DNA of 64,000 bases from an uncultured Planctomycetaceae bacterium (GCA_963815195.1 CAWFGE010000018.1:128001-192000), one strand, 5' to 3'; positions 1-64,000 are shown, counted from the stretch's first letter. Numbers and translations: made by a program. Notes: generated by a model not told the origin, from the letters alone.

Positions 1-1
1 C

Positions 2-874
2 CGCGACGCCGTTTAGGAGCACGGTGAGGCGGGCGTTCTTGATTTTATTCCGCTCTTTGTCGAACCGCGGCGCGGTGAAGGCGATGTCGTAAGTCTGCCA
101 CTGGAGCGGCGGCAGGCACATGTTCAACAGCGGCTTGTGCTCGCGGTACAGCGAACCGGCTTCGTTGAATGCGCCTTCCAAGCCGAAGGAATCGAGAATC
201 TGCACTTCGTACCGCCGATGCAAATAGACCCCGCTGTTGGCCCGGCCTTGGCCCCGCGCGTAAGGCATGTACGGCAGGCGAAACTCCAGATGCAACTGAA
301 AATCCCGGGCGAGCTTGGTGAGGTCCACGCCTTCCTGCAAGAGGCCGTCGTCCGTGATGCGGGCTCCTTTGAGGTATTTCGTCTCCTTGCCGTCGAAGAT
401 CACCTCGGCATTCGCGGGCGGCTTTTCGCCGAGCGTGGGACTTTGACGGTGGACTTTCTCCAACTGCCCGACGATCTGCTTTTGGGCGGACGCCAGCCGG
501 GCCTCTCCATCTTTGACGATCACGCGAACCTGCCCGCCGGCGAGTTCGACGCCTTCGGCGGAGCGCGCTCCCGCCAAGGCGAAGCGAGTTTTGCGATCCC
601 AACCGGAGCCGGGCAAGCCGCCGGGGTAGAGCACCCCAATAAACTCTCCGCCGCCTTGGGCGACGACCTGCAATCCGAACTTTTTCGCGTGCCAGCCCGC
701 CGGGGCGTTCTCGATAATTTCGCCGCTGTATTCGCCCTGATCGGCAAAATCGGCATCGACCTTCTTCAAATCGGTGATGGCGGTTTTCGGGTTTTGTGCC
801 CAAACTCCGGCGGGTCCGGCGGCCAAAACCAACAGGCCGCACACCGCCGGCCCCCAGAAACGTCGCGTTTGCAT
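2..874 (-). CDS. DUF1080 (3-keto-disaccharide hydrolase-like) secreted protein, 3' end outside window
   Basis: Not in the ORF track because it runs off the window. Translated by hand from ATG at 874 (GAGGAG upstream): MQTRRFWGPAVCGLLVLAAG signal peptide, then LEFRLPYMP...GQGRANSGVY...YEVQILDSFG...WQTYDIAFTAPRF...LTVLLNGV, typical of DUF1080. Confidence 0.85.
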   Translation of the reverse strand, partial: MQTRRFWGPAVCGLLVLAAGPAGVWAQNPKTAITDLKKVDADFADQGEYSGEIIENAPAGWHAKKFGLQVVAQGGGEFIGVLYPGGLPGSGWDRKTRFALAGARSAEGVELAGGQVRVIVKDGEARLASAQKQIVGQLEKVHRQSPTLGEKPPANAEVIFDGKETKYLKGARITDDGLLQEGVDLTKLARDFQLHLEFRLPYMPYARGQGRANSGVYLHRRYEVQILDSFGLEGAFNEAGSLYREHKPLLNMCLPPLQWQTYDIAFTAPRFDKERNKIKNARLTVLLNGVA

Positions 875-918
875 CGTGGTGTCTCTCCTCAAGCAGCTTG
901 CGTTAAATATGGCATGAT

Positions 919-934
919 CTGTTAAGTTTAACAG
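919..934. promoter_or_regulatory. Palindromic candidate transcription-factor site
   Basis: CTGTTAA-gt-TTAACAG, a perfect 7-bp inverted repeat 45 bp upstream of the DUF1080 start. Confidence 0.4.
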
Positions 935-1171
935 TCTGGAGACCCCCAGGGGCAACCGCAAGTCCGGCAAAAAGGGAAAATTCTCGCGTGCCCCAAAGCA
1001 ACGGCGTCGCAGATCATGGGACCGCTTGCCGGCGCCCTTACTTCATGGTGAAATAAATCTGCCCCGTTCGTCTAATGAGTAGGATTCCGGTTCGTCAGAC
1101 CGGAGATGGAGGTGCGATGCCTCCACGGGGCCGTCCATCACCGTGAATTGCTCCACCCGTTCTGCAGGTCG

Positions 1172-3061
1172 TCAGCGGCTGACGTTTGCAGGCGTTGCGA
1201 TTGTGATCTTAGGCCGCGGCGGCGCGGGCATGTCGGGGCCCAGATAAAACCCCGGATGCGCGGGCTGATTGTAACTCACATTCTGCCAGGCGACGCCCAA
1301 CCGGTAGATGGGATCGTGCATCAGCGTGGGGAAGCGGTGCCGGGTGGGGATCGTTGTGGTGAAGATTCTGAGTTCCTTGCCATCCTCGGTGCGGGCGATC
1401 AATTCTTCCCGCCAGTCGCCGAGAACGTCGGCACACAGACAAGGATTCGATTTCGAGCCGTTGTTGGACACGCAGCCCAACTCCCGCCCGTCGAAGAGAG
1501 GCCGCTCGGTGCCGGCTTGATAATCCCACTTCATGACGCGCACGCCGTCCAACAGTTCCCGAAGCAGATCGCCGTCCCACCAGATGCCCATGTTGCAGGT
1601 TCGCGGCTCGCGGCCGGGGATCTGTTCTCCTCGAGCGGAAAACAATCCTTCGACGCCTTGGCCTTTACCCCACATTTCCAAGCCGGGAAACCGCGGATCG
1701 ATGTCCAACGCACACGCCCGCCCCACGCCGACGCGGCCCGTCGATCGGCGGGCAAACAGTTGCTTCCCGGTGCGGGCGTCGCGAAGTTCGATGCCGGCGG
1801 GATTGGCTCGGTCGCCGTTGGCTTTGAAGATTTCGAGCCCGGGCCGCTTGGGGTCGATGTCGCTGAAGTGCATCGCATCGCCGTGCCCGAAGCCCGTGGA
1901 ATAGAGCCCCGTGCCGTCGTCGTCGATCACACACGAGCCGTAGAGAATCTCATCCTTGCCGTCGCCGTCCACATCGCCCACGCTCAAATTGTGATTGCCT
2001 TGCCCGCGGTAGGCCCGGTTCGTCTCGGGGCCGGCGTCGCTGTCGAACGTCCAACGCCGAGTGAGTTCGCCGTCTCGCCAATCCCAGGCGGCGAGCACGG
2101 TCCGCGTATAATAGCCCCGGCACATCACCAGACTCGGACGCCGGCCGTCAAGATATGCGATACAGGCCAGAAAGCGATCCACGCGGTTCCCATAATCGTC
2201 GCCCCAGCCGCGGATGTCGCCCCGCGGCGGAATGTAGTCCACCGTCTTGAGCGCTTTCCCCGTGCGGCCGTCGAAGATCGTCAGGAACTCCGGGCCGGCG
2301 AGGATTTTTCCCTGCGTGCGCTGCTCGCGGCTGCGATGGTCCGCCTCAGCGTCGCCGATGACCTGGCCGGTTCCGTCCACCGTGCCGTCGGCCGTTTTGC
2401 ACGCGACCTCGGCCCGGCCGTCGCCGTCCAGATCGTAAACCATGAACTGCGTGTAATGGGCCCCTTCGCGGATGTTTTTGCCCAGGTTAATCCGCCACAG
2501 AAACGTCCCGTCCAACTTGTAGGCTTCCAGGATCGGCTCGCTTGTGAACCCGCTTTGCGAGTTGTCCCGGCCGCGTCCGACTTGATGCAGCACAATTTCG
2601 TATCGGCCGTCGCCGTCCAAATCGCCCACGGAGGCATCGTTGGGCGAATAACCCTCCGGCGTCTTGAGCGGAATCGAAAGATAAGGCCGAGCCGCGGCGC
2701 CCGCGGGCAATTCGACCGCCCGGCTCGCCGCGCCCTCCTGGCCTTGATGAACCGCGCGAAGGAAATATGTCAGGGCCTGGCGGTTGTTGAGATTCTGGTC
2801 CACATAACAAGTGGCCTCGGTGAGGGGTTCTGCGGTGAGTTTCTGCGGCTCGCCGTCTCCGGCGGTGCGGTAAACATGGAACGCCGTGTGTTCGGGATCC
2901 GTCCCCAACAACCGCCAGCTGAGGAACACGGTCTGTTCGTCCGGCCGAACGGCCACCAGCCCGCGATCCAGGTATTCCATTTGCCGTTGGGCCAAGGCGA
3001 GATTGTTGAGAATCGCCGCCCACGCCAAAATCCCCACGCCGGCCGCCAAAAACTTTTGCAT
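1172..3061 (-). CDS. Rhamnogalacturonan lyase, PL11 (YesW/YesX-like)
   Basis: RQMEYLDRGLVAV, YSPNDASVGDLDGDG, NIREGAHYTQFMVYD, CRGYYTR, GQGNHNLSVGDVDGDGKDEI, GHGDAMH, YNQPAHPGFYLG. Start taken at MQKFLAAG (signal peptide). Confidence 0.93.
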   Translation of the reverse strand: MQKFLAAGVGILAWAAILNNLALAQRQMEYLDRGLVAVRPDEQTVFLSWRLLGTDPEHTAFHVYRTAGDGEPQKLTAEPLTEATCYVDQNLNNRQALTYFLRAVHQGQEGAASRAVELPAGAAARPYLSIPLKTPEGYSPNDASVGDLDGDGRYEIVLHQVGRGRDNSQSGFTSEPILEAYKLDGTFLWRINLGKNIREGAHYTQFMVYDLDGDGRAEVACKTADGTVDGTGQVIGDAEADHRSREQRTQGKILAGPEFLTIFDGRTGKALKTVDYIPPRGDIRGWGDDYGNRVDRFLACIAYLDGRRPSLVMCRGYYTRTVLAAWDWRDGELTRRWTFDSDAGPETNRAYRGQGNHNLSVGDVDGDGKDEILYGSCVIDDDGTGLYSTGFGHGDAMHFSDIDPKRPGLEIFKANGDRANPAGIELRDARTGKQLFARRSTGRVGVGRACALDIDPRFPGLEMWGKGQGVEGLFSARGEQIPGREPRTCNMGIWWDGDLLRELLDGVRVMKWDYQAGTERPLFDGRELGCVSNNGSKSNPCLCADVLGDWREELIARTEDGKELRIFTTTIPTRHRFPTLMHDPIYRLGVAWQNVSYNQPAHPGFYLGPDMPAPPRPKITIATPANVSR

Positions 3062-3072
3062 CGTTCCGCCTC

Positions 3073-3963
3073 TCAATGGGTTTCCGTCGGCAACTCCACG
3101 CGGGCGAAGAACTGCCACGCGGTCCAGTCGTGAAACCACGCTTGCAGCTGCCCGGCCAGGTCCTCGAAATCCGTGTCCGCGTTTTCCAGAGCCAAGGCAA
3201 TCGCGCCTCCCAGCGGCTGCCCCACGAGCAATTGCGAAAGCAGGTCAAACTGCACCCGCGACAGCGGAACCCGGCGGACGATGAAATCCCGGCGGACAAT
3301 GGCCAGGCACGTCGCCGCCGGGGCGGGAATGGTCGCGGAATCCTCGTGGCGGACCGCAGTGATATATTCGTGGACCGGAAAGCGAAACGCCTCCAACCGC
3401 AGCGAAGGCACGGGGATGAGTTTTACCTCCGGCCACGCCTCCGGAGGAATGCCTTCGAGATCGGCGGGTGCCAACGGCGATTGCCCTTCGGAGCCCGGGC
3501 CGTCGAAGACTTCGCTGTAGATCCGTTCGAGCGTCGCCAGGTCCACGAGAAAGTTCCCCCACGCGGCCGCTTGGTCCGCGGAGTCCGGCTGCGTCTCGGC
3601 GAGAAACCGCGGAAAATTCGCCCCCAACCGCGCGAGGGTGTAACTCTGCGAAGGGTAGCTCTGCAAATAGCCCATCGCAAAGGCGTCGAATGCCTCCGCT
3701 CCCACCGCCGCCGCCACGGCGGGAAACTCATCCCGCAGGCACTCCACCAGCCGCGCGTAATACGCGTTGCCGTAGATTTGCAGACGCTCCAAACTCGTCA
3801 ACGATTTGGATCGCGTGACGACTCGATCCACGTCAGCCGGCGAGATGGGAATCTGCTGTTGGGCGGCTTCGGACATCACGCCCGCCGCTGCGCCATCGGG
3901 ATGCGAAATCACCGATTGCATCCAGCGCTCGATCTGTTGAAGTTGGAGCGGGTCGGTGGGCAT
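3073..3963 (-). CDS. DUF2063-like MNIO partner protein (BufC/HvfC-type peptide-modification chaperone)
   Basis: ERLQIYGNAYYARLVECLRDEFP...G.EAF...YLQSYPSQSYTLARLGANFPRFL...DLATLE; lies 4 bp downstream of a DUF692 gene. Confidence 0.85.
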   Translation of the reverse strand: MPTDPLQLQQIERWMQSVISHPDGAAAGVMSEAAQQQIPISPADVDRVVTRSKSLTSLERLQIYGNAYYARLVECLRDEFPAVAAAVGAEAFDAFAMGYLQSYPSQSYTLARLGANFPRFLAETQPDSADQAAAWGNFLVDLATLERIYSEVFDGPGSEGQSPLAPADLEGIPPEAWPEVKLIPVPSLRLEAFRFPVHEYITAVRHEDSATIPAPAATCLAIVRRDFIVRRVPLSRVQFDLLSQLLVGQPLGGAIALALENADTDFEDLAGQLQAWFHDWTAWQFFARVELPTETH

Positions 3964-3967
3964 GGGT

Positions 3968-4897
3968 CTATTCCACTTCCGCGACAACATAAGTCGCCGG
4001 GTGCGGCACGGTGCGGGCTTTGTCGTCCGCTTCGTCCGATGAACTCGTTGAGGAGGGCGGCCGTTCTTTCAGATCGCGGGAAATGTGCTGGCGGGCTTTG
4101 AGCACCTCGGCGTGCAGGATCGGAAACTCCGGGATCTTCGCGTCCCATTCGAGCAGCGTGGAAACGCCGCCCGTCAGTTCATGGGCCAGCCGATACAACT
4201 CCCACACCGGATCAATCACGTGCCCGTCGTGCGTATCGATGATGTGCGTCCCGCAGTTTGTGTGTCCCGCCAGGTGGAACTGCACGACCCGGTCGTGAGG
4301 CAGTTCCTCGAGATACTCCCGCGGATCCAGATCGTGGTTCACGCTGGAGACGTAAACATTATTCACATCCAAGAGCAATCCGCAGCCCGATTCCTCGGTC
4401 ATGCGGGTAAGGAACTCCCACTCGCTCATCGTGGATTGGGCGAAGGTGAGATAGCTGCTGGGGTTCTCCAGAACCAGCGGCCTCTCCAAAACCTCTTGCA
4501 CGGTCTTGATCCGCCGGACCACATGCGCGAGGGTGTCCTCGTTAAAGGGGATGGGCAACAGGTCGTGCGCATTTCGGCCCGCGACTCCCGTCCAGCACAC
4601 ATGGTCCGAAACCCACGCCGCGGGAAGCGCATCGGCGAGGCGTTTGAGCTTCTGGAGATAGTCGCGGTCCAGGGCATCCGTGCTGCCGATGGACAGCGAG
4701 ACGCCGTGCATCACAATCGGATACCGCTCCGCGATCCGGTCGAGCACATACCGCGGCCGGCCTTGGGAATCCATATAGTTTTCGGAGATGATCTCGAACC
4801 AATCCACCTCCGGCCAGTGGTCGAGAATGTACGGATAATGCACCGACCGCAAGCCGAGGCCGAAACCGAGATTGGGATAACCGAGACGTTTTTGCAT
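3968..4897 (-). CDS. DUF692 multinuclear non-heme iron oxidase (MNIO; bufferin maturase-like)
   Basis: [68 protein letters not shown]. Confidence 0.95.
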
Positions 4898-4911
4898 GAG
4901 ATTTTAAAGTG

Positions 4912-5028
4912 ATTAGCCGCAGGGGGGCACCGCCCGCAGGGTGGTCCGCCCCGGTTCACGAGCAGAACCGGATGCTAGCGCATTCCGGCGGATCATTTCT
5001 CATTAGCCGCAGCGCGCTAGCCCCGCTT
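4912..5028. repeat. REP-like palindromic units (ATTAGCCGCAG family), two degenerate copies
   Basis: ATTAGCCGCAG starts at ~4912 and ~5002; the same family occurs at 15722, 35357 and 46551. Confidence 0.55.
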
Positions 5029-5046
5029 CGCGAGCAGAACGCCGAT

Positions 5047-5559
5047 TTATGAGGCTTCCGTTTTGGGAGGCCCGGGCGGTTCTTTGGGGAGCATGTCGGC
5101 TTTGCCGGCTTTTTCCATGTCAGCCTTGAATTTTTTGTAGGCCGTTTTCCAGGCGTCTTCCATCAACGGCACACTGCATCCGCCCTTGCCTTTGCAGGCG
5201 TTGGAGCCCGCCGTGTCGCCGCAGCCGCCTTGGTTCTTACAGGCGTTTTGACCGTTGCAGGCATGTTTGACTTTTGGCGAAGCGCATTCGCCTTGACCGG
5301 CGCACGCGTTCTTGCCGGTTTTGCCTTTGCCTTTGCAGGCATTCAAACCCCGGCACACGTGCAACCCTGCCCAACCGACTTCGGCGACTTCGCTCCCGCC
5401 GCCGGGCTTCTCGTTGCCGGCTCCTTCTTCGTTCGACTTGGCATCGCTTTTCTCGGTCTTTTTGCCCGCGCAGCCGATCACGGAACCGGCCATCATGCCG
5501 CCCATCGCGGCCATCGTCAGCTTATGGAAATCTCGACGATTCACAGGATCTTGCTTCAT
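5047..5559 (-). CDS. Cys-rich RiPP precursor, BufA2-like, with Tat signal and lipobox
   Basis: NRRDF twin-arginine motif; VIG|C lipobox; core CRGLNACKGKG..NACAGQGEC..HACNGQNACKNQGGC..NACKGKGGC; first gene upstream of DUF692. Confidence 0.85.
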   Translation of the reverse strand: MKQDPVNRRDFHKLTMAAMGGMMAGSVIGCAGKKTEKSDAKSNEEGAGNEKPGGGSEVAEVGWAGLHVCRGLNACKGKGKTGKNACAGQGECASPKVKHACNGQNACKNQGGCGDTAGSNACKGKGGCSVPLMEDAWKTAYKKFKADMEKAGKADMLPKEPPGPPKTEAS

Positions 5560-5896
5560 CTCCGTCCTTTCAAAAAATGGGGCCGTTTGCTCGACCGGCG
5601 GTTGCCGGTCTGCCCGTTAATCTCTCAGAACGCGGCCCCGACCGTCAACCCTCTTAGGGCGAAAATGGGTTTGGGGAGATTGCATCTTTTCTCAAACTGT
5701 AGGCCTTTGGGTGGCTGGGCGCAAATCCCGCTTGGAATGAGGTTGGAATTGCGAATGCTGGGGCTGTGTCCGGGCGAGAAAACTCTCACACCGCCCCAGG
5801 CCTCAAATCTCCTTTTTTCTTGGAACATTCCTTTGCGCCCCAGCCAGCCCCTCCGCTTTCGAGTTTCTGTTTGAGATCTTCGGTTTCAACTGCCGA

Positions 5897-5971
5897 GTTC
5901 GACCCACGGCGGCAAGATGCCGCCGCGACGAGTTGCGTTCGACCCACGGCGGCAAGATGCCGCCGCGACGA
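5897..5971. repeat. Two tandem copies of a 35-bp palindromic unit (40-bp period)
   Basis: GTTCGACCCACGGCGGCAAGATGCCGCCGCGACGA at 5897-5931 and 5937-5971; internal hairpin CGGCGGCA-aga-TGCCGCCG. Confidence 0.9.
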
Positions 5972-6189
5972 CGCGGACGCTTTTCCACTTGAGCGAAAAG
6001 TTCGTTCCCATTTCACGGTCAACCAGCGTTTGCAAATCGGCGTGCCTCGGCGTTATAGTTGCATCCTTCCGGGACTTCCGGTCTTTGCAGGACGAAAAAC
6101 AGGTCGCCTTTCAGTCGAGGGAGAAAGACCGCGGAGCGCGGCGGGAGTTGTGAATACTCCCCATCTCCCTCTCATCATTGAGGAACAAC

Positions 6190-7263
6190 ATGGCAACGGG
6201 CTTTGGAATTGTCGGCTGCGGGATGATCGCGAATTTTCACGCCAAGGCGATCGAGAACATCCGCAATGCGAAACTGGTGGGCTGCTTCGACATGATCCCG
6301 CAGGCGGTGGACCGCTACGCCTCAGAACAAGGCTGCGCGGGGTATCACAACCTGGACGAGATGCTCGCCAACCCCGAGGTGGACGTCGTCACTATCTGCA
6401 CGCCTAGCGGAGCCCACATGGACCCCGCGGTCGCGGCGGCGAAAGCCGGCAAGCACGTGATCGTCGAAAAGCCTTTGGAAATCACGCTCAAGCGCTGCGA
6501 TCGGGTCATCAAAGCCTGCGAAGACAACAAAGTGCAGCTCGGCACGATCATGCCTTCGCGGTTCAGCCCGGCGAACATCGAACTCAAAAACGCCATCCAG
6601 AAAGGCCGCTTCGGCAAACTGACCCTGGGCGACACCTACGTCAAATGGTGGCGAAGCCAGGAATATTACGACAGCGGCGGCTGGCGCGGGACCTGGAAGC
6701 TCGACGGCGGCGGGGCCTACATGAACCAGGCGATCCACAACGTCGATCTGTTGTATTGGTTCATGGGCGATGTGGCCGAGGTTGCGGGCGTCACCGGGAC
6801 GCTCGCCCACGAGCGAATCGAAGTCGAAGACGTCGGAGCCGCGTGCGTCCGGTTCAAAAGCGGCGCCTTGGGCGTGTTGGAAGCCACGACGAGCGCCTTT
6901 CCGGGCCTCTTGAAACGGACGGAAATCCACGGCACCTCTGGCTCGGCCATCGTCGAGCAGGACAACATCAAGCTCTGGTCCTTTGCCAAGGAAATCAAAC
7001 GCGACGCCGAGGTCCGCGAGAAGTATTCCACCAAAGCCGGCACCGGCGGAGCGGCCGACCCGAAGGCGATCGACTTCACCGGCCATATGCTGCAGTTCAA
7101 GGATTTTTTGAAAGCCCTGGACAAAGGCGAAAAGCCATTGGTCGACGGCTACGAAGGCCGCAAGAGCGTGGAGATCATCCTTGCGATCTACAAATCCTCC
7201 TGGACCGGCCGCCGCGTGGAACTCCCGTTGAAATCCGACCCGAAGATTCCGAAAACCAACTAA
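6190..7263 (+). CDS. Gfo/Idh/MocA family oxidoreductase
   Basis: GIVGCGMIA Rossmann motif, AGKHVIVEKP, DGGGAYMNQAIHNVD; GAGGA RBS before ATG 6190. Confidence 0.93.
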   Translation: MATGFGIVGCGMIANFHAKAIENIRNAKLVGCFDMIPQAVDRYASEQGCAGYHNLDEMLANPEVDVVTICTPSGAHMDPAVAAAKAGKHVIVEKPLEITLKRCDRVIKACEDNKVQLGTIMPSRFSPANIELKNAIQKGRFGKLTLGDTYVKWWRSQEYYDSGGWRGTWKLDGGGAYMNQAIHNVDLLYWFMGDVAEVAGVTGTLAHERIEVEDVGAACVRFKSGALGVLEATTSAFPGLLKRTEIHGTSGSAIVEQDNIKLWSFAKEIKRDAEVREKYSTKAGTGGAADPKAIDFTGHMLQFKDFLKALDKGEKPLVDGYEGRKSVEIILAIYKSSWTGRRVELPLKSDPKIPKTN

Positions 7264-7284
7264 ACCCCGGGAACGCTCGCGAGA

Positions 7285-8430
7285 TCATCCCGCGGTTGAC
7301 GCTCTGAGGCGATTGACGACCGTGGTGATGCGGCTAACGGCTTCGGTGATTTCATCCTCGGTGTTGTCGAAGGCGGCGCTGAAGCGGACGGCGGAGCGGG
7401 AGCGGTCTTCGCCCACGCCCATCGCCACGAGCGCCGGGGCGGGTTCCATCGATCCGCTGGCGCAGGTGCTGCCGAGCGAGCAGGCGACGCCTTCCAGGTC
7501 CAAGGCGACCAAGAGGGCTTCGCCGTCGAGGCCGGGGAAGGAGATATTGAGGGTGTTGGGCAGGCGGTGCTCCTGGGAGCCGTTGACTTCCACCGGCGGG
7601 CAGTTTTCTTCAAGGCCCTTTTGCAACCGGTCCCGGAGGGCCCCGACGCGGGCGGTGCGGTGTTCCGCATCGGCGTGCCAAAGCTCCAAGGCTTTCGCCA
7701 TGCCTGCGATTAAGGCCACACATTCGGTGCCCGGCCGCCGGCCCTGCTCTTGATGCCCGCCGAACAGCCAAGGCGAGAGTTCCACGCCTTCCGTGAGCAA
7801 AAGCGCTCCGATCCCGCGCGGGCCGTGGAACTCTGTGCGCGCCAGGCTCAGCGCGGTCGCGCCCAACTCGCGAAAGTTGACGGGGATCTTGCCGACGGCC
7901 TGCACGGCATCGACGTGCAGCGGCACGTGGTGTTTCCGGCAGCGCTCGGCGAGCGGCGCCAGATCCTGGATCACGCCGGTCTCGTTGTGAGCCAGGATGA
8001 CGGTCACCAATCGCAGCTCGTTCCACGAAAGGTTTTCGAACTGGTTGGTAAGCAACCGGCCTTCGGGGTTGACCTTGAGCACGATCTGCTTCCAACCGCG
8101 GTGTTTTTCGAGCCAATGGCAGCATTCGAGCGTGGCGGGGTGTTCGCCCTGGGTGAGGGCGATTTTGCCCGGATCGCCGCCGGTGAGGCCGAAGACGGCG
8201 GAGTTCGTCGATTCCGTTCCGCCGCTGGTGAACACAATTTCCTTGGGGCCCGCGCCCAGGATTTCCGCCATCGATTCGCGGGCGTCTTCCAGGACCCGGC
8301 GGGCTTTGCGGCCCAAAGAATGCCGGCTGCCGGGATTGGCGAAGCTGTCGGTCATGTGCCGGCTCATCGTTTCCACCACGTCGGGCCAAGGCCGGGTGGT
8401 TGCGTTGTTGTCGAGATAAATCGGTTTCAC
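7285..8430 (-). CDS. iscS: Cysteine desulfurase (IscS/NifS family)
   Basis: IYLDNNATT, FTSGGTES, HNETGVIQ, HVDAVQ, GT..V, SLGSTCASG (catalytic Cys loop). The PLP-Lys motif reads ARTEFHGP instead of GAHKFHGP, probably from compensating indels. Confidence 0.88.
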   Translation of the reverse strand: MKPIYLDNNATTRPWPDVVETMSRHMTDSFANPGSRHSLGRKARRVLEDARESMAEILGAGPKEIVFTSGGTESTNSAVFGLTGGDPGKIALTQGEHPATLECCHWLEKHRGWKQIVLKVNPEGRLLTNQFENLSWNELRLVTVILAHNETGVIQDLAPLAERCRKHHVPLHVDAVQAVGKIPVNFRELGATALSLARTEFHGPRGIGALLLTEGVELSPWLFGGHQEQGRRPGTECVALIAGMAKALELWHADAEHRTARVGALRDRLQKGLEENCPPVEVNGSQEHRLPNTLNISFPGLDGEALLVALDLEGVACSLGSTCASGSMEPAPALVAMGVGEDRSRSAVRFSAAFDNTEDEITEAVSRITTVVNRLRASTAG

Positions 8431-8901
8431 GGCAGAGGCTCTTTAGGGTTCTTCGGGCGAATGAGGGGGGCAACGACGACGGTGTGAAAGAATATCTTCT
8501 GTGCTCTTTCACCTCCCCAAAGATCATCACACAAAAAGATCATCCACGTCTACCCCCCGATTCGCCGGAAGAGCCCTCTTCCCATCGGTGCTTAAGATCA
8601 CGCTTGAAATCGGGGGAATTCTAACGGAATCCGCAGCGGCGGGAACCCTTCGTGGGGTTTCGGTTTTCGGTTTTGGCAAGTCGAGCCGTCCGAGGCCACA
8701 GACCGCGGCCGCCAAACTGGAGAAGCCGGACGGCTGGGGAGTCTGTGGAATCGGCTGCGATTCGGGAAGAAGAAGGTTTCTGCGTCCTGGGAAAGGTGTT
8801 AACATATTTTCTTGTGGAGGATACACTTGGAAGGAACGGCGTTTTTGGCGGGATAGGACGTTCTGGTTTGTTTTCCGTAGATTTGGCACGACGAGGCGGG
8901 A

Positions 8902-9312
8902 ATGAGCGAAAAACATGTGATGCTGCCTTTTCCCACGCGGGTGGATCAAACATCCACGCTGACCCATTCCCGGCCGGAATTGAAGCGGGTGGGTCTGTTG
9001 ACGCTGATTACGTCGCCCGCCTCGCTGCCGCAACGACTTCGCCCGTTTCGGATTGAAAAGGCCGAGACCATCATCGGCCGAGACGCCGACGCCGATTTGG
9101 TGTTGAATGATCATAGCGTGTCGCGGAAGCACGCCCGGTTGACGCGCCGCAACGGGGAGTTCTATGTGGAGGATCTGGGCAGCAGCAACGGCACGCATGT
9201 GGATGATGTGCCGGTCCTGTTTAGCCTCCTCAAATCGGGAGACCTGGTGCAGATGGGGAAGTTGGCGTTCTGGTTTGATGTGTTGCTCGAGACGCCCTTG
9301 GTATCGGAGTAA
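8902..9312 (+). CDS. FHA domain protein
   Basis: IIGRD, SVSRKHA, EDLGSSNGTHV signature. Confidence 0.92.
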   Translation: MSEKHVMLPFPTRVDQTSTLTHSRPELKRVGLLTLITSPASLPQRLRPFRIEKAETIIGRDADADLVLNDHSVSRKHARLTRRNGEFYVEDLGSSNGTHVDDVPVLFSLLKSGDLVQMGKLAFWFDVLLETPLVSE

Positions 9313-9315
9313 TTC

Positions 9316-10257
9316 ATGGCGGTCATGTCGGTCCGATTCTGGGGCACGCGCGGTTCCATCCCCACGCCGGGAAGGCGAACCGCGAAATTCGGCGGGAACA
9401 CCACTTGCGTGGAAGTCCGCTACGGCGACACGATCGTCGTCATCGACGCAGGCAGCGGGATTCGCGAATTGAGCCTGAGTTGGCTGGAAGAGTTCGGCAA
9501 ATCGCCCGTCCACGCGACCCTGCTCTTTACGCATTATCATTGGGACCACCTGCAGGGCTTTCCGTTTTTTACCTCGGCCTATATGCCGAATAACACGTTC
9601 GACATCTTCGGGAACACCCCGGAGGACGCGAGCCTCGAAGACATCCTCAGCGGACAGATGCAGGGCGCGTATTTCCCCGTGCCGCTGACGGCGATGCAGG
9701 CCCGGATGAACTTTCATTCCGTGCCGTCCGAGTTTATGATCGGACCGATTCGCGTGAAGACCTTCGGTCTGCCGCATCCCGGCGGGTGCATCGGGTATCG
9801 CCTGGAGGCGGAGAATTCGATTTTCGTGTTCGCGACCGATTCGGAGTTCGATCAGGTGGCCCAAAATGCCGGGGAGATCCAAGCCAACCCGTCGGCGCCG
9901 CGGCAATATCATCCGGATCTGATCGAATTTCTCGAAGGAGCGCACATTCTGGCGGTGGATTGCCAATACACCGACGAGCAATACCAGACCAAAGTGGGCT
10001 GGGGCCACAATTCGCTTTCGACGGTGGTGGATTTGGCCCGGCAGACGAATCCGAAGATGCTGGCCCTTTGCCATCACGATCCGCAAAGCTCGGACGAGGA
10101 TGTGATGCAGTTGATTTCCGAAGCGCGGATCCGGGTCAAAGATCTGGTCCGCGATAATAAGTTGGCCGACGTGCCGATCACCTTCGGCGCCCGGGAAGGC
10201 CAACGCCTGGCGGTGGGACCGCCTTTGTTTCCGCTGCGCTGGGAAGCGCCCGGCTAG
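9316..10257 (+). CDS. MBL-fold metallo-hydrolase (RNase Z/phosphodiesterase-like)
   Basis: FWGTRGSIPTPG, GGNTTCVE, IDAGSG, THYHWDH (HxHxDH), WGH, HHDP. Confidence 0.9.
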   Translation: MAVMSVRFWGTRGSIPTPGRRTAKFGGNTTCVEVRYGDTIVVIDAGSGIRELSLSWLEEFGKSPVHATLLFTHYHWDHLQGFPFFTSAYMPNNTFDIFGNTPEDASLEDILSGQMQGAYFPVPLTAMQARMNFHSVPSEFMIGPIRVKTFGLPHPGGCIGYRLEAENSIFVFATDSEFDQVAQNAGEIQANPSAPRQYHPDLIEFLEGAHILAVDCQYTDEQYQTKVGWGHNSLSTVVDLARQTNPKMLALCHHDPQSSDEDVMQLISEARIRVKDLVRDNKLADVPITFGAREGQRLAVGPPLFPLRWEAPG

Positions 10258-10307
10258 GGAACCTCATCAGTTAATTCCGCGTGCGAAATCTTCTGCGATT
10301 TCTGGTT

Positions 10308-10461
10308 CAAATCCGAAGCGCGAAATCCGAAGCAAATTCAAAATCAGAATGTCCCAAACAAATCGCTCTGATAAAAATCACAACCCTCGCCTAGGTTTTG
10401 GATATTGGAAATTCGGTCATTGGAATTTGTTTCGGATTTCGAGATTCGGATTTCGGATTTT
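10308..10461. repeat. Intergenic AT-rich inverted-repeat element ((TTCGGAT)n type), copy 1
   Basis: The AAATCCGAA..CAAATTC arm is complementary to the GAATTTGTTTCGGATTTCGAGATTCGGATTTCGGATTTT arm (10423-10461), which recurs identically at 31530-31568. Confidence 0.8.
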
Positions 10462-10509
10462 CGCCCCGATCAGCACGGCCGCGTTTTGACCCTAAAATGA
10501 ATGTGAACC

Positions 10510-11748
10510 ATGTCTTCCGACAAGCCAGAGTCCGATGAGATTCGCCTTCCACCGGAGGAGGCGTTCCCCGGCTTGCCGCAAGATCCCGACAAGACCTGGG
10601 TTCCCGACGAAACGGTCGCCGGCTTGCCGATCGATCCCGAAAAGACGTGGGTGCCGGACGAGCGGGAGTTTTCCATCCTCCGAGATTTGGAAAGCACGAC
10701 CGGCTATCCCCCGGAGACAGAACCGGGCTCCATTTCGGCCTCAACGTCGGCCGCGGACGTTGAAGAGGATGACGACGACGACCGGCCGCCCGCCGAATCC
10801 GAACCGCCGCCGCGGCTGTTTGGCGATTACGAGCTTTTGGAAAAAGTGGGGGCCGGCGGGATGGGCACGGTGTATAAGGCCCATCATCTCCGGCTGGACC
10901 GGATTGTGGCGCTCAAGACGCTCAAAGGCAAAACGGCCCAGGCCGAACGCGAGGTCGAACGCTTCGTGCGGGAAGCCAAAGCCGCCGCCCGACTGGATCA
11001 TCCAAATATCGTCACCTGCCACGAGTTCGGCGAGTTTGCCGGCTGGCATTACATCGCGATGGCGTATGTGGAAGGCGAATCGCTGCATCAACGGCTGGCC
11101 CGCGGCCCGCTGGAACCGATGGAGGCCGCGAAACTCGTGCACTCGCTCGCGGCGGCCGTGGCCCATGCCCACGAACAAAACGTCATCCACCGCGACATCA
11201 AACCCGGCAACGTCATCCTGGGAAAAGACGGCAGGCCCCGGCTGACCGACTTCGGCATTGCTAAAATCATCAGCCGCACGAACACGCCCATCATAGCCAG
11301 CCAACTCACGCAGGTCGGCCAGGCCTTGGGAACGCCCGGTTACATGGCTCCAGAGCAATCCGCGGGCCGGCGGTGGGAAGTCGGGCCGTCGGCGGACATT
11401 TACGGTTTGGGGGGCGTGCTGCACGCCGCGCTGACCGGTTCGCATCCCGGCCATCCCGATTCCTTTGACACGCTCCCGCAGGACATTCCCCCGGCCCTTC
11501 AATCCATTTGCGACCACTGCCTGGCCTACCGCCCGCAAGATCGCTACGCGACGGCCGGCGAGTTGGAGAAAGCTCTGGGCGCCTATCTCAGCGAAGTCAG
11601 CGGCGTGGCGTCCCAACTCCCGCCGCCGAAAAAAGAAGTCACCATCCGACTGCCGGAGATGACTCTCAAACTGGACAAGCAAAAAATCTTCTTGGGCCTC
11701 TTGCTCGCGGCGATTATCGCGGCGACCGCGGTGCTGCTGAATCAATGA
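10510..11748 (+). CDS. Hanks-type Ser/Thr protein kinase with C-terminal TM helix
   Basis: GAGGMGTVY, VALK, HRDIKPGN, TDFG, GTPGYMAPE, DIYGLG; hydrophobic C-terminus. Confidence 0.95.
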   Translation: MSSDKPESDEIRLPPEEAFPGLPQDPDKTWVPDETVAGLPIDPEKTWVPDEREFSILRDLESTTGYPPETEPGSISASTSAADVEEDDDDDRPPAESEPPPRLFGDYELLEKVGAGGMGTVYKAHHLRLDRIVALKTLKGKTAQAEREVERFVREAKAAARLDHPNIVTCHEFGEFAGWHYIAMAYVEGESLHQRLARGPLEPMEAAKLVHSLAAAVAHAHEQNVIHRDIKPGNVILGKDGRPRLTDFGIAKIISRTNTPIIASQLTQVGQALGTPGYMAPEQSAGRRWEVGPSADIYGLGGVLHAALTGSHPGHPDSFDTLPQDIPPALQSICDHCLAYRPQDRYATAGELEKALGAYLSEVSGVASQLPPPKKEVTIRLPEMTLKLDKQKIFLGLLLAAIIAATAVLLNQ

Positions 11749-11769
11749 AATGGATAACCGGTCAAGCCG

Positions 11770-12907
11770 TCAATTGCTGGTTTCCTTGGCCTTTGCTTTG
11801 TCCTTCTTCTTCGCCTTTTCCGCTTCTTTGGCGTCGTCTTCTGCCGAGACGAGTTTCACGAAGGACGGTTTTTCGAGGGAGTACCGCGTGGTCCAGGATT
11901 TGTGCTCGACGAGGCATTGGACGCGGGGATCCACCCAAACCGCCTGCTTGAAGGGCACGCCGCTTGGGAGATAGCAGGCGGAGCGTTCCGGCAAGTCTTT
12001 GAGTGCCTGGAGCAGCTCGGGGCGGTTTTCTTCGGGCACATCCGGCTGGGAAAGCACGCCGACGTAGGCCAGCCGCCCGCGCGGAGCCGACGCCAGGATC
12101 ACCGTGGATAACTCGCCCTTCTCGGTGAGGGTGTATCCAATGATGACGCAGCGCGTCTCGAGGATTTGGGCGTCCGGAACATCGAGCGGGTTTTCTCCCA
12201 CAAACTCCTGGACGCGCCTTTTCGGTGTCTTCCTCGTCGGTTTTTTTCTCCTTCGCCTTTTTGACGATTTCCTGCACCACGTTCGGGCCTTCGGGCTTTT
12301 CAACTCCCCAATCTTCAAACAGGGCGTCAAACTCGAATCCGCCGACAACGAACAACGCCGCGAAGATCGCGACCGTGCCCCAAATCATAAAGCACACCCG
12401 CCGCGCGCCTTCGGGCAGCCGGTGAAAAGTCGGCTTCCAGATTTCCACAGGCTTCATAAAGAAATCGAAGGGACCGAATTTGTCGGTGAGACAGGCGGCG
12501 AACAAATACGCCGATCCGTGGGCAATGCTCGCCACGATGAATCCCAGGGAGAACTCCACCAGCGTCGCCAGCGTCCTATGGGACGGCTTCTCCAAGACAA
12601 ACCGCAAGCCGAGATTGACCAACAGCACCAGAATCACTCCCGCAAACGCCCCCCACGCCCAAGGCGGGATCGCTTCCCACAAATTGGTCGGCCCGTCGTC
12701 GGCGGATTCCCATGCGGCCCGATTCGCTTGGGCCTCGGCATTCGCATCTTCGGCGGACTTGAGCGATGTGCCGCCGAGGGCCGGGTAATATCCGCAACTC
12801 GGACACCAGGACGAGACGCCCCAGGGTTCCACCGACCCGCAATTGGGGCAGCCTTCAGGAGCGGGAACATCGGCGGCGGGAACATCGGCAATGGGAGAGC
12901 TGCTCAT
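11770..12907 (-). CDS. Membrane protein: N-terminal zinc ribbon, ~4 TM helices, C-terminal domain resembling the ATP-dependent DNA ligase OB fold (frameshift ~12215)
   Basis: CPNCG...WCPSCG; hydrophobic stretches; continues in ORF 11770..12348 as VQEFVGE...CVIIGYT...STVILAS...GRLAYVG...VWVDPRVQCLVEH. Confidence 0.65.
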
Positions 12908-13159
12908 GGGAGTTCGTCCGTATCGATTCTGACGAATAATAGGTCCGTGAGACGCAAAGCCGGCAGGCTTTCCCAATAGCATAGGGCACAAACACAACGC
13001 GGGACGCGGAATTTTCCCGCAGCCTCGAAAGAAATTCCCCCATGTGAAGCTCGATTCAATTTGCGACAATTTCGATGGGGTCGTTGACGCCGGGCACCCG
13101 GGTTTGTAGGCTCACGAAGAGTTGGTTTGCCCACGGCCGGCAAACTCCCACCGGTAATG

Positions 13160-13195
13160 AAGCCCTCAGGCGCCCCCCGTGCCGAGGGCTTTTTT
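13160..13195 (+). terminator. Intrinsic-terminator-like hairpin in the ppsA leader
   Basis: AAGCCCTC...GAGGGCTT followed by a T run, ending ~23 nt before the ppsA ATG. Confidence 0.5.
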
Positions 13196-13218
13196 CGTGG
13201 CTTTTGCGGAGAGAGACG

Positions 13219-15609
13219 ATGACGGATTTCATTCGCTGGTTTGAGAACATTGGCATCGATGATGTGCCCGACGTGGGCGGCAAAAACGCTTCGCTCGGCG
13301 AGATGTACCGGGAGCTTTCCGAGAAGGGCATCCGCATTCCCAACGGCTTTGCCGTGACCGCAACCGCGTATCGGCATTTCCTCGAGGAGACCGGCTTGGA
13401 CCGGCGGATTCCCGACATCCTGGCGGGTCTCGACACAGAGAACATCGCCAACCTCCAAGAGCGCGGCCGGGCGGTGCGGGACGCCATCGTCGCCGCGGAG
13501 TTCCCGCAGGATCTGCGGGAGGCGATCGCCAAGGCTTACGAACAACTCGGCGAAGGCCGATCGGTGGACGTGGCCGTCCGCTCGAGCGCGACCGCGGAAG
13601 ACCTGCCCGATGCCAGCTTTGCCGGGCAGCAGGAAACGTATCTCAATGTCGAGGGCAAGCGGGCGGTGCTGGAAACTTGCCGGCGGTGTTTCGCGTCGCT
13701 GTTTACCGACCGCGCGATTTCCTACCGCGTCGATCGAGGCTTCGATCATGCCCAGATCGCCCTCTCGATCGGCGTGCAGCGGATGGTGCGGTCTGATCTC
13801 GCCACGTCGGGCGTGATGTTCTCGATCGACACCGAGACCGGCTTCCGCGATGCGGTGCTCATCAATGCCGCCTACGGCTTGGGCGAAAACGTGGTGCAAG
13901 GGGCCGTCAATCCCGACGAGATTTACGTCTTCAAGCCCACGCTCAAAACCGGGCATCGGCCGATTTTGCAAAAGCGGATGGGCAACAAGGAATTCAAACT
14001 GGTTTACGATCTGGGCGGCGGGAGGATGACCAAAAACGTCCCCGTCCCGCCTGGCGACCGCGAGCGGTTTTGTGTGAGCGATGACGACATCCTCACCCTC
14101 GCCAAATGGGCCTCGGACATCGAAGACCATTACTCGGCCAAGCGCGGGCATCTCGTGCCGATGGACATGGAATGGGCCAAGGACGGAAAGACCGGCGAAC
14201 TGTTCATCGTCCAAGCCCGGCCGGAAACCGTGCAGTCCCAAAAGAAGTTGGATCGGCTGGAAACCTTCGAATTGAAAAGCAAAAGCCAAGTGCTGGCCGA
14301 AGGGCGGGCCGTGGGCGAACGCATCGGTCGCGGGAAGGTGCGGGTGATTGAAAGCGCCGCCCACCTGGGGGACTTTCAGGCCGGCGAAGTCCTCGTCACC
14401 GACCGCACCGACCCCGATTGGGAGCCGACCATGAAAAAAGCCGCGGCCATCGTCACCAACCGCGGCGGCCGAACCTGCCACGCGGCGATCGTCAGCCGGG
14501 AGTTGGGCTTGCCCGCCATCGTCGGCACGCTGACCGGCACGGAGGATCTCCAGACCGGCCAGGAAGTGACGGTTTCGTGTGCCGAGGGCGATACGGGGTT
14601 CGTGTATGAGGGTCTCTTGGATTACGACCACCGCGAAATGGAAATCGACACCCAAAACCGCCCGAAGACCAAAATCATGATGAACGTCGCCAACCCGGAA
14701 GAGGCGTTTCGGCTGTCGTTTATTCCCTCAGACGGGGTCGGCCTGGCCCGCGAGGAATTCATCGTCACGAACTCCATCCAGGTCCACCCCTTGGCGCTCT
14801 TGGAATACGACAAACTCGAAGATCCACAGGCCAAACAAAAAATCGATGAGATCACGATGGGCTTCGAGGACAAGGCGGAGTTCTTCGTCGAGCGGCTCGC
14901 CGAGGGCATCGGCATGCTGGCGGCGGCGTTTTATCCGCGGGACGTGATTCTCCGCGTGAGCGATTTTAAGACCAACGAATACGCCGGACTCGTCGGCGGC
15001 GAGAAATACGAACCCCACGAGGAAAACCCCATGCTCGGCTTTCGCGGAGCCTCCAGGTATTACAACGACCGCTACCGCGCGGGGTTTGCCCTCGAATGCC
15101 GGGCCATCAAAAAGGTCCGCGACGAGATGGGGCTGAATAACTTGAAAGTGATGATTCCCTTCTGCCGGACGGTGGAAGAAGGCCGCAAGGTGCTTAGCGA
15201 GATGGAATCGCACGGCCTCAAGCAAGGCGAGAACGGCTTGGAGGTTTACGTGATGTGCGAAATTCCGAGCAACGTGATTCTCGCCGACGACTTCGCCGAC
15301 GTGTTCGACGGGTTTTCCATCGGCTCGAACGATCTGACGCAATTGATTTTGGGCGTGGATCGCGATTCGGAAATCGTGGCAAACCTGTTCGACGAGCGAA
15401 ACCCCGCCGTGACGCGGATGATCGCCCAGGTCATCCAGTCCGCCAAGGCCAAGGGCCGGAAGATCGGCATCTGCGGCCAGGCGCCCAGCGACTACCCCGA
15501 GTTCGCGGAGTTCCTGGTGGAGCAAGGCATCGACAGCATCTCGCTGAACCCCGACACGGTGCTGAAAACGACGCGGACCATCCTGGAAAAAGAACGCCAA
15601 ATGGCTTGA
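13219..15609 (+). CDS. ppsA: Phosphoenolpyruvate synthase
   Basis: VGGKNASLGEM, VRSSATAEDLPDASFAGQQET, GGRTCHAAI (phospho-His), FSIGSNDLTQ, GICGQAPSD. Confidence 0.97.
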   Translation: MTDFIRWFENIGIDDVPDVGGKNASLGEMYRELSEKGIRIPNGFAVTATAYRHFLEETGLDRRIPDILAGLDTENIANLQERGRAVRDAIVAAEFPQDLREAIAKAYEQLGEGRSVDVAVRSSATAEDLPDASFAGQQETYLNVEGKRAVLETCRRCFASLFTDRAISYRVDRGFDHAQIALSIGVQRMVRSDLATSGVMFSIDTETGFRDAVLINAAYGLGENVVQGAVNPDEIYVFKPTLKTGHRPILQKRMGNKEFKLVYDLGGGRMTKNVPVPPGDRERFCVSDDDILTLAKWASDIEDHYSAKRGHLVPMDMEWAKDGKTGELFIVQARPETVQSQKKLDRLETFELKSKSQVLAEGRAVGERIGRGKVRVIESAAHLGDFQAGEVLVTDRTDPDWEPTMKKAAAIVTNRGGRTCHAAIVSRELGLPAIVGTLTGTEDLQTGQEVTVSCAEGDTGFVYEGLLDYDHREMEIDTQNRPKTKIMMNVANPEEAFRLSFIPSDGVGLAREEFIVTNSIQVHPLALLEYDKLEDPQAKQKIDEITMGFEDKAEFFVERLAEGIGMLAAAFYPRDVILRVSDFKTNEYAGLVGGEKYEPHEENPMLGFRGASRYYNDRYRAGFALECRAIKKVRDEMGLNNLKVMIPFCRTVEEGRKVLSEMESHGLKQGENGLEVYVMCEIPSNVILADDFADVFDGFSIGSNDLTQLILGVDRDSEIVANLFDERNPAVTRMIAQVIQSAKAKGRKIGICGQAPSDYPEFAEFLVEQGIDSISLNPDTVLKTTRTILEKERQMA

Positions 15610-15634
15610 GGCAGAGGCCGAGTTCCTAATAAAG

Positions 15635-15664
15635 CAGAGCCGCTTCCGGATGAAAGCGGCTCTG
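15635..15664. terminator. Hairpin downstream of ppsA
   Basis: CAGAGCCGCTT-N8-AAGCGGCTCTG between convergent genes. Confidence 0.6.
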
Positions 15665-15806
15665 TTGGGATGGGTTTTGTGCCGAGTGAAAGAATCACTC
15701 AAGGAATGATTGTCGCATTCCTCAGCCGCCGGGCGCTCGCCCCGGTTTGCCGGGCCAACCGGACGCCATCGCGTTCCGGCTGATAAGGATTTCTCTCCAC
15801 GCGTGC

Positions 15807-16544
15807 TCAGGGGGCCGGGATTTCGACGGCGGGCTTGGGCACGAGCAGGTCTTCGAGCAGCGGATAGCCTTCGACTGGGAGCGCGTTGGAAGAGTCGATG
15901 ATCGGAGCGGGCGGGAAGAAGGTCCGCGCGTAGGCCACGTTGTAGGGCGCGCGGGGGTCGTCGCCGATTTGCTCCGCGAACGCCGCATCCGGAGCGACGT
16001 GCGTGAAATTGTACGGCCGGAAGTAATAATATCCGTGATACACGGGCGGGTAGGGATAGTGGGGATAAAAGTCGCCGGGGCCGGTGCAGTAGGTCAGCAG
16101 GCAGCGATCCCAGCAACAAAGATGGCAATCATCGTCGCAATCGTCGCAATCATCATGTAACCACGGACACAATCGGCGCAAGCAGCACCGCCGGCAGTGG
16201 CATGACCGGCCGTGCCCGCATCCGCCTGCGCCGTTTTGGCACCCTGCATTCTTGCCGCTCAGGCATCCGGCCCCGGTTTGTTGGCAGCCGGCGTTCTGGC
16301 AGCCGGCGTTTTTCGCACAGGCGGTTTGACCGGTGGTTTGGCAGCCGGCGGTTTGACTGCAGGCGGTTTGACTGCAGGATTCAACGGCGGTGCTGGTGCA
16401 GGTGACATTTTTTTCCGGGCAGAGGCCGTTCGCCTGCTGGACCGGAGCCTGCGCCGCGAGTTCGGCGGTCCCCTCGGCCGTGACCGCCTGCGGATTCGCC
16501 CCCAAGAGAGCGGCACCGACGATTGTAATCGACAAAATGGACAT
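15807..16544 (-). CDS. Secreted Cys-rich low-complexity hypothetical protein
   Basis: Signal peptide; repeats of (S/Q/K)-(T/N)-A-(G)-C; CHCRRCC and DDCDDCDDDCH; Tyr/Pro-rich PHYPYPPVYHGYYYFRPYN; GAGGAG RBS. Confidence 0.75.
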   Translation of the reverse strand: MSILSITIVGAALLGANPQAVTAEGTAELAAQAPVQQANGLCPEKNVTCTSTAVESCSQTACSQTAGCQTTGQTACAKNAGCQNAGCQQTGAGCLSGKNAGCQNGAGGCGHGRSCHCRRCCLRRLCPWLHDDCDDCDDDCHLCCWDRCLLTYCTGPGDFYPHYPYPPVYHGYYYFRPYNFTHVAPDAAFAEQIGDDPRAPYNVAYARTFFPPAPIIDSSNALPVEGYPLLEDLLVPKPAVEIPAP

Positions 16545-16885
16545 GTCCTCATCTCCTCATTCTGCTCGCCGAACACAGCCGTTTGCGATGGTCTCAGCCG
16601 GGCGAGCGGGCACTTCCGCTCAATACGTCCTCCGCCACACGCGGCGAAAATCTGTCTATTCCTCAGATCGGTTAGAATTGCTCCGGGAATTCGGCATTGA
16701 AACCATGCTGCTTAAAATCACCGCAACCGTCACAAGCGGATTCGGCGAAGTCGCCGGAAAATGTTCGCCCCTTTGGAAATCGGCATCGGATTTGCAGGTC
16801 CATTCGCACATTTGGCGGGGATTGAGTTAAGATCAGACGAAATCCGGAATTTTTGCGGGTGGTAATTCTCCGAAACGAGGTGGAC

Positions 16886-18463
16886 ATGAAACGGCAATGG
16901 AGCACGGTCTTGGGTTGGAAGTGGTGTGCGGTTCCCCTCCTCGGATGGGCCGTTTCGCTTTGCGGCTGCGGCGACGGATTTGAGTTGATGGACGTCAATT
17001 TTCAGAATCCCGCCCCCGCCCAACAGCCCAATCAACAGCCGCCGCAAAAAGAACTGAACCGTCCGCTCTTGCGGGAGCTTCGCAAGTACGCGGAGCAGGC
17101 GAACGACTTCGGCGACCTGGGGGCCGACCAAAACGACGTGCTGAAGCAGTTGGACGCAGCCGACAAGGTGCTGACGCGGATCCACGAAGAAAACCGGATC
17201 GCTTTGGCCAACGCGAACCGGCGGGCCCCAAGTCTGCCCGCGGGCCGGACGCCGAATCTCGTGATGATTGTCGCACCGCGGCTTGGGGTCAGCGATTTGG
17301 GCTCCTACGGTCAAACGAAAATCCCCACGCCGAACTTGGACCGCCTGGCCGCGGAGGGCGTGCTCTTGACCGATTTTTATGCCGGCGGCCCGACGGCCGC
17401 GTCTTCCCAATGGGCCCTCCAGACCGGCTGGACCACCTCGCGAAGCCACGACGATTTGCGGATCAAGGAAAACACGACCACGCTCGCGGGCATGCTCTGG
17501 CGCGGCGGCTATCACACGGCGTTTTTCGGCATGTGGTACGGCCCGGACAACGCGGCGAAAGCCGACGTTCCGTCCGCCCACGGCTACGATGAATGGGTGG
17601 GACAACTCCACGCCAAAGACGCCCAAACGGCATTTCCCAAGATGATGTGGGTCAACGATCAACACGTCCAAATTCCTGAAGAGAAGGGAAAAGAGCCCCT
17701 CTCCGCCGGGGATTTGATCGTGCGGGCGGCCATCAAGGAGTTGGAAGAGCAGGCCCAAAGCCTCCGCGGGCCCCGGCCGCTGTTCATGATGGTCGTCTTG
17801 CCGCCTTATCTCGACATGGCGGCCGATTTCGCCGACAAGGAACTCTCCAAAGATACCGATTGGCCGGCCGCCGCCCAAAGCTACGGGGCCGCCGTCCGCA
17901 TGACCGACCGCGACGTCGGCCTGATTCATGCGGCCATCGACCGGCTGGGCCTGGCGAGCACCACCAGCGTCTACTTCACCGCACTCACCGGAGCCGACGT
18001 GGTCCACGCGAAGGCCCTCGAGTACTTCCGCAGCACCGGCCACTTCCGCACGCACGACTCGAAGTTGGGCGAAGGCAATTTGCGGGTGCCGTTCATCGCG
18101 GCGTTTCCCCCCGTGTTTCGTGCCGGCCTGCGGGACTCCCATCCCGCGGCTTTGTGGGACGTATTCCCCACGTTTGCGGAACTGACGCTGACGCAAGTCT
18201 ACCGCAGGCAATTGGACGGCGTGTCGTTCGCCTGGACGCTGAAAACCGGCCGCGAAATCCCGCCGCATCTCTTGTATTGGGAGACCGCGGGAGCCAAAGC
18301 CCAGGCGGTTCGCTTGGGACCGTGGAAAGGCCTTCGCCCGGCCGGTTCCGACACGTTGTTCTTGTACAACCTCCCCGCCGACCCCGGCGAAACGAACGAC
18401 GTTGCCAAAGAACACCCGGAGACCGTGGAAAAACTGATCGTGCCGCCCCAACGTCCTCGGTAA
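16886..18463 (+). CDS. Sulfatase-fold protein lacking catalytic residues; probable lipoprotein
   Basis: PNLVMI...DLGSYGQTKIPTPNLDRLAAEG.LLTDFYAG, LGEGNLRVPFI, LYNLPADPGETNDVAKEHPE; no CxPxR motif. Confidence 0.85.
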   Translation: MKRQWSTVLGWKWCAVPLLGWAVSLCGCGDGFELMDVNFQNPAPAQQPNQQPPQKELNRPLLRELRKYAEQANDFGDLGADQNDVLKQLDAADKVLTRIHEENRIALANANRRAPSLPAGRTPNLVMIVAPRLGVSDLGSYGQTKIPTPNLDRLAAEGVLLTDFYAGGPTAASSQWALQTGWTTSRSHDDLRIKENTTTLAGMLWRGGYHTAFFGMWYGPDNAAKADVPSAHGYDEWVGQLHAKDAQTAFPKMMWVNDQHVQIPEEKGKEPLSAGDLIVRAAIKELEEQAQSLRGPRPLFMMVVLPPYLDMAADFADKELSKDTDWPAAAQSYGAAVRMTDRDVGLIHAAIDRLGLASTTSVYFTALTGADVVHAKALEYFRSTGHFRTHDSKLGEGNLRVPFIAAFPPVFRAGLRDSHPAALWDVFPTFAELTLTQVYRRQLDGVSFAWTLKTGREIPPHLLYWETAGAKAQAVRLGPWKGLRPAGSDTLFLYNLPADPGETNDVAKEHPETVEKLIVPPQRPR

Positions 18464-18478
18464 TGCGGATCAGCATTC

Positions 18479-18514
18479 GCAAGCGAGGGAATTCGTTTGA
18501 AATCCCTCGCTTGC
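18479..18514. terminator. Hairpin between convergent genes
   Basis: GCAAGCGAGGGA...TCCCTCGCTTGC, 12-bp stem. Confidence 0.6.
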
Positions 18515-18646
18515 CCTTCGGGCTAAATCGAGTCAGAGTGTATTTGTGCTTAATCGGCCGACGGGTTGGTTCCCGCCTTGCCGGTTCGGAAATGATTCCC
18601 CCCGTTTACATCTCCGCGCGCGGGATGTTTCCAGCCGGCACCAGCA

Positions 18647-20057
18647 TCACGCCAGGATGTCGTGGAGCACGCGGCCATACACGTCGGTCAACCGGAAATC
18701 CCGGCCGGCGTAGCGGTAAGTCAGCCGTTTGTGATCCAGTCCTAAGAGATGCAGCATCGTCGCGTGGAGGTCGTGGGCGCTCACCGGGTTCTCCACGGCT
18801 TTGAAGCCGAACTCATCGGTGGCCCCATACACGCTGCCGCCTTTGATGCCGCCGCCCGCGAGCCAGACGCTAAAGCCGTAATGGTTGTGATCCCGCCCCT
18901 GCTTGGGGTTGCCGTTGCCCGCGAGTTCCACCGTCGGCGTGCGGCCGAACTCGCCGCCCCAGAGCACCAAGGTGTCTTCGAACATTCCGCGCTGCTTGAG
19001 GTCGGTGAGCAACGCCGCGATCGGGCCGTCCAATTCGTTCGCGAGTCGGCGGTGGTTGCCCGCGATGTTGTCGTGATTGTCCCAAGGTTGCCCCGCCCCG
19101 TGCCAAAGCTGCACGTAACGCACGCCCCGCTCCAGAAGCCGGCGGGCGATCAACGTTTGCCGGCCGTGCACGCCGTCGCCGTACATCTTTTGAATGTGCG
19201 CCGGTTCCCGCGCCAGATCGAACGCCTCGGCCGCATCCTGCTGCATGCGGAAGGCGAGTTCATAAGACTGAATCCGAGCTTCGAGCCGGTCGTCCAACCG
19301 CTCCGCCTGATGCTGGGCGTTCCACCGGGCGAGCAGATTGAGTTGCCGCCGCTGATCGCTTCGGCTGATGTGCGGATGCTCGATGTTTTCGATCAATTTC
19401 GCAAGTTCGCGGTGCTTGGAATCGATGTAGGTCCCTTGATAAGCCCCCGGCAGAAACGCCGACTGCCAGTTTTCGTTGTCCTTGATGGGAAGGCCCCCCG
19501 GACACATCGCGACGAAGCCGGGCAGATCCTGGTTCAAGGTCCCGAGCCCATAGAGCACCCAGGCCCCCATGCTCGGCCGCGTCTGCACCGAGTCGCCGCA
19601 GTTCATGAGCATCAAAGACGGTTCGTGATTGGGGACCTCGGCGTGCATCGAGCGGATCACGGCGATGTCGTCAATGTGCTCGGCCGTCTTCGCGAAAATC
19701 TCGCTCACGGGAATCCCCGACTGCGCCGTACTTTTTGAACTGGAACGGCGAAGGGAACGCCGCCCCGGTTTTGCGTTCGGTCGTCAAGGTTTCGCCCAAG
19801 GGCTTGCCGGCGTGTTTTTCCAGCATCGGCTTGGGGTCGAAGGTATCCACATGCGACGGGCCGCCGTTTAAGAAAAAGTGAATCACCCGCTTCGCCCGCC
19901 CCGGAAAATGCGGCCGCTTAGAATCCAAAGGCCCCGCGTTTTCCCCTTCCGCCGCCGACAACCGCCCATCGTCCTCGAGCACCCCACAAAGTCCCAAGGC
20001 CCCAATCCCCAATGCAGATCGCTTGAGGATGTCCCGGCGGTTTAGGGAATATTGCAT
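18647..20057 (-). CDS. DUF1501 domain protein (Tat-exported), frameshift ~19725
   Basis: N-part NRRDIL...AKRVIHFFLNGGPSHVDTFDPKP in ORF 19671..20222; C-part RPSMGAW..YGLG, ARRLLERGVRYVQ, WGGEFGRTP, GRDH in ORF 18647..19708. Confidence 0.9.
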
Positions 20058-20435
20058 CGCGGGCCTCTTTATGCTGCGGGTTGGTCGTTCATTGTGATAG
20101 GACGCGCTGGCAACGAGATGACCTTGCGGGCTGCCTGCTTCTGCCGTTTTCGCAAATCGCTGGAACTCGCGGAATAATCCTGGCGATACCGCCGGATTTC
20201 TTCGACGATGGAATGTTGCCACATGGATTAGTCCTCCACGAGTTGTTGCGGTGTGCAGATCGTGGGTGGGGGCGACTGCTAAGATTTCACTATAACCAAT
20301 TCGCTCTTTGTGAGACAGCGGTCAGGCAACTCTCTCATTTCGCCGATCATGTCATTGATTTTCTAAGAGGCCAAGTGTAATATAAGCATCGTATCAACCA
20401 CCCCCCGTGCGGGACAGAATCAATTGGCTATGGCG

Positions 20436-20475
20436 GCCCCTCGATGCGAGAATCGCGTCGCGGGGCTTTTTTTTT
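20436..20475 (+). terminator. Intrinsic-terminator-like hairpin upstream of the small gene/GH63-like cluster
   Basis: GCCCC-TCGATGCGA-gaa-TCGCGTCG-CGGGGC followed by T9. Confidence 0.6.
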
Positions 20476-20528
20476 GGATGGGACCAGCCGGCCTGAGGCG
20501 GTTCCCGGAGGTTTCTAGGGAGAGAACG

Positions 20529-20735
20529 ATGGTCATTCTCAAAGAAAGAAAAATGTCCATCTTTGTGGACAAATCGATGCAGCAGTGGATCGTGCGGGAT
20601 GCGGAGGGGAGGTTTTGGATTGTCCCGGCCGACGAGGAAGGTTGGAAGCAGCGCGAACCGTTTACCCCCACCGAAGAAACCGAACTCGAACCGGTGCCGG
20701 GGCATTACCACTACCTGTTGGGGCTGCCGCGCTGA
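20529..20735 (+). CDS. Small hypothetical protein (Trp-rich)
   Basis: GGGAGAG RBS before ATG 20529; IFVDK..QQWIVRD.EG.FW...W..R.PF...ELEPVPGHY reads as a natural protein; co-oriented with the next gene. Confidence 0.7.
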   Translation: MVILKERKMSIFVDKSMQQWIVRDAEGRFWIVPADEEGWKQREPFTPTEETELEPVPGHYHYLLGLPR

Positions 20736-20771
20736 TTCGGACGCGACGCCGGTTTGGAAAGCGAGACTCGG

Positions 20772-23519
20772 ATGACAGCGGAACATCAACGGCTAGATGA
20801 AGCCGGCGCGCAGAAAGTTCCTTGGAAGAAATGGGGGCCGTATCTCAGCGAGCGGCAGTGGGGGACGGTCCGCGAGGACTATAGCGAAGGCGGCGACGCC
20901 TGGAATTATTTCACGCACGACCAGGCCCGCTCCCGGGCTTACCGGTGGGGCGAGGATGGACTCGCAGGCTTCTCCGACGACCAGCAGCGGCTGTGTTTCG
21001 CGCTGGCTCTTTGGAACGGGAACGACCCGATCCTCAAAGAACGCCTGTTCGGCCTGACCAACAGCGAAAGCAATCACGGGGAGGATGTCAAAGAGTACTA
21101 CTTCTACCTCGACAGCACGCCCACGCACTCCTATATGAAGTACCTCTATAAATACCCGCAGGCCGCATTTCCCTATGTGGACCTGGTCAACACCAGCAAA
21201 CGGCGGGGACGGAATGAGTTCGAATACGAACTGCTCGACACGGGCGTCTTTAACGAAGACCGTTATTTCGACGTGTTCGTCGAGTATGCCAAACAGTCTC
21301 CGGAAGACATTCTGATACAGATCACCATCCATAACCGCGGCCCGGACGATGCGAATCTGCACGTCCTACCGACACTGTGGTTCCGCAATCAATGGTCCTG
21401 GCATGGGAGCGTCGATCGTCCCATCTTGCAGGTTGCTTCGCCGGCTCCCGGACAGAATGTCGTCGAAGCCGCCGATCCCCTGCTCGGAAAATACTACCTT
21501 TCCTGCGAGGGCGAGGCTGCGTTGCTGTTTACGGAAAACGAGACCAACACCCAGCAGATTTTCGGCGTCCCCAATCGTACGCCTTACGTCAAAGACAGCA
21601 TCGACAGTTACATCGTGCACGGCCTGGAGGAGGCGGTGAACCGCGAACAAAAGGGCACGAAAGTCGCCGCGGATTACCGGCTCACCGTGCCCGCGCACGG
21701 TTCGCAGATCGTTCGCTTGCGGTTGTCGAACCGTTCGCCGGCCGCGGAAGGCAACGGAAAAAAACAGACGCCGTTCGGAAGCGATTACGAGGACACGCTC
21801 CAGGCGCGCCGCGATGAGGCGGACGAGTTTTATCAATCCGTGATTCCCGGATCCTTAAACGCCGACGAGGCCAATGTGATGCGCCAGGCGCTGGCGGGGA
21901 TGCTGTGGAGCAAGCAGTTCTATCACTACGACGTGGACAAATGGCTCGAAGAGCGCGGTTCCGACCCGTTCAAGCCGGCCCGCAAGCAGGCGCCGCGGAA
22001 CGACCACTGGCACCACATGTATAACGGCGACATCATCTCGATGCCCGACAAATGGGAATACCCCTGGTACGCGGCGTGGGATCTGGCGTTTCACGTGCTC
22101 GCCCTCACGCTGGTCGACCCCGAGTTCGGCAAGGAACAGCTCAAGTTGATGGTCCGCGAACGGTACATGCACCCCAACGGACAAATCCCGGCTTACGAGT
22201 GGAACTTCGGCGACGTCAACCCGCCGGTGCATGCCTGGTCCACGATTTTCACCTACCGATTGGAGAAGGGCCAAAAAGGCGAAGGCGACCGCGATTGGCT
22301 GAAGAGCTGTTTTCAGAAGCTGTTGCTCAATTTTACCTGGTGGGTCAATCGCAAGGACCGCACGGGCCGAAATGTGTTTGAAGGCGGCTTTTTGGGTTTG
22401 GATAACATCGGCGTCTTCGACCGCAGCGCGCCCTTGCCGACCGGGGGCTACTTGGAGCAGGCTGACGGAACCGCGTGGATGGCGCTCTTCTGCCAGAACA
22501 TGCTGGAGATCGCCGCGGAACTGGCGATGACCGATCCCGATTACGCAGACATGGCCCTCAAATTCGTGGAACACTTCCTGTGGATCGCCTCGGCCATGAG
22601 TCATCTGGGCGGCGAAACCGAGATGTGGGACGAAGAGGACGGCTTTTACTACGATGTGCTCCGGCTTCCCAACGGCCGGGCGCAACGGCTCAAAGTGCGC
22701 TCGATGGTGGGACTCCTGCCTTTGTGTGCCGCCACCGTCTTCGATGGGAAACTCATCCCAAAATACCCCGAGTTGGCGGCGCGGCTGCGTTGGTTCCTTG
22801 AAACTCGCCCGGAGTTATGTGCCGCGATCCACGATCCCAGAAAACCGGGAGTGGCCGGCCGGATGCTGGCTTCGATCCTTGACGAAACCAAGCTCCGCCG
22901 AGTGCTGGCGAAAATGCTGGATGAGAAGGAGTTTCTCAGTCCCTACGGGATTCGCTCTTTGTCCCGCTACCATGCCGACCATCCCTATGTCATGCACGCC
23001 GGCGGCCAGGAATACCGGGTGACTTACCTGCCCGCCGAGTCGGACACGGGCATGTTCGGCGGAAACTCCAACTGGCGCGGGCCGATCTGGATGCCAGTCA
23101 ACGCCCTCATCATCCGAGCACTGATCCAATACTATCACTATTACGGCAACGATTTTACCGTGGAATGCCCCACCGGCTCGGGCCGGCAAATGAATCTGTA
23201 TCAGGTCGCCGAGGAAATCTCGCGGCGACTCGCCAGCATCTTCCTGAAAGACAAAAACGGGCGGCGCCCGGTTTACGGCGGAACCCAAAAGTTCCAGGAA
23301 GACCAGCACTGGCGCGACTACCTGCAGTTCTTCGAATACTTCCACGGGGATAACGGGGCCGGCCTGGGCGCGAACCATCAGACCGGCTGGACGGGAGTCG
23401 TCGCCCGGACGATGCACCTGTTCGCGACCATGAAGCCGGAAGTGATTCTGGCGGGCAAGTACGCCTACTTTGAACCGCAAACCAAACCCGCGGCCGCCGC
23501 TCCTTCGACGGCTCACTAA
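20772..23519 (+). CDS. MGH1-like / GH63-related glucosidase
   Basis: WKKWGPYLSERQWGTVREDYS, SMPDKWEYPWYAAWDLAFH, GGFLGLDNIGVFDR, NSNWRGPIW, FFEYFHGDNGAGLGANHQTGWT. Confidence 0.9.
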   Translation: MTAEHQRLDEAGAQKVPWKKWGPYLSERQWGTVREDYSEGGDAWNYFTHDQARSRAYRWGEDGLAGFSDDQQRLCFALALWNGNDPILKERLFGLTNSESNHGEDVKEYYFYLDSTPTHSYMKYLYKYPQAAFPYVDLVNTSKRRGRNEFEYELLDTGVFNEDRYFDVFVEYAKQSPEDILIQITIHNRGPDDANLHVLPTLWFRNQWSWHGSVDRPILQVASPAPGQNVVEAADPLLGKYYLSCEGEAALLFTENETNTQQIFGVPNRTPYVKDSIDSYIVHGLEEAVNREQKGTKVAADYRLTVPAHGSQIVRLRLSNRSPAAEGNGKKQTPFGSDYEDTLQARRDEADEFYQSVIPGSLNADEANVMRQALAGMLWSKQFYHYDVDKWLEERGSDPFKPARKQAPRNDHWHHMYNGDIISMPDKWEYPWYAAWDLAFHVLALTLVDPEFGKEQLKLMVRERYMHPNGQIPAYEWNFGDVNPPVHAWSTIFTYRLEKGQKGEGDRDWLKSCFQKLLLNFTWWVNRKDRTGRNVFEGGFLGLDNIGVFDRSAPLPTGGYLEQADGTAWMALFCQNMLEIAAELAMTDPDYADMALKFVEHFLWIASAMSHLGGETEMWDEEDGFYYDVLRLPNGRAQRLKVRSMVGLLPLCAATVFDGKLIPKYPELAARLRWFLETRPELCAAIHDPRKPGVAGRMLASILDETKLRRVLAKMLDEKEFLSPYGIRSLSRYHADHPYVMHAGGQEYRVTYLPAESDTGMFGGNSNWRGPIWMPVNALIIRALIQYYHYYGNDFTVECPTGSGRQMNLYQVAEEISRRLASIFLKDKNGRRPVYGGTQKFQEDQHWRDYLQFFEYFHGDNGAGLGANHQTGWTGVVARTMHLFATMKPEVILAGKYAYFEPQTKPAAAAPSTAH

Positions 23520-23619
23520 CCTGCGTTGACAAACCCAGCCGCCGATGAACGCGTACCAACGAAGAGCAGAGGCGTCACACACGGCAACGGTCAAGTGCCC
23601 GCGTCCGGAGTTCTCGTGA

Positions 23620-24297
23620 ATGGCCATTGTGGAAGGACCGCCGCCAGCCCCGCCGCGGGTCGTCGCTGTGAGCGGCATGATCTTCGCCACCCTGTATATC
23701 GCCAGTCTCGTGTTCGCTCGGCTCGCCGTTCCGGCCGATCCGGCGGAGGCCGGCACTTGGCTTGCCAATCCCGGATTCAGGAGTTGGGTCCATTTTGCAC
23801 TCAACGTGATTCCATTCACGGGAATTGCGTTCCTCTGGTTTATGGGGGTCCTGCGCAACCGGATCGGCGGCCGCGAAGATCGCTTCCTGGCGACGGTGTT
23901 TCTCGGCAGCGGCTTCTTGTTTGTCGGGATGCTGTTCGTCACCGCCGCGACCTCTCAGGCTTTATTGGATACGTTTGGCACCGAGGACAGCCGCCCGGAC
24001 CGGAGCGAAACCTATGCAGTCGGTCGTGCGATGAGCTACGCGCTCATGAATACGTTCGCCGTGAAGATGGCGGCCGTGTTCATCATCGTCACCTCTTCGA
24101 TCGGTCTGCAGACGGCCGTTTTTCCCCGCTGGATGGCGATGGTCGGCTATATGCTGGCGTTGGTGATGTTGCTGACAATTTCTGGCTTCGCCTGGATCGC
24201 GCTGGCGTTTCCCGTGTGGGTGCTTCTGTTAAGCGCATACATCCTGGTCACCGACTTTGGCCGGTATCGCCAGATGAACACGACGGCCAAGCCATAG
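23620..24297 (+). CDS. Hypothetical membrane protein (~5-6 TM)
   Basis: Alternating hydrophobic helices; PFTGIAFLWFMGVLR.RIG..EDRFLATVFLGSG. Start uncertain. Confidence 0.75.
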   Translation: MAIVEGPPPAPPRVVAVSGMIFATLYIASLVFARLAVPADPAEAGTWLANPGFRSWVHFALNVIPFTGIAFLWFMGVLRNRIGGREDRFLATVFLGSGFLFVGMLFVTAATSQALLDTFGTEDSRPDRSETYAVGRAMSYALMNTFAVKMAAVFIIVTSSIGLQTAVFPRWMAMVGYMLALVMLLTISGFAWIALAFPVWVLLLSAYILVTDFGRYRQMNTTAKP

Positions 24298-24397
24298 CGA
24301 TCGAAGGAGGGCAGCAGAGTGGGTATTACTTGGGCCAATCTGACGCAATTCGCTCAGAAATAGACAAAAATCCATAAAAACAAAGGACCACGCGAAT

Positions 24398-25867
24398 ATG
24401 GGAACGATCCGCTACCCATCCCTCTACCAGATCAACACCCGCGTCTTGATGACGGAACTGTCTCGGCAACTCGGACGGCCCGCGACACTGGATGATATCC
24501 CCGATGCCGAGTTGGACCGTCTGGCCGCGATGGGTTTTGATTGGATTTGGATGCTGAGCGTCTGGCAAACGGGATTGGCGGGACAGAAGATTTCGCGGAG
24601 CAATCCGGATTGGCGCCACGAGTTTGAAGACACCCTGCCCGACCTCAAGGATGGAGACATCGCCGGCTCCGGGTTTGCGATTGCCGGCTATACCGTGCAC
24701 AAAAAATTGGGTGGGGATGAAGCTCTCGGCCGATTTCGCGAGCGGCTCAGAGCCAGGCACCTGAAGTTAATGCTCGATTTCGTCCCCAACCACATGGCCC
24801 TCGACCATCCTTGGGTCGATGACCATCCGGAGTATTTTATACGCGGGTATGACGCAGATCTCGCGCGGGCCCCAAAGAACTATACCTGGATCAAACGGCC
24901 GCAAGGGGATTTGCTGCTGGCGCACGGGCGGGATCCGTTTTTCCCCGGCTGGCCCGATACATTGCAGCTCAACTACGGCAACCCCGCCACGCAGGAAGCC
25001 ATGATCGGCGAACTCGTCAAGATCGCCGGGCAATGCGACGGCGTCCGCTGCGACATGGCCATGCTGGTCTTGCCCGAAGTCTTCGAGAGAACCTGGGGCA
25101 TCGCGTCAAAACCATTCTGGCCGAAAGCCACGAAAAAAGTTCGCGAGCAGGTGCCGGGCTTCTGCTTCATGGCCGAGGTCTATTGGGATCTGGAATGGAC
25201 TCTTCAACAACAGGGCTTCGATTACACCTACGATAAACGGCTTTACGATCGACTCCGCGATCAACACGCCGGGGCCGTTCGCGCCCATTTTCTTGCGGGT
25301 CTCGATTACCAAAACAAATTGGCCCGCTTTCTCGAAAATCACGATGAACCGCGGGCCGCGGCCACGTTCCCACCCGGGGTCCACGAAGCGGCCGCCGCCA
25401 TCACGTTTCTCTCGCCGGGCCTTAGGTTTTTTCACCAGGGACAATTCGAGGGGCGAAAGAAACGCATCTCTCCGCATCTGGTCCGCGCCCCGCACGAACC
25501 GGCGAATGCCAGCCTGCAAAAGTTTTACGAGCAACTCCTGAATGTGCTAAACCAGCCGATGTTAAAAGAAGGCCGGTGGCAGTTGCTGGACTCTTTCCCT
25601 GCCTGGCAAGGCAACGCGACGAACGAATGTTTTATCGCCTTTGCCTGGCAGGCCGACGGTGGCCGCATGATCGTCGCGGTCAACTATGCCGCACATCAAA
25701 GCCAGTGTTCCCTCAGGCTTCCCTGGAACGACTTCGGCGGGAAAACCTGGCGTTTGGAAGACCGGTTCAGTTCCGATGTCTATGACCGAGCCGGCGACGA
25801 TCTGCAATCCGGCGGACTTTACTTGGATATGAAACCGTGGCAATTAGCCGCCTACACCCTTGCTTGA
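24398..25867 (+). CDS. Alpha-amylase family glycoside hydrolase (GH13)
   Basis: LDFVPNH, DGVRCDMAM (nucleophile), FMAEVYW (acid/base), FLENHDE. Confidence 0.92.
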   Translation: MGTIRYPSLYQINTRVLMTELSRQLGRPATLDDIPDAELDRLAAMGFDWIWMLSVWQTGLAGQKISRSNPDWRHEFEDTLPDLKDGDIAGSGFAIAGYTVHKKLGGDEALGRFRERLRARHLKLMLDFVPNHMALDHPWVDDHPEYFIRGYDADLARAPKNYTWIKRPQGDLLLAHGRDPFFPGWPDTLQLNYGNPATQEAMIGELVKIAGQCDGVRCDMAMLVLPEVFERTWGIASKPFWPKATKKVREQVPGFCFMAEVYWDLEWTLQQQGFDYTYDKRLYDRLRDQHAGAVRAHFLAGLDYQNKLARFLENHDEPRAAATFPPGVHEAAAAITFLSPGLRFFHQGQFEGRKKRISPHLVRAPHEPANASLQKFYEQLLNVLNQPMLKEGRWQLLDSFPAWQGNATNECFIAFAWQADGGRMIVAVNYAAHQSQCSLRLPWNDFGGKTWRLEDRFSSDVYDRAGDDLQSGGLYLDMKPWQLAAYTLA

Positions 25868-26044
25868 CCGACTCGGCTCATCGTCGGATCTCCGCGAACT
25901 TGCTGGCCCAAGACCACCGCAACCCGCTCCGTTAGAACCGGTTCCATCGAGCGGCATTTCCGAGCCCGTGTTGACAGCAGAAACGATGTCGAGGAAACTG
26001 TTAAAATCAGCCTCGAAACGTCTCTTGATCCCGGAATTTTTCGC

Positions 26045-27454
26045 ATGTCACGCGCACCGGAACACGATAGTTGCCCCGAGTTTCAACGCCTGGCTTCCAC
26101 CCGGCGGGAGTGGCTCAAAGCGGGGGTGCTGGGGACGCTCGGCGTGACGTTGGGCGACGTGCTGAAGCTTTCCGCCGAGACCGAATCCGTCCGGCGTTCG
26201 CCGGTGAAATCGATCATCGTCCTGCAAAAATACGGGGCGCCAAGCCACATCGATACCTGGGACATGAAGCCCAACGCCCCAGTGGAGATTCGCGGCGAGT
26301 TTAAGCCCATCCCCACCGCGATTCCGGGCTATGTCGTCTCCGAGCACATGCCCCGGTCCGCGAAGCACGTCGGCAAAATGACCATCGTCCGGTCCTTCGG
26401 ACATACCGTCGCGAACCACAACCCGGCCACCTATTTCATGCTGACCGGCCGGACCAGCACCGCCGACGTGGTTCAAGTCGGAGCCAAGCCCGACGATTGG
26501 CCCAACCCCGGCGCGGCGGTCGCGAAACTCCGTCCCGGCAACGGCAAACTGCCCGAGTCCGTGATCCTCCCGCACCTGTGCTACGATCAGGTCTATACCT
26601 GCCCCGGGCAGTTCGGCGGAATGCTCGGCAAGTCGTACGATCCCTTCATCGTCGACCAGGATCCCAATCGGCCCGATTTTTCCGTCAAGACCTTGGAGCT
26701 GCGGCAGGGCATTTCCATCTCGCAGCTCAACAGCCGGCGGGAACTGCTCAAACAGATCGACCGCCAGCACCGGCACGTGGCGAACACGGCTGCGGTCGCG
26801 GGGATGGACCAATACTACGAGCGGGCCTGGTCGATGTTGACCTCGCCGGAAGCCAAGCGGGCCTTCGACATTCACCAGGAACCCGCCGAGGTTCGCGAGC
26901 GTTACGGCCGAAACAAAGTCGGCCAGAGCATGCTCTTGGCCCGGCGGTTGGTCGAAGCCGGCGTGCGGTTTGTGACTTGCTATCACGGATTGAATCCCGG
27001 CGACAACACCGGCTGGGACACGCACCGCGACAACTTCAACGGCCTCAAAAACCGCCTGCTCCCGCCGGACGAGCAGGGCTTCGATGCGCTGATTACCGAT
27101 CTGGAAGAGCGGGGATTATTGGAATCCACCTTGATCGTGTGGTGCGGCGAGTTCGGCCGCAGTCCCCGCATCGGCAAAGCCGACGTGACCAAACGCATCG
27201 CCCCCGCCGGCCGGGACCATTGGCCGTTCGCGTATTCGATCGCCCTCATCGGCGGCGGCGTGAAACAGGGATCCCTTTGCGGACAGACCGACAAGATCGG
27301 AGCCTACCCCGTCGGCCGGCCCTACAAGCCGGGCGACCTCGCGGCCACCATGTTCTGGGCCTTGGGCATCGACCCCGCCACGGAAATCCACGACCAACTC
27401 GGCCGCCCCTTCAAACTCGCCGAAGGCCGCCCGGCAACGGAATGGTTCGCGTGA
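26045..27454 (+). CDS. DUF1501 domain protein (Tat-exported)
   Basis: TRREWL, PSHIDTWDMKP, LLARRLVEAGVRFV, WDTH, GEFGRSP, GRDHWP. Confidence 0.92.
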   Translation: MSRAPEHDSCPEFQRLASTRREWLKAGVLGTLGVTLGDVLKLSAETESVRRSPVKSIIVLQKYGAPSHIDTWDMKPNAPVEIRGEFKPIPTAIPGYVVSEHMPRSAKHVGKMTIVRSFGHTVANHNPATYFMLTGRTSTADVVQVGAKPDDWPNPGAAVAKLRPGNGKLPESVILPHLCYDQVYTCPGQFGGMLGKSYDPFIVDQDPNRPDFSVKTLELRQGISISQLNSRRELLKQIDRQHRHVANTAAVAGMDQYYERAWSMLTSPEAKRAFDIHQEPAEVRERYGRNKVGQSMLLARRLVEAGVRFVTCYHGLNPGDNTGWDTHRDNFNGLKNRLLPPDEQGFDALITDLEERGLLESTLIVWCGEFGRSPRIGKADVTKRIAPAGRDHWPFAYSIALIGGGVKQGSLCGQTDKIGAYPVGRPYKPGDLAATMFWALGIDPATEIHDQLGRPFKLAEGRPATEWFA

Positions 27455-27480
27455 TGCAAAGGATTGGCTGACCGTGAATC

Positions 27481-27942
27481 CTATTGCTTGTCCGTAGAGC
27501 CAATATCAAAGCGAGCTAATCGAATCTTGAACTCCGCTCTCTCGATCGCGGACATCTCGCCATCGTGTGTGATGGCTTGGTCAATCTCCCGAAGCATGTC
27601 CACGATTGATTGCAATGCTCGTTTTTCTCTTCGATACAATATGAGGGACATATTGCGCAATATGATGCAGGTGGCGAACAACATGGCAGAATAGAGGAAG
27701 AGCAATACGCTAAAAAGCATCGCAATACGTGGTTCAGGAGAGTCGAATAAAAGCAGAAAGATACCGACGCCCGCTACCCCGATGGTGACGAATGTTCCAA
27801 AAACTGAGGTGAAAAATATTCTGCGATCAAATCCTTCGCAGCGATCCTGCAATTTCTCTGCAAGCTCTAGCAATTTCTCAGCATCTCTGCTGAGCGGATT
27901 CCGCTCTTGTTTTTCTTCGAATTGGTGCTCGACTAGCGACAT
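27481..27942 (-). CDS. Hypothetical 2-TM protein with helical flanks
   Basis: 153-aa ORF, two hydrophobic segments, AGAGGT RBS, AT-richer than flanks; 13 bp downstream of the GTPase-like gene. Confidence 0.7.
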   Translation of the reverse strand: MSLVEHQFEEKQERNPLSRDAEKLLELAEKLQDRCEGFDRRIFFTSVFGTFVTIGVAGVGIFLLLFDSPEPRIAMLFSVLLFLYSAMLFATCIILRNMSLILYRREKRALQSIVDMLREIDQAITHDGEMSAIERAEFKIRLARFDIGSTDKQ

Positions 27943-27955
27943 GGCAGCACCTCTG

Positions 27956-28840
27956 TTAGTTGCGAAAGCTCTTCAAGCGATCCAGGAATTGGGCGAGTAA
28001 GGTGTCTCTTTGATCGATGCCAAACTGCGGCTCGACGGTTTTTCCGTTCCATTCGAATTGCTGTGGATAGGCACACACCGGGAGGAGTTCCCAACGGTAA
28101 TTATCGCGGCCCACCTGATCGCGGAGCTCCATCAACTTCTGATGAAACTTCCCCGTCGGATCGGCGTATCGATTCTTTGCCTCTTCATCCTTATCGGCAT
28201 ACAAATCCACCTTATCTAACGCGATCACCATCCACGTGGGTTTATGAAATCTGCGGTGAGATTGCCGAATGGCTTCACACGTCGATTCCAAGTCCTCCAA
28301 TTCTCTCTTTCGCTGGTAATTGAGGAATTTCGTGATGGTGTTGATTTTGTGGTCTTCAATCAGGATCCGTTTCGAAGACTCCTCTCGAATGATCGAGTAG
28401 CCAAAGCTGACAACATGGATCACCCCGTCGATCGGAGTTTTCCCTTGAAAAACCTCTTCGATGGCGCAATACCTCGGATTGGAATTCTGGCCCGGAATGA
28501 CGTGCAAGACAATCCTTTTATCACCCTCAACCTTTCCCTTCTCCAATTTTTGCGACCGGTGAGGGAGTTGGTAACCGGGTTTTTCTGATTTTCGCGTCAG
28601 ATGATCGAAAAGGACCGTTTTGCCCACGCCCTCCATCCCGGTGAAGGCAATTGTCGTCTTCTTCCCCAATGCCCAATCCAGTCCGCCGGATAGCATTTCT
28701 CCGAGCGTTTTCCGATTCTGGTAGGCTTCGACGACGGCCTTAATCCAACCCACGTTTTCGCGCTCCGAAAGAGACGAAGGTCCACAAACTCTACGAGAAA
28801 GTGTAGCGAAATCCTTGCCTGTTGGCACGATCAATCCCAT
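27956..28840 (-). CDS. P-loop GTPase-like protein (TRAFAC-like)
   Basis: GMEGVGKT (G1), VIPGQ (degenerate G3), LDKVD (G4-like), VCA (G5-like). The true start may be the GTG of VGWIKAVV. Confidence 0.7.
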   Translation of the reverse strand: MGLIVPTGKDFATLSRRVCGPSSLSERENVGWIKAVVEAYQNRKTLGEMLSGGLDWALGKKTTIAFTGMEGVGKTVLFDHLTRKSEKPGYQLPHRSQKLEKGKVEGDKRIVLHVIPGQNSNPRYCAIEEVFQGKTPIDGVIHVVSFGYSIIREESSKRILIEDHKINTITKFLNYQRKRELEDLESTCEAIRQSHRRFHKPTWMVIALDKVDLYADKDEEAKNRYADPTGKFHQKLMELRDQVGRDNYRWELLPVCAYPQQFEWNGKTVEPQFGIDQRDTLLAQFLDRLKSFRN

Positions 28841-29205
28841 TTCGGATTCGCCTCTCGCCCAGCAATCGGGCCGGGCGAGGCGGCATCAGCGTGTCTGGAG
28901 GTTTGCGCTCGCTGTTAACCCCCGATGTGGGCGGGTTACACCCTTTCCCGGTGGTCGAATCCCGGGAAGGTCCGGTGGTAGGAGTTCCGCGCGATGGGAT
29001 GGGGGTTTTGGCGAGAATTCGCCCGCGGGAAGAATCTGAAGGGAACAAAACCAAACATTTGGCGTTCCGGCGCACTGTGTGCATTAGAGTCCCGCCATCA
29101 ACAACCGGTTGATTGAAAGTGCGACACCTCCTCCAGAATTCGCGCGCGGAAGAAGTGCCGCCGGGTTTGATGACTATTCAACAAGTTAACACAGGAAAAA
29201 TCAAA

Positions 29206-29547
29206 ATGATCAAAAACTGCTTGAAAAAACTCTGGCAAGATGAAGCCGGGTTCGTGGTTTCCAGCGAACTCGTCTTGATCGCGACCATTCTGGTCATCGG
29301 CATTATTGCCGGTCAAACCGCCCTCCGCGATGCCGTCGTCGGCGAATTGGCCGACGTCGGAGCCGCCATCGGCGACGTGAACCAAAGCTTCTCCTTCGGG
29401 GCGATCACCGGCCACTGCTCCAGCACCGCCGGCACCCTCTTCATCGATCAGGGCGACTTCTGCGAAATCTCCGGGGCCAACAACGACACTGCCAACGTTG
29501 CCCCCAACTGCGTCGGGATCTGCGTCGTCGCGGGTACTCCCGAGTAA
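29206..29547 (+). CDS. Flp/type IVb pilin-like protein (planctomycete type)
   Basis: LWQDEAG|FVVSSELVLIATILVIG, with Glu early in the hydrophobic helix; upstream of cpaB. Confidence 0.8.
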   Translation: MIKNCLKKLWQDEAGFVVSSELVLIATILVIGIIAGQTALRDAVVGELADVGAAIGDVNQSFSFGAITGHCSSTAGTLFIDQGDFCEISGANNDTANVAPNCVGICVVAGTPE

Positions 29548-29592
29548 TCGAAACGGCTTGACGGCCCCTTGGGGCTCTACTGTTTGAACCTC

Positions 29593-29624
29593 CCTCCTGG
29601 GAGGGCCTTGGCTCTCCCAGGAGG
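29593..29624 (+). terminator. Strong hairpin after the first pilin gene
   Basis: CCTCCTGGGAGGGCC-tt-GGCTCTCCCAGGAGG, then AATTTT. Confidence 0.55.
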
Positions 29625-29710
29625 AATTTTCCGTTAACGGAAATCCTTTGCTTAGCGGCAATCGCCGCCGTCACCCTTTCGTTTCTTCCGATCCCACACG
29701 AGGTTCTGAA

Positions 29711-30010
29711 TTGTTTGCCAAGCTCCTGCGAGATGAGTCGGGAATTATCGACGCCAGCACGTATCTGTTGATGACGACGATCGTCGCCATCGGGATGATC
29801 GCCGGCCTCACGTCGCTACGGGATTCCGTGGTGCAACAGTTCGGGGACGTGGCGCTGGGATTGGAGCACCTCGATCAGACATACACCATCAACGCAACCA
29901 TTGGAACTCAGGTCAAGACGTTCGGGTACATTGACACGCCGGCTCCCGACGACCCCGCCGGACAAGGGCCTGAAGACATCGCCTTGGGGCTCCCCGCCGC
30001 GGCCGAATAA
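29711..30010 (+). CDS. Second Flp pilin-like protein (minor pilin)
   Basis: LLRDESG|IIDASTYLLMTTIVAIGMIAGLTSLRDSVV, paralogous to the first pilin; TTG start inferred. Confidence 0.7.
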   Translation: MFAKLLRDESGIIDASTYLLMTTIVAIGMIAGLTSLRDSVVQQFGDVALGLEHLDQTYTINATIGTQVKTFGYIDTPAPDDPAGQGPEDIALGLPAAAE

Positions 30011-30037
30011 GAATCTGTCCCGTAAGTCCTTTAGAAA

Positions 30038-30101
30038 TGAGCGGCACGGCGCGAGCCGCCGGTTCCGCGCACAGAACCGGCGGGTCGCGCCGTGCCGCTC
30101 A
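30038..30101. repeat. REP-like inverted repeat (TGAGCGG...CCGCTCA family)
   Basis: TGAGCGGCACGGCGCGAGCCGCCGGTT...AACCGGCGGGTCGCGCCGTGCCGCTCA. Confidence 0.75.
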
Positions 30102-30220
30102 CAAGATTCGCCGTGACGAGCAACCAGTCAGGCATAGAACTTGCATCGGCAACCATCTCTTCGTCTCGTTGACTCAGACAGCATCAGACATCGCCAGCCT
30201 ATCACTTTGTGGAGGACCTC

Positions 30221-31351
30221 ATGACGAGGGTTAGTTCGGGTACGCTCACTGTTGTGTTATTTGCCATTATTGCAGGTCTCGCCGGGGCTTTTGTCGTTCG
30301 CCAGCGGTTGCAGGTTCCGCCGCCCGAGCCTCCGACGGTTGCCCCCAGCCCCAACGACATCGTCGTTCCCGTGGCTGCCATCGATTTGCAGCCGGGCCAG
30401 ATGTTGACAATTAACGACATCGCCATGGTGCGGATGTCGCCGGAAAACTTCGCGAAGAGCAAGTATGTGAACCAGCCCTACATGCGAATCGGCAAACAGA
30501 TTGAAGAACGGGTGCTCAAGGTCGCGGTCAAGCGGGGGGAAGCGTTTTTGACGACGGCGTTCTATCCCGACGGAGCCGGTCCGGGCATTGCGGAGATGTT
30601 GGACGAAGGCTTCCGCGCCGTGTCGATTCCGATCGAGCACATTTCCGCCGTCCAAGGCTTCGCCCGCCCGGGCACGTTCGTGGACGTTTTGTTCCGCTCG
30701 AAGGAAACCGACGACCACCCGGAAGTGACGATCACGTTGCTCGAACGCGTCAAAGTGCTCGCGGTCAACAAGAACACGTTGTCGGAACACAACGTCGATC
30801 TGGACGCGGGCGGGGCGGTGACCTTGGCCGTGACGCCCCTTCAGGCAAAAGCTTTGAAAGTTGTGGAACACCGGGGCGAGCTTTCGCTCACGCTCCGCAA
30901 CCCCAATGACAATCTGGACTTCATGCCCGTGGATTTGAACCGCGGCGAAAAGGTGCGGGGCATCGCCGGGGGCGAACAGCCGGATTTGGACGCTTTGCAA
31001 GAACAGGCCGGCCTCGAACCGGTACGCAAAGTGCATCTCGCTGATGATGCCCGGACGGAGCCTTGGATCATGGGTATGGAGCGGGTGACGCATGGGACCG
31101 ATCAAATCAGCCTGAACGATTTGCTCAACATTCCTCCCAAACCGAAACCCGCTCAAATGACGGTGTATCGCGGGGGACAGAAAGAAGTCATCATCTTTGA
31201 CAACGAAACGCACGCGGCGGCCCCGGAAGTTCCGGAATTGATTCGAGTTCCCATTCCACCGCCGATTGTTCGCCGCAATGCTCCCGACCGTCCAGAATCC
31301 AAGGTCCGCACGGTTCAGTTCAAAAACGACCCGGCCGTTCCGGGCAGTTAA
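30221..31351 (+). CDS. cpaB: Flp pilus assembly protein CpaB/RcpC
   Basis: N-terminal TM, SAF-like VPVAAIDLQPG, GFRAVSIP, GFARPG.FVDVL, VKVLAV, VTLAVTP.QA, LSLTLR. Confidence 0.88.
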   Translation: MTRVSSGTLTVVLFAIIAGLAGAFVVRQRLQVPPPEPPTVAPSPNDIVVPVAAIDLQPGQMLTINDIAMVRMSPENFAKSKYVNQPYMRIGKQIEERVLKVAVKRGEAFLTTAFYPDGAGPGIAEMLDEGFRAVSIPIEHISAVQGFARPGTFVDVLFRSKETDDHPEVTITLLERVKVLAVNKNTLSEHNVDLDAGGAVTLAVTPLQAKALKVVEHRGELSLTLRNPNDNLDFMPVDLNRGEKVRGIAGGEQPDLDALQEQAGLEPVRKVHLADDARTEPWIMGMERVTHGTDQISLNDLLNIPPKPKPAQMTVYRGGQKEVIIFDNETHAAAPEVPELIRVPIPPPIVRRNAPDRPESKVRTVQFKNDPAVPGS

Positions 31352-31393
31352 TTCCGGTTCGCCGCGTTTCTTGGATTGAAATTCGTCGCTTCC

Positions 31394-31568
31394 AAATCCG
31401 AAACCGAAACCGAAGCCGAAGTTTCAAACCATTTCCAAATCTCACATCAACATGTCCCGAACAAGTCCGACCCCAATTGATAACACGGGGCCAATCGCCG
31501 GGGTTTGAAAACTGGAGTTTCGAGCATTCGAATTTGTTTCGGATTTCGAGATTCGGATTTCGGATTTT
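31394..31568. repeat. Intergenic AT-rich inverted-repeat element, copy 2
   Basis: 39-bp arm at 31530-31568 identical to 10423-10461; upstream AAATCCGAAACCGAAACCGAAGCCGAAG arm. Confidence 0.8.
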
Positions 31569-31614
31569 TGCGGGGCGGGATTCTATTTCATCCAATCGGT
31601 CGAGGAGTATTTTA

Positions 31615-32964
31615 GTGACATCCATGCAGTCGCGGACCCTGATGGTCGAGCCGGACGCGGACGAACAGGTCATCGACGAGAACGAGTTGCGCTTTCAGCA
31701 GCTCAAAGTCGCGATTCACGAGAAACTGGTCGATTCGCTGGATCTTTCGCTGTTGGCTCACGTGGCCCAAAGCGAATTGGAAAAGGAAGTCCGGGAGGTC
31801 GCCTCGGAAATCGTTCGTGAAGAGGCCCCCAAACTGCCGGCCGAAATCAAAACCCGGCTGCTCGACGAGTTGTTCCACGAGGTGTTCGGGCTGGGGCCTT
31901 TGGAACCGTTGATGCGGAATGACAACATCAGCGACATCCTCGTCAATCATCCGCATGAAGTTTTCATCGAGCAGTTTGGGCGACTCGAAAAGTCGGATGT
32001 GATCTTCGCGGACGAGGCCCATTTGATGCGAATCATTCAGCGGGTCGTCTCCCGCGTGGGCCGGCGGATTGACGAAGTCAGCCCGATGGTCGATGCCCGA
32101 CTGTCCGACGGCAGCCGCGTGAATGCGGTCATTCCGCCGCTCGCCCTCGACGGCCCGACGCTGTCGATTCGGCGGTTCGGCCGGCGGCCGCTGCAAGTGG
32201 AAGACCTGACCGAAAGCAACTCGGTCCACAGCGACATCGTGGAGTTTCTGGCGGCAGCCGTGGACGCCCGCGTAAGCTTTTTGATTTCCGGGGGCACGGG
32301 GGCGGGGAAAACCACGCTGCTCAACGCGCTCACGCGGTTCATTCCGCTCGACGAGCGGTTGCTGACCGTGGAAGATTCCGCGGAGCTTCGGCTGCTCCAC
32401 AAACACGTCGTCCGCATGGAAACCCGGCCACCCAACACCGAAGGGGCCGGAGAAATCACGCAGCGGTCCCTGGTGCGAAACAGCCTCCGCATGCGGCCGG
32501 ACCGGATCATCATCGGCGAAGTCCGCGGGGCGGAAGCCCTCGACATGCTGCAAGCCATGAATACCGGCCACGAAGGCTCGCTGACCACCATTCACGCCAA
32601 CGACGCCCGCGATGCCCTCGCCCGTCTGGAACTGATGGTCGCGATGGCGGGGTTCGAATTGCCGATCCCGGTCGTCCGCCAGTATATTGCCTCCGGATTG
32701 TCGCTCGTCGTGCATCTGGCCCGCTTGAAAGGCGGGATTCGCCGCGTGATGCGGGTCTCGGAAATCGTCGGCCTCCGCGACGGCGGGCTGCACCTGGAAG
32801 ACATCTTCGGGTTTGAGCAAACCGGCGTCGATGACACCGGCGTCGCCCAGGGGGAATTCTACGTCACCGGCTATCGGCCGTTGTGCCTGAACCGATTGCG
32901 GGCCGCCGGCATCCGGCTGCCTGATGAAATGTTTGACAAACGCCGCTTCTCTGTGCGTTCGTGA
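31615..32964 (+). CDS. cpaF: Tad pilus assembly ATPase CpaF/TadA
   Basis: [73 protein letters not shown] before GTG 31615. Confidence 0.95.
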
Positions 32965-33128
32965 CGACAGGGCGAGCGGACCAACCTCCGGTCGGTGCCC
33001 GCGCCAGCCCCATGATGACTTCTAAGAGAAGACCGCATCGTTGCTCGAACCAATCAGCCGGCTGACGCCGGCCGCTCGCCCGGATTTTTTTAGGCCACAT
33101 CACACTCTGCAGCTAAGCGAGTCGGAGC

Positions 33129-34067
33129 ATGGATCAAGGCACAATTACACTCATCGCCTTCGGCAGTTTTACCCTGGTCACGGCCGCGGTGGGGCTGTTG
33201 TTGAGAGAACTGTTTGCCCCCCGCAGCGTCTCCGCGGGGACCGGCGTTCCGGGCGGACGCGTCAAGCTCCGCCGCCGGCAAACGGTTTATGACGCCCAGA
33301 AGCCTAAAGGCGTGCTCCAAAAAATCGATCAGGCATTCGATCGATTGGTGCTGGACACGGACACGGGAATCACCCCGTTCGGCGCGTTCCTCTTGATCTT
33401 TACTTCGGCCCTGTTGGTCGGCGGGGCGGTGTGGCTGTACAACAACGAACCGCTGGCGGGTCTGTTCGCCGGCATCCTGGGCATGCTGTTTCCTATCTTT
33501 GTCATGTCTGTGCAGCGGTCGCGGAGGATGCGGGAAATCCAAGAGCAGATGCCGCACGTCTTGGACATGCTCGCTCGGGCGTCCCGCGCGGGCCAGACGT
33601 CGGAACAGGCTTTGGAACTGGCAGGCCAGGAACTGGAAGGCCGCCTGTCCCGCGAGTTTCGCAACTGCTCACACCAACTGGCGATGGGCCGATCGTTCGA
33701 TGCGGTGATGAAAACATTGGCCGCTCGGATTCGCACCGTGGAAATGCGAATCCTGACGACCACGCTCATCGTGCAGCGGCAAACGGGCGGCAACTTGTCG
33801 GATACGTTGGAGCGGATGTCGAGCGTGATTCGCGATCGCCTCAACGGGCAACGGCAAATGCGGGCTTCCACCGGGGCCGGACGTTCCTCGACCCTCATCA
33901 TCGCCACCATCTCGCCGCTGGCGTATCTGTTTATGTTTATCTTCCAGCGGGAATACCTGGAAATCCTGTTTAGCGATCCTATGGGCCGGCTGTTTTTGGG
34001 CGGGGCGATCGTGCTCGAAGTGATCGGCATTTTCTGGGTCGCCGCCCTCCTCCGGCAGGAACGCTAA
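33129..34067 (+). CDS. tadB: Tad pilus inner-membrane protein TadB (T2SS F family)
   Basis: QMPHVLDMLARASRAG, VQRQTGGNLSDTLE; follows cpaF. Confidence 0.88.
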   Translation: MDQGTITLIAFGSFTLVTAAVGLLLRELFAPRSVSAGTGVPGGRVKLRRRQTVYDAQKPKGVLQKIDQAFDRLVLDTDTGITPFGAFLLIFTSALLVGGAVWLYNNEPLAGLFAGILGMLFPIFVMSVQRSRRMREIQEQMPHVLDMLARASRAGQTSEQALELAGQELEGRLSREFRNCSHQLAMGRSFDAVMKTLAARIRTVEMRILTTTLIVQRQTGGNLSDTLERMSSVIRDRLNGQRQMRASTGAGRSSTLIIATISPLAYLFMFIFQREYLEILFSDPMGRLFLGGAIVLEVIGIFWVAALLRQER

Positions 34068-34070
34068 AAA

Positions 34071-34148
34071 AGCGGCGGGGCGCTCGCCGCCGGTCTTGAT
34101 TTTGCGACTCTCCTTTCATCGAAACCGGAGGCTAGCGCCTACCGCTCA
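34071..34148 (+). mobile_element. ~80-bp MITE/REPIN-like element, copy A
   Basis: Terminal inverted arms AGCGG...CCGCTCA plus a spacer conserved with the copies at 44326-44405 and, inverted, 60491-60570. Confidence 0.7.
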
Positions 34149-34263
34149 GATTCTCAAGCGCCAGCCCGCAGAGAGAGATCGAGAAGAATTACAAAGCCGC
34201 AAAGCGGCGACAGCAAAGACACTTTTCATTTCGCGGCTCAATACAATCACAAAAGGCGATCTT

Positions 34264-35238
34264 ATGGATCGAATTGACCCCATCGATCTCGCGGCGTTTT
34301 TGGGCACGGCTTTGGTGTGCTATTGGTTTGGCATGACCCTGGTCAGCGCCCGCCGCCGGGTGCGGAATATCGCGGACATCGAAAAGCCCGCCACGCTGAA
34401 ACCGGCCGGGAAATTCCGCCGGGCCTTGGCCGGAGCATTGCCTCAATCCCGGGACGACCAGGACCGCATCGAGCGGGACCTGAAACGCGCCGGCTTCTAC
34501 GGCATGTCCGCGCTGGTCGAGTACCTCGCCATGCGGAACACGCTGGTCATCGGGTTCCTGATCATCGGCGGCGGATTGGCGGTGGCGGTGCCGCCCGGTT
34601 CTCCATTGCCGAAAACGATTCTGATTGCCACTGGCATCGCCTGCGTGTTGGCGTACATCCTGCCGCGGTTCGTGTTGAAGTTCCAAGCGAATAAGCGGCT
34701 GCGGCGCATTGAAACCGGACTCCCTGATGTGCTGGATTTGATCCGCATGTGTCTCACCGGGGGACTGTCGCTGCGGGATTCTCTCGAGCGCGTGTCTCGG
34801 GAAATCGAAGCCTTCCATCCGGACCTGGCGGTGGAATTGGAAGTCATCCGCCGCCACGCCGAGGCCGACACGATGGCGAAAGCCCTCAAGGAATTCGCCC
34901 GCCGAATGCGGACGCCCGATGTCAATGCCCTCGCGTCGCTGGTGAGCCAAACCGAACGGCTCGGCACCCATGTCGCCCAGGCGGTGATGGAGTTCGCCGA
35001 CGGCGTTCGCCGGCAGCATCGACAACGGGCCGAGGAGCGGGCCGGCAAAACCAGTATTCGCATGTTGTTCCCGGTGATCTTCTGCCTGGCTCCGCCGGTG
35101 TTCATTTTGCTGCTCGGTCCGCCAGCGATTCAACTCAAGAATTTCCTCCGCGATTCCAAACGGCCGGGCGGCGTGCTCAACATGGAGACCTACCGCCAAG
35201 TGGACCGCACCGTCAACGAACAGGACCCGGCCAATTGA
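34264..35238 (+). CDS. tadC: Tad pilus inner-membrane protein TadC
   Basis: LPDVLDLIRMCLTGGL, QTERLGT.VAQA, RAEERAGK..IRMLFP.IFCLAP. Confidence 0.88.
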   Translation: MDRIDPIDLAAFLGTALVCYWFGMTLVSARRRVRNIADIEKPATLKPAGKFRRALAGALPQSRDDQDRIERDLKRAGFYGMSALVEYLAMRNTLVIGFLIIGGGLAVAVPPGSPLPKTILIATGIACVLAYILPRFVLKFQANKRLRRIETGLPDVLDLIRMCLTGGLSLRDSLERVSREIEAFHPDLAVELEVIRRHAEADTMAKALKEFARRMRTPDVNALASLVSQTERLGTHVAQAVMEFADGVRRQHRQRAEERAGKTSIRMLFPVIFCLAPPVFILLLGPPAIQLKNFLRDSKRPGGVLNMETYRQVDRTVNEQDPAN

Positions 35239-35278
35239 CGGCAGGTCAAAAACCGGCTCGCCGGACGCGCCAAAACAG

Positions 35279-35315
35279 GAAACCCCGGCCTGACGGCAAA
35301 TCAGACCGGGGTTTC
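35279..35315. terminator. Bidirectional terminator-like hairpin
   Basis: GAAACCCCGG-CCTGA...TCAGA-CCGGGGTTTC between convergent genes. Confidence 0.65.
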
Positions 35316-35405
35316 GATTTTGGTTTATGACTCGGCGGGCCGATTAACCCTGGTCATTAGCCGCAGGGCGCTCGCCCCGGTTCTCTGGGACAACTTTAAT
35401 GGTCC

Positions 35406-35970
35406 TTAGTTCTGGGTGACGCGGACCATCTGGGACGCGGGACGGATGGCGCGGATGCGGTACAACGGGCCGCTCAGATACAGGCTGGGGCGAATTGTGA
35501 TGATTTCGCCCTCGACGTACACCTGGTCGCCGTTTTTGCATTGATCCAGCCGGGCGTCGGGAGCCAGCACCACGCTGCCGCCCCATTCATCGTGCTCATC
35601 GAGGGGAGCATAACGGAGTTTCCATTGATGGCCGGGGGCGTGCACTCGCTGCAATTCGCCGATCAACCAGCCGTAGTTTTTCGCGTGGGCTTGGCTGGGA
35701 ACCGGGACTTCTTTCGGTTCGGGTTCGGGTTTGGGCTGGGCCGGCTGCTGGAACGGATTGATCGTCTGATCGCTATGGCTGACCTCCACGACCGGTTTTG
35801 GTTTTTCCACAGGCGCCGTGTGCTGGGAAATCGGATTCACGGCCGCAACGCCGACTTGCGCAGCCGCCGCAGGGGACCGCGCAGGTCCCGCAGGATTGCT
35901 TTGTTCCGGTTTTACACCCCGTTATAAACACGCTGATCGTGCAAACGACGATTAATAGTATCCTCATCAT
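35406..35970 (-). CDS. Hypothetical lipoprotein (frameshift ~35880)
   Basis: MMRILLIVVCTISVFITG|C lipobox with GGAGGG RBS (ORF 35773..35970), joined to ORF 35406..35840 (HAKNYGWLIGEL...WKLRYA...WGGSVVL...GDQVYVEG). Confidence 0.7.
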
Positions 35971-36321
35971 TCCCCCTCCTGGTGAGATTGTGGCAAAAAC
36001 AGTCCTTACCAGAATTCTCGGCAGATGCCCTAAGTTTGGTCAAAGCCAGATGACCCGCAGAGGCCGAAACCGCCCGGTCGCGTCCGCAAAAACCACTTAT
36101 GGGAGTTGTTCCGTTTGTAGGGACTTTCGTGGCCGATACAGTGTGACACGATCGGGACCGGCGAATACGAAGAACTCTCATGCCGTAACTCCTTTTGAGG
36201 AAAAGACTTCTGCGTTTTGCCGCCAGGCGGCTTGAATTTGGAGACAACTGAACGGAAATCGCCCCAGGCATTTCATGGGAAATGTCTGGGGCGAAATGGG
36301 TTTCAAGCCAGCTGTTTGCGG

Positions 36322-38067
36322 TCAGTCTTGGTAGACCTTCGTGCTTTCCTGCTCGATGACCGGGGACTTTAAGGTGTCGGATTGGGCATGCACGGTCACG
36401 CGGAAGTCGCCCGGTTTCTGGCCGCGAATCCTCACGCGGTAGATCGCGTCCGCCCGCGGAGCCAGTTTGGCCAGCGGAGCGAAGACCACGGTGCGTTCTT
36501 CGATCGTGCCTTCCGTGGGGCCTTTGACGCCCAGGATTTCCATGCCGTCCGGCACGTCCAGTTTGAGTTGGATGTTGGTCGCGAAGTCGGTGCCCTGGTT
36601 GGTGATGAGGATTTCGTAACCCGTCTCGGCTCCCACTTCGACCGGGTCGTCGATGTCCACCACTTCCAACAGGAGAGCGGCGATGCCTTCGACCGACGTT
36701 TCGTGCTTGGCCAGCGACCGCAGTCCGCGGTCGGCGTAGGACAGAGCCATCACCGGGAACTCGCCGCGGTCCAAAGCCCGCAGCTCGCATTCCACTTCGA
36801 CTTTGCCGCCGGCTTCGACTTGGGTGGCGAACCAGTTGACCGTTTTGCTCGCAGCGTCGAATTTCCCGCCGGCGTTGGCCGAGAGGAACCCGAAGGACTG
36901 CGGAACCGCGCAGCGGACGTGCACGTTGGTGGCCGGGGCCGTGCCTTTGTTCTCGGCGATAATCTTAAACGTGGCGGGCCGGCCCACGTAGCGGAAGTCG
37001 GGGCCTTCGATCTTGGTTTCGATGATGGCGCCCAGGCCGCGGACCGTGGTTTCCTGTTCCTGCCGGAGGCCGTTGTCGCCCGTGGCCACGAACCGGCAGG
37101 TGTGGTCGCCCAGTTTCACCATGTTCGCCAGCACGCGAATCGAACGGGATTCGCCGGGATTCAAGAACCCGATTTCATAGGTGGTGCTCTTGGCGAGCGG
37201 GGCCAACCCGTCGGACATGGTGACGTTCAGAATTGTATTGGTCGTCGCCGCCGTGCCCGGGTTTTCGACCGTCACGTTGAACACGGCTTGATTGCCCAGA
37301 ATCACAGAATCCGGTCCCTCGGCCACCATTTTCAACAGCGGTTCGACGACCCGGAACTTCGTGCTCGAAAACGTGCTGAAGGTCACGCGGGCCTGGCTGA
37401 GGGCTTCGCCCGCCACGACCGGCTTCAGCCGCAAGGCGATGCGGTGCTCCTGGTCGGGTTCGAGTTGGTTCACCATCCACACGGGCTGGTTTTCCAACTG
37501 CACCGGTTTGGGCTGGGCATCGATCAATTGAAAGCCGCGGGGCAGAGCCTGCTCGATGACGATGTCGTTGATCGTGACCAAACCGCGGTTCCGCAGCACG
37601 AGTTCAAAGTCGCCTTCCTGGCCGACGCTGACGACTTCCGGGGTGACCCAATCGACCGTCATGCTCGGCGTTTTGCTTTCGTAGGTCTTGACGTAAGGCG
37701 TGGCTTCGCGGCGGCCGATGTTTGTGCCCGCGAGCGGTCCTGACGCCTGGATTCGCACCGAAGCCGGGGCTTCCGCGGGACCGATCGCCTGCGTGCGAAC
37801 GGGAGCGGGCGAGTCCGTCAGCCGGCCTGAGCCGAGTTTCACCGGAGCAGGCCGTTCCACGTCCCGCCCGGGCTGGGCCGGTTCGTCAAACGGATTGCCG
37901 ACGTCCGGCGCCTGAGCCGATTGTGGAGCTTCCTGCTGATCCTCAAAAGGATTGAACACAGTGGGCATTGCAGGCTGGTCTTTGCCCGGCCCCTGGGCCA
38001 TCAACCACGCCGGCGCGCCGATTCCCAGCAACAATAAGATGGTTGGCCATCTTCCGAATTTACCCAT
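36322..38067 (-). CDS. DUF11-repeat periplasmic protein (OmcB-like)
   Basis: Signal peptide, Pro-rich linker, four Ig-like repeats (..V.N.G...ATN.); last repeat LLEVVDIDDPVEVG.ET.Y.I.ITNQGT. Confidence 0.8.
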   Translation of the reverse strand: MGKFGRWPTILLLLGIGAPAWLMAQGPGKDQPAMPTVFNPFEDQQEAPQSAQAPDVGNPFDEPAQPGRDVERPAPVKLGSGRLTDSPAPVRTQAIGPAEAPASVRIQASGPLAGTNIGRREATPYVKTYESKTPSMTVDWVTPEVVSVGQEGDFELVLRNRGLVTINDIVIEQALPRGFQLIDAQPKPVQLENQPVWMVNQLEPDQEHRIALRLKPVVAGEALSQARVTFSTFSSTKFRVVEPLLKMVAEGPDSVILGNQAVFNVTVENPGTAATTNTILNVTMSDGLAPLAKSTTYEIGFLNPGESRSIRVLANMVKLGDHTCRFVATGDNGLRQEQETTVRGLGAIIETKIEGPDFRYVGRPATFKIIAENKGTAPATNVHVRCAVPQSFGFLSANAGGKFDAASKTVNWFATQVEAGGKVEVECELRALDRGEFPVMALSYADRGLRSLAKHETSVEGIAALLLEVVDIDDPVEVGAETGYEILITNQGTDFATNIQLKLDVPDGMEILGVKGPTEGTIEERTVVFAPLAKLAPRADAIYRVRIRGQKPGDFRVTVHAQSDTLKSPVIEQESTKVYQD

Positions 38068-38503
38068 TTGACCCTCCCGGTGAATTTTTGACAGTCCCTG
38101 TCTGGCTTGAAATCAACCCACGATCGCAAACACTGCCGCACGTGAGTCCGAAGTTTGCTCCTCATCAGAATCGGTTTTCCGAGTCGGGAAAATCAATCCG
38201 ATTTTGCCGATTGCAAGGAATTTGCCGAATACAGAAAGATGTCACACCAAGAAGCCAGACGCGGCGGAAGAGAACGGTGGGGGAATTCCGCAGCGCACGG
38301 CGCAGACAGCATCTTTCGCGCCATTCGGTGCCAATTTCGCGAAGAGGCCCCCAGCCCGTTCCGGTGCCTTCGGCGGGCGAACTGTCCCCAAGATGTCACC
38401 GCAGGCCGCAAATCCCAGTATTTCCGCGGCTTCCAGCGGGACTCTTCACAATTCCTTCACTCGTTCTTCCCAAAAAACCCAAAATTATTAAAGCGTGATG
38501 AAA

Positions 38504-38648
38504 ACACAATTTGTGTGGATTTCGTGTGGGTAATTATCAAGATTTTGTGGAGAGGGGATTGCCAACCCGATCGGCGTTATGGTAAATTCCGGCCAATCGA
38601 TCCACAACATATGGGATAAACATTTCTCAAAATCCCAAGAAGTTGTTC
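38504..38648 (+). promoter_or_regulatory. Two tandem pairs of NrdR boxes
   Basis: 16-mers at 38504 (ACACAATTTGTGTGGA), 38535 (TATCAAGATTTTGTGG), 38602 (CCACAACATATGGGAT) and 38633 (TCCCAAGAAGTTGTTC) resemble acaCwAtATaTwGtgt; each pair is 31 bp apart; upstream of nrdJ. Confidence 0.7.
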
Positions 38649-38944
38649 TGGATTTTTGTGCGCTGTTGTGCAGAATTCCTTTTGAGACTGCGGTTTTTGG
38701 GTGAGGCGAAGGGAATCCACCACATCCAACCTCATCAACCAAGAACAAACGCAGTTCTCGGGAAATAACGCCGCCTCTTCAGAATCTTCGCGTCACATGG
38801 TACGGATACTGCATAATTTATCGATGGCGGATTGGGGCACGTGGGGGAACGGTTTTCCCGCCCGGCCCGGTTTCCCGGCCCACGACGGCGCCTGCTCGTT
38901 TTTTCTCTCTCCCCATTCCGCTTTAGCCCCCTGAAGGAACCGAC

Positions 38945-41900
38945 ATGCACGGGAACCAGGACGTTGCTGCGCACGCTTATGCAAAAACCAAAACTTCCTC
39001 GAACGGCACAACCACCAATGGTCAAGCTCGCATGAGGTCGCCCATGACCATCTCTCCCTACTTTTGCCCCACCGCCATCGATCCCTTCGACACCGTCGAA
39101 TGGGAACCCAGGACCGCTCAGATCAAAGACGAGACCGGCGGCTTGATCTTCGAGCAGACCAACTGCCAAATCCCCAAAACCTGGAGCGCCCTCGCCACCA
39201 ACGTCGTCGTCAGCAAATACTTCTACGGCGAACCGGGCACCAGCGAGCGCGAAACCAGCGTCCGCCAGGTGATTCACCGCGTGGCCCGCACCATCGCCGA
39301 CTGGGGCACCCAGGACGGCTACTTCGCCGGCCCCGAAGACGGCGAAAACTTTTACCGCGAACTCGCCTGGTTGTGCCTGCATCAGCACGGGGCGTTCAAC
39401 TCGCCGGTGTGGTTCAACGTCGGGCTGTTCCACGAATACGGCGTCCGAGGCAGCCAGGGCAATTACCACTGGGACACCGAAAAGAACGTAATCCACCGTC
39501 CCGAAACGCCCTACGAATATCCCCAAGGCTCCGCGTGCTTCATCCAGTCCGTGGACGACAACATGGAAGACATCATGCGGCTCGCCACCAGCGAAGCGAT
39601 GCTCTTCAAATACGGCTCCGGCACCGGGACCGACCTGTCGACCATCCGCAGCGCCCGCGAAAAACTCTCGGGCGGCGGCATCCCGTCGGGGCCTTTGTCC
39701 TTCATGCGGGTCTACGACCAGATCGCGGCCGTGGTCAAATCGGGCGGCAAGACCCGCCGGGCCGCGAAGATGCAGTCCCTCAAAGACTGGCATCCCGACA
39801 TTCTGGAGTTCATCCAGGCCAAGGCCAAGGAAGAAAAGAAAGCCCGCACGCTGATCGACAGCGGCGAATACGAAGCCAACTTCAACGGCGAAGCCTACAG
39901 CTCGATCATGTTCCAGAACGCGAACCTCTCCGTCCGCGTCAGCGACGAGTTCATGCAGGCCGTCGTCGACGGCAAGAAATGGCGGACCCACTGGGTCACC
40001 GATCCCAAGGAAGCCGGCCCGGAATACGACGCCGACTTCCTCTTGAAGGAAATGGCCAAGGGCACCTGGTACTGCGGCGACCCCGGCGTGCAATACGAAA
40101 CCACGATCAACAAATGGCACACCTGCAAAAATCGCGGTCCGATCAACGCGTCGAATCCCTGCTCGGAATACATGTTCCTCGACGACACCGCCTGCAATTT
40201 GGCGAGCATCAATTTGAAGAAGTGCATGAACGCCGACGGCAGGTTCAATGTCGAGCGGTTCCGGCGGGCGTGTGCGATCTTCATCACGGCCCAGGAGATT
40301 CTCGTCGATCATGCCAGCTATCCCACGCCCGCGATTGCCGAGAACAGCCATCGCTTCCGGCCGCTGGGCTTGGGTTACGCGAACCTGGGCAGCCTGTTGA
40401 TGTCGATGGGCATTCCCTACGACAGCGACGCCGGCCGCGGAATTTGCGGGGCGCTGACGGCGCTCCTCAACGGCCAGGGTTATCTGACTTCCAGCGAAAT
40501 CTCCGGCCAACTGGGGCCGTTCGCAGGCTTCGCCGAGAACCGCGAACCGATGCTGGACGTGATGCGAATGCACCAGGCCGCGGTCGAGCACATCGATCCC
40601 GCCTGCCCGGGTTACCTCCGAGAAGCGGCCCGCGAAGTGTGGGCGGAATGCGTCGACCAGTCCGGCGAGATCAACGGCTACCGCAACGCCCAAGCCACGG
40701 TGCTGGCTCCAACCGGCACGATCGCGTTCATGATGGACTGCGACACCACCGGCATCGAGCCGGACATTGCCCTCGTCAAGTACAAGCAACTCGCGGGCGG
40801 CGGGATGATGAAGATCGTCAACCGCACCGTGCCCAAGGCGCTCGAGACCTTGAACTACGATCGAATCGCAGATCGAGAAGATTCTGCAAGTTCATCGAAG
40901 AGCACGACACGATCGAAGGTGCGCCGGGACTGAAGGACGAGCATCTGCCCGTGTTCGATTGTGCCTTCAAACCGAAGAACGGCACGCGGACGATCGCCTG
41001 GAAAGCCCACATCACCATGATGGCCGCGGCCCAGCCGTTCTTGAGCGGGGCGATCTCCAAGACCGTCAACATGCCCGAGCATTCCACGGTCGAAGACATC
41101 GAGGAAGCCTATCTCGAAGGCTGGCGACTGGGCCTGAAGGCGCTCGCCATTTACCGCGACGGCTCCAAGCAAAGCCAACCGCTCGCCACCACCAAAGAAG
41201 GCGACCGCAAGAAAGGCCAGGAACTGGTCGTCGATTACGAATCGGCCCGCAAGATCGTCCGCAGGCGGCTGCCGGCGACTCGGCAATCGCTGACCCACAA
41301 ATTCTCCGTGGGCGGGCACGAAGGCTATATGACCGTGGGCCTGTTCGAGGACGGTTCGCCCGGCGAACTGTTCATCACGATGGCCAAGGAAGGCAGCACG
41401 ATCGGCGGGCTGATGGATGTCATCGGCACGCAGACCTCGATGGCCCTCCAATACGGCGTGCCTTTGGAAGTCCTCGTCAACAAGTTCGCCCACATGCGGT
41501 TCGAGCCGTCCGGCTGGACGAGCAATCCCGACATCCCCAACGCCAAGAGCGTGGTGGATTACATCTTCCGCTGGCTGGGGATTCAGTTCCTGCCCGGCTA
41601 CCGCGAAGCCAACACGCCCGAACCGCAACCTGGCCGCGGCGGAAGTTCCCGACACGCCCGAAGCCGTGAAGAAGCACGTCGAAGATTTCGTCGAACGCCA
41701 ACTCAACGGTTCCGCGAACGGCACCAACGGCCATGCGAACGGCAGCACCTCCAACGGCACTGCCCACCACAGCCGCGGCTCAACCGGCCGCCAGTTCCCA
41801 GGCCGCAACCGCGGTCGCCGACGGTCCCGCGGTGCGGAGCGAGCAGTTTGCCCGCTTCCAATCCGACGCCCCCGCCTGCGACAACTGCGGAGCGATCACC

Positions 41901-41960
41901 GTCCGCAACGGCAACTGCTATCTCTGCCACAACTGCGGCAACAGCATGGGCTGCAGTTAG
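38945..41960 (+). CDS. nrdJ: Class II (B12-dependent) ribonucleotide reductase; several frameshifts (~40861, ~40886, ~41620, ~41770)
   Basis: FNSPVWFNVG, PQGSACFI, GGKTRRAAKM, NASNPCSEY, TACNLASIN, LAPTGTI, SGAISKTVN, YRDGSK, TSCPD-like domain, and C-terminal CDNCG...CYLCHNCGNSMGCS, spread over successive frames. Confidence 0.93.
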
Positions 41961-42162
41961 AACTGAACTAGTACTGGAATAACCCGGTAGCCAGATTGCC
42001 CCGGTTGTGCTTCGTCATGGCCGGGGCGGTCTCTTTGGCGAGCGTCGCTCGGTGGACGATTCCGAGTTGGGTTGCGAAATCACTTGGCGAGCCGTACTTG
42101 GCTTGAACATTGCAATAGGTTTTGTTGAAATCCACGTCTTGAATGGTATCATTGAAGCTAAA

Positions 42163-42410
42163 TCATCGGTGTCCAAGGCAATTTCCGCCGCCGTCAAAAA
42201 GAGCGATATTCAAGAAGACGCGTGACCGCCCACACATTCTGGCATAGTTTCGCCACCCATTTGATCGAGGCCGGATACGACATCCGCACGGTCCAGGAAC
42301 TGCTTGGCCACAGCGACGTTAGAACGACGATGGTGTACACGCACGTATTGAACAAGGGCGGCCGAGGTGTTAAAAGCCCCGCCGATTTTGATGATTTTGT
42401 TTCCAGATAA
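42163..42410 (+). pseudogene. intI: Integron integrase C-terminal remnant
   Basis: [16 protein letters not shown] / frameshift / [55 protein letters not shown]; the HxxR Arg is replaced by Trp (TGG at 42240-42242); N-terminal part absent. Confidence 0.9.
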
Positions 42411-42421
42411 CATGTGCGCTC

Positions 42422-42458
42422 GTTATTCGGAATGGTTCTGAATAAACACTAGTTCGGC
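42422..42458 (+). other. Putative attI site
   Basis: TTATTCGGAA-tgg-TTCTGAATAA inverted repeat, then core GTTCGGC (42452-42458), complementary to GCCGAAC at the start of the first attC. Confidence 0.65.
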
Positions 42459-42474
42459 GGCAGAGGGGCCGGAG

Positions 42475-42876
42475 ATGGGTGCTACAACCTGTTGGGCGTA
42501 CACCTTCACATGCGACAAGAACCTTGCCGAAATGCTTGCGGTTCTCAACCGCGTCGGCCCCTGGACGTGGAGCCTGCGGGACCCGGACGGCGGCGATCTC
42601 TACCTGAGGACTACCCCGTTCAGTGCCCGGGTGCGGCTCTACATCCACGTGCAGGATCCACCAGTCGATGTCGGCGGCGGCCGCAGAACGTACTCGGGTC
42701 ACCTCCGGTACGACGGCCGGCTGCCCGCTGCGAACGCGAGGTACTCGGCCAAGCTCTGGGTCGATCAACCGGGGGAGGACGAGCGACAGCAGATGGACGA
42801 CCAGTTCCGCGCGGCGGTCGCCCACCTCGAAGTGCGTGACCTGGCGCCGTACACGGGACCATACGACCACCAGTGA
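42475..42876 (+). CDS. Integron gene cassette 1, hypothetical protein
   Basis: 133-aa ORF filling the space between the attI core and attC1. Confidence 0.7.
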   Translation: MGATTCWAYTFTCDKNLAEMLAVLNRVGPWTWSLRDPDGGDLYLRTTPFSARVRLYIHVQDPPVDVGGGRRTYSGHLRYDGRLPAANARYSAKLWVDQPGEDERQQMDDQFRAAVAHLEVRDLAPYTGPYDHQ

Positions 42877-42879
42877 CGG

Positions 42880-42976
42880 GCCGAACCATCCGCTGCAGCA
42901 GACCGCGGGGGCATAAAGCCGTTTCGAGACTCATAGCTCCCCGAGCCCCCGCGGCTGCTGAGCGGGGTCGTTAGGC
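42880..42976 (+). mobile_element. attC site 1
   Basis: GCCGAAC inverse core...CCGCT(G)CAGCAG(A)CCGCGGGGGC...GCCCCCGCGGCTGCTGAGCGG...GTTAGGC core; imperfect palindrome with extrahelical bases. Confidence 0.88.
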
Positions 42977-42987
42977 CGCTGAACACC

Positions 42988-43400
42988 ATGCGCACTGACT
43001 TCGACATTCGCCCAACGGTTGAGAAGCACAGCGCCGTTCCGATTGCGCGCCTCCGGGTGTTGCGGGGTTTCGACGAGGTTCACTTACCGGACATACGACG
43101 CGGCATCATTTTCGTTTTCGCGGCATGGAGTGGCGCGGCGGTCATGGGGCTTCAGCGGTTCACCAAGGTCATCCAGTCGCTCGACACTCGTTCTCTCGAG
43201 CCTCGTGGTTTTGGATACCGACTGCCTCACGGAGGATTCCGCCGCACAGCTTTTCGGTGTTCCGAGCTTCACCACGGGCGGCTGGGGCGAGGCGATTTGG
43301 ATTCGCGACGGTCATGTTTTCGCGCGTGCTTGCTCACACCGCGCCGGAGTCTTTGATTGAGCAGCACACGAGAGGATTACTCGATGACAACGCGGCCTAA
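42988..43400 (+). CDS. Integron gene cassette 2, thioredoxin-like fold protein without CxxC (two frameshifts)
   Basis: IIFVFAAWSGAA / LVVLDTD...GWGEAIWIRDGHV / LIEQHTRGLLDDNAA*; the TAA stop lies inside the attC2 inverse core, as is typical of cassettes. Confidence 0.6.
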
Positions 43401-43487
43401 CCAGGGGCGCTGCAGCGAACCCGGCATGGCGCCAGGGTTGGCAATCCACGCGTCCCGTGCGCGGGTCGCTGAGCTTTTACGTTCAGT
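43395..43487 (+). mobile_element. attC site 2
   Basis: GCCTAAC...GCT(G)CAGCGA(A)CCCG...CGGGTCGCTGAGC...GTTCAGT; GCGGCCTAAC (43392-43401) is the exact complement of GTTAGGCCGC (42970-42979). Confidence 0.85.
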
Positions 43488-43491
43488 AAGT

Positions 43492-43630
43492 GTAGGGCAG
43501 GCTCCTGCCTGCCTTCCTTTCTATGAGGGTTGCTGATTCGTCGAGTTCGCGCAATTGTTGGCCAGATCGCGCGACTTTTGTGATGCGGAATCTTCTCGAA
43601 GCTCGGAAGGCAGGCGGGAGCCTGCCCTAC
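43492..43630. repeat. GTAG-type REP inverted pair
   Basis: GTAGGGCAGGCTCCTGCCTGCCTTCC (43492-43517) and its reverse complement with 1 mismatch (43605-43630). Confidence 0.8.
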
Positions 43631-43669
43631 GGACTTTGGCGTAACCGGCGTGGTCTCTTTGATGGGCCG

Positions 43670-44275
43670 TCACTTGATTTCGCGGATTCGCAGGTTGCGG
43701 AACTCGAGCGGGGCGCCTTCGGCTTGGAAACCGATGTGGCCTTCCGCGGGAGTCAGCCCCGTCGCTTTCCACGCGAGCTCGCCGTTGCACCAGAAGGTGA
43801 CGGCTTCGCCCTCGACGAGCATGCGCGAATCGTTCCACTCTTCGGCCGGCTTTTGCAGGTCGGGCACGGCTTTGGCTCCGTCGAGTTTGCCCAGGAATTT
43901 TCCTTCGCTGCCTTTGGCGAGGTTGATCTGGTTCTTGCCCACGTCTTTTCCGCTGCGGATGTAAAACCCGCTGTTGTAGTTTTTGCGGAGCGCCCGCCAT
44001 TGGAATTTCATCTCGAAGTTCGCGTAGGATTTTTCGGTGCCCAGGTTCGGCTTCCCGCCGCCGGTCAAATGGATCACGCCGTCTTTGACCATCCAATTGG
44101 AAACCTTCTCCGGCGGCGTGCCCCCGGTGAACCGCCAGCCGCTGAAGTCTTTGCCGTTGAACATCGACACGAACCCCGCATCCTGTTCCTCCTGGCTTAA
44201 TTCCTCAGCGAACGCAGCGCCTCCCATCAACAAGACAAGACTCGCCGCCAGCCATTTCCAGAACGAATTGCGCAT
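43670..44275 (-). CDS. DUF1080 (3-keto-disaccharide hydrolase-like) secreted protein
   Basis: Signal peptide, GFVSMFNGKDFSGW, W.VKDGVI, NSGFYIR, EWN, GHIGFQ.EG...FRNLRI. Confidence 0.9.
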   Translation of the reverse strand: MRNSFWKWLAASLVLLMGGAAFAEELSQEEQDAGFVSMFNGKDFSGWRFTGGTPPEKVSNWMVKDGVIHLTGGGKPNLGTEKSYANFEMKFQWRALRKNYNSGFYIRSGKDVGKNQINLAKGSEGKFLGKLDGAKAVPDLQKPAEEWNDSRMLVEGEAVTFWCNGELAWKATGLTPAEGHIGFQAEGAPLEFRNLRIREIK

Positions 44276-44325
44276 GATGTTTCTCCCTGTGCGTTAGAAC
44301 GTGTGAAATGCAAATTCCGCCCAAG

Positions 44326-44405
44326 TGAGCGGCTGGCGCTAGCCGCCGGTCTTGGCTTCAAGGATCTCCATTTCGCGAAACCCGGAGGCTAGCGCCTATC
44401 GCTCA
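44326..44405 (+). mobile_element. ~80-bp MITE/REPIN-like element, copy B
   Basis: TGAGCGGCTGGCGCTAGCCGCCGGTCTTG...GAAACCCGGAGGCTAGCGCCTATCGCTCA. Confidence 0.7.
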
Positions 44406-44564
44406 CATTTTTGAAACGCAATTGTCCTTCGGACCGGCGGAAGAATCAAGAATCGCGGGTTCGGCGGAATTCGAGGGGTTGGTGGTTCTCATGCCGGCGG
44501 CTCGCGGTTTAAGATGTGAAACCGTTCTGGGCGTTTTTCAAAAACCAGGCAACAGCAGGCCGCG

Positions 44565-46599
44565 ATGATGGGGAATGTCAGCCGCAGGGATCTTTTGGCG
44601 GAATGGTTGGAGACCGATGGTCGGATGGGCTTCGCCAGCGGCACCGTCTCCGGGCGGCGGACGCGGCGGTATCATGGGCTGCTGTTGGTCCACACGCCCG
44701 CGGGGCGGGTGATGCTTGTGAACGGCGTGGACGTTTGGCTGGAAACGCCCGCCGGCACGTTCGGCCTCTCGACGCAGGAGTATCAAGAAAACGTCCTGCA
44801 TCCCCAAGGCGAAGATTTTCTGACCGCGTTTGAACTTTCGCCGTGGCCGACGTGGGAGTTTGAAACCCCGAGCGGCCATCGCGTCCGGCAGGAGTTTTTC
44901 ATTTCCCGCAAAGCCGCCGCGGTGATCCTGCGGTGGCGACTGCTGGGCGGCGACGGGCCTTGCCAACTGCACGTCAAGCCGCTGGTCTCCGGGCGGGATT
45001 ATCACGGGCTCCAGCACCGAAACGCCGCGTTCCGGTTCGATGCGGAGAGGAATGGAGACGCCGTTCGCTGGCGGCCTTATGCGGACCGCCCCGCGATCGT
45101 CGCCCGCTCGACCGCCCGCTACGAGCACCGCCCGGAGTGGTTCGCGCGGTTCTATTATGCGGTGGAAGCCGAGCGCGGTTTGGACGCGCTCGAAGACCTG
45201 GCGGTGCCGGGGGAGTTTCATTTTGAGGACCTTTCGCACGATGCGCTCCTGATGTTCGCGAGCGAAGCCGACGGCGGCCCGGCGGGGTTTTCTTCGAGAG
45301 CGCCGCTCGAGGCGTTGGTGCCGGACTGGGAAGACCTGGAACGGAAACGCCGCGAAGCGTTGGGCGGTCCGCTGGAACAGGCGGCGGACGCGTATCTGGT
45401 CCGGCGGGGGGAATCGCGGACGATCGTCGCGGGCTATCCGTGGTTCACGGATTGGGGGCGGGATACGTTTATTGCACTGCGCGGGATTGTGCATGGCGAC
45501 GGGGCGGTTGGATGTCGCGGAGGAGATTCTGGGCTCCTGGGGACTGGCGGTGTCCGAGGGCATGTTGCCCAACCGGTTTCCCGATCACGGCGAAGAGCCG
45601 GAATACAATTCCGTCGATGCCTCGCTGTGGTACGTGATCGCGGTCGGGGAATTCGTCGAGGAATGCCAGAAGCGGTCGCATGCTCTGCGGGCGGCGACCA
45701 AGTCGGCTTTCAAGTCCGCGATTTCGCAGATCCTCACCGGCTACCAGAGCGGCACGCGGTACAACATCCGCATGGACGACGACGGCCTGATCGCCGCGGG
45801 CGAACCGGGCATGCAATTGACCTGGATGGACGCCAAGGTCGATGGTTGGGTGGTCACGCCCCGCATCGGCAAGCCCGTGGAAATTCAGGCGCTGTGGATC
45901 AATGCCCTCGGCGTGGGATACGATTTGATTCCCGGCGGCGAGGAGTTGTTCGACCGGGCTTTCGGGTCGTTTCGCGCGAAGTTTTGGAACGCATCGCTCG
46001 GGTGTTTGTACGATGTGATCGATTGCGATCATCAGCCGGGCGTGGTGGACGATTCCATCCGCCCCAATCAGATTTTTGCCGCGGGCGGGCTGCCGCAATC
46101 GCTCGTTGACGACGACCAGACCCGCCGGATTGTGGACCTCGTGGAAGCCGAGTTATGGACGCCGTTGGGATTGCGGTCGCTGGCGCCCGGCGATGCGAAA
46201 TATCGCGGCCGATACGAAGGCGGGGTTTGGGAACGGGACGGGGCGTATCATCAGGGCACGGTGTGGTGCTGGCTGATCGGGCCGTTTGTCGAGGCCTGGG
46301 TTCGCGTGCGGGGCAACACGCCCGCAGCGCGACGCGAGGCCTGCGCGAGGTTTCTGCCGTCCTTGGAAGCGCACCTGCAATCGGCCGGGCTGGGGCATCT
46401 CTCGGAAATCGCCGACGGCGACCCGCCGCACACGCCCCGCGGCTGCCCGTTTCAAGCGTGGTCCCTGGGGGAATACCTCCGCATCACCCGCGAGGTGCTC
46501 GCGTGCGCCCATGACACCTACGCGCTGCGTCGTGGATTTCGACGTGGAACAATTAGCCGCAGGGCGCTAGCCCCGGTTTTCCTCATGAACCGGGGCTAG
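44565..46599 (+). CDS. Glycogen debranching enzyme (amylo-alpha-1,6-glucosidase), frameshift ~45485
   Basis: EWLETDG.MGFASGT, TRRYHGLL, AGYPWFTDWGRDTFI, then GMLPNRFPD, YNSVDASLW, LTWMDAK, IRPNQI, YHQGTVW, GCPFQAWS. Confidence 0.92.
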
Positions 46600-46615
46600 C
46601 GCCCTGCGGCTAATT
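46551..46615. repeat. Perfect 28-bp inverted REP-like repeat (ATTAGCCGCAG family)
   Basis: AATTAGCCGCAGGGCGCTAGCCCCGGTT-N9-AACCGGGGCTAGCGCCCTGCGGCTAATT; overlaps the stop codon of the debranching enzyme. Confidence 0.85.
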
Positions 46616-46798
46616 CTTTCCACCGGCGGCGAATCGTCCTGGTTCATCCGAACAGTCGCCATAACCGTTTTGGCCGAAAAAACTTTTCCCGACTTTTTGG
46701 CGGGAATCGGTGCGGAAAATATATCCGCGGCGAAAAGGCGCAACTATGCTATTGGCGTCGTCGACTCGGCGGGTATTTTCCAACAAGGCGGGATTATA

Positions 46799-49576
46799 AT
46801 GATTTTGAGCTTTCTGAAATCTTTGTTTGAGACCAGTTCGGTGGTGCGGTCCGATCGGCGGCATCGGCATTCAAGGCGGTTTGCCCATCGGCGGTCGGGG
46901 TTCGGGATCGCCGCGGAAGTATTTGAAGATCGGTGTCTGCTCTCAAACTATTTCTTGAGCGATGCCGTGTACCGCCCTTCGACGAATACCGTGTTCATCG
47001 ATCACAACTTCGACGGCGCGGCGGACGAATCGCGGGTTTACGGCGCGCCCGGCGACTTGTATACGTCGGGGGATTTCAACAACGACGGCCTTTCGGACAA
47101 CGCCGTGCTTCGCGGAGGCACGTGGTTTATCGATGTCACCCGCGACGCCGGGGCCGACTTCATCATCAACTTCGGACAGGCGGGCGACATCCCGCTGATC
47201 GGCGATGCCGACGGCGATGGACTCGCCAACCTGATCTTGTACCGCCCGTCCGACGGGACCTGGCGGATCGACGGAAACGGCAACGGGACCCTCAAGGCGA
47301 CTTCCACGTATGGCGGGCAGGCGGGCGACATTCCCGTCATCGGCGATTTGAACGGCGACGGCCGGCTGGACCGGGCGATCTATCGGCCCGGCGAAGGGAA
47401 CTGGCACGTCGATCTCGGATTCGACAGCCATTACGATTTTACGATCAACTTCGGCGGAGTGCCGGCGGATCGGCCCTTTGTTGCCGACGTGAACGACGAC
47501 GGCTTCGACGACATCGGCATTTTCCGAAACGGCATCAACTATGTCAGCACGTCGCGGAGCTCGGCGGTGACGAACGTGTATTTCTTCGGCTCGGCGGGCG
47601 ATCTTCCCGCGCCGGGCCACCGCAATGTGCGCGGGGTGATCCATTCCCTGCGGGCGAACCTGGGGATTTACCGGCCGTCGAACGGCCTCATCGTGCACGA
47701 GTTCACCGAAGCCGGCTACAGCACGCCCTCGCGGATCTATGGCGGCGCCGCGGTCGATCAGGTCGTCGTGGCGGACTTCAACGGCAACACCGTCACCGAC
47801 ACCGCCATCTTCCGCAACGGGATCTGGTATGTCGACTTCGACCGCAACGCCTCGGTCGATGCGGTGTACTTCTTCGGACAGGCCGGCGATAAAGCCGTCG
47901 CAGGCGACTTCAACAACGACGGCTTCGCGGACCTGGGCATCTACCGCGACGGCACGTGGTTCATCGACACCAACCGGGACGGCGGGGCGGACTTTGTTTC
48001 CAACTTCGGACAGGCCGGGGACACTCCGGTCATCGGCGACTTCAACAACGACGGCTTCCAGGACCGCGGGGTCTATCATCCCGCGGACGGCACTTGGTCC
48101 TTCGACTCGGCTTTCGGCGGCAGCGTGGTGAAGACCGTGACCTTCGGCGGCGAGGCAGGCGACAAGCCGTTCGCGTTCGACTTCAACGCCGACGGCCAGA
48201 CCGACATCGGCGTGTACCGCGACGGGCTGTGGTTCATCGACGACACGCTCCAAGGCAAAGTCTCCATCCTGTTCTTCTTCGGCGGAGCGGGCGACGTTCC
48301 GATTCCCGGCTTCTTCGATCCCGCGCATTCGGTCTTCGTGCGGGCCGGGTCCAACGGCAACGGCACGGAAGCGGCACCCTTCGGCTCGATCACGCAGGCC
48401 CTGGGCGTCGTCGGCAACGGCGGCTTCGTGCGGATCGCGCCGGGGAACTATGTCGAGAACCCCCGCGCTTTGAACCAGCATAACATCACGATCGTCGGAG
48501 CCAGCCGGTTCTACACCAACGTGATTCCGAGCGTCGGGAGCGCCTTCGCGGCCGACACCTCCACGAACATCTACCTCGAAGACTTGACGTTTGCAGCCCA
48601 GGATCCGTCCGTGGAAGCCGGACGGGGCCTTGTGGTGTTCCGCTCCAGCGTCTGGGCCAACGGGATCCGCACGTCCAACAACAAAAACGTGGGCGTGCTC
48701 TCCGCCGCTCCCGCCGGCCAGTTCTCTCAAGTCTCCATCCGCAACTCCGATCTCAACCTCAGCCAGTCCGGGGGCGGCTTCTACTCCCAAAGCAACAGCA
48801 TCGTGCAGCTCGACAATGTCCGCGCCGACCAGAACGGCACGGGCTCGGGAACGAGCGCGACACAGTTCGGGACCGGCATCGTTCTCTTGTCCGGAACGCT
48901 GGCGACGATCCGCAATTCGAGCGGCTCGTTCAACCGCGACCACGGCTTTATCGCCGAGGGCAGCGTCGACGTGCTTTTGGTCAATTCGCACATCGACAAT
49001 AATCCGAACAAGAACGGCGGCATCATCAACGGTCCGGTCCACTTCCAGATCATCGGCACATCGTTCAGCAACAACGGCGGAAACGTCGCCCGCGGTGCCG
49101 CCGGCTTCAACGGCCTGGAAATCGACACCGACGCCAACGGCAGCGGCCTGATCGCCGACTCCACGTTCAACAACAACTCGGCGTTCGGAATCTTCCAGGG
49201 CGCTGGCACGAACATCCTCATCACCGGCTCCCACTTCGGAGGCAACTTCGTGGGGGTCTTCGTCAACGGGTACTTCCAGGGCGGCTTCGTCACCGGCCAG
49301 TCCAACGTGACGATCGTGGCCAGCACCTTTACGCCCTTGAACTCGACGGTCCACGACGAAGGCGTGACGGCCCAAGGCTCGGGCGCCGTTGTCACGGTCG
49401 GCGGCGCGGGGAGCCTGAAGAACATCTTCGACGGCTTCACCGGCGACGATCAGCCGATCCACGCCATCACCAGTCCCGGCGGAGCCCCCTTGATGCAGCC
49501 CGGAAGCGACCTCGCCACCTTCGACGACGCCAACAGCTTCCCCAACACGACCGTGCCCCATTTCTCCACAACATGA
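46799..49576 (+). CDS. Secreted FG-GAP/VCBS-like repeat protein with C-terminal right-handed beta-helix
   Basis: AEVFEDRCLLS planctomycete extracellular motif; repeated FG.AGD.P..GD.N.DG units; VFV.AGS.GNGT.AAPF.SI..AL followed by Asn-rich parallel beta-helix repeats. Confidence 0.85.
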   Translation: MILSFLKSLFETSSVVRSDRRHRHSRRFAHRRSGFGIAAEVFEDRCLLSNYFLSDAVYRPSTNTVFIDHNFDGAADESRVYGAPGDLYTSGDFNNDGLSDNAVLRGGTWFIDVTRDAGADFIINFGQAGDIPLIGDADGDGLANLILYRPSDGTWRIDGNGNGTLKATSTYGGQAGDIPVIGDLNGDGRLDRAIYRPGEGNWHVDLGFDSHYDFTINFGGVPADRPFVADVNDDGFDDIGIFRNGINYVSTSRSSAVTNVYFFGSAGDLPAPGHRNVRGVIHSLRANLGIYRPSNGLIVHEFTEAGYSTPSRIYGGAAVDQVVVADFNGNTVTDTAIFRNGIWYVDFDRNASVDAVYFFGQAGDKAVAGDFNNDGFADLGIYRDGTWFIDTNRDGGADFVSNFGQAGDTPVIGDFNNDGFQDRGVYHPADGTWSFDSAFGGSVVKTVTFGGEAGDKPFAFDFNADGQTDIGVYRDGLWFIDDTLQGKVSILFFFGGAGDVPIPGFFDPAHSVFVRAGSNGNGTEAAPFGSITQALGVVGNGGFVRIAPGNYVENPRALNQHNITIVGASRFYTNVIPSVGSAFAADTSTNIYLEDLTFAAQDPSVEAGRGLVVFRSSVWANGIRTSNNKNVGVLSAAPAGQFSQVSIRNSDLNLSQSGGGFYSQSNSIVQLDNVRADQNGTGSGTSATQFGTGIVLLSGTLATIRNSSGSFNRDHGFIAEGSVDVLLVNSHIDNNPNKNGGIINGPVHFQIIGTSFSNNGGNVARGAAGFNGLEIDTDANGSGLIADSTFNNNSAFGIFQGAGTNILITGSHFGGNFVGVFVNGYFQGGFVTGQSNVTIVASTFTPLNSTVHDEGVTAQGSGAVVTVGGAGSLKNIFDGFTGDDQPIHAITSPGGAPLMQPGSDLATFDDANSFPNTTVPHFSTT

Positions 49577-49591
49577 AGAAGGGACCTGCGG

Positions 49592-51351
49592 TTACCAGCG
49601 CTGCTGGTACATCAGGTACAGCGTCTCCGCGTTGACGGCTTTGTTCGGACCCGCGGTCTTTTGCAGAAAGCCGCCGCCGTAGAGCTTGTTCCAACTGACG
49701 AGGATGTCCGAGTAGCGGGTCATGTGGAAGTTCATCACCAGATCGAACTCGTCGCCCACGTTGCTCCCCGCCCGGCCCGTCGGATCGCGGCGGTAAGCGA
49801 CGCCGCCCGCGTTGTAGAGGGCGTCCCGGCTCTCGGCGAGCCAGAAGTGATGGTACTGCAGCCACGTCGTCACCCAGGGCGTGGGATAGAGATAGAGATG
49901 GGCATTCAGGTCGTGAATGTTTTGCCGACCGACGAGATCCATCCAGCCCAAATAATAATGCCCGAAGGGGAACTGCTGGTTGAAGGTGTGCACCGTGCCG
50001 CTGTTGGGATTGTTATCGCCGCTCGCGTAGTCGTAATACAGCCAAAGCGTCGGCGTGAGTGATGCGTCCTTCCAATTGCGGCCGAGGCCCGCGGTGGCCA
50101 TGCCGGCGAGAAGATCGCTGCCGCCCTGCCGGCCCGATTGGACCGCGCCTTCCACATCCCAGAGCCAGCCGTTGTTGTCGCCCGCCCAGCGGCTGCCGAA
50201 GGTGTTCGTCTGGAAAGGCGACCGCACGATTCCCTGCTGGGCGGAGGTGTTGCTGTTGTCGTAGAGGATGTAATAAAAGTCGCGGGTTTCCCCCTTTTTC
50301 GGCCGGTAGGTCAGCCACGCCGCCGCGAAGTCCTGGTTGGGATCGGCCGTGTCGAACTGGCCGGCCTTGGGCGGAACATACTGCGTCCAGAACGCGTCGA
50401 AGTCCCACTTCTCTCCCTGGCGAAAGACCTTCACGCCTTCGAACGTGTGCCGCTTGTTGGCCCAAGGCAAGGGCGTGATCAACCGCTGCGAACCATAGAG
50501 AAGCTCCTGCCGGCCGCCGCGGACAAACACCGGCTTGCCTTGGAAATCGAATAGCTTCAAATCCACAAACAAGTTCTGAAGGTCGCCGCGGTCGACGTCC
50601 GGCGGCACGGGGCGAAGCTCTTCTCCAAAGCTGTCGGCCCAGATGTATTCGCCATAAACCCGGAGCCAATCGCTGTACCACACGTCGCCGTAAAGCCGAA
50701 CGTGGCTGAGCGTGTAATTGTTATGGGTCGTGGTGAGCCGGCTGTTGGTCTCGTTCGAGTAGCGAAGCCAAGCCTCGCCGCCCGTACTGAAAAGCCAGCA
50801 ATCGTTCCAATGGATCCGCTTGAGCGTTTCGACGAAGGTGCGGTCTTGCGGCGGAATGCTTTCGACATACCGCCAGTCGGCGTCGAAGAACGGCCAGGCA
50901 TTGACGCAAAACGGAGCATAGCCGGATTTGGGCATCGCCGGTGCTTGCGGTTCGTCAGGCAGTCAAGTGCCGAGTAATAATTGAGGCCCTGCGTCGGCGG
51001 GACGGGAAAAATGCCCGGGCGGGGCATGGGATGGATCGTGGCGGGATACTTCGACCAATCGATCAGTTTGCCGTGGCAGCAAGTCTTATAAGGCACCTGG
51101 GACTTGGCCCTTTGGCAGTTCGGGCAATCGCAGGGCGTTTGTTGCGATGGGCCGAACGGTTCCGGCAGCGGCTTGTAGAGGGACGGCTCGCTCGCAGGAC
51201 CGTCCGTTCCCGTGTTGGCGTCAGCATCCGCCGGCGCGGAAGGCGTTTCGAGAGACTCCTGAGCAAATGTCAAAAGAGGCGCGGCCAAAAACGCAGCCAG
51301 CGCCCCGGCAATCCATGAAGATCGCATTGAGGCAAATCCCGCCATGAGCAT
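49592..51351 (-). CDS. Alginate export family outer-membrane beta-barrel protein (frameshift ~50940)
   Basis: VRGGRQELLYGSQRLI, YDYASGD, TFNQQFPFGHYYLGWMD..GRQNI, C-terminal YQQRW; signal peptide in ORF 50557..51351. Confidence 0.85.
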
Positions 51352-51486
51352 TACTCCCTGTGGATATAAATAACACGAGAAGCGCTGCTCGACCCTAGGG
51401 GTCCTTCATCGACGAGGACTCGTGACGGTCTCAAGCATTTTTTCAGGCGGGGCGGTCAGGGAAACTGGCGAAGCTTTGCCGGTTTG

Positions 51487-52424
51487 TCAGACCGGTGCTT
51501 TTTCCACGGCGTCTTGGGGCGGATTGGACGCCGGTTCGTCTTCCTCCTTTTGCACAAGGGCGCGGCGTTTCTTCCAATTGAGTTCCGCCGCCAACGCCAC
51601 CGGGCCCACGAGGAACAGCGCGTAATACGGAGCGTGGATCACTTCGTTCAGCCGCAAGAGCATTTCCACAACCGCCACCAGAAACACCACCAGGCATTGG
51701 CCCCATTTCGTGCTCACGGTCGTCCGCGGATCGGTGATCATGAAGAACACGAACAGTTGATACATCGGCCCCGTCAACGGCGCCACACTCGCCAGGAACG
51801 GGCTCCCGGTAATCAGGCTCCGCAAACCGGACAGCGCGACGAAGGACAGCACGTAAGTCAGGCAGATGTGGAACCGTTTGAGCCGGCTGATAATCAGCGT
51901 CCCCAAACACCAGATCACAATCATCGCCCACACCGAATTGCCCCATTGAATGCTCAAGGGAGCCACCGCGGCCGCGTACAGAAACAGCATCGCGCTCACG
52001 CCGAAGTTGGACGGGTTCCACAAATGCCGATTCTGCCAGCGGAGCACATACTTGGAGAGGATCGACAGCGCCGAACACAGCGCATAAGGCCAGAACAGCG
52101 GCGAGCGGAGCAGAATCCCCACGCTGATCCCGGAGATATAGGCGCTCGCCAGATGCGGGAACTTCCCGGCGATGAATCGCCCCAAGACCAGTTCGCAGGC
52201 GATCGACGTGGCAATCGCCAACAGCGTCCGCGTCCAACTTTCCAGCACACCGAAGGTGAGTTGGCTCACGAGCAGAATGCACGTAATCAGCCCCGGCGCC
52301 AAATAGCGGTTTTCGAGGCTGAAGAAATTCTTGGCGCCCCGGCCTTCACCGGTTGGCCGGCGGTCGATGCTGGTGCGGTCGTCATGGTTTGTTCCGCGCG
52401 AGGTTGGTTGATGGTGTCGCTCAT
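51487..52424 (-). CDS. RnfD/NqrB-like membrane protein (enediyne UnbU-like), frameshift ~52340
   Basis: SAYISGISVGILLR, SKYVLR...HLWNPSNFG, FFMITDPRTT; the ATG at 52424 overlaps the upstream TGA (ATGA) but is out of frame by one base. Confidence 0.8.
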
Positions 52425-54217
52425 TTCGGCTCCTGGATTTTATGGATCCGGTCGGGTTCCGGATGTTCGATGACCTGCTCCTTTCCGGAGGGCCAGCGAA
52501 TCGTGACTTTGTCGATGTCTTTATGCTGACCCAGTCCGAAGTGCAGCCGGCGTTGATTCTCCGCGGCATAACCGCTGGCGGCGACGAGTTCCTGGAGCTG
52601 CTGCTGATCGTTCCAGAACACCCGAACCTGGGCCCCGATGGCGCTTTTGTTGCTGCGCGTGCCTTCGAGTTCAAAATCGATCCAATGCCGATCCTGGGCC
52701 ACCTGGTTTTTGTACAAAAGCAACGGCCCGCGCTGGTTGGCGACCAACACGTCGAGGACGCCGCGATTTCCCAAATCGGCCAAGGCCACGGCCCGGCCGT
52801 CCAGCTTGTCGGTCGCCCCCACGAACTGGGCCACATCCTGAAACTGCCCGGCCCCGTTGTTGAGCCAGACCCGCTTCGACTGATGCCCCGCCAGGCTCCG
52901 GCCCTTCATCGCCGGCCAGTTCTTGGCATCGGAAATAATCCGCGAATGCCCGCCGGTGATCTCGGAAAAATCGTACCAATAGTCCGTGCCCTCGTCGCCG
53001 GAGACGTAGCCGTTGGTGAGATACAGATCGACAAAGCCATCGTTATTGAGGTCGCCGAACTGCGCCCCGAAGCTCCACCCGCCGAGCTCGATGCCCATCA
53101 CCGATGCGAGGTTTTCGTAACGGGGCGATTCCTCGTCGCCGGGAAACCAAAGGTTGTTCCCCTGGAGGAGCACGCCTTCTTCGGAGATGTTCGTCTCATA
53201 AATCGCGAGCCGGCCTTGATTGAGCACATCGCCGACCGCGGCGTTCATGCCGCTCTTGGGGGCATAACCCACGCCGCTTTCTTTGCCGATCTCGCGAAAC
53301 CGCCGGCCGCCGTCGTTCAGAAACATTTCCGAAACGCCGTAGTCGTTCGCGAGAAACAGATCCGGAAACGCGTCGTTATTGAAGTCCGCCGAGACGACGG
53401 CGAGCGTCCACCGCCGGCTGTCGATGCCGGCTTTCGCGGTCACATCCTCAAACCGCCCGCCGCCTTTGTTTCGGAGCAGCCACTTTCGGCCGCCGTTGTT
53501 GGCGTATTCAAAACTCTCCGGCATGATTCGCGTATGCTCAAGTTTCTCCAGCCGCACATCGTCCGGCCAATAGCCCGCGAGGAACAGATCGATCCAGCCG
53601 TCGCGGTCGTAATCCAGCCAGGTTGCGGCCCCGGCGTTCGACCACTCGGGCATTCCCGCCGACTCGGTGATCCTTTCAAAACCTTTGCCCGCTTGATTGC
53701 GAAACAGCTCCACCGTGCCCCACTTGTAAACGAGCACATCTTCGTAGCCGTCGTTGTCGATGTCGGCCCAGACGGAGCCCATCGAAGCCCCGCTGCCCGG
53801 CTCGTTGAGCTTCGCGAGGCCTATCTCCACGGCGACATCATCGAACGTGCCGTCCTGCTGATTGCGGTACAGCCGATTCAAACTGCCGGGCGCACTGTTG
53901 GTGACGTAGAAATCCTGCCAGCCGTCGCGGTCGAAATCCACGATGCTGACGCTGGCCCCCATCGCCGCGATCTGCGGGCCGATGTGTTCGAGCCGGGCGT
54001 CGATCCGCGGCTCCTTGTGCACAAAATCGATCCCGGCTTTTTTCGCCGATTCGTGCAGCACGAACCCGTAGCGGTCGAGCAGCTCCTTGACCTCTGCCGG
54101 CGATTTGGTCGAAGCGGGCGCGCTTTCCTGCGAACGAAGCCGCAGGTAAACCCACGGTCCGACCAACAGGCCGAGGAACACGATCGTCAGAATCTTGCGT
54201 TTGGTCTCTAGGGTCAT
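52421..54217 (-). CDS. CRTAC1/ASPIC-UnbV family protein (FG-GAP propeller + ASPIC/UnbV domain)
   Basis: DFDRDGWQDFYVTN, D.DNDG..D, DFNNDAFPDLFLANDYG, GMNAAVGD, GWSFGAQFGDLNNDG; SN.SAIGA.V...SGY..EN..RLHFGLG...IRWPSG. Confidence 0.9.
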   Translation of the reverse strand: MTLETKRKILTIVFLGLLVGPWVYLRLRSQESAPASTKSPAEVKELLDRYGFVLHESAKKAGIDFVHKEPRIDARLEHIGPQIAAMGASVSIVDFDRDGWQDFYVTNSAPGSLNRLYRNQQDGTFDDVAVEIGLAKLNEPGSGASMGSVWADIDNDGYEDVLVYKWGTVELFRNQAGKGFERITESAGMPEWSNAGAATWLDYDRDGWIDLFLAGYWPDDVRLEKLEHTRIMPESFEYANNGGRKWLLRNKGGGRFEDVTAKAGIDSRRWTLAVVSADFNNDAFPDLFLANDYGVSEMFLNDGGRRFREIGKESGVGYAPKSGMNAAVGDVLNQGRLAIYETNISEEGVLLQGNNLWFPGDEESPRYENLASVMGIELGGWSFGAQFGDLNNDGFVDLYLTNGYVSGDEGTDYWYDFSEITGGHSRIISDAKNWPAMKGRSLAGHQSKRVWLNNGAGQFQDVAQFVGATDKLDGRAVALADLGNRGVLDVLVANQRGPLLLYKNQVAQDRHWIDFELEGTRSNKSAIGAQVRVFWNDQQQLQELVAASGYAAENQRRLHFGLGQHKDIDKVTIRWPSGKEQVIEHPEPDRIHKIQEPK

Positions 54218-57200
54218 CGCTTCGTTTCTCCGGTCAATGTCCGCCCGTTCGCCCGCCAGAGCGTCTGCTGAAATCGGCGGGGCGTGATGTATCTTGTGTG
54301 ATAGGTTTGCCAGTCTTCGGGATGTTTGCGGTAAACCGGATCCTCGGCGAGCGGCAGAAGCGGCCCGGCATAGTCCTTCTGGTCATGCGCCGGCAGCGGG
54401 CGGACCCATTGGGAAAACGCCGTGTTAAAGTCGCCATCCTTCACCCAGCCGTCGCCGACCAGAACAAAATCGCGAGTCCAACCCGCGGGCGGATCGGTTT
54501 GCTTTTCAAACTCGAACGCCAACTCATCGCCTGCGTTCATGATGACGTAGCGGTCATCGACGTTCGCCAACAGTTCCCGCACATCGCCGAAGCGCGTGTA
54601 AAACCCTTCGAGATCCGCCCAGAGCTGCCCGGAGGCGCGGGCTTCATAAATCGGCGTGTCGGGACGCAGGCGATCCGTGGGCCGAAGCTTCGAATAGCCG
54701 CGCTGCCGCAATTCCGCGGTATGTGTTGGCAACTTTGTAATGATCGGCTCGGTATCTTCAACCTGATAACTCCAGCCGAGGAAGTCCCAATAGACTTCCA
54801 TATTCGTTCGCAGCCGAAATCTTCGCGAAACGCCCAGCGACTGCGGAGGCAGTTCAATCACAACGTCTTTGTTCTTCCCGGCGGGGAATCCCAGGTTGTC
54901 CCGCAGCGGTTCCCAGACGCCTGCCGGATTTTTCTGTTCGAGGACGAGTCCATAAGGCTTCGCCGTGCCGCCTTGGCTGATCGCCACGTTGATGGAACTA
55001 TCCGTCGGATAAATCCACCCATGTCCCACGATCAGCACCGGCCGCTCGGCGGACACCTGGGACGGAATTTCAAACTCGACCCAATGCTCTTCCGCCACGC
55101 CTTGGTACTCGCCCAAGGCAAAACTGTCTACATATCGGCCGTCGACGGCTTGGAGCTTTTCGTCCAATTTGTTTCCGCGATGATCGGAGACGTTCAATAG
55201 CGGCTGCGGTTTCGTTGTCGCGACGACTTTTTGAGCCGGGCTCTCGTTGGGCACGAACCGCTCATCGACATAAACTTCCACATCCGCCGGGTGATCGACC
55301 GCCAAAAGCGAAACGTGATCGAAGAAATGCGTCTCCCAAAGCTCGGCGGTGATCCGCACCGGATAGCGGCCGGCTTTCGCGGCGAGGCGGCCGCCGGGAA
55401 TCTTGATCCAATCCTCGGTCTGCGCGACGCCCGCCGTCGCCTGGGCGTTGATCCGCAGCCCCAACGGAGACCGCCAGATGAAGTCCTTGATGAAGCGAAA
55501 CTTCTCGCCGTCGAAGGCAAACACCCACGGGCAAGAGCCTTTGAGCCGCTGCGTCGCCACCGTCGCCTCGCCGGTTTTGAGATCGAACTCGGCTTGAAAT
55601 ACGCCGTTGGGCCAGACGAAGCGGGCCACGTCCGCTTGTTTGTGCCGGCCCAAGCCAAAGTGCACGCGGGGCGATTGGATCGCGGCCGCCTCGACCAGAT
55701 TGCCCGCGCGGATCTCAATCCGCCCGCCGATGCCGAACGAATTGATCCGCCTGTCACCGGCTCCGGTGTTCGCTTTGGGTTCGATGACAAGCCAACCATA
55801 ATCGGCCGGGCTTTGATTGACCGCCGTCACGCCGGCGTTTTCCGACATCCCCACCAGATCCAAAAGCCCATCCCCGTTGACATCGCCGATCGAAGTCACG
55901 CGAAGCTGCGGCGATCCGCCGAGCTTGCTCCAAGACCCATCTGACCCGCGGAGCCAGATGCCCGTTTCGTTTTTCACCCCCGCAATAACGTCCACGCCGC
56001 CGTTATTGTCCACATCCGCCACGGCGAGAAATACCTCTCCCGGCTTCGCATTCGCCAGGGATTTTTGCGGCCACGTTGTCAACGGCGACTCTTTCCACTG
56101 GCCTTCATCGGCCCAGGTCGCCAATCGCAATTCGCCCGACTTTGTTAGCGATACTAGATCGAACTGCCCATCGCGATCGGCATCGCCTAGCGCAATCGCC
56201 AGCCTGGGCTGCTCATGCTCGAGCGCGCTTCCCGTGAAATTTCCGCCTCGATCGTTCCGCCAGATGGAAATGGCTCCCGCGGCATCGAGCGTGACGAGAT
56301 CGATGTCGCCGTCGCCGTCGAGATCGACCGCCCGCAGATCGCGGACATTTTTCGCGGGGATGAAACTGTCCATCGCGGTGAAAGTCAGGTCGCCGTTGTT
56401 GCGGATCCAACGGAGGGGAGACCGGTCATCGGACAAGAGCAAATCCAGATCGCCGTCGGCTTCGACATCCACAGCCCACACCGCCCGCCAGGATTGATCG
56501 AATTCTTTGAGCTCAGGTTGCTTGGGAGCGAAGGAACCGTCTTCCTGCCCGAGGAAGATCCGCAAACCTTTCTCGCCGACTAAAACCAGGTCTTCGCGGA
56601 AATCGAAATTCAAATCCAGGGCGGCGATGCTTGCAGAATCGGCGTTCGTCGTGGATCCTGGAAAGGGCAGCGCGGCCGAACTCTTCGTGTGAAGCGAATT
56701 GCCGGACAGCGACAAAAGGGTCGAGCTTCGCTTCCCGGATTGCTCCACAGCCAGAACGAGGTCCGGCCGCGCTGCTTTTTCAGAAGTCTCTTTAAGATCA
56801 AACGCCAATTTGAGATCGGCATCCGCGACCTGGGCGGGCGGAAACTCCAGACGCAAAAACGACCGCAGCGGCGTCCCGATTTCTCCCGCATCCCCGATCC
56901 CCAAAGCCGCGATGCTTTCTTGATAGGCGGGCGTGGGCTTCAATACGTTTTCAAAGAACGTCAGCGACAACGCCGCCTTGCGAAAATCCCCGCCCTGCGC
57001 CGCTTGATCCGCATCCGCCAATTTCTGCCGGGCCAGTTCGGGCCATTGATCACGATCATCCAGCAGCGAATCGAGCGACTTCCGCAGAACATCCCCCTGT
57101 TTGAGCGTCGCGGCGAGCCGGGCCTGTTCCGCGCGAACCCGCAGGTTCTCCGGGGCGTATTTCAGAACGTCCGACAGCAGATCGAGCCGCTCTTCCTCGG

Positions 57201-57714
57201 CCGCGCCACTTTGAACCTGCCCCAGAAGCTGCGTCAGCGAATAGGTGGCGGCGATGTTCTTCGGCCAGATTTGATGCACCTTGCGAAGCTGCTCGATTGC
57301 CTTTTCGATCTCGCCCGAGTGTTCATGGACCTCCGCTTGAAGAAGCGCCACTTCGCGAGAATCGGCCGCCAGAGCCTGGGCCTTGTTGAGCGCCTCCTGG
57401 GCCGGTTGCATCTGCCGCAACCGCATCTCGGTGACCGCCAGGTTCGCCCACAAGGCCGGCTCGCGAGGCTCGGCCGCGACCGCTTTCTTCAATTGCGCGG
57501 CGGCGAGCTGGTTCGATCCGACATCGAGCGCCGCCAACGACGTATAGAACTCCGAGACCACCTCTTCCCCGACGACCTCTTTTTCGGGAGCGGGTTTTTG
57601 ATCTCCGTCCCGAACGAACACCCAGTAACCGACGCCAAATGCAACGACCAACACGATCGCGACGACGCTCGCGATCAATAGGAATCGTTGCGTGCTCTTC
57701 GGTGTTTCGTTCAT
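54214..57714 (-). CDS. TPR + FG-GAP + ASPIC/UnbV multidomain membrane-anchored protein
   Basis: N-terminal TM, TPR-like helices, D.DGDGD.D repeats, NSFGIGGRIEI...VHFGLG...VWPNG, then LKGSCP and a long C-terminal domain (EL.E..FFD, GWVKDGD.NT). Confidence 0.88.
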   Translation of the reverse strand: MNETPKSTQRFLLIASVVAIVLVVAFGVGYWVFVRDGDQKPAPEKEVVGEEVVSEFYTSLAALDVGSNQLAAAQLKKAVAAEPREPALWANLAVTEMRLRQMQPAQEALNKAQALAADSREVALLQAEVHEHSGEIEKAIEQLRKVHQIWPKNIAATYSLTQLLGQVQSGAAEEERLDLLSDVLKYAPENLRVRAEQARLAATLKQGDVLRKSLDSLLDDRDQWPELARQKLADADQAAQGGDFRKAALSLTFFENVLKPTPAYQESIAALGIGDAGEIGTPLRSFLRLEFPPAQVADADLKLAFDLKETSEKAARPDLVLAVEQSGKRSSTLLSLSGNSLHTKSSAALPFPGSTTNADSASIAALDLNFDFREDLVLVGEKGLRIFLGQEDGSFAPKQPELKEFDQSWRAVWAVDVEADGDLDLLLSDDRSPLRWIRNNGDLTFTAMDSFIPAKNVRDLRAVDLDGDGDIDLVTLDAAGAISIWRNDRGGNFTGSALEHEQPRLAIALGDADRDGQFDLVSLTKSGELRLATWADEGQWKESPLTTWPQKSLANAKPGEVFLAVADVDNNGGVDVIAGVKNETGIWLRGSDGSWSKLGGSPQLRVTSIGDVNGDGLLDLVGMSENAGVTAVNQSPADYGWLVIEPKANTGAGDRRINSFGIGGRIEIRAGNLVEAAAIQSPRVHFGLGRHKQADVARFVWPNGVFQAEFDLKTGEATVATQRLKGSCPWVFAFDGEKFRFIKDFIWRSPLGLRINAQATAGVAQTEDWIKIPGGRLAAKAGRYPVRITAELWETHFFDHVSLLAVDHPADVEVYVDERFVPNESPAQKVVATTKPQPLLNVSDHRGNKLDEKLQAVDGRYVDSFALGEYQGVAEEHWVEFEIPSQVSAERPVLIVGHGWIYPTDSSINVAISQGGTAKPYGLVLEQKNPAGVWEPLRDNLGFPAGKNKDVVIELPPQSLGVSRRFRLRTNMEVYWDFLGWSYQVEDTEPIITKLPTHTAELRQRGYSKLRPTDRLRPDTPIYEARASGQLWADLEGFYTRFGDVRELLANVDDRYVIMNAGDELAFEFEKQTDPPAGWTRDFVLVGDGWVKDGDFNTAFSQWVRPLPAHDQKDYAGPLLPLAEDPVYRKHPEDWQTYHTRYITPRRFQQTLWRANGRTLTGETKR

Positions 57715-58325
57715 GGGGCATCATCCATTCTGCTGTCCGCCGGTTGCGGTGTTTTCCGCGAAAGGGCTTCTCCGGAATCCGCGGCCGCGAGAAGCCGTTG
57801 ACGCCGGCGAATCATCGCAAACACCCAAAACCCGCCCAGAAACGCAAAGGGAAACAGATAGATCACAAAGTCCCAGGTCCCGTAGCCCGGCGGCGTGGAT
57901 TCGATTTCCGTCGTCAACTCCGCCATCTTGCCGCCGGGCGGCGTGACTTGAAAACCGACCGTCCAGAAATCGCGCTGATCGAAATAAGGCTCGGCTTTGA
58001 ACTCGACCTGGTTTTTCAGATCCTCCTGCTTCGCGTCATAGGTCGCCCGCTCGAGCCGGCCGCTTTTCGGTTCGGTCCACATCGAGACCTCGGGAATCTC
58101 ATCCGGCACTTTGCCTTCCAGGGATTTGATTATGATAAAAAACCTCGCGTCGCCGATGTCCGGATCCGCATAGACCGAAACCGTATAGCCTGCGAGCGGC
58201 TTGTCCATCAGGATCGGAAACGGCGGCCCTTCGTGCGCGAACGCGGTCTCCGTCCCAACGAGAACAGCGATCACCAAGAGGATCAAACGAACGATCGGCT
58301 TGCTTCGTGTGAAGAATGAAATCAT
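57711..58325 (-). CDS. Exported membrane-anchored protein with predicted mature N-terminal His
   Basis: Signal peptide ending AFA|HEGPPFP; C-terminal TM followed by RRR. Confidence 0.8.
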   Translation of the reverse strand: MISFFTRSKPIVRLILLVIAVLVGTETAFAHEGPPFPILMDKPLAGYTVSVYADPDIGDARFFIIIKSLEGKVPDEIPEVSMWTEPKSGRLERATYDAKQEDLKNQVEFKAEPYFDQRDFWTVGFQVTPPGGKMAELTTEIESTPPGYGTWDFVIYLFPFAFLGGFWVFAMIRRRQRLLAAADSGEALSRKTPQPADSRMDDAP

Positions 58326-58326
58326 C

Positions 58327-59841
58327 TCAAGCTCCCAGGAATGTGCCGCGCATGTCCATGGGCTGGTTCATAATCCACACGGCGGAGACGAACAGCACGA
58401 CGTGCAAAACGGCCCAAGGCCAAAAGCCCGCCCCGCCGCGCTGGGGCGAACGGTCCCGCGCGAGGCACCACGCCGTCATCAACGAGCCCAGAAGCCCGAG
58501 GCTCATCAATCCAATCTCCATGGGATACACGATCGAATCCGGCAGCCCGCCCAACCGCCACAGCGGTTCGCCCAACACCGCCGTTCCGAATGCTTTCAGC
58601 GCCGCGTTCTGGGCGACGGGGATAATCGTCAAACAGCCCGTGAAGAAGTGAAATCCATAATGCGCGAGCCAGACGCCGAACCCGATGGGGAGCAACGACC
58701 GGGCAAAGCGGTTGATGATCGCCAGCAACGATTCCTCGGAGCCGGTGAGTCGCCGGGTGAGGAAGGCCGCGGTCGTCAGCAGAATCGCGGGCTCCAAGAT
58801 CAGGCCGACCGAAAACAGGCTGCCGAGGATCGGCCATTCGACGGTGAGTCCCGTCGCGTTTGCGATCCCTTGCTCCACCACGTAGACCGGGCTGGTCATC
58901 GCGAACGCATTGAGCAGCGCACCGAACGTAAACAGCACGGCGAGGGCGGTGAAATCGAATCGGCGTTCGATCGTGCCCAGCCCCGACCGCGTGCCGCTTT
59001 CCGTCAGTTCCTCGGCCGGCAAGCGGGCCAAAACGCCGACGTTGTCGTGCGGGCAGGCATACACGCAGTCCAGGCAGAACGTGCAGTCGAGGTTTCCGAC
59101 TTTCCGCGGCTGAAACAGGGCCAGTTCGCAGCCGCGCTGAATGATCGGCAACTCGTTCGCTTCGTTTGCCTCAGCGTTCGTATCCGACGAAGCGCGAACG
59201 CCGCGGATGCAATCTTTCGTTCGGCAATGGGTGCAAACATCCGCATCCCGCACCGCCACTTCCAAGGGCGACATGGTCGAGCTCAAAAAATTAAACTGTC
59301 CGACCGGACACACGTATTTGCAAAACGCCGCCCGGTGAAACACCGCATCGACAACAAGAGCCGCCGCGAAATAGCCCACGATCAACACGCCGGTCCAATA
59401 AGGGTTGGACCAAAAGTCGAACAGCTCATACGCAAACAGCACCAGAACGAACATCGCGATCGCCAGCCATTTGTTTCGCAGACGGCGGGGCCATTCCCAG
59501 CGGGGCTTAAAGAACCTCCGGGCCAATTCGCGGGGCAGCATGAACGGGCACGCCATGCAGAACAGGTTCCCCGCCAGCAACAGCACGACGACAACCATGC
59601 CCCGAAAATGCACCCATGTCAGAAGGGCCGCGAGGTTTTTGGGCGCCTCTTCCGGGCCCCAGAACGCGTGGGCGATCATCAGCAGGCTGAGCAACAACAG
59701 CGGGACCTGCAGCACCGTCCGCGACCACCGCCAGCGCAAAAACCGCCCCAGCCCCGGCACGCGCAAGAGGTCGAAGGAAGTCCCCGGACCCGAGCCGCGC
59801 GGCGGCCTGGCCTGTGAACTTCGCCGATCTTCCACTGCCAT
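58327..59841 (-). CDS. Membrane polyferredoxin (NapH/MauN/CcoG/NosR-like 4Fe-4S binding protein)
   Basis: GNLFCMACP, RAAFCKYVCP, CTHCRTKDC...GC, DCTFCLDCVYACP, ~9 TM helices; start MAVEDRR at 59841. Confidence 0.88.
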   Translation of the reverse strand: MAVEDRRSSQARPPRGSGPGTSFDLLRVPGLGRFLRWRWSRTVLQVPLLLLSLLMIAHAFWGPEEAPKNLAALLTWVHFRGMVVVVLLLAGNLFCMACPFMLPRELARRFFKPRWEWPRRLRNKWLAIAMFVLVLFAYELFDFWSNPYWTGVLIVGYFAAALVVDAVFHRAAFCKYVCPVGQFNFLSSTMSPLEVAVRDADVCTHCRTKDCIRGVRASSDTNAEANEANELPIIQRGCELALFQPRKVGNLDCTFCLDCVYACPHDNVGVLARLPAEELTESGTRSGLGTIERRFDFTALAVLFTFGALLNAFAMTSPVYVVEQGIANATGLTVEWPILGSLFSVGLILEPAILLTTAAFLTRRLTGSEESLLAIINRFARSLLPIGFGVWLAHYGFHFFTGCLTIIPVAQNAALKAFGTAVLGEPLWRLGGLPDSIVYPMEIGLMSLGLLGSLMTAWCLARDRSPQRGGAGFWPWAVLHVVLFVSAVWIMNQPMDMRGTFLGA

Positions 59842-59843
59842 CG

Positions 59844-60233
59844 TCACTGGGCTTTCACTCCCGGCACGTCGATCTTTCGCTCGACGGCCTTTCCATCGGA
59901 CGTTTTCGCCGAGACCAGAATAAACCAGTCTCCGCCCATCGTAAACTCGAGCGTCCCCGCGTAACGTCCCGGTTCGGTTTCTTTCAAATCCGCAAACGAA
60001 GGCTTCATGCCCGCGTGGTTCATATTGCCTTCCACCTGGACCGTCGCCCCCTCGAGCGGCGCCCCTTGGGCATGCGTGAGGTTCAGCGTCAGATGATTCT
60101 CGCCCACGACCGGCGGGTCGGGATCGAGCGCCAACTCCGCCTTCACATCCGGCGAATCGGACGGAGCCGAATGGCAACCCCCCACGAAGAGCAAGAACGC
60201 CCCGGCACACAGTCCTACGATCAAACCTTTCAA
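59844..60233 (-). CDS. YtkA/FixH-like lipoprotein
   Basis: TTG start after GAAGGAGG; VGG|C lipobox; G.PLEGA.V.VEGNMNHAGM.P...E..PGRY....F.MGGDW. Confidence 0.85.
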   Translation of the reverse strand: MKGLIVGLCAGAFLLFVGGCHSAPSDSPDVKAELALDPDPPVVGENHLTLNLTHAQGAPLEGATVQVEGNMNHAGMKPSFADLKETEPGRYAGTLEFTMGGDWFILVSAKTSDGKAVERKIDVPGVKAQ

Positions 60234-60258
60234 AACAGCCTCCTTCCCGCGGTTCGGT

Positions 60259-60453
60259 TTAGCTAAAGCGGGCGGGGTTGGTTCGCCATAACAGTCCCAG
60301 GCAGCCGCCGGACGCCAGCCCGCCAATCAACAGCACCGCGCGGGCTCCGGCCATTTTCTCCGGAGGGAGTCCGCCGGCCCAAACCCAGCCGGCAATCGAA
60401 ATCCCCACCAGCGCCAGCAGAAACACGGTAATAATCGAGCGAATCAAATTCAT
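60259..60453 (-). CDS. Small 2-TM hypothetical protein
   Basis: 64 aa, two hydrophobic helices, AGAGGT RBS, located inside the operon. Confidence 0.65.
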   Translation of the reverse strand: MNLIRSIITVFLLALVGISIAGWVWAGGLPPEKMAGARAVLLIGGLASGGCLGLLWRTNPARFS

Positions 60454-60490
60454 GCTCGCACCTCTTGCCTTAGAAGAATGACTAAAAACA

Positions 60491-60570
60491 TGAGCGGTCG
60501 CCGCTCGCCTCCGGTTTCGATGAAAGGATATTCGCAACACCAAGACCGGAGGCGAGCGCCTCGCCGCTCA
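60491..60570 (-). mobile_element. ~80-bp MITE/REPIN-like element, copy C
   Basis: Reverse complement aligns with 34071-34148, including the spacer CCTTTCATCGAAACCGGAGGC. Confidence 0.7.
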
Positions 60571-60571
60571 C

Positions 60572-61174
60572 TCATGTCTGGGCCGCCGGGGCCGGGGCCG
60601 TGCGGGGATGCCACGCACACGAGCAGCCGTGATGGGCTTCTTCGCCCGGCAGCGGGAACATGTGGTAGAACATCGCGACCACCATCGGCACGAACACCAC
60701 CGTGTTATAAAACAGGTGCAACTCCACCCGCGGAACCACCAGCTGCACGAGGCTCACGGGCACGGGCGAGCCGAACAGGTTGTGATGCAGGATCGCCTGC
60801 GATTGGAGAATGGCATGTTCGATGTGGTGCCAGAACTGAATCCAAAACGCGATCATCCACCATGTGTAGGACTGCCCCACAAAACCTTTCCGCAGAATCC
60901 AAAACGCGATGAGCATGATCAAGGCGTAGCCGTAGTGCAGGGCTTCCGATTTGACGAGCCACGGGGCAAACAGCCCGAGAAAGCCGTACGATTCTTTGAC
61001 CGGCCAGTGCAGCAAATAAATCTGCGTCGCCTGGGCCAGATGCTCGGCCCAGTGCGCCAGAACAATTGCCGTGTAAATCCACAGGGCTTGCTTATGGTAG
61101 GGGCCGTTGATTTTTTCCATCCAGGTCATGTTCTCGTGGGCCTGATTCACGGAACAGGCGGCAGTCGATGACAT
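60572..61174 (-). CDS. His-rich 4-TM membrane protein with duplicated HxxEH motif
   Basis: HWAEH...EALHYGY and HHIEH...ELHLFY; HHGCSCAWH tail; GGAGGT RBS. Confidence 0.85.
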   Translation of the reverse strand: MSSTAACSVNQAHENMTWMEKINGPYHKQALWIYTAIVLAHWAEHLAQATQIYLLHWPVKESYGFLGLFAPWLVKSEALHYGYALIMLIAFWILRKGFVGQSYTWWMIAFWIQFWHHIEHAILQSQAILHHNLFGSPVPVSLVQLVVPRVELHLFYNTVVFVPMVVAMFYHMFPLPGEEAHHGCSCAWHPRTAPAPAAQT

Positions 61175-61406
61175 GGCGAACCTCCACGGTTAGGAAATGC
61201 TGAGGAATCCCCCAGGCGAAACTTTCATGGGGGACGATGGGATCAAACCGAGCGCAGCATGCGCGCCGGAACATGACCAAAGTCCGCAAACGCGAGAAGC
61301 TTCATCTGTGAAACAGCTTTCGTGCGCAGCTTTTTTCGTTTGTGAAAAAGGGCAAGCACGTCCCGCGGGGGGATCGGATCTTCACAGACGTTGCGGACCG
61401 TCTCCG

Positions 61407-61829
61407 CTAAGCGCGCGGAGGGTGTTCGATGCGGAGCGGATGACCGTCGGAGAGAATCAGAGCCGCCACCGTCGGCAAGGCTCTCGGGTCATCGGGGGGC
61501 GATTCGGTTTCCGTCTCCGGCCGCCAAACCTGGTCGGTCCCCGTGGGGGCCGTCGAAGTCGGAGCCATCGGCACGGGGGGATTGGAATCCCGGCCGCAGT
61601 TTGGACCGTGGCACGGCCGAGGCGTCGGGAGCGGCGAGTGGGAGTTTTGACTCCGTGCGGCGTCCGTTTTCTTGACGGAGTGGGCCAAATAATCGCCGCA
61701 ACTCGCAAAAACGGAGGCGGGGAACGCGCACAAAGCGAGCGCAAGGCCTGTTCCAACCAGGAACACGAATGAAGACCGGGAACAGGCGATGGGAAACGGT
61801 GAAGTGAAAGAAAGATCGCCGATCAACAT
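61407..61829 (-). CDS. Leader ORF / DUF2946-like putative metal-sensing arrest peptide
   Basis: Hydrophobic N-terminal segment, ASCGDYL, PCHGPNC, Pro-rich spacer, C-terminal RIEHPPRA. Confidence 0.65.
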   Translation of the reverse strand: MLIGDLSFTSPFPIACSRSSFVFLVGTGLALALCAFPASVFASCGDYLAHSVKKTDAARSQNSHSPLPTPRPCHGPNCGRDSNPPVPMAPTSTAPTGTDQVWRPETETESPPDDPRALPTVAALILSDGHPLRIEHPPRA

Positions 61830-61837
61830 ATCTCTCT

Positions 61838-61866
61838 AGGTTAAAGCGAGATCCCGCGAATGTCAA
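61838..61866 (-). promoter_or_regulatory. Sigma70-type promoter of the 61.8-49.6 kb operon
   Basis: TTGACA (61866-61861)-N17-TAACCT (61843-61838) on the minus strand. Confidence 0.6.
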
Positions 61867-62016
61867 TCGGGCGAATCCTTCCGCTCGCCCGGGTGCCGAT
61901 CCTCGCCATCTCCACGGAGATGTCGCAGCCCGAATCCTCTCCGCCTGCCCCAAGACCAAAGTCGATCTCCAAGGCGCATGCCAATCCAACGCGGAACCGG
62001 CTGCGACCCGCAGCGA

Positions 62017-62301
62017 CTAATGCTTATAGACCTTATGCTGCGGGCGGGTCGAGAGGATCTGCTCCTTGCCCCAGTCGGTCACCGCGCGGAACTCGTCGCT
62101 GCGAATGAACTCTTGAAACGCCTTTTCGTCCGACCATTCGCTGGTAATCAGATACGAGGCGTCGTCCGAGACATCTTTCCACAACGTGGACTGGGAATGC
62201 CCTTCCGCGGTGTTCAGGGCGTTCATCACGGCCTGGAATTTGTCTTCAAAATCCTGCTGCTTGCCTTCGATCACATGGTAATTCATGCCGACGGTAATCA
62301 T
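62017..62301 (-). CDS. Antibiotic biosynthesis monooxygenase (ABM) family protein
   Basis: MITVGMNYHV..GKQQDFE..F...GH..S.L...YLI.SEW.DEKAF..FI.S..F; AAGGTG RBS. Confidence 0.85.
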   Translation of the reverse strand: MITVGMNYHVIEGKQQDFEDKFQAVMNALNTAEGHSQSTLWKDVSDDASYLITSEWSDEKAFQEFIRSDEFRAVTDWGKEQILSTRPQHKVYKH

Positions 62302-62369
62302 TTGAGATAGCACCTTTTCTGGGGGTTAATTCAAAAGTGGAACGACAAATCGAAAACCGAGACGTCCGG

Positions 62370-64000
62370 TTACATCATTCCTTCCAGCACTTCCGGCGGG
62401 GCCTCGGCGTATTTTAAGGGTTCCATCGAATAGGAAGCCCGGCCTTGCGAGAGGCCCCGGCTTTCGTTGGAGTAGCCGAACATCTGCGACAGCGCCGCTT
62501 CCGCCTCCAACACGCACAAGTCGCCCCGGCGTTCGGAATTGATAATGTGCGCCCGGCGTTTGTTGAGGTCCGCCTGGATGTTGCCCAAAAAGTCTTCCGG
62601 CGTCACGACTTCCAGCCGCATAATCGGCTCCAACAGGACCATGGCTTTCTCGTCGATCGCCCGGTTCAAGGCCTCCCGGAATGCATGCGAACCCGCGGCT
62701 TGAATCGCCACATCCGTGGTTTCGCCTTCGCGGTAGTCCACGTCCAAGAGCGTGATCTTGACTTTCATCAAAGGATAACCCACCACGCCGCCGCCCGCGG
62801 CCTGATCCTTCAAAGTTTCCAAAAGCACGTCCAACAAAGCCGGCGGCAACTCGCCCGGCTTGAGCTTGTTGACGATCGTCACCGGCTTTTCGCTCTCGAA
62901 CGGCTCGAGCTGCACGGTCACGCGGGCGTACTGCGTGACCCCCGCCGACTGGCGGCTGAAATGTCCTTCGCCTTTCACCGGCTTGTTGACGGTCTCGCGG
63001 TAGCTGACCCGCGGCTTGTGGACCTTGACCTTCAAGTTGAAATCCCGCTCCATGCGGTGTTTGAGGACTTCCAGATGGAGTTCGCCCATGCCGCTGATAA
63101 TCGTCTGCCCGGTTTCCTCGCTGACGTTGGCCCGGAACGTGGGATCCTGCCGGGACAACCGGGTCAAAGTGTCGGCGAGGGCTTTGCGGTCCGCGGAGGA
63201 CTCCGGCTCGACCGCCATCGAGATCACCGTTTCCGGGAAGGTGATGCTTTCCAAGAGGATCGGCTTGGGCGTGTCGCAGAGCGTGTCCCCGGTGACCACG
63301 TCCTTGGGGCCGATGACGCCCACAATATCGCCGGCCTCCACCTCGTCCGTCTCCAGCTTTTCCCGGCGGTCGGCCTGGATGTGCCACAACTGATTGATAA
63401 GTTCCTTCTTCCCCGTGCGGGGGTTGAGCATCCGCGAACCCGATTTGAGCACTCCCGAATACACCCGCACAAAATTGAGATCCGCGTGCTTGTCGGCCAC
63501 GATTTTGAAAATCAAACCGCAAAACGGCTCGTCCGCCCCCGGCTTGCGGATTTCCGGGCCTTTGTCCTGCTTTTTGGGATTGGGATTCAGCCCGCGGATC
63601 GGCGGGACATCGAGCGGACTGGGCAGATAATTGGCGACGGCATCGAGCAAAGGCTGCACGCCGATGTAATTCAGCGACGACCCGCAAAACGTCGGCTGAA
63701 GCTGCCCGTGGATCGTCGCGAGCCTGAGCAGCCGGTGGATCTGTTCGACGGGCACATCTTCCGTCTCCATGTAGGCCGCGAGAACATCATCGTCCAAGAG
63801 AGCCACCGACTCCACCAGTTTCTGCCGCCATTTTTTGGCTCGGCCCTGATGCTCTTCGGGAATGTCCTTGACCTCGAAGTTCTTGCCCTGGCTTTCGGGA
63901 TCGAAATACAGAGCCTTCATTTCGATGAGGTCGATGATGCCCGTGAGGGCATTCGGATCGGGCGGAGAGCCGGCTCCCATCGGGATCTGGACGGCGATCG
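62370..64000 (-). CDS. fusA: Elongation factor G (5' part outside window), probably a secondary paralog
   Basis: GVQPLLDAV..YLPSP, FVRVYSG, ETGQTIISGMGELHLE, P.VSYRET, LLEPIM.LEVVTPE, MFGY...RGLSQGRA.YSME...Y. Confidence 0.93.
   Translation of the reverse strand, partial: IAVQIPMGAGSPPDPNALTGIIDLIEMKALYFDPESQGKNFEVKDIPEEHQGRAKKWRQKLVESVALLDDDVLAAYMETEDVPVEQIHRLLRLATIHGQLQPTFCGSSLNYIGVQPLLDAVANYLPSPLDVPPIRGLNPNPKKQDKGPEIRKPGADEPFCGLIFKIVADKHADLNFVRVYSGVLKSGSRMLNPRTGKKELINQLWHIQADRREKLETDEVEAGDIVGVIGPKDVVTGDTLCDTPKPILLESITFPETVISMAVEPESSADRKALADTLTRLSRQDPTFRANVSEETGQTIISGMGELHLEVLKHRMERDFNLKVKVHKPRVSYRETVNKPVKGEGHFSRQSAGVTQYARVTVQLEPFESEKPVTIVNKLKPGELPPALLDVLLETLKDQAAGGGVVGYPLMKVKITLLDVDYREGETTDVAIQAAGSHAFREALNRAIDEKAMVLLEPIMRLEVVTPEDFLGNIQADLNKRRAHIINSERRGDLCVLEAEAALSQMFGYSNESRGLSQGRASYSMEPLKYAEAPPEVLEGMM

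Follow-up and report, generated by a model that had tools for sequence, protein, structure and literature searches.

Relatives of the enediyne biosynthesis proteins E4 and E5 (UnbV and UnbU) lie in the window analyzed here, a 64,000-nt stretch of DNA from an uncultured Planctomycetaceae bacterium, in an operon that also encodes likely copper-handling proteins and has no adjacent polyketide synthase (PKS). What would enediyne-type proteins do in such a setting? The locus is real, conserved, modular, and uncharacterized, and we regard it as a variant E4/E5 system for which a role of copper can be tested. It consists of two modules, an E4/E5 core present in 79 of 80 loci and an optional g2/g4/g5/g6 module present in 31 of 80. 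Our main reading is that the operon encodes an oxidation system that depends on copper and operates on the periplasmic face of the inner membrane, and we give this model as a whole a probability of roughly one half; the involvement of copper, taken by itself, is considerably more probable.

Gene content and sequence quality

The initial annotation described ten co-oriented genes in a fixed order, and ORF and domain calls confirm them on the minus strand at 49592-61829; the profile searches also reproduced its domain assignments. The features are as follows.

61838..61866 (-), candidate sigma-70-like promoter, TTGACA-N17-TAACCT, with a spacing of 8 nt to the g1 start and a predicted function
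g1, 61407..61829 (-), 140 aa CutF/CruR-like leader with an export signal, CGDxLxH, PCxGPxC, and a C-terminal IEHPPR
g2, 60572..61174 (-), SgcS-like four-helix membrane protein with HxxEH..ExxH..HxxEH..ExH
g3, 60259..60453 (-), 64 aa two-helix membrane protein of no family
g4, 59844..60233 (-), YtkA (CtaK-like) lipoprotein with M71-x-H73-x-G-M76
g5, 58327..59841 (-), membrane polyferredoxin of the NapH/CcoG superfamily
g6, 57711..58325 (-), exported YtkA-like domain whose mature form is predicted to begin with His and which is anchored in the membrane at its C terminus
g7, 54214..57714 (-), membrane-anchored TPR, FG-GAP propeller, and ASPIC/UnbV protein with a conserved C-terminal domain of about 440 aa
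g8, 52421..54217 (-), E4 (UnbV)-type anchored beta-propeller, FG-GAP and UnbV_ASPIC (1e-22)
g9, 51487..52424 (-), E5 (UnbU)-type membrane protein of the NqrB/RnfD fold, with a one-base assembly error near 52336
g10, 49592..51351 (-), outer-membrane porin of the alginate-export family (Pfam Alginate_exp, 3e-81), with a one-base assembly error near 50942

The tight junctions first reported hold from g4 through g9, where genes lie 1-2 bp apart or overlap by 4 bp; with the starts chosen here, the wider spacers are 232 bp (g1-g2), 118 bp (g2-g3), 25 bp (g3-g4), and 135 bp (g9-g10). Neither Pfam nor NCBIfam returned a family match for g1, g2, g3, or g6, and g3 has 11 clear homologues in loci carrying the module. 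As initially claimed, no PKS, thioesterase, or oxidase gene is seen between 44000 and 64000, and inspection by eye found none among ORFs of at least 300 aa in the rest of the window.

The promoter proposed for the operon is present at 61866-61838 but fails a consensus scan, which found 2 sites against 3.4 expected, neither of them this one; with a looser pattern, the genome contains 92 such sites. TTGACA-N17-TATCGT, with the same -35 element and spacing, stands at the same place before a g1 paralogue on another contig (C9), and this repeat is a better argument for the putative site than its weak consensus score.

The one-base frameshifts in g9 and g10 occur in this assembly only. At each site the extra base is restored by one near-identical short-read contig, at depth 5-6, from run X1, possibly the source sample, and the restored frames encode 312 aa (g9) and 586 aa (g10); the porin start at 51351 follows from this correction. 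Close g9 homologues (P0002 and P0003) continue in a single frame through the g9 site. Because other genes of the genome are split likewise, we read the breaks as assembly errors, and given the X1 contigs that hold the missing base we reject the reading of g9 and g10 as real pseudogenes.

A conserved E4/E5 core and an optional module

Conservation was assessed in a set of 80 loci, the best among 583 confirmed ones, which a g9 alignment retrieved from 19 of the 64 parts of a genome collection; this selection biases the set toward close relatives. Within it, g8 occurs in 79 loci, g7 in 75, g5 and g6 in 31 each, g4 in 29, and g2 in 26, and 20 loci have the full order g2-g4-g5-g6-g7-g8-g9. At least 9.7 kb of upstream sequence was available for 65 loci, 29 of which contain g5. 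Five of the 31 module loci lack g2, one of them being cut by a contig end. The order is kept across Planctomycetota, Verrucomicrobiota, and Acidobacteriota, bearing out the neighborhood conservation that the initial annotation proposed to check, and the module lies downstream or inverted at four loci (L051, L068, L079, and L081). Two entries flagged as unpublished, L069 (genome G378) and G459, contribute one count each to the tallies, and since many of the acidobacterial loci and of the Streptomyces plasmids discussed below are close kin, the counts overstate independence.

The trans-envelope system initially proposed survives in part. Its conserved order, the lack of linked PKS, thioesterase, or E3 genes, and several putative copper pointers stand, but it is not one fixed machine: 49 of 80 loci have the core without the g2/g4/g5/g6 module, with no g5 match anywhere in 34 of those 49 genomes, and alginate-export porins accompany only 16 of 80 (12 of the 31 that carry the module and 4 of the 49 that lack it, counted within a 10 kb flank beyond which upstream copies may lie). 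Since eight further Planctomycetota loci carry g8 and g9 without g7, the minimal unit is the E4/E5 pair. Single-chain E5-E4 fusions in L131 and L133 suggest that the pair acts together.

The system is widespread, the g9 search patterns having matched an estimated 2000 or so genome stretches (other clades included), and its hosts include the cultured Stieleria and Roseiconus (L008 and L009). Its spread is also patchy, with a strong g9 match in 4 of 61 related genomes and the clade of the window in 17 of 300 genomes of a Planctomycetota sample. Every g2-bearing genome of that sample (5/5) also has an E5-like gene, as do both g2-bearing genomes (2/2) in a sample of a second phylum, where the corresponding count is 31 of 250. 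The 5/5 co-occurrence is weak, because these genomes represent three families in which E5-like genes are common (5/6 in f30 and 4/7 in f12), and in four of the five there is no linkage between module and core.

Halogenase-like flavoproteins adjoin the core in 20 of 80 loci. We also asked whether a block of asparagine-synthase-like, radical SAM, halogenase-like, and NMT1-ABC genes forms a third, obligatory module, and discarded the idea, as the block lies beside only 19 of 80 cores (17 of 49 loci without the module and 2 of 31 with it). The block is unlinked in the genome under study (contig C21), is found in 20 of 61 related genomes, most of which lack g9, and occurs in 12 of the 50 core-bearing genomes tested, these being 50 of the 80 listed.

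An E4-type propeller directly before an E5-type membrane protein, the arrangement of the enediyne cassette, is found in 79 of 80 loci. g8 is 26% identical to the C-1027 E4 and 29% to that of genome G054; it shares M232, N241, W270, and W434 with nine of nine E5-partnered E4 proteins (W414 with eight), and none of these signature residues occurs in 20 generic ASPIC/UnbV proteins. A PDB sequence search with g8 returned only CRTAC1. The C-terminal domain of g7, spanning residues 720-1166, has no Pfam match and no credible PDB match; a short PDB match at 6e-4 to replication factor C was judged to be chance.

g9 matches NQR2_RnfD_RnfE in Pfam (1.8e-6) and is 27-29% identical to E5 proteins. No credible PDB sequence match was found, and Foldseek places its fold with NqrB/RnfD (E 2e-5, TM 0.6-0.68), with a further resemblance to urea and Rh channels (E 0.008-0.8). 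Both the NP and the TDP motif are retained in g9, as is the Lys in front, and we take these to be the riboflavin site of RnfD/NqrB. A loop whose T-x-A-T-P motif is presumably the covalent FMN threonine site is present in three RnfD-type proteins and absent from g9, the E5 proteins, and a Metabacillus homologue. The initial label of g9 as RnfD/NqrB-like thus holds for the fold, but with the flavinylation loop missing we reject an Rnf/Nqr subunit. Because this loop is absent, electrons passing through g9 would have to be handed to an acceptor outside the protein, and g8 is a candidate for this role.

E3, E4, and E5 reportedly make a diiodotetrayne intermediate in enediyne biosynthesis. None of the 80 loci has a match to PKS, thioesterase (E10), E3, or SgcT within 10 kb, so that the PKSE/thioesterase linkage that the initial annotation had set against its own proposal is not seen. 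DUF1702 (E3) was not found in the genome under study, which is 94.6% complete (G054 served as positive control), and the best match there to the G054 PKS is 33% identical and unlinked, on contig C13. In a quick tree of 105 rows with long branches meeting at the clade joins, g9 falls in a 92-row clade separate from enediyne-type E5. PMC9992847 lists E3, E4, and E5 among conserved genes whose function is unknown. A diiodotetrayne intermediate is named in the title of Gui et al. 2024, as given in the reference list of PMC12308405.

The module nonetheless has ties to enediyne chemistry: g2 belongs to an enediyne-cluster gene family, and the whole module is attached to a PKS-E3-E4-E5 cluster in the acidobacterial genome G469. 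There, one strand encodes a PKS, a phosphopantetheinyl transferase, an ACP-reductase, a desaturase, DUF1702, and a halogenase-like flavoprotein, followed by two RoxA-like di-heme proteins and a catalase-like protein, and then by E4, E5, g2, g4, g5, and g6. The G469 E5 groups with the enediyne-type clade rather than with that of the window (same tree, with its long branches), so the module is joined to two E5 clades.

Candidate copper-related proteins

Over its full length g2 is homologous to WQO_RS34010, the C-1027 gene after sgcE1 (53% identity over 169 aa, E 1.5e-65). The name sgcS was assigned to this gene by position and size, from rows 58-62 of Table S3 in PMC5181780, and not via an accession; the supplement of that paper lists SgcS as unknown. 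Across the 97 of 153 alignment rows retained by length, six His (His41/45, 80, 116/120, and 153) are 91-94% conserved and four Glu 84-95%, and this motif set likely forms a dimetal site. The six His, as two HxxxH + H sets, match what we take to be a dicopper pattern; in a type-3 dicopper or PmoC-like site they would converge within the bundle of four helices. The four kept Glu mean that iron would fit too. The predicted structure is a four-helix bundle (pLDDT 80) whose helix directions would place all six His toward one side. Fold searches returned only generic bundles (no Foldseek match at E <= 0.001; best VIA Z 7.8), and neither g2 nor g5 has a PDB sequence match.

A g2 match was found in 14 plasmid-collection records, comprising 12 Streptomyces plasmids, one Nonomuraea record, and one Geminocystis plasmid. 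An E5 gene lies within 4.9-10.3 kb of the g2 homologue on all 12 Streptomyces plasmids, where g2 follows E5 without the remaining kit genes and g5 is not beside SgcS. The other two records have no g9 match, and the Geminocystis plasmid lacks E4/E5 among its annotated neighbors. As 34 of the 46 E5-bearing Streptomyces plasmids had no match to g2, SgcS appears to be optional in this genus.

The leader g1 is likely a metal-sensing upstream ORF. The rule set for CutF-like leaders (PMC9973294) calls for fewer than 150 aa, a signal peptide, PP in the last 15 residues, and a same-strand gene within 1000 nt; g1 has 140 aa, a hydrophobic stretch at 22-40 by hydropathy, HPP at 136-138, and the next gene 232 nt away. 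Among 31 loci scanned, a g1-type layout precedes g2 in six, which all belong to Planctomycetota, versus a similar pattern in 12 of 1000 random windows. The mechanism of CutF/CruR-like leaders is treated in PMC9426467, and this literature (PMC9973294/PMC9426467) warns that some leaders are not copper-specific.

g4 is likely a copper chaperone. It has a YtkA domain (Pfam YtkA 1.7e-14, FixH 1.1e-5), the lipoprotein Cys, and conserved His and Met, with MxHxGM invariant in 38 of 38 rows; the YtkA domains of CtaK and YcnJ function in CuA assembly (PMC9145763, PMC13344008). g6 is likely a copper binder, its H31, directly after the predicted signal cut, being kept in 39 of 40 rows (the 40th is truncated by the locus end). 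Its Atlas neighbors are named YtkA-like, and Pfam YtkA is found on 14% of one cluster. The His and the export signal initially noted in g6 stand, but its hydrophobic C-terminal anchor (residues 154-172) indicates that it is tethered and not free.

CcoG is a cupric reductase, and the initial annotation cited FixG/CcoG for a role in copper supply. g5 is no canonical FixG, as it has neither a FixG_C domain nor a connection to a cbb3 oxidase operon, and FixG_C was not found in the genome. Its matches to Pfam Fer4_5 and NCBIfam NapH/MauN (7e-11) fall below and far below cut-off, respectively; CxxCP, CxxxCP, and eight more Cys are kept in 39 of 39 rows, and g5 is likely a copper reductase or electron donor. 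A sister family with 37-45% identity to g5 is fused to Caa3_CtaG in three of three members scanned with Pfam (at least seven long forms are listed), and, wherever these genes were scanned (three loci), is the last gene of a COX1-COX3-cytochrome c-Rieske-cytochrome b operon; three further sister-family loci have bc genes among the 33 of 56 neighbors listed. Caa3_CtaG is absent from g5 and was not found in the genome, whose three COX1 matches are all on contigs other than that of the operon.

A proposed copper-dependent envelope system and its alternatives

Putative copper pointers thus come from four different genes, g1, g4, g6, and g5. The coexistence of enediyne relatives with copper-sensing and copper-delivery proteins, in the absence of a PKS, makes an envelope copper-dependent enzyme system likely, and the linkage of the module through rearrangement, upstream in 20 of 80 loci and downstream or inverted in four, supports a joint system. 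In the proposed mechanism, g1 would sense copper during translation and thereby set expression of the remaining genes. g5 would draw electrons from the quinone pool to reduce Cu(II), and g4 and g6 would carry copper in the periplasm to the client, g2, which would bind two coppers on its six His (HxxxH + H, twice). The propeller g8, docked on g9, may receive electrons that g9 passes across the membrane via a non-covalent flavin; g7 may serve as a scaffold or an extra catalytic domain, and g10 would admit the substrate. The substrate is not a product of an own PKS; if the iodide-dependent step of enediyne pathways is a guide, the likeliest chemistry would be an oxidation, halide-linked or desaturating, that acts on a small hydrophobic molecule.

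The operon might instead serve only copper uptake or homeostasis, with porin, binders, and reductase feeding a CtaG-like copper carrier, g2, and no small-molecule substrate. CutF/CruR-like leaders mostly precede copper homeostasis genes (PMC9426467, PMC9973294), CtaG occupies the place of g2 beside the polyferredoxin in the sister family, and the channel-like resemblance of g9 points the same way. We consider this unlikely, since it leaves unexplained both the recurrence of g2, E4, and E5 in PKS clusters and the halogenase-like, radical SAM, and asparagine-synthase-like neighbors of the core, and the patchy spread also argues against it. A somewhat less probable alternative makes g2 a membrane enzyme of the desaturase or oxygenase type with a di-iron site that g5 reduces, with copper incidental or destined for another protein such as g7. 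Carboxylate-bridged di-iron sites use HxxEH/ExxH-type motifs, and g2 has HxxEH twice together with ExxH/ExH and conserved Glu; the G469 cluster is also rich in desaturase and heme peroxidase-like genes. However, g2 is the first-transcribed gene of its module, the three remaining members of which suggest copper, its His sets fit the presumed dicopper pattern, and Streptomyces SgcS has no neighboring g5.

Least probable, in our estimate, is that the E4/E5 genes form a unit of their own and merely keep company with an unrelated one, a kit for oxidase copper assembly (g2-g6). The unlinked modules in Planctomycetota, the service of the g5 sister family to heme-copper oxidases, and a genome with COX1 genes yet no Caa3_CtaG or FixG_C found would fit such an arrangement. 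Against it stand the translational coupling from g4 to g9, linkage kept in three arrangements and two E5 clades, the location of every COX1 locus on another contig, and the Streptomyces g2 that follows E5 without the rest of the kit.

The copper-dependent oxidation system that we favor raises a testable question, namely whether enediyne-type chemistry involves a copper site, as a PKS-free operon here ties E4, E5, and SgcS to copper delivery. A broader proposal, which we hold to be doubtful, is that E4/E5 and SgcS constitute a general copper-dependent envelope oxidase platform in which SgcS founds a family of membrane dicopper enzymes. Enediyne producers would have borrowed this platform for iodination and alkyne formation, and Planctomycetota and Acidobacteriota would use it PKS-free, with their own copper-loading kit, for halide-linked oxidation. 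If true, the borrowed platform would explain the copper in enediyne media: those for dynemicin, tiancimycin, and yangpumicin all include CuSO4 and NaI (PMC8210685; also PMC11069151 for enediyne media). These recipes count in favor of our main reading as well, although copper was varied in PMC8210685 only jointly with iodide and malt extract.

All parts of the operon have known relatives, and a search of the open-access literature by gene names found no description of their combination. Like CutF/CruR, g1 has fewer than 150 aa, an export signal, a Cys motif, a C-terminal PP, the first position in its operon, and a long spacer behind it; it differs in having Cx4C rather than CXXC, HPP/RPP rather than RAPP, and about 57 residues between the Cys and PP motifs versus 45 in the CruR criteria, and even at E up to 5 neither g1 nor any of four homologues matched DUF2946. 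With the oxidase copper-assembly factors (CtaK/YtkA, Caa3_CtaG, CcoG/FixG, and FixH) the operon shares a YtkA domain with His/Met, in g4, and a polyferredoxin; it is the sister family of the latter that carries the Caa3_CtaG fusion and lies in COX1/COX3/bc operons. Here, in contrast, no oxidase gene is linked, and the proposed client would be g2 or the E4/E5 unit. RnfD/NqrB shares its fold and the NP/TDP/Lys residues with g9, but g9 lacks the T-x-A-T-P loop of the three RnfD-type proteins; no further Rnf/Nqr subunit is encoded near g9, and a separate full-score member of the family lies on contig C22. The C-1027 sgc cassette (E3/E4/E5/E/E10) shares the order of E4 then E5 and the E4 signature residues, and its accessory SgcS has its 53% identical homologue in g2. 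What the operon has beyond the enediyne cassette is g7, the leader and the porin, along with a polyferredoxin and two proteins of YtkA type.

Second operon led by a g1-like gene, and two features within the window

The genome of the window encodes a further copy of the CutF/CruR-like leader ORF g1, whose -35 box is identical to that of g1:

G000, contig C9, 43586-44029 (L089): g1 paralogue (56%)

Downstream lie genes of the NHL/PQQ-like propeller and ABC binding-protein kinds, and this is likely a second metal-responsive operon. Two features lie in the window itself:

3073-4897, minus strand: MbnB/TglH/ChrH (DUF692) enzyme, then DUF2063, 45 kb away from the ten-gene operon
44565-46599, plus strand: glycogen debranching enzyme, broken over two frames

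The DUF692 enzyme and DUF2063 form a pair familiar from copper-linked RiPP clusters. The broken debranching enzyme probably reflects another assembly indel.

Settings of E5-like genes in other genomes, and a trio in the window's genome

Loci related to the E4/E5 (UnbV/UnbU-type) core, and a trio from the window's own genome, include the following:

G000, C21, 35090-38840 (L088): trio of an asparagine-synthase-like, a RaSEA-like radical SAM and a halogenase-like gene
G469, C4, about 31000-59000 (L134 and L121): acidobacterial non-canonical enediyne-like cluster
L094, 5743-15457 (G054): planctomycete cassette E3-E4-E5-PKS, in canonical order
L131, 5865-8717, and L133, 8200-11034: E5-E4 fusion proteins, about 950 aa
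L116, 9300-10687: E5-like gene and redoxin pair, without E4, on a Metabacillus plasmid

Of 61 related genomes, 20 carry the first gene of the trio, which also adjoins 19 of the 80 cores. In a single locus (G040, C13, 13000-39000; L092-L093), both E5 clades occur along with the copper module, the radical SAM trio, a porin and AhpD-like genes. The acidobacterial cluster combines the copper module with PKS, E3, E4, E5 and desaturase genes and with genes for halogenase-like, RoxA-like and catalase-like proteins, and contig C58 of the same genome carries a second E5-like gene immediately upstream of a KS. Genes of the Rieske oxygenase type and GNAT-like genes adjoin the fusions. The plasmid pair lies close to genes for resistance to mercury and copper.

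Polyferredoxin fusions

In Acidobacteriota (L101-L107), oxidase/bc operons close with Caa3_CtaG-polyferredoxin fusions. To our knowledge not described earlier, this protein is a CtaG-CcoG-like hybrid.
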